Positions 1 to 20,000 of a stretch of 20,000 nucleotides of DNA are shown one piece after another (positions within the stretch are counted from its first letter, which is position 1; each line of letters starts with the position of its first letter). Under the pieces are notes generated by a model, which was not told where the DNA came from, did no database searches, and was given only the letters and a program-made list of their open reading frames with translations. The DNA is taken from positions 55,606 through 75,605 of the forward strand of contig JACPAV010000028.1 of assembly GCA_016180645.1 (NCBI GenBank). Direction: 5' to 3'. The position numbers and the translations under genes were made by a program. This DNA is from Nitrospirota bacterium. GTDB lineage: Bacteria > JACPQY01.

Positions 1-2047
1 AGCAGCCGTCCATATAGTATTTCGCGCCGTCCGCCAGCGGTCCGCCGAAATCCACGACGCCGTCGCGGTTGAAATCGCCCGCGAGTGTTTCTTTCGTTCC
101 ATCGCCGTCCATGTCCATCATTGCCTTGCCGTCCCAGCTCCGGAACATTCGAATGAGTTGGAAGAAATCCACGCCCGTCTGCCTGACGGTGTCGCGTGTA
201 TGGAAAAGATCCACGCCCCAGAAATCGCCGCCCGAATCGGCGATGCCGTCGTTGTTGAGGTCCCGCGCGCGGCCCTTGAAGAACACGCCGTCCAGCAGGG
301 GCAGCCAATCTTTGGGGATGACGTTTCGAACGAGGGCCTCCTCATCTTTGGACGGTTTGAAAAGGCCGTGAGCCACGGAATCGACGCCGCAGTACGCAAT
401 GCCAAAACGGTTCATCACGCCGGCGAAGCCGATGCCCTCTATTCGATGAAGCGTGTAACCGTGGGAATGCAGGCCGAGAGGGATCGGCCCCGTCTGACCC
501 GGTCTGCGCTTGGGAACGGCGCACACGAAGGTAATGAGATTGTGCCCCACCGTGGCGCGGCCGGTCCGAAGATCGATGTCGAAGGATTCATCGTTGTCCG
601 CCGGATAGAGGGGGTTGACGTTCGGATCCGGCGACGGCTCGCCGATGCCGTCTTTGTCCGTGAGAAAATAGGGCGTGTCCACGAAACCGGCGACGAGGTA
701 GTCGGTGTACTTGAGACTTTTCCGGACTTCTTCCACGAACGGCGCTCCGGTGCCGATGAGCTGGCCGACGAGTTCCTTTCCGTAGTTTTCCACGAGGTTG
801 TCCAGCTCCGCGGCCGGCAGGAGGTAGGGATTTTCGCGGCCGGCGCTGTCCGCGTAGATCCGTTCGACGTGGATGTCGGGCGGGTATTGGTCCTGGATCC
901 AGGCGAAGGGCCCTTTGCCGTACATCCCCTTTCGGATCGCTTCCATCTCGCGGGTGACGGCTTGGGTGGTGAACGTCCAGGCGAAGGCGACGTCGCTCAT
1001 CGCCATGCCGGGCAACTTTCCGTCCCTGATGAAGTCGGCGAGGGGTTGCAGGTCGTCCGTCTGCGTGGCGGCATTGACGAAGGGGAAGGGCGACTCGATG
1101 GGCTTGCTGTCTTCGCCCGTGATTCCGGTGGTCAGCACCACGGCGTAGGTCGTTTCCTGTTCCAGGGGAATGAGCGGTCGGACGATCAGTGTGTTCGTTT
1201 CGCGCTCATAGAACGTCATGAGGCATTCTTCCGGCCGGCACTTGGGGACGCAAGCGCCCGACTCGGACTCATAGGAGACGACGGTGCAGCCTTCCTTGAA
1301 TATTTGGTCGACGGGAGCGGCAGGTCGCCCTGTGGGACTGCATTGGGGGATGACGGAATCGCGGATCATGTTGGGTTTGTCCAGCACTCCGTCGAAATCG
1401 GTGTCTTCGCCGGCATCCAGCGAGCCGTTGCAATTCACGTCCTCGTCCACGGTTTCAAAAAAAAGATTGTTCGATGTTCTGTGCGGATCGTTTTCGAAGA
1501 GACCGAACGGCGCCTCGCCGCCGCCGGCGCCGCGGTCGCTGTCGATCACGTTCGGGAAATTTCCTTGGCCGACATCCAGGGGGACCGGCTGGCCGAACGA
1601 ACTTGATTTCGGATCCACGTTGACGAGGTAAACCAAATCATCCGAGAAATCGCGATTGGGCGGCCAGTGGGCGAGCACAAAAGGCGCGAGGTCGAGCGGC
1701 CGATCGAATTGTACGTAGATCGGGCCGAGGATGCTGAAGCCTGTAAGCTCGGCGGCCTGGCGGCGAACGCGACGCTCGATCTGAGTCGGGGCGAGGAGGG
1801 AGAGGGTGACGCGCCGGCCGGTGGGCGAACTTGGATCGATTCTTGTCGCGATGTTGTTGGGAACCGGGATTTCCGGGAGGGGTTTCTTGAACAGATCCCA
1901 CACGACCTTCGGCCCGCCGGTATGCACGGTGGCCGTGATCCCTCTTGGACCGTCGCCCGCGCATTGAAACAGCATCAACGCGAGGGCCAATAGGATCGTT
2001 CCCCACGAGCCACGAGCGACGAGCCACGAGTCACGTCTTGTCAGCAT
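1..2047 (-). CDS. Large secreted/lipoprotein alpha/beta-hydrolase (lipase-like) with Dx[DN]xDG Ca-binding-type loops; 3' end truncated by the window edge
   Basis: Not in the ORF track because it has no stop in the window. Manual translation from ATG 2047: MLTRRDSWLVARGSWGTILLALALMLFQCAGDG...PLPEIPVPNNIATRIDP...DEDVNCNGSLDAGEDTDFDGVLD...TNTLIVRPLIPLEQETTYAVVLT...HSHGYT...VDSVAHG...DLNNDGIAD...HTRDTVRQ...KYYMDGC(T..). The G-C-(S) at the edge is probably the start of the GxSxG elbow. Blocks are colinear with the 2158-4182 protein. The + ORFs 158-1606 and 1667-1993 are in its antisense register. Confidence 0.85.
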   Translation of the reverse strand, partial: MLTRRDSWLVARGSWGTILLALALMLFQCAGDGPRGITATVHTGGPKVVWDLFKKPLPEIPVPNNIATRIDPSSPTGRRVTLSLLAPTQIERRVRRQAAELTGFSILGPIYVQFDRPLDLAPFVLAHWPPNRDFSDDLVYLVNVDPKSSSFGQPVPLDVGQGNFPNVIDSDRGAGGGEAPFGLFENDPHRTSNNLFFETVDEDVNCNGSLDAGEDTDFDGVLDKPNMIRDSVIPQCSPTGRPAAPVDQIFKEGCTVVSYESESGACVPKCRPEECLMTFYERETNTLIVRPLIPLEQETTYAVVLTTGITGEDSKPIESPFPFVNAATQTDDLQPLADFIRDGKLPGMAMSDVAFAWTFTTQAVTREMEAIRKGMYGKGPFAWIQDQYPPDIHVERIYADSAGRENPYLLPAAELDNLVENYGKELVGQLIGTGAPFVEEVRKSLKYTDYLVAGFVDTPYFLTDKDGIGEPSPDPNVNPLYPADNDESFDIDLRTGRATVGHNLITFVCAVPKRRPGQTGPIPLGLHSHGYTLHRIEGIGFAGVMNRFGIAYCGVDSVAHGLFKPSKDEEALVRNVIPKDWLPLLDGVFFKGRARDLNNDGIADSGGDFWGVDLFHTRDTVRQTGVDFFQLIRMFRSWDGKAMMDMDGDGTKETLAGDFNRDGVVDFGGPLADGAKYYMDGC
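2004..2035. repeat. Period-7 tandem repeat (C/G)ACGAG(C/T), about 4.5 units, within the 5' end of the lipoprotein gene
   Basis: CACGAGC CACGAGC GACGAGC CACGAGT CACG starting at 2004, 2011, 2018, 2025, 2032. Confidence 0.85.
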
Positions 2048-2055
2048 GACCCGCC

Positions 2056-2061
2056 ATTCTA
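2056..2061 (-). promoter_or_regulatory. Putative -10 element (TAGAAT), leaderless start of the lipoprotein gene
   Basis: TAGAAT on the minus strand lies 8 nt upstream of ATG 2047; no Shine-Dalgarno sequence in between. Confidence 0.5.
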
Positions 2062-2157
2062 TACATCCGGAATCCTCCTGGCGAGGCGAATCGGGCGGGA
2101 TGCGTGGGCGTCAGGCTCCGTTTGAAAACGGTTCACATGCCCCGTGCCGGGAGGCCG

Positions 2158-4182
2158 TCAATCGCCGCAGGGTCCGATGGCCGGGCCGCCCGCGGGAACC
2201 CGTGGAATCCCCCGCCGGAAAGAATCCAGGAAACAGCGATACTGGTATTGGGGAGCTTCGGTCTGGAAGACAACTTCATGCCCGTCTTCCAATCCATCCT
2301 CGGGGTGTTGAATCACCACAGCGGTCACCCGCTCACCGGAAATTTCGACATTGCCGGCGGCAGGAAGGGGGATGTGCGAACGCCCGGTCAGCGGGAGATA
2401 CGTGGAGAGCGGGGTCTGGCCGATGAGATCGGGAGGACCCGGCCCGTCTCGCTCCTCGCCGGCGAGGTCGAGCCCCAGCGGCAGAGAAAGGGCGTTGGCG
2501 ATCCGGGGGAGGATGTAGTGGTCTACGATGCCCTGAAGCATGAGAACGTGGCGCGGCCTTTCGCCGGGCGCGGGCTCCGTCACGATGCGCCGGGCATAGA
2601 CCTGCGGGTCGGCCGACTCCGCGCCCCATTGGACCAGCGTGAGCACGGGATCACCCGCCGCAAGGGCGCGCCCTGCCGATTTGTATCCGAGAAGCGCCTC
2701 TGCGATCGGCCGGACTTCGACCGGTTTTCGCTTGTACAGGATGTTTTCAATCCAGCTTCCCCCGGCGCCGCTCAGGATCGCCGCCCGGTAGCGGGGCTCC
2801 ATGGCCATGGCCAGGGGCGCAATCGTCGCGCCCATCGAATGGCCCATGAGCGCCAACCGCTCAACGTCGAACCTGACTCCCGCCGAATCAAGTCCGGGAC
2901 AGCCGGACGCGTCCACTTCGAGTCGTTCCACAACATGGGCGACGAGCGCGATCTCCAGCGCCGACTGCCTCACGTTGTCTCGCAGGGCCACGGGGTTGAG
3001 CACGTTGAACATGAGAAATTGTTCGTCGCCGCGGGAGACGTTGCGCAGTCCGCCGTGCGGGCCGTCCACGCTGATCCCCGCAAACCCTGCGCGGGCGAAA
3101 TGCAACGCCGGACCGGTGCCCGGCACACGCGCGTCCGCCCCGGGGAAATCCTGCGGGCCGCGGTCCACCAGCGGCCGGTCCCCCCCCCCGCCGGTGCGGA
3201 TGAAAACGACGGTAGGGAATCCGGAGGGAGGCATCGGCGCGCGTGGAAGCGTGATCACCATGTTGGCCTCCTCGACTCCGTGGAGGATGGGACGTCCCTG
3301 CGCGTCCAGTTCCCATCCGCCCCCCTCGGTGGCATAGGGCGGAACACCCTGCTGGTAGTCGGGCATGGCGATGGTGCTGTGGTAAACGCAGTAGTCATCA
3401 AAAACTTCAGCTTGGACAAAGGGTCCGGTCGGCGCGGGGATGGGCCTGGAAACGGCGTCCTTCACGTAGGCGGCCATCTGGGTCGCGGGATCGCCGGTGG
3501 TAAAAACGCTCAGTGCCGCGATATCGCGTGTGGCCACCCCGTCTCCGTTCAACGCCTTGAGAGCCGCGCGATAGGAAGCGAAAACCCGCTCTCCCATCCC
3601 GGCCGGCGGCCGGCCGGATGTGATCTCCTCCAGTTCGGACGGCTGCCCGAGCGTCCTGCCTTCCGCGTCACCGGTCCGTCGAAGAACCACGGCGGCGTAG
3701 GCGGCGTTCGGTCTCAAGGGGAATCCCTGGACCGGAAGAATCGAGAGAAGATTGGGCGCGCCGAACGGTCCGCCATCCGCGTTGAAGGTGACTTCGACCG
3801 GCGACCGCGCGATCGTCCCACCTCCCCATTCGAGTAGGAAGATCGTCGCGTCGGGCCCGATGCTTTCGAGAACCGTCGGCAGATGGGTGGTGCCAAGGGG
3901 CCCCGTGAACGAAAAGTACACCGCGCCGCTGAGGGCGAAACCGCGATTGTCCCGCGCGATCAACTGGGCGGCTTGACGCACGAGCGGAATTCCCGCCGGG
4001 TTGGGGAAACCCTCAAGCCGGATCGCGCCATCGGCCTGGAGAAGATCGTCGCTGGGGAAGGGCGCCGAGTAAAAGGAATCGGTTCGCTCGAAGTCCATCC
4101 GTGCGCGCACGCCCGACCCCCCGGCCTTCGCGCCGCAGGCCAGATGCGCCGAGGCGAACAACAAAAGGAGGTATCGCTTCAC
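2158..4182 (-). CDS. Lipoprotein alpha/beta-hydrolase (lipase/esterase-like), 674 aa
   Basis: Signal peptide with lipobox (MKRYLLLLFASAHLAC-G); APFPSD N-terminal motif; nucleophile elbow GHSMG; candidate Asp (GIVDHYI) and His (DGHEVVF); GTG start with SD GAGGG, 6 nt after the upstream stop. Confidence 0.85.
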   Translation of the reverse strand: MKRYLLLLFASAHLACGAKAGGSGVRARMDFERTDSFYSAPFPSDDLLQADGAIRLEGFPNPAGIPLVRQAAQLIARDNRGFALSGAVYFSFTGPLGTTHLPTVLESIGPDATIFLLEWGGGTIARSPVEVTFNADGGPFGAPNLLSILPVQGFPLRPNAAYAAVVLRRTGDAEGRTLGQPSELEEITSGRPPAGMGERVFASYRAALKALNGDGVATRDIAALSVFTTGDPATQMAAYVKDAVSRPIPAPTGPFVQAEVFDDYCVYHSTIAMPDYQQGVPPYATEGGGWELDAQGRPILHGVEEANMVITLPRAPMPPSGFPTVVFIRTGGGGDRPLVDRGPQDFPGADARVPGTGPALHFARAGFAGISVDGPHGGLRNVSRGDEQFLMFNVLNPVALRDNVRQSALEIALVAHVVERLEVDASGCPGLDSAGVRFDVERLALMGHSMGATIAPLAMAMEPRYRAAILSGAGGSWIENILYKRKPVEVRPIAEALLGYKSAGRALAAGDPVLTLVQWGAESADPQVYARRIVTEPAPGERPRHVLMLQGIVDHYILPRIANALSLPLGLDLAGEERDGPGPPDLIGQTPLSTYLPLTGRSHIPLPAAGNVEISGERVTAVVIQHPEDGLEDGHEVVFQTEAPQYQYRCFLDSFRRGIPRVPAGGPAIGPCGD

Positions 4183-4188
4183 GGGCCG

Positions 4189-5250
4189 TCACCCTCTGAG
4201 CGAGCCGATCGCACGGAGGACATTCCCTCCGAGGATTTTCCGAACTCGTTCCTCTTTCCATCCGCGGTCCAGCATGGCTTGGACGAGTCTCGGCCACTCC
4301 TCGCACGTGGGCATGTCGCGGGGCGTTTCTATGAAACCGTCCCAATCGCTACCCAGCGCAGCCGTGTCTTCGCCCCCCGCGTCGATAAGGTGTTGCAAGT
4401 GGTCGACCACGTGGCCGGAGCGGACGGCCCTCGGCGGTGCGCCGAGAAAGGCCGTCTTGTACATCACGCCGATCACTCCGCCCGTTTCCGCGACGGCGCG
4501 GATCTGTTCGTCATCGATATTCCGCCAGTGCGGAAGAACCCCCGTTGTCCCCGTATGGCTGACCATGAGAGGCAGCGAGCGATCGTGCGTTTGAACGGCG
4601 TCGAAAAATCCGGTGCGATGGATGTGGGCCAGATCCACGAAGATCCGGAGGGAATCGAGCCGTTTTACGAATTCGCGTCCGGCCGGCGTCAGACCGGCGC
4701 GTTTTCTGTTTCCCAGCGGCGAACTCGTCCCGCCGAGCGATGAATCAACCAGATGAACGAGCGTGACCTTCAGAATCTCATGCGGAGTCGGGCCATCGAG
4801 AGTATTCCCGACGTCTAAGGCGTTTCCACCCTGGACTCCAAGGAACGCGGCGTGGCAACCGGACCGCCTCGCTTCCCGATATTCTCCCGCCGTTCGCACG
4901 AAGCGGACTTGGTCGGGGTGCGAGGCCAGAATACCTTTCATGCGGGCGAGGTTCCTGCCGAAGATGCGGGACCGTTGGGAGCCGCGGCGGAACGGATTTG
5001 TGGTGATGGACCAGATGGCGCCGGAGACTCCCGCGTCCGTGAGCCGGGGGAGGTCTACCTGACTGTAATATCGGCCGCCGAGAATCCCCCGCCCGTGGCG
5101 TTTGGAAATGTCGTACCCAAAGACCCGGGACCAGATGAAGGAATCCACGTGCAAATCGATGACGTCGGAAGAGTGAATCAGGTCGATGGCCTCCAAGGAT
5201 ATTCCCAGCCGGCTTGCGGCGCCTTTGGGATCCTCCGGAGTCTCGACCAA
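4189..5250 (-). CDS. Membrane/renal dipeptidase family (peptidase M19) amidohydrolase
   Basis: Motifs DLHVD, QVDLPRL, DLAH, SHTG, RNIDDEQI, GGVIG, GSDWDG. Start is probably TTG 5250 (SD AAGAGG); the ORF track extends to GTG 5289. Confidence 0.9.
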   Translation of the reverse strand: MVETPEDPKGAASRLGISLEAIDLIHSSDVIDLHVDSFIWSRVFGYDISKRHGRGILGGRYYSQVDLPRLTDAGVSGAIWSITTNPFRRGSQRSRIFGRNLARMKGILASHPDQVRFVRTAGEYREARRSGCHAAFLGVQGGNALDVGNTLDGPTPHEILKVTLVHLVDSSLGGTSSPLGNRKRAGLTPAGREFVKRLDSLRIFVDLAHIHRTGFFDAVQTHDRSLPLMVSHTGTTGVLPHWRNIDDEQIRAVAETGGVIGVMYKTAFLGAPPRAVRSGHVVDHLQHLIDAGGEDTAALGSDWDGFIETPRDMPTCEEWPRLVQAMLDRGWKEERVRKILGGNVLRAIGSLRG

Positions 5251-5260
5251 GCGGGACCTC

Positions 5261-6478
5261 TTATCCGAGGAAGCTCTTCCCGAAACCACGGTACGTCTTG
5301 GACCGTGATTCCAAGCGGTCGCCGCGCACGAGGAGATATTCCCCGAAGTGCTCGGCCGGTTCCCCGGACTTGGCCGGGCGGAAGAACACGGGATCGCCCA
5401 GGCGGAGTTTCAACCCTCCGGACACCAGGAGAGGCGTTTGAACCTCGCCGGCTCCTTCGCGCCGAAGGAGCCGCAACCCTTCGGGGAGCCAGGGGAGCGG
5501 GAGTCGATCCGGACCCGGTTCGCCGGAGGCGATGATGCCCCCACCGTGACAAGTAATCATCCCCGGCGCCGGGCGTCGAACCGCTTGGAGGGCGAAAAAG
5601 AGGGCGGGATCCACCGAGAGTCCGCGATAGTGGTCGAACAGGTGACCCGCCAGAAACCCGGAGCCCGCGGTGATCTCCGTGAGAGAGGGATCGTTCGCGC
5701 TCCACTCCAGGCTGCCCGTTCCGCCGCCGTTCACCACGGTCGGCGTCAATCCCAGGATTTTCAACCGCTCGATCACGCGATGCCGCGCCTCCTCCACCTG
5801 GCGCCGTGACGCGCGTTTCATGGCGCGAACGAGCTTTCGCCGCAAGGCTGAACCGGTTTCGGGCACCCCGGCAATTTGAGATTCGTACGCCATAAGGCCG
5901 TGAAATCGGAGATGGGGGGATTCGTTCAGCCGGGCGGCGAACTCGGCGATCTCTTCGGGGGAGCGCAACGGACTGCGGCGAACACCGATGTGGATCCGGC
6001 TGCGCAGAGGCCTCCATGCCATGTCCAGTTCGACCACGAGGGGGATGGTGGCCCCGGCCCGCTGTCCTGCCGCGCTGAGGGCGGCAAGCTGTTCGGGTGA
6101 GTCCGCAACGACGGCGGCGGGAACGCCCGATCCGTTCAGACGCGCGAGGACGTCCGCGTCGTCCGCCCGAGCCGTCGGATAGGCCAGGAGGAAATCGGTG
6201 AAACCCTGCTCCGCAAGAAAGGCGGTTTCGGCGGCGGTGTACGTCATGAGGCCTTTCACGGCGCCTGCGCCTCGGTTGAGCACCCGTCGAAGAAGATCCA
6301 CGCATCGGAACGATTTCGAGGCGACTCGGAGCGTCTTGCCGCCCGCTCGGGCGAGGCCCGCCAGGCGATCCACGTTGGACTCGAACGCCCCAAGATCCAC
6401 GAGCGCAAGGCTGAGGGGTTCATCGGCGACGACGCGTCGGAACCGCTCCCATTTGTCCCGGCGGTTTTCGGTGGCCAT
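5261..6478 (-). CDS. Fold-type III PLP enzyme, D-serine dehydratase / D-threonine aldolase-like amino acid deaminase/aldolase
   Basis: RVASKS PLP lysine; LAYP; GLMAYE; NGGGTGS phosphate loop; EITAGSG; GAGEVQTP; FRPAKSGE. Confidence 0.88.
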   Translation of the reverse strand: MATENRRDKWERFRRVVADEPLSLALVDLGAFESNVDRLAGLARAGGKTLRVASKSFRCVDLLRRVLNRGAGAVKGLMTYTAAETAFLAEQGFTDFLLAYPTARADDADVLARLNGSGVPAAVVADSPEQLAALSAAGQRAGATIPLVVELDMAWRPLRSRIHIGVRRSPLRSPEEIAEFAARLNESPHLRFHGLMAYESQIAGVPETGSALRRKLVRAMKRASRRQVEEARHRVIERLKILGLTPTVVNGGGTGSLEWSANDPSLTEITAGSGFLAGHLFDHYRGLSVDPALFFALQAVRRPAPGMITCHGGGIIASGEPGPDRLPLPWLPEGLRLLRREGAGEVQTPLLVSGGLKLRLGDPVFFRPAKSGEPAEHFGEYLLVRGDRLESRSKTYRGFGKSFLG

Positions 6479-6576
6479 CCGACGGCGAAGCCTATCCTAT
6501 TGACGGGCCAAAGGATACGTCAGGGGCATCATTTCCGCTGGCCTCCACGATCAGGCCCTGCTAGCATCGCCGCACT

Positions 6577-7695
6577 ATGAAGATCATTGTCATGGGTGGC
6601 GCGGGCGACATGGGGAGCCGCGCGGTGGAGGACTTGGCTTCTTCGAAAGGAGTCGCACGGGTCACGATAGCCGACCGGAATGCCGCCGCCGCGGAGAAAA
6701 TCAAATCCAGTCTGGCCGGAAAATCGGCCAAGGTCGAGGTCAAGGCGGTTGACGCCAACGACCACACGGCGCTCGTGAAAGCGATGAAGGGGCATGACGT
6801 GGTCGCTTCCGCCCTCGGACCGTTCTTCATGTTCGAAGCGAAGCTCGTGCGGGCGGCCATCGAGGCAGGAGTGAACTACGCGAGCATTTGTGACGAGGCG
6901 GATGCCGCCGAGGCCGTGTTCCGGGATTTCGACGTCGATGCGCGGAAGAAGCGCGTGACCGTCCTCACGGGCTTGGGGGCGAGTCCGGGCTTGTCCAATG
7001 TAGGCGTCCGGTTCATGTCCAAAGAAGTCGGCCGGATCAAGAAAGCCGAAATCTACGTCTACCAGCCTTTGGACGCCGGAGGAGGCGAAGCGGTCATTCG
7101 CCACATGCTCCACATCATGACGGGGAAGGTGGTGGCTTGGAGAGGCGGACGGAAAGTCACGGTTCGCGCATGCAGCCGGTCCAAGATCGTCGAGTTTCCG
7201 AAGTACGGCCGTGTCAAGCTGTGGAACATGGGGCACAGCGAGCCGTACACCGTTCCGCGCTATTTCTACGGCATCGAAGAAGTGGGGTTCTACATGGGCT
7301 ACGGCAAAGGGGCCGAATTTCTGGTGTGGCCCGCGCGCGCCGGTCTCTTCCTGAACAAGCGGGTGACCGATGCCACGGTCCGGCTGCTACTGAGGTTGGA
7401 GGGCATGGACAAAAACAAGGAGCCGGGCTGGGGTGCCATCCGGATCGATGTCTGGGGCGAGAAGAAAGGCAAGGAGGAGCACCGGATGCTCTGCGGCATC
7501 GGTCAGATGCGAGAGGCTACGGGGCTGTCTCTCTCCATCGGCGCGCAACTTCTGGGAGAGAAAAAGCTACTCACGAAAGAGGGCGGCGTCTACGCGCCCG
7601 AGGGTTGCCTCGATCCGCAGGATTTCATCCGCCGCATGAAAGACCGCGGCCAACTCGCCTATGCCGACCTCGCCATGACCCAGCCGTTAGCATAA
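6577..7695 (+). CDS. Saccharopine dehydrogenase-like NAD(P)-dependent oxidoreductase
   Basis: N-terminal Rossmann MKIIVMGGAGDMG, ADRN, ALGPFF, GVNYASICD, GLGASPGLSN, GHSEP, C-terminal GGVYAPE. Confidence 0.88.
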   Translation: MKIIVMGGAGDMGSRAVEDLASSKGVARVTIADRNAAAAEKIKSSLAGKSAKVEVKAVDANDHTALVKAMKGHDVVASALGPFFMFEAKLVRAAIEAGVNYASICDEADAAEAVFRDFDVDARKKRVTVLTGLGASPGLSNVGVRFMSKEVGRIKKAEIYVYQPLDAGGGEAVIRHMLHIMTGKVVAWRGGRKVTVRACSRSKIVEFPKYGRVKLWNMGHSEPYTVPRYFYGIEEVGFYMGYGKGAEFLVWPARAGLFLNKRVTDATVRLLLRLEGMDKNKEPGWGAIRIDVWGEKKGKEEHRMLCGIGQMREATGLSLSIGAQLLGEKKLLTKEGGVYAPEGCLDPQDFIRRMKDRGQLAYADLAMTQPLA

Positions 7696-7748
7696 TCGGT
7701 GACAGTATACTTTATTACCTGCGAATAGAGTATACTGTCACCGATTAT
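7692..7748. repeat. 57-bp REP/REPIN-like hairpin of the GGTGACAGTATAC family; probable bidirectional terminator
   Basis: Perfect 20-bp inverted repeat ATAATCGGTGACAGTATACT (7692-7711) / AGTATACTGTCACCGATTAT (7729-7748), extended by T.G plus TATT/AATA, with a 7-nt loop. The arms match those flanking the RAYT. Confidence 0.93.
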
Positions 7749-9184
7749 ACGGCGAGTTTCGGCGGGACCCAGCCGCCGAAGGCGCGTTCGAGTTCGAGGG
7801 CGACGGCAATGGTGAGATGATCGTGGCCGGGGAGGGAGGCGACTTGAACACCGAGCGGGAGTCCTGCCTTGTTCAGTCCGAGGGGTGTCTGCGTGGAAGG
7901 CATCTCCATCACGTTCAGAATTGGCGTGTACAACCAGTGGAACGGGTATCGCATCGGAACGCGATGTTTCAGAGCAGGGAACGGATACGACGGATAGAGC
8001 ATCACTCCGTTCGGGCCGAGTTCACGCTTGAGCTCCTCTTTGAGTTCGCGACCGATTTGAAGAGCTTTCTCCGCTCTCTTGGGCATCCATTTCGGAATGC
8101 GTTCGAGCGCGGCCAAAGCGATGGCGGGAAATGTATGTTTGGATCGACCGACTAAAGATTTGATCAGTTCAGGGAGCGGACGGAAAGGTTTTCCATCGCC
8201 GAGCATCTCGGTGAAGGTCAGTCCGCCGGACGCGTTCAGCATCGCCCCCCATATCTCGAGTGTCTTCTTGAGGCCTTCGAACCGGGTGGAGCGGACCTTG
8301 GCCCCGCGCTGGGCAAGGTGCTCGGCGCATTTCGCCTGCGCCTCGCGGAGATCCGGACTCACCTTCAGGATTCCGTTGTTCTCCACGTTGAGGACGGTCA
8401 AACCCTTGATCTGGACTTTCGTCGGATCACCCAGCTTGAACGGCCTGCACTCAGAGTCTTTTCCGTCCGGTCCCGCCAGAATTCGCAGAACGGGCATGAG
8501 GTCCTCCGCCTTTCGGGCCAGCGGTCCCGTCGTCACATAGCGCAGCGCTTCATTGGAAGGGATAGGGAACTGGCCTGTTCCCGGCACGAGTCCGCCCGTC
8601 GGTTTGTGCCCGAACACGCCGTTGAAAAACGCCGGCATCCGAATCGATCCCGCGATGTCGGAGCCAAGCCCGAACGGCGTGCCGCCCGCGCTGATGATCG
8701 CGCCTTCGCCTCCCGAGCTTCCGCCTACGATTCGCCTTGGATCGTAAGCGTTGTTCGTGCGCCCGTAGATGGTGTTGTGGGTCTCCATCCACATGCAGAG
8801 TTCGGGAACATTGGTGATGCCCAACGGAATCGCGCCGGCTTTTCGCAGTCGGGCCACCGTGGTCGCATCACTCTTCTGAATGTCGTTCCTCCGCGAATAC
8901 AGCCCGCCCGTCCGCGGAAATCCCTCCACGCTGAAACATTCCTTGATCGTGCAGGGAACGCCGAGGAGGGGCGCGGCCTTTCCATCGGAGGCGCGGACCC
9001 GGCGATCTGCTTCTTTGGCCTCTTTTCGGGCCTCCTCGAATCGATTTCCGACGACGGCATTCAGCACGGGATTGACCTTCTCGATCTGGCGGATGTGGGC
9101 GTCCACGACCTCGGCGGAACTGACTTTGCGCTTGCGAATCATGTCGGCCAACGTGAGCGCTGATGCCTTCAAAAGATCGTCCAT
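7745..9184 (-). CDS. Amidase-signature family amidase (fatty-acid amide hydrolase 2-like)
   Basis: PCTIKE catalytic Lys, TNVPE, GGSSGGEG, GSDIAGSIRMPA (Ser-cisSer-Lys triad), GLPLGVQ; SD AAGGA. Confidence 0.95.
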   Translation of the reverse strand: MDDLLKASALTLADMIRKRKVSSAEVVDAHIRQIEKVNPVLNAVVGNRFEEARKEAKEADRRVRASDGKAAPLLGVPCTIKECFSVEGFPRTGGLYSRRNDIQKSDATTVARLRKAGAIPLGITNVPELCMWMETHNTIYGRTNNAYDPRRIVGGSSGGEGAIISAGGTPFGLGSDIAGSIRMPAFFNGVFGHKPTGGLVPGTGQFPIPSNEALRYVTTGPLARKAEDLMPVLRILAGPDGKDSECRPFKLGDPTKVQIKGLTVLNVENNGILKVSPDLREAQAKCAEHLAQRGAKVRSTRFEGLKKTLEIWGAMLNASGGLTFTEMLGDGKPFRPLPELIKSLVGRSKHTFPAIALAALERIPKWMPKRAEKALQIGRELKEELKRELGPNGVMLYPSYPFPALKHRVPMRYPFHWLYTPILNVMEMPSTQTPLGLNKAGLPLGVQVASLPGHDHLTIAVALELERAFGGWVPPKLAV

Positions 9185-9242
9185 ACGGCTTTCCTTCCAT
9201 GCCGTTCTATGCGATGTCTACCCCTTGTTGCAAGGAAGAAAA

Positions 9243-10061
9243 ATGGACGAAGCGAAAGTGGTGTTGATTACCGGGGCGTCGTCCGGATTTGGGAAACTGA
9301 CGGCCGAGCTGCTGGCGGAGAGGGGATTCAAAGTGTTCGGGACGAGCCGCAAACCGCAATCATCCTCACCGACGGGCGCCCTTGTGATGCTGAAGCTCGA
9401 CGTCTGCTCCGATGAATCCGTGGCCGCGTGCGTCCGATCGGTTCTCGACTGCGCCGGCCGGATCGACGCCTTGGTCAACAACGCAGGATATCAATTGGTC
9501 GGCGCGCTCGAAGAAACTTCGTTGGAGGAGGCGAAGGCTCAGTTCGAAACCAACTTCTTCGGCGTCGTCCGCATGGTGAATGCGGTTCTTCCCATCATGC
9601 GGAAGCAGCGAGAGGGAACCATCGTGAACGTGGGATCGCTGGCCGGACTCATGAGCAGTCCTTTCTCGGGCTTTTACACGGCGACGAAGTTTGCCTTGGA
9701 GGGCTACTCGGAAACTTTGCGCAACGAAGTCCGGCCGTTCGGCGTCCGCGTAGCACTCGTCGAACCGGGTTTCTTCAAGACTCCGATCACCGATGCCATG
9801 AGAGAGGCCGCCCAACGCCTCGATGCGTATTCCGCCCATCGGAACTCTGCCGTGGCGGTGACGCGCCGTTCCCAACAATCAGGTCCGGGTCCGGAAGCGG
9901 TCGCCCAGACGATCCTGGCCATCCTGGAGCGATCCAATCCGAAGTTGCGCCATCGGGTGGGGTTGGATTCCAAAGTTCTTCCGGTGCTTAAAGCGGTCTT
10001 GCCCGCACCGCTGGTCGAGTGGGGCACGCGGGTCAACTTCGGGCTGAACCGAAAACCATGA
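9243..10061 (+). CDS. Classical short-chain dehydrogenase/reductase (17beta-HSD-like), 272 aa
   Basis: TGASSGFG, NNAG, GS, YTATK, EPG motifs. Real start is ATG 9243 (AAGGAAG upstream); the extension to 8880 is antisense to the amidase. Confidence 0.93.
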   Translation: MDEAKVVLITGASSGFGKLTAELLAERGFKVFGTSRKPQSSSPTGALVMLKLDVCSDESVAACVRSVLDCAGRIDALVNNAGYQLVGALEETSLEEAKAQFETNFFGVVRMVNAVLPIMRKQREGTIVNVGSLAGLMSSPFSGFYTATKFALEGYSETLRNEVRPFGVRVALVEPGFFKTPITDAMREAAQRLDAYSAHRNSAVAVTRRSQQSGPGPEAVAQTILAILERSNPKLRHRVGLDSKVLPVLKAVLPAPLVEWGTRVNFGLNRKP

Positions 10062-12501
10062 GAGATTTCCAGGACCGCAGCGAAGCCCTCCTCATCCGTT
10101 TCCGGTGGGCCGTCCTCGCGATCTTCGCGGTGCTCACCGCCGTTTTGGGCTATTACTCGTACCACACGAAGACCAACAACGATTTCGAGGCGTGGCTCCC
10201 CGAGCATGACAGTGTCGTCAAATCGTACAAAGAGGTCGAAGCGAAATTCTCCGCCCATACGGTCGCCGTCGTTCTCCTTGATGTAGGGGATGCGTTTTCG
10301 GAGTCTTCGCTGGAAACGTTGCAGCGTGTGACGCAGCGATTGGCCGAGGTCAAAGGCGTTGCTCGCACACTCAGTCTGACGAACGCGATCGATCTGCGCC
10401 TGGAGGGCGAAACCATCCACGCCGGGCGACTCATCGAGCGTCTCCGCCGGCGCGATCAAATCGACGCCGTGCGGCGAGACGTTCTGACGAACGATCTGTA
10501 CCGCGGCACGCTCGTTTCGAACGACGCGCGCTACGTCACCGTCGTGGTCTCGCTGGACGCGGAGGCCGACGACGTCGCCGTGGCCGCTGAACTTTACAAG
10601 ATCCTGGACGGCATGAAGCTGTCCGCCCCCTACTATCTGGCGGGGGACCCCGCCTACACCCATTTTTCCGATGTCTACATCCAAAAGGACATGAAGGGTC
10701 TGGTGCCTTACGCCATCGGCGCGATGGTCCTTGTTTTCTGGCTCGGATTCAAGAAGCTGAAGTGGGTGCCGTATCCCATCGTGGGCGCCCTCATCAGTAT
10801 CTTCTGGCTCTATGGCCTGAAAACTCTCACGGGCGGAACGATCAATGTGCTTACACCCGGTGTCATGCTCATCCTGCTCGTCACGGCGTCGGACTACTCG
10901 GTCTATTCGGTCAATTATTATCGACAGCAGGGCACGACCAAGGGAATCCATCGTGCCCTTGGAAATCCGCTCTTCTTCTCCTGCCTTACCACCGTGGCGG
11001 GGCTCATGTCCTACACCACCACGGACATCTGGGTCCTGAAGGATTTCGGATACTCCGTTTCGATCGGACTCGCCATCGGCTTCATCGTGAGCTTGGGATT
11101 CGTTCCGGCCATCTTCGGCCCGAAGGTGATCGCTCCCGCTCCCGAATCGAACAATGTGGCCGGGTGGACGCGGGTGAGCGAGAAAGTCATGCGCTGGTGC
11201 CTGGGTCATCGCTGGAGCCTGTTGCTCGCGTCGGTGGCGGCCGGCGCCATCATGATCCCCCAGATGCGGAAGCTCCAGACGAGAACGACGATCTCGGAAA
11301 TTCTGGCTCCCGATTCGCCTCCGCTCAAGGCCGGCGAGATTCTTAACAAGGAATTCACCGGGGCGTATCCCGTTCTCTTCTACATCAAGGGCGATCTCAC
11401 GGATCCGATCACGCTTCGCGCAATGATGCGCGCGGAGAATTTCCTGAGGAACCTTCCGGAAGTCGGCGGCGTGGTTTCTCCCGCGAGCCTCGTGGGTGAA
11501 ACTCGGCGCCTCCTTACCGATTCATACGGCATACCGGCCACCGGGCGGGAGGCGCACGCGATGTATTTCTTTCTCGAAGGCGACCCCTACGTCGAGTCAC
11601 TGGTCGATCCCGAGCACGAGCACGGATTGGTCCTGGGGTACGTGCGGGCGGTGGATACGCAGCAGGTCGGCCGATTGGCGGATGTGTTGGCGGACTATCT
11701 CAAGTCCGAGATGTCCGAACCCTGGGTTGAAGTGGATACACGACTCCTTCCCGGCAACATGGGGCCGCTGGTGCGCAACGCCGCCGTTCGATGGATTGAG
11801 CAGGAAAGGCTTTGGCTCCTGCGCGGACCGGAGCCCGGCTACCCGGAGACTCTGAAACGGCTGGGCGCTCTGGAAAGGGAGGGCGCGGGCACGCTCTTCA
11901 GAGTGCCGCGGAGCGTGGTCGAACCGATTTTGAAGGGCGGAGGACCCGTCCGGATGGCCGGATTCGAGGCCATCCAGACGGGCTATCCCATTCTGACGAA
12001 ACGCCTGGAGCAGCTCCTTCTTTCAAGCCAGAAACAAAGCATTGCCATCGCGTCCATCGCCGTGCTTATTCTGCTGACGATCTCCGTTCGCTCGGCCAAG
12101 ATCGCGCTGATCGGAATGGTGCCGGTCCTCTTTCCACTCGCCCTTGCGCTGGGGCTCATGGGCTTCCTCGGCATCCCGATCGACTTTGGGACCGTTCTCC
12201 TTGGAGGGATCACCCTGGGTCTGGGCGTCGATGGCGCGATCCACGTGCTTTCCTCCGTGAAAGCGAAAATCGGGGAAGGGCAACCGTTCGATGAGGCCAT
12301 GATAGCCACCACCAAGACGGTCGGCCGTTCGTTCTTCATGGCCACAGCCTCCACGCTGGCGGGATTTCTGATCCTGGCCTTTTCCGAGATCAAAACGGCG
12401 TCCAATCTCGCGGTGACCTGCGGTCTCGGCATCTCGCTCGTCATGCTGGCCGTTCTGTTCCTCCTGCCTGCTCTCATGCCATTCGTTCTCAAGCCAAGGC
12501 G

Positions 12502-12505
<4 letters not shown>
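10058..12505 (+). CDS. MMPL/RND-superfamily lipid exporter, about 815 aa
   Basis: Two repeats of TM1 + large soluble loop + about 5 TMs; ASDYSVY and GLGVDGAIH TM4/TM10 motifs; LTTVAG and STLAGF; ATGA overlap with the SDR stop. Confidence 0.9.
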
Positions 12506-12974
<469 letters not shown>

Positions 12975-12978
<4 letters not shown>

Positions 12979-13020
12979 CGCTCCGTGCCGTTGGCGGTAG
13001 CATCACCCCTCTGGAGGTGA
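12975..13020 (+). promoter_or_regulatory. Sigma70-type promoter and RBS of the metallohydrolase gene
   Basis: TTGACG (12975-80), 17-bp spacer, TAGCAT (12998-13003); SD GGAGGTGA (13013-20) before ATG 13025. Confidence 0.65.
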
Positions 13021-13024
13021 TCAC

Positions 13025-16000
13025 ATGCCAAGATCAAGCCGCTTTTCCATTGCTTTTGGAGCTGTTTTCGTTGCCGCCGCGATGGGCGTGGCGCTGTGGA
13101 CCTGCTCCGATTCGGAAGACAAATCCGCAAGCTCGGTACGCGTCGAGTTTGACCTCGACAAACTGATTGGTCCGACCGAGGGCACCGGGGCCGGCGCGAA
13201 GAAGATCACCTCCGAATCCGACCTGATCGGCGGCGAGGCGGCCCAGGGACGTGTGGGCGACACCCTCCTCCAGAACGACAAGATCCGCGTCATCATTCAA
13301 CAGCCGGACCGCAACATCGGCCCGGGCCCATTCGGCGGCAACATCATCGACGGCGACATTGTGCGAAGCGATGGAAAAGGACAGGACGTGATCGGCGAGA
13401 TCTCCGTGTTCTTCAATCTGGGGCGGACGGTGGATGCGAAAACCGTGGAGGTCGTTCGCGATGGCTCCAAGGGCGGCGCGGCCGTGGTGGCTGCAACCGG
13501 GCCGGATGAAGTGCTGGACTACCTCAACATCCGCTCCGTGGTGTCCTCGTATCTCCCCGGCCTGGGGGACTCACTCCCCGTCAATCCGGACGAGGATATG
13601 CCGCTCACGATCACGAACTACTACATTCTGAAGCCCGGCGATTCCGCGGTGCGATTCGTCACCGCGATTCATAATGAAGGGTCCACCGATCAGATCCTCC
13701 TTGCCGGCGATCTGCTCGACAGCGGCGGGACGGTCGAGTTCTTCAACCCCTCGTCCACGCTCGCGGGTTTCGGCTACAAAACGGCCATCCCCGAGAAAAT
13801 GAATTTCCTCGGCTTCCGCGGAAAACAGTCCTCGTACGCGTATGCTCCACCGCTCAAGGACGGCAAGGAGAACGCGGCCTATCTGGCCATCAGCGGAGTG
13901 GCCGGCACCGTCATCGGCACCGTCAACGTCATCCAGACCCTGCTCTCTCCACCGCCGCTCAGAGCCTCCACCGAGGGCGCCCTGGTCGTTCCGGCAGGCG
14001 GCACGGCTTCCTACGAGAGATGGGTCGCCGTGGGAACCGGCTCGCTCAGCACCGTGACCGATGCCCTTTACTCGGCCCGCCAGATCCCGACCGGCCAGGT
14101 TGAAGGAACGGTCGCCGATTCGAGCGGATCGGCGCTGGCCGGAGTTCGCGTTTCTGCAATCAATAATCTCGGCGCCGCGGTTACGCAGTTCCTCAGCGAT
14201 GCAAGCGGCAAGTTCAGCGGCACGCTCCCGGCGGGCACGTACTCCCTGTCCGCCCAGGTCCCGGGTCGGCTCGTCACTCAAAAGGGTTCAGTGACCGTGA
14301 GTCCAGGAGCGGTCACCGCCGGAAAAGTGGTCCTCTCCAAGCTGACCCAGGTGAGCGTAAATATCGCCTCGCCGGGCGGGACGGCGCTCCCCGGAAAGGT
14401 TTCTTTCCTCTGTGCGGACACCTGTCCGGAAGAGAAATCCTCCCAACTGCGCGACATCTCGTACGACTCCGTCGGCGACCCGATCTTCCAGCAGGATTTC
14501 ATCGACAATTCGGGAAAGGCCACCGTGGCCGTCGCGCCTGGGACCTACAAAGTGGTCGTCTCCCGCGGCATCACGTACTCCCTCTGGCCGAACGATTTCC
14601 GCTGGAACGGCGACGTGAGCAAGTCCGGCGGCTACGATCTCACCCTTGCCGAGGGCGAAACGAAAAGCGTCGCGGCAACCCTCGCGAAGGTGGTCGACAC
14701 GTCGGAATACCTCTCGGGCGATTTCCACGTCCACGCGATCAATTCGCCGGACAGCCCGGTGCCGAACCTCGAGCGGGTGATCACTTTTCTCGGGGAAGGC
14801 GTGGATGTCCTCGTCTCCTCCGATCACGACTATGTGACCGATTTTGCACCGACGGTGAAGGACCTGAACGCCGGGTCGTATCTCGCCACCATCGTGGGGA
14901 ACGAACTCACCACGTTCGACTACGGCCATTTCAACGGGTTTCCCGTGCAGGTGAAAGCGGGCAGCATCAACGGTGGCGCGTTCGATTGGGGCGGAGGAAC
15001 GGGGCCGAGCGCGCATCCCGGTGCGATCTTCGAGCAGTTCCTCGCGGAACCGGGGGAACAGGTGGTGCAGGTGAATCACCCGGACTGGGGCTACTTCAAA
15101 TACATCCTGCTTGACGTGAAATCCGGCGCGACGGCCGAGAAACCGTCCAAATTCAGAATGGCCGATCCGGAGGGTTCCACGTCCGCCGACACCAAGCTCC
15201 TAAGCGAGAAGTTCAACGCCATCGAGCTATACAACGGCTTCGACGCCAAGCGATTCAATGTGTGCGCGAACTGGTGGCTGGGTTTGATCAACCGGGGCGT
15301 CGTTACGACCGGCACGGCGGTGTCCGACACGCATCAGTGGCGCGCGACTCAGAGCGGCTTTCCGCGGAGCTACATCCGCGTCGGAGCGGGCAAGGACAAG
15401 ATCAGCCCGTTTGACGAAGCCGCTTTCGTGGCGGCCACGAACGCGCACCGGCTCTTTGGAACGAACGGTCCCTTCGTGCGACTTCACGCCGCGAACGCCA
15501 AGGGTGAGAAAGTGGAAACGGGCGATACCCTCGCGTCCGGCGGAAGTGGACAGACAATCACGTTCACTGTGGAAGTTCAGACCCCCGCCTGGTTCAAGGT
15601 GAACAAGGTGGATTTGATCTCAAACGTGACCGATACGATCCCCGCGGCGGGCAAGACCAACGACCAATCACCGAAACCGCTGGCCACGCAGGAGGTGAAG
15701 CTCACCGATGCCGATCTTCAAGCGGGCGCGGAAGGCGGGGCGGACTACAAGCGCTACGTCGCGACCGTAACATTCACCGATGCGCCGCAGAAGGACAGCT
15801 ACTACGTTGCGCTCGTCAGTGGCGAAGGGAATCTGTATCCGGTGGTGACCGATTCGGTCGCTCCGTTCGCCTTCACCAATCCGGTTTTCGTGGACGTGAA
15901 CGGCGGAGGCTGGAAACCGATGGTCTCGCGCCAAGCCCCGCCCCGCTGGGCGCCTGAAGTTCTGGCCCGCGTGAATCCCGCCAAACGCCAGGCCACCGAA

Positions 16001-16045
16001 GCCGACTTCTGGGCCCTCGTCAAGATCGCCCAGACGATCAAGTAG
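13025..16045 (+). CDS. Secreted/lipoprotein CehA/McbA-like PHP-fold metallohydrolase with carboxypeptidase-regulatory-like beta-sandwich domains, 1006 aa
   Basis: Signal peptide ending ALWTC; GDFHVHA, SSDHD, GNELT, GHFN, VNHP, IELYNG, AVSDTH, TNGP and AFTNPVFVD motifs; central GTV.DSSG..LAGVRV...LPAGTYSLSA domain. Confidence 0.88.
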   Translation: MPRSSRFSIAFGAVFVAAAMGVALWTCSDSEDKSASSVRVEFDLDKLIGPTEGTGAGAKKITSESDLIGGEAAQGRVGDTLLQNDKIRVIIQQPDRNIGPGPFGGNIIDGDIVRSDGKGQDVIGEISVFFNLGRTVDAKTVEVVRDGSKGGAAVVAATGPDEVLDYLNIRSVVSSYLPGLGDSLPVNPDEDMPLTITNYYILKPGDSAVRFVTAIHNEGSTDQILLAGDLLDSGGTVEFFNPSSTLAGFGYKTAIPEKMNFLGFRGKQSSYAYAPPLKDGKENAAYLAISGVAGTVIGTVNVIQTLLSPPPLRASTEGALVVPAGGTASYERWVAVGTGSLSTVTDALYSARQIPTGQVEGTVADSSGSALAGVRVSAINNLGAAVTQFLSDASGKFSGTLPAGTYSLSAQVPGRLVTQKGSVTVSPGAVTAGKVVLSKLTQVSVNIASPGGTALPGKVSFLCADTCPEEKSSQLRDISYDSVGDPIFQQDFIDNSGKATVAVAPGTYKVVVSRGITYSLWPNDFRWNGDVSKSGGYDLTLAEGETKSVAATLAKVVDTSEYLSGDFHVHAINSPDSPVPNLERVITFLGEGVDVLVSSDHDYVTDFAPTVKDLNAGSYLATIVGNELTTFDYGHFNGFPVQVKAGSINGGAFDWGGGTGPSAHPGAIFEQFLAEPGEQVVQVNHPDWGYFKYILLDVKSGATAEKPSKFRMADPEGSTSADTKLLSEKFNAIELYNGFDAKRFNVCANWWLGLINRGVVTTGTAVSDTHQWRATQSGFPRSYIRVGAGKDKISPFDEAAFVAATNAHRLFGTNGPFVRLHAANAKGEKVETGDTLASGGSGQTITFTVEVQTPAWFKVNKVDLISNVTDTIPAAGKTNDQSPKPLATQEVKLTDADLQAGAEGGADYKRYVATVTFTDAPQKDSYYVALVSGEGNLYPVVTDSVAPFAFTNPVFVDVNGGGWKPMVSRQAPPRWAPEVLARVNPAKRQATEADFWALVKIAQTIK

Positions 16046-16055
16046 GGGAATTAAA

Positions 16056-16075
16056 GGTGACAGTATACTCTATTT
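16056..16075 (+). repeat. Left repeat arm flanking the RAYT (GGTGACAGTATACTCTATTT)
   Basis: Exact reverse complement of 16842-16861; contains the RAYT stop codon (CTA at 16070-72). Confidence 0.92.
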
Positions 16076-16756
16076 CTTGGCCCGTCGGCCGCGCGGTCGG
16101 CCCTTCGGCCAGCCGCGTTTGCGCGGGAGGAGGACCCGCCCGAGCTTCTTCTCCCACCGCCTGACCCAGACCAGGTCACCCAAGGGGCGACCCGTCCGTC
16201 CACTCGTGCGAATCCCTTCCAACTCGGCGGGATTCTCTTCGCCCTTCAGGAACGCCGCCCAATCGGATTCCATTTCGCGGAACGGGCTGGACTTTACCAA
16301 GCGGTCGGGTTCCCCCGTCGCATGATGCCGGGCACTGGACCATCGGTGGTCTTGGGCGCGCTTCACCATCCCCGCCCGCACCGGGTTTCGCTCCACGTAC
16401 CGCGCCACGGCCAGAAGATGTCGGTCCTTCTCGATGGGGAAGGAATGGAATCGCTCCTGGAAGAGGTGGCCTCGAACACCCTCCCGGAGGTTGACTCGAA
16501 GCGTGTACTGGCGATGGGTCTCGCCGATCGCCCGCGCCAGGGAATCGGCACGGCCGGGCACGACGAGCAAGTGAATGTGGTTGGTCATCAGGCACCACGC
16601 CCAGATTTCCAAATTGTGCTGGGACGCCGATTCGGCCAGGAGATCGAGGTAGATCAAACGGTCCTTGTCCGAATGGAAGAGTTGAATGGAGCGGACCCCT
16701 CTCTGAATCACATGGTGAGGGGCACCAGGGACGACCACGCGAGCCAATCGCGACAT
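16070..16756 (-). mobile_element. REP-associated tyrosine transposase (RAYT; Y1/HUH, IS200 TnpA superfamily), 228 aa
   Basis: MSRLARVVVPGAPHHVIQRG N-terminus, AWCLMTNHIHLL (HUH), GHLFQERF, YVERNPVRAGMV (catalytic Tyr), WSSA; basic tail KGRPRGRR. True start is ATG 16756; the TTG at 16792 is part of the -35 box. No tnpB. Confidence 0.93.
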
Positions 16757-16763
16757 GAGGCGG

Positions 16764-16792
16764 ATCGTAGGGCGGGTCGCGGCCGCTGTCAA
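16764..16792 (-). promoter_or_regulatory. Sigma70 promoter of the RAYT, leaderless transcript
   Basis: TTGACA (16792-87), 17-bp spacer, TACGAT (16769-64), 7 nt, then ATG 16756. Confidence 0.75.
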
Positions 16793-16803
16793 GAGCTATT
16801 CAT

Positions 16804-16863
16804 GTATACTGTCACCGATCATCCTGCTGCGGGGGTTAAGCAAATAGAGTATACTGTCACCGA
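16804..16863 (-). repeat. Two right-hand repeat arms upstream of the RAYT
   Basis: GTATACTGTCACCGA at 16804-18 and AAATAGAGTATACTGTCACCGA at 16842-63 (45-bp period), both inverted relative to the left arm. Confidence 0.92.
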
Positions 16864-16896
16864 ATATATAAGGACGACCCGGGGAGTCCACATGAA

Positions 16897-16910
16897 TTGA
16901 CCGCCGTCAT
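16897..16910. promoter_or_regulatory. Putative FNR/Crp-family operator TTGAC-CGCC-GTCAT
   Basis: Matches TTGAY-N4-RTCAA at 9/10 positions; upstream of the radical SAM gene. Confidence 0.5.
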
Positions 16911-17039
16911 GTTTTGGTGGCGAATCGGATGGCATCCTGCCCGGCGTATGCGAGAGACAAGATGAGCCAAACAGGTGCCGAGGCCGAGTCGGTCTCCGCG
17001 GCATCGGCGAGAAAGGTCAGGTTTGGAGCCGGATCCAAG

Positions 17040-18209
17040 ATGGCGCCGAAGGGAATCCTCCGCCAGCCGCCCGTGAGCTTCGACCATGCGCCGTTCATGG
17101 TCATCTGGGAAATCACGAGGGCTTGCGATCTCTCCTGTGTTCACTGTCGAGCCCAGGCCGAACCCGCCGGCCTCCCGAATCAGCTCGCCCCCGAGGAGGG
17201 TGAGGCGCTTCTGAAAACGATTTCCACCTTCGGGACGCCGCGTTCCCTCGTGATTCTGACCGGGGGCGACCCGTTCAAGCGCTCCGATGTGTTCCATCTG
17301 GTGAAATACGGCCGCGATCTCGGGCTCACCATGGCCGTGTCGCCTGCGGGCACGCCGCTGTTGACACGAGAAAATCTCACGCGGCTGAAGAAGGCCGGCG
17401 CCGGATCGATCTCGCTCTCGCTCGACGCCTCCACGCTTGATGCCCACGACGCCTTCCGCGGTGTCCCCGGTGTCTTCGAGAAGACCCTTGCGGGTTGGGA
17501 TGTGTGCAACTCGATCGTCCTCCCCGTGCAGATCAATACGACGGTCAACCGGAGAAACCTCCTCGATCTCCCGAACATCTTCCGGCTCGTGCAGAGCAAG
17601 GGGGCGATGACGTGGAGCCTGTTCTTCCTCGTGCCGATGGGTCGCGCGAAGAAGACGGACGACCTCACCGGGCAGCAGTACGAGGACGCGATGAATTTTC
17701 TGTACGACTGCTCAAAGTATGTTTCCGCCAAACACACGGAGGGGCATCATTTCAAACGCGTAGTGCTCCAACGCATGGCGGCGGAGAGGGGCGAGCCCAA
17801 GCTCGGCGAGCCGCCGGCGGTGGGACCAGCGTACCTCAAGCTGCGCTCGGACCTGGACCGCATCGTCGAAGAGGCACACATCAAGCCGAAAAAGGATGGG
17901 GTGGTCCGCCCGCCGCTCAACATCAACGCGGGCAAAGGTTTCGTCTTCATTTCGAGCACGGGCGACGTCTTCCCGTCGGGATTCCTTCCGATGCGCGTCG
18001 GAAACGTCCGCAGGGAATCCCTTGTGGATCTATACCGCGATCACCCCACATTTCGCGATCTCCGCAACCCCGATAAACTCAAGGGGAAGTGCGGGCAGTG
18101 CAACTTCAGGCAGTGGTGCGGAGGCTCGCGTTCACGCTCCTTCGCCTACACCGGTGATCCCTTCGCCGCCGAACCGCGCTGCATCTATCAGCCCCCTGCC
18201 GCATCCTGA
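17040..18209 (+). CDS. Radical SAM/SPASM protein, TIGR04053-like (AhbD/NirJ-related, probably tetrapyrrole/heme metabolism)
   Basis: WEITRACDLSCVHCRA (CxxxCxxC), LTGGDP, SLD..HDAFRG, QINTTV, WSLFFLVPMGRA, TEGHHFKR, GDVFPSGFLP, GKCGQC..RQWCGGSR, PRCIY. Start uncertain (ATG 17040 preferred; 16962 or 16914 possible). Confidence 0.88.
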   Translation: MAPKGILRQPPVSFDHAPFMVIWEITRACDLSCVHCRAQAEPAGLPNQLAPEEGEALLKTISTFGTPRSLVILTGGDPFKRSDVFHLVKYGRDLGLTMAVSPAGTPLLTRENLTRLKKAGAGSISLSLDASTLDAHDAFRGVPGVFEKTLAGWDVCNSIVLPVQINTTVNRRNLLDLPNIFRLVQSKGAMTWSLFFLVPMGRAKKTDDLTGQQYEDAMNFLYDCSKYVSAKHTEGHHFKRVVLQRMAAERGEPKLGEPPAVGPAYLKLRSDLDRIVEEAHIKPKKDGVVRPPLNINAGKGFVFISSTGDVFPSGFLPMRVGNVRRESLVDLYRDHPTFRDLRNPDKLKGKCGQCNFRQWCGGSRSRSFAYTGDPFAAEPRCIYQPPAAS

Positions 18210-18272
18210 TTTCCAATCTGAGATAAACCAAGTCCACAACAGTTCCCATTTTCGAGAGGACCGGTGTACACG

Positions 18273-18331
18273 AATATTGACCTTCGGCAACCTTCTGAAA
18301 ACACAGGACAAAACTGACGGTAGTCAATATT
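18273..18331. promoter_or_regulatory. Two putative FNR-type boxes upstream of the regulator
   Basis: TTGAC-CTTC-GGCAA (18277-90) and CTGAC-GGTA-GTCAA (18314-27); the outer halves form the inverted repeat AATATTGAC/GTCAATATT. Confidence 0.55.
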
Positions 18332-18366
18332 TCATGCTCAGCCTTGGCACGGGGGTTGCCTTACGA

Positions 18367-18459
18367 AGCTGTCAGCGATCAGCCTTCAGCGTTCAGCTTG
18401 GGAGGATCGAGTTACCGAGAAGCTGATGGCTGAATGCTGAATGCTGAAAGCTGAAAGCT
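18367..18459. repeat. Inverted heptamer array A (nnTCAGC x4 ... GCTGAnn x5)
   Basis: TCAGC at 18372, 18379, 18386, 18393; GCTGA at 18422, 18429, 18436, 18443, 18450. Confidence 0.9.
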
Positions 18460-18475
18460 GCTTATGGGAGGTACC

Positions 18476-19174
18476 ATGGCAAACTGTGAAGGCTGCCGAA
18501 TCCAGGATGACTGCTTTTTCTCCGGGGCCGAAGGTCCGGCGCGGGAGAGCATCAGCCGCCGCCTGGTGACGAATCGTTATAAGAAGAACCAGGTTATTCT
18601 CTACGAGGGGATCGAACCCCACGGGATCTACCTTCTCTGCGAGGGGAGGGCCAAGGTTTTCAAGTGCGATGAGTCCGGCCACCAACTCACCGTTCGGATC
18701 GAAGAACCCGGCGCGCTCCTCGGTTATCGTTCCCTGATCCTGGGTCAGACGTACGCGGCTTCCGTGGGAGTCATCGAACCTTCACGGGTCGCTTTTCTCG
18801 ACGAGCAATCCTTCTTCGCCTTGATTCGCCAAAGCAGCGCCCTCACGCTGAAGCTGATTCACAAGATGGCCGAGCGACTGGGAGAAGCGGAGGACAAGGC
18901 GCTCAAGATGGCCTTCCACGGCGCCTACCGACGCGTGGCGGAGATCCTCAACTCGGCCAAACCGTCCCAGCCCGGAAAACCGAACGGCCATGCGCCGGTA
19001 ATGCTCCCCATGCTCCGGCGGCAGGATCTGGCGGACCTGGCGGGTCTCGCTCTCGAAACGACCATCCGGGTCCTCAAGGACATGGAATCGAAAGGTCTCA
19101 TACGCCTAAAGGGAAAGGCCATCATGATTCTGGAATCGGCCAAACTCGAACAGACGGCGCAACCGGTTCACTGA
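18476..19174 (+). CDS. Crp/Fnr-family transcriptional regulator with FNR-like N-terminal Cys cluster, 232 aa
   Basis: SD GGGAGG then ATG 18476; MANCEGCRIQDDC (Cx2Cx5C); cNMP-fold (YKKNQVILYEG, GRAKVFK, PGALLG); HTH RQDLADLAGLALETTIRVL. Confidence 0.92.
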   Translation: MANCEGCRIQDDCFFSGAEGPARESISRRLVTNRYKKNQVILYEGIEPHGIYLLCEGRAKVFKCDESGHQLTVRIEEPGALLGYRSLILGQTYAASVGVIEPSRVAFLDEQSFFALIRQSSALTLKLIHKMAERLGEAEDKALKMAFHGAYRRVAEILNSAKPSQPGKPNGHAPVMLPMLRRQDLADLAGLALETTIRVLKDMESKGLIRLKGKAIMILESAKLEQTAQPVH

Positions 19175-19175
19175 G

Positions 19176-19299
19176 CAGTCAACAGTTGTCGGTCCACAGT
19201 GGTCCGTATGGGAAAGGGGCGACTTGGACAGTCGCGCGCCAGACCCCTCGGAACTGTTGACTGAGAACTGACAACTGAAAACGGATGGCCGATTGCCGA
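19176..19299. repeat. Inverted heptamer array B (CAGTnnn ... ACTGnnn) with structured spacer
   Basis: CAGT/CGGT/CCGT at 19176, 19183, 19190, 19197, 19204; ACTG/ACGG/GCCG at 19253, 19260, 19267, 19274, 19281, 19288, 19295. CAGTCAACAGT pairs with ACTGTTGACTG; inner stems AGGGG/CCCCT and GCGACT/AGTCGC. Confidence 0.85.
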
Positions 19300-19321
19300 C
19301 GGTTTCCCCATTTGCTAGGAT
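19293..19321 (+). promoter_or_regulatory. Sigma70 promoter of the USP gene, leaderless
   Basis: TTGCCG (19293-98), 17-bp spacer, extended -10 TGcTAGGAT (19313-21), 7 nt, then ATG 19329. Confidence 0.6.
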
Positions 19322-19328
19322 GGCCGCG

Positions 19329-19784
19329 ATGTTCGACAACATTCTCGTTCCCACGGATTTCTCCCCCTTCTCCCGCATGGCGGAAAAAATGGCTTTGGAC
19401 CTCGCGAAGGAGAGTCGGGGCAAGCTCCTCCTCCTCCACGTGATCGACCCCTATTTCGAGCGATTGCCCTACTTGGTTTCCGCCCGCCTCACGCGCGGAA
19501 AGGTTCGCCGCGGCGCACTCGATCAAATGAGGAAGGAATTGAAATGGGTCCGGGCGCCGGGCGTGAAAGTGGAGAGCCGCGTTGCCAGCGGCTCGCCTCC
19601 GGAAGCCATCCTCCGGAGCGCAAAAGATTTCCGTGCCGATTTGATCGTTCTGGGTACACACGGCCGCACCGGCATCGAACATCTGCTCTTGGGAAGCGTG
19701 GCCGAGAAAATTCTCCGCCTCGCCCCGTGCCCCGTCCTCACTCTCCGAAAAAACATCCCCGAAGAAATCCTCGAAGAGCTCTAG
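19329..19784 (+). CDS. Universal stress protein (UspA family), 151 aa
   Basis: MFDNILVPTDFS, LLHV, GSP.EAIL, ADLIVLGTHGRTG, LLGSVAEKILRLAPCPVL. Confidence 0.95.
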   Translation: MFDNILVPTDFSPFSRMAEKMALDLAKESRGKLLLLHVIDPYFERLPYLVSARLTRGKVRRGALDQMRKELKWVRAPGVKVESRVASGSPPEAILRSAKDFRADLIVLGTHGRTGIEHLLLGSVAEKILRLAPCPVLTLRKNIPEEILEEL

Positions 19785-19905
19785 GCCCGCCCGACGGGGT
19801 CCGGGGTCTCCTTCGCCCATTTCGGACGGCCACCCCGTTTCCCCAATGTCCTGACCTTAGCTCGACTTTTGCCATTTTTTGAAAGGTTTATGTTGGTCCT
19901 TATGC

Positions 19906-20000
19906 GTAGGGGAGGGTCTTCAGACCCTCCCGACAAGAGGGAGCAAGTAGGGGAGGGTCTTCAGACCCTCCCGACAAGAGGGAGCATCTGAAGATGCTCC
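19906..20000. repeat. GTAG-family REP cluster (REPIN/BIME-like), truncated by the window end
   Basis: GTAG-GGGAGGGTCT-TC-AGACCCTCCC at 19906 and 19947 (41-bp period, identical linker GACAAGA), then the inverted variant GGGAGCATCTGAAGATGCTCC at 19980-20000. Confidence 0.92.

Follow-up and report, generated by a model that had tools for sequence, protein, structure and literature searches.

A TIRtron with its TIRYT transposase gene and a genome-wide family of arm doublets in a Nitrospirota bacterium

The transposase gene described here belongs to a TIRtron, that is a RAYT-like gene (TIRYT) placed between long terminal inverted repeats, and this classification is well supported. In the reading that we consider likely, the short pairs of inverted arms (doublets) found elsewhere in the genome are miniature non-autonomous derivatives of this element, and their formation would involve the pairing of the arms and cleavage by Tyr120; their mobilisation by the Y1 enzyme is what we infer from the chemistry of the family and the anatomy of the element. 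The TIRYT gene probably corresponds to subclass 2.1 of the TnpA-Y1 proteins, equivalent to Group 1 of the RAYTs. The arm family, with a one-base change in its head that is specific to this lineage, may be new; the kind of system has already been described.

The window, namely the whole stretch of 20,000 nucleotides that was analysed, corresponds to contig C36:55606-75605 of a genome of 4.72 Mb, assembled in 65 contigs with a G+C content of 60.8%.

The locus and its transposase

The features of the window are the following:

16050..16075, + strand: left (downstream) arm of the TIRtron, composed of AT-rich outer bases, the core GGTGACAGTATACT and CTATTT on the inner side
16070..16756, - strand: TIRYT gene, 228 aa from the ATG at 16756
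16764..16792, - strand: promoter-like site TTGACA-17-TACGAT, consensus match only
16804..16822, - strand: proximal upstream arm, core GGTGACAGTATAC, first G 60 nt from the ATG
16842..16867, - strand: distal upstream arm, full length, with 16842-16861 as the inverted copy of the left arm
7692..7748, no strand: gene-less arm doublet, one of the 31 of this type in the genome, 57-nt hairpin with a 7-nt loop

Regarding the layout, the segment 16056-16075 (GGTGACAGTATACTCTATTT) is the exact reverse complement of 16842-16861, and the two form a 20-bp inverted repeat around the gene; a third, shorter arm (GTATACTGTCACCGA) occupies 16804-16818, and the left arm contains the TAG stop of the gene (complement 16070-16072, the gene being on the - strand). 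A preliminary description of this DNA had listed the exact repeat, the third arm and the stop inside the left arm, and all were correct base for base; its account of 7692-7748 as two arms joined by 7 nt was also confirmed. The 13-mer GGTGACAGTATAC matches the window five times, at 7698 (+), 7730 (-), 16056 (+), 16804 (-) and 16849 (-); the expectation from shuffled sequences was 0.09, and none of 200 shuffles gave five matches.

The doublet at 7692-7748 has a single mismatch between its arms, which turns into a G-T pair in the hairpin; it sits between the convergent ORFs 6577..7695 (+) and 7745..9184 (-), and its outer ATAAT/ATTAT ends contain the TAA stops of both. At the gene locus, the left arm begins a few bases past the stop codon (16043-16045) that closes the upstream gene of 1006 aa. 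On the other side of the transposase gene, the last base of the promoter-like site lies 7 nt short of the ATG; a site so near the start codon suggests a leaderless or near-leaderless transcript, and makes the arm a candidate for its control.

As for the protein, the longest ORF (16792..16070, - strand) starts with TTG and encodes 240 aa; the ATG at 16756, from which 228 aa are encoded, is the start used in the homologues and in the called protein. The identification as a Y1 transposase gene that lacks tnpB held, with a match to the Y1_Tnp domain (PF01797, E 1e-9), no tnpB adjacent to the gene, and two unrelated neighbours, the 1006-aa CarboxypepD_reg-domain protein and a radical SAM/SPASM protein. 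Both catalytic motifs are intact, the HUH motif as NHIH (H60, H62) and the tyrosine one as RYVERNP (Y120), and these three residues do not vary across the 23 sequences aligned. The block TGRPLG in the conserved C-terminal half is likewise invariant, and this half also has a basic tail. No second copy of this type exists in the genome, where six further Y1 paralogues share at most 37% identity with the protein.

Among solved structures, the closest by sequence is the E. coli TnpA-REP 4er8 (profile E 9e-8), which is also the best match by fold (Foldseek E 3.8e-10, TM 0.72 on the target). The AlphaFold model of the protein has a pLDDT of 91; it contains a small helical C-terminal region at good confidence, and the final residues (PRKRGWPKGRPRGRR) are at low confidence. 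These tail residues may resemble an AT-hook. Because the Foldseek matches span the Y1 core only, the C-terminal half has no known-fold assignment, and no helix-turn-helix Pfam match (Bac_DnaA_C or other) was found in the protein at E values up to 0.01; three of the four long paralogues of the same genome have weak, sub-threshold matches to Bac_DnaA_C.

Arms and doublets across the genome

In the preliminary description, the gene had been read as a transposase accompanied by a non-autonomous element. This was borne out genome-wide: GGTGACAGTATAC has 60 exact copies (96 with up to two mismatches), and the pairing of each + arm with the following - arm, which is how a doublet was defined, returned 33 doublets, 31 of them of this type, with the head GGTGACA or a near variant. 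The two others have GGGGACA heads (C49:28988 and C55:6936). No copy of GGTGACAGTATAC was found in the 40 other genomes searched, one of which is from the same family. The arms of a doublet are spaced by 32 nt in 22 cases, by 31 nt in five and by other values in the remaining six; one doublet has a third arm alongside and makes a triple. Singlets with at most one mismatch are 10, including three that flank the gene, one that is part of the triple and one that is chance-like.

All of the approximately 60 arm copies have the head GGTGACAG, in which T replaces the third G of GGGG, so that it agrees with GGGGWSAS at seven of eight positions. The arms lack a GTAG head and a lone arm is unable to fold, its only internal palindrome being of 8 bp; on both points the first description was right. 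Instead, this palindrome (AGTATACT), which it had presented as a feature of the arms, is incidental, and its role as a functional hairpin was discarded, given that homologues have CACAATAC, CACCATAC and similar sequences at the same place.

The doublet element measures 57 nt and consists of ATAATCGGTGACAGTATACTCTAWTT, about five loop bases, and then the inverse; the mean energy of its DNA hairpin is -18.8 kcal/mol, versus -3.4 kcal/mol in shuffled sequences. Its parts differ in conservation: considering the mean pairwise values over the 22 doublets with 32-nt spacing, identity is 97% in the two 14-nt cores, 75% in the outer 6 nt, 54% in the central 17 nt and 29% in the flanks. Hence, the cores are constant and the loops are scrambled at a fixed length. 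Only one pair of doublets, on contig C7, is 94% alike; the centres are otherwise nearly unrelated and the loop has a fixed length, so that nothing points to a recent burst, and the pattern is not accounted for by a simple master-copy model. Compensatory changes in the stem are rare, occurring in 0-2 of 22 doublets per position, and for this reason no covariation argument can be built on them. On contig C7, a 244-aa ORF lies between two doublets, and no Pfam family was found for its 78-residue N-terminal piece.

Regarding the genomic placement, 57 of the 74 arms are outside every ORF of at least 120 aa, and such ORFs make up 95% of the genome. With a crude gene model, based on the longest non-overlapping ORFs of at least 150 aa, the doublets are located between convergent genes in 19 of 32 cases, between tandem genes in seven and between divergent ones in six; over the whole genome, 616 of the 3117 neighbouring gene pairs are convergent. 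The doublets are close to the ends of the genes: among the gene 3' ends that face one, 40 of 45 are within 33 nt and 30 of 45 are at -11 to +7 nt, and among the 5' ends the count within 33 nt is seven of 19. The doublet hairpins are not followed by a T-run, and at the gene locus no site resembling a terminator was called.

Homologous loci and related genomes

The protein family is large, with at least 7425 members at E ≤0.001 among 8000 candidates scored. Besides the protein itself, the best among the matches listed are metagenomic and 64-66% identical; the named ones include Omnitrophota, Hydrogenedentota, Aminicenantes and Rhodospirillales.

The flanks of the homologous genes were surveyed at 80 loci from species genomes of many phyla, 72 of which had enough flanking sequence, and 68 under a stricter flank requirement. 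An inverted repeat that brackets the gene with a score of at least 14 is present at 46 of the 72 loci, and the maximum in shuffles was 13 (10 shuffles per locus). The strict motif GGGGWSAS occurs upstream in the right orientation at 35 of the 68 loci, inverted downstream at 42 and on both sides at 28; the wrong-orientation controls gave 3 and 6 over the same loci. Thus, the flanks of the homologues are related, which agrees with the preliminary description.

The position of the arm is conserved as well: in 25 of 35 homologues, 51-57 nt separate its first G from the first codon matched, and in the 20 closest ones the distance is 54-60 nt, a range that includes the 60 nt of this locus. The upstream consensus of the homologues is AATTCCGGGGACAsnATACTTAATTATTGACA, and across phyla the TTGACA directly adjoins the upstream arm on its inner side.

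A set of 22 close loci, 58-67% identical to the query, was composed of the top 18 of 80 metagenome loci plus four lower-ranked ones (58-66% identity). Arms of the type GGGGACAG[GT]nTAC are found upstream at 20 of the 21 loci that have this flank, and downstream at 19 of 22; at three loci of this set, hardly any downstream flank was available. The head GGTGACA is in none of the arms at these 22 loci, and T stands for the third G in all of the approximately 60 copies of the genome studied here; therefore, the G-to-T change is a trait of the whole family of this lineage.

As for the signs of mobility, five other genomes were scanned for the pattern GGGGACASNNTAC, using the reversed pattern as control. 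The matches were 6 in G041 (control 1), 32 in G042 (control 1), 40 in G043 (control 2), 28 in G044 (control 9) and 14 in G045 (control 1). G043, a Planctomycetia MAG, has 12 arm pairs of gene length, whose DNA is 93-96% identical and ends sharply at GAATTCCGGGGACAC; two of the 12 share their flank at contig ends and may be one copy, so that the full copies number 11 or more. In the gammaproteobacterial MAG G042, a single pair of gene length is accompanied by 14 short doublets, the same layout as in the genome studied here. Taken together, the multicopy element of the first and the single gene with doublets of the second indicate that both an IS-like mode and a mode with one gene plus miniatures exist.

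In G043, additional GGAATTCC-like repeats accumulate beyond several of the element ends. No empty site, excision product or polymorphism in copy number was found for the doublets or the gene. In Logan contigs from four groundwater metagenome runs of one study, three of which may be the source of this DNA, both the doublet and the gene locus were bridged and no joint skipping either was found, which says nothing about mobility because contigs drop rare variants.

Proposed mechanism, alternatives and known systems

In the mechanism proposed for the TIRtron, the two inverted arms (about 26 nt) would pair when the DNA is in the single-stranded state, producing a tight hairpin of about 25 bp from a doublet, and a panhandle from the gene locus. 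A TIRYT dimer would recognise the head within the stem (GGGGACA in the family and GGTGACA here), and Tyr120 would cut at the foot of the stem; the element would then be moved or copied in trans, without target duplication, and the copies that survive would be those packed against gene 3' ends. Since the proximal arm adjoins the promoter of the gene itself, the same predicted binding probably controls its expression too.

A more specific proposal, which we consider less likely than not, is that TIRYTs have a recognition mode new for Y1 transposases. They would not rely on a small hairpin with a tetranucleotide guide but read the conserved linear head GGGGACA..ATAC in the duplex of the paired arms, while the AT-rich borders would be held by the basic, AT-hook-like tail; the arm would also act as the operator of a leaderless promoter, and the G-to-T change of the head combined with R86L and H185S would constitute a natural specificity switch. 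In the 23-sequence alignment, these two substitutions are at the sole positions that are at least 80% conserved in the other sequences and changed here; they may be the partners of the head change, and are offered as a lead only. If true, the switch would be directly comparable with the two GGGGACA-type doublets of the same genome.

The alternative that survives best, even if we judge it rather unlikely, is that the system is domesticated: the enzyme would move nothing and the arms would be selected binding sites, with the gene arm as an operator and the doublets as two-way hairpins placed where convergent genes end, with a role in termination, mRNA stability or DNA structure. The strong enrichment of the doublets at convergent gene ends, with stop codons often inside the element, points in this direction, although the hairpins have no T-run and the gene locus has no called terminator-like site. 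The conserved cores and the scrambled loops of fixed length fit a domesticated state at least as well; the single copy of the gene and the promoter that adjoins the arm across phyla also agree with it, but about 30 dispersed copies still require a mechanism of spreading, and in G043 the element is multicopy with high identity. The literature can be read both ways, for Bertels 2017 (PMC5581495) likens RAYTs in general to co-opted genes, and in the same article Group 1 is among the two most IS-like groups. It should be noted that a mobile TIRtron and a domesticated one are compatible with each other and not exclusive.

A second alternative, which appears very improbable, considers the doublets as ordinary MITEs of an unrelated DDE transposase, for instance one targeting TA, with the Y1 gene merely lying inside one of them. 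In its favour, 19-20 of 22 doublets have AT or TA next to them on either side; however, this dinucleotide is self-complementary and prolongs the palindrome, and it is uninformative because it can be either the palindrome end or a 2-nt target duplication. Direct repeats of at least 3 nt flank 0-1 of the 22 doublets, and in many phyla the homologous genes have this type of arm at a constant distance from their start, which makes a chance insertion into a MITE impossible.

The least probable of all is that the locus is a classical REPIN-RAYT system (RAYT Groups 2/3) or an IS200/IS605 insertion sequence, despite the Y1_Tnp domain, the E. coli REP transposase as best solved relative, and the combination of a single-copy gene with a population of doublets, as in REPIN systems. 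Membership of the former was ruled out by arms that have neither a GT[AG]G foot nor a hairpin of their own and by the NCBIfam REP_Tyr_transpos (NF047646) score of 71.8 bits, below the curated cut-off of 80; moreover, the true GTAG REP families of this genome adjoin a different pair of RAYT genes, both short, on contig C25. Membership of the latter was ruled out by the motif YVERNP (Y...NP and not Y...Q; Table 1 of PMC6006769), by the terminal position of the inverted arms, with no subterminal hairpins and no tnpB, and by the single copy of the gene.

Both groups share traits with the TIRtron. As in REPIN-RAYT systems (Bertels and Rainey 2011, PMC3116915) and in the E. coli TnpA-REP solved in complex with a REP hairpin (PDB 4er8; Messing et al. 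2012, PMC3479197), a single-copy Y1 enzyme with the same catalytic fold is flanked by its own repeat, and inverted doublets form long hairpins in the extragenic space; the differences are the lack of a GTAG guide, the unit arm that forms no hairpin alone, and the head of the TIRYT arm, kept across phyla, whereas a REP evolves with each host. The IS200/IS605 TnpA proteins (IS608, ISDra2; PDB 2vjv, 2xm3) have the same Y1/HUH fold, and the single-strand cut-and-join without target duplication that they perform is expected here too; in contrast, the protein described here has an additional C-terminal half, and its single copy is framed by terminal inverted arms instead of subterminal hairpins.

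TIRtrons and TIRYTs were defined by Di Nocera, De Gregorio and Rocco in 2013 (BMC Genomics 14:522, PMC3733652) as RAYT-like genes between long terminal inverted repeats (TIRs), some of which share the head GGGGWSAS. According to that work, the arms are at approximately the same distance from the gene and some of them overlap the gene ends, and the TIR families are moderately abundant, occurring as singles, dimers or clusters. Its authors proposed that TIRYTs make TIR families as RAYTs make REPs, and called for binding and cleavage assays; in the open full-text literature searched, no bench test of any TIRYT was found. The locus has the same traits: a Y1 gene inside long terminal inverted repeats unrelated to the GTAG REPs, and arms that are at the family-wide distance, overlap the 3' end of the gene, and belong to a dispersed repeat family. 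It differs in the one position of the head that departs from GGGGWSAS, a motif that in PMC3733652 is typical of TIRs and not obligatory.

The preliminary description had proposed a different recognition logic: its non-GTAG character is real, but it is not new, with TIRYTs and TIRtrons known since 2013 (PMC3733652). A different specificity of ssDNA cleavage, which it had also raised, would be a candidate property of the protein. Its statement that the REPs of RAYTs begin with a GTAG/CGTC-type guide was half wrong, as the CGTC REPs have no dedicated transposase (PMC6006769).

Subclass 2.1 of Quentin 2018 (PMC6006769) comprises RAYT-like proteins with a median length of 238 aa and is equated there with Bertels' Group 1; its motifs are given as NHVH or NH[YF]H, W[EQ] or FQ, and YIELNP or Y[IV]HLNP. 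The same article reports that REPs were not found beside the genes of this subclass, and considers that they are probably the TIRYTs of Di Nocera, with flanking inverted repeats that are mostly GGGG[AT][CG]A[CG]. The protein described here has a comparable length (228-240 aa) and the motifs NHIH, LFQERF (with FQ) and YVERNP, which do not coincide letter for letter; its C-terminal extension is conserved, canonical REPs are absent from its vicinity, and its spread over phyla is wide and patchy. The difference is in the C-terminal Bac_DnaA_C/HTH_23/HTH_28 domains, for which it has no match at E up to 0.01.

As for Group 1, it is described in PMC5581495 as the RAYT group with the most members and the widest spread, with 6.3% of duplicates and some members on plasmids, and with flanking 16-mers present in a mean of 12 copies; the 60 arm cores of this genome exceed this value.

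TIRYTs are the largest RAYT-like group, and yet only two works in the open full-text literature searched name them. What this locus adds to them is descriptive, namely an extended arm consensus, the promoter adjoining the arm and the placement of the doublets against stop codons, and the discovery is modest. The one-base variant of the head, together with the other arm families of the genome, provides ready substrates for testing the DNA recognition by TIRYTs. In fact, a natural comparison is available within one genome of 4.7 Mb, where this TIRYT and its approximately 30 doublets coexist with two further TIRYT-like genes, whose arms are of another family, and with two short RAYTs next to classical GTAG REPs.

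Arm heads and doublets

At the head of the arm (window 16056-16075), G has changed to T, giving GGTGACA in this genome versus GGGGACA in the homologue family, and this change is accompanied by R86L and H185S in the window TIRYT protein, the TIR-associated Y1/HUH transposase encoded between the inverted arms; residue positions 86 and 185 are conserved in 18 and 20 of the 22 aligned homologues, respectively. Some doublets, the gene-less pairs of inverted arms, are of note elsewhere in the genome, outside the window:

C49:28988, doublet with the family-typical GGGGACAGTATACT head
C55:6936, doublet with the same head
C7:28045-28920, pair of doublets 812 bp apart, enclosing an ORF

The doublets on C49 and C55 have a longer spacing, 43-44 nt instead of the usual 32 nt; they could be remnants of the arm type before its change, or else the doublets of a different paralogue. 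Regarding the C7 pair, the centres of its two doublets are nearly identical (94%), and the 244-aa ORF between them (28112-28846, minus strand) has the appearance of a gene enclosed by a pair of element copies; no Pfam family was found for a 78-residue piece of this ORF.

As for the Planctomycetia MAG G043, several of its full-length copies (L095-L099) have one to four additional GGAATTCC-like partial repeats beyond their ends; these resemble the outer part of the arm, and may represent footprints or a preferred target.

A second TIR family in the genome

C48:52168-54623 (outside the window), pair of long TIRYT-like genes in tandem, 360 aa and 320 aa

Each of these genes lies between inverted arms headed by GGGGTCAAGTCTTGA (14-mer, ∼28 copies), a second TIR family of the same genome, separate from that of the window. 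One of the two has a weak Bac_DnaA_C match. Repeated flanks are absent at two further long paralogues, on C46 and C52.

Short RAYT genes and their GTAG REPs

C25:34767-35903, short RAYT gene (156 aa, Y1_Tnp)
C25:104361-106260, short RAYT gene (157 aa, Y1_Tnp)

Both genes lie outside the window and have classical GTAG-headed REP hairpins on their flanks, and these REPs are abundant genome-wide, with 14-mers reaching about 128 copies in the family of the first gene and about 56 in that of the second. REPs of the first family also fill the final 100 bases of the window (19900-20000); immediately ahead of them, a 43-nt AT-rich stretch (19856-19898) is a member of a separate repeat family, whose 14-mers reach 55 copies in the genome.
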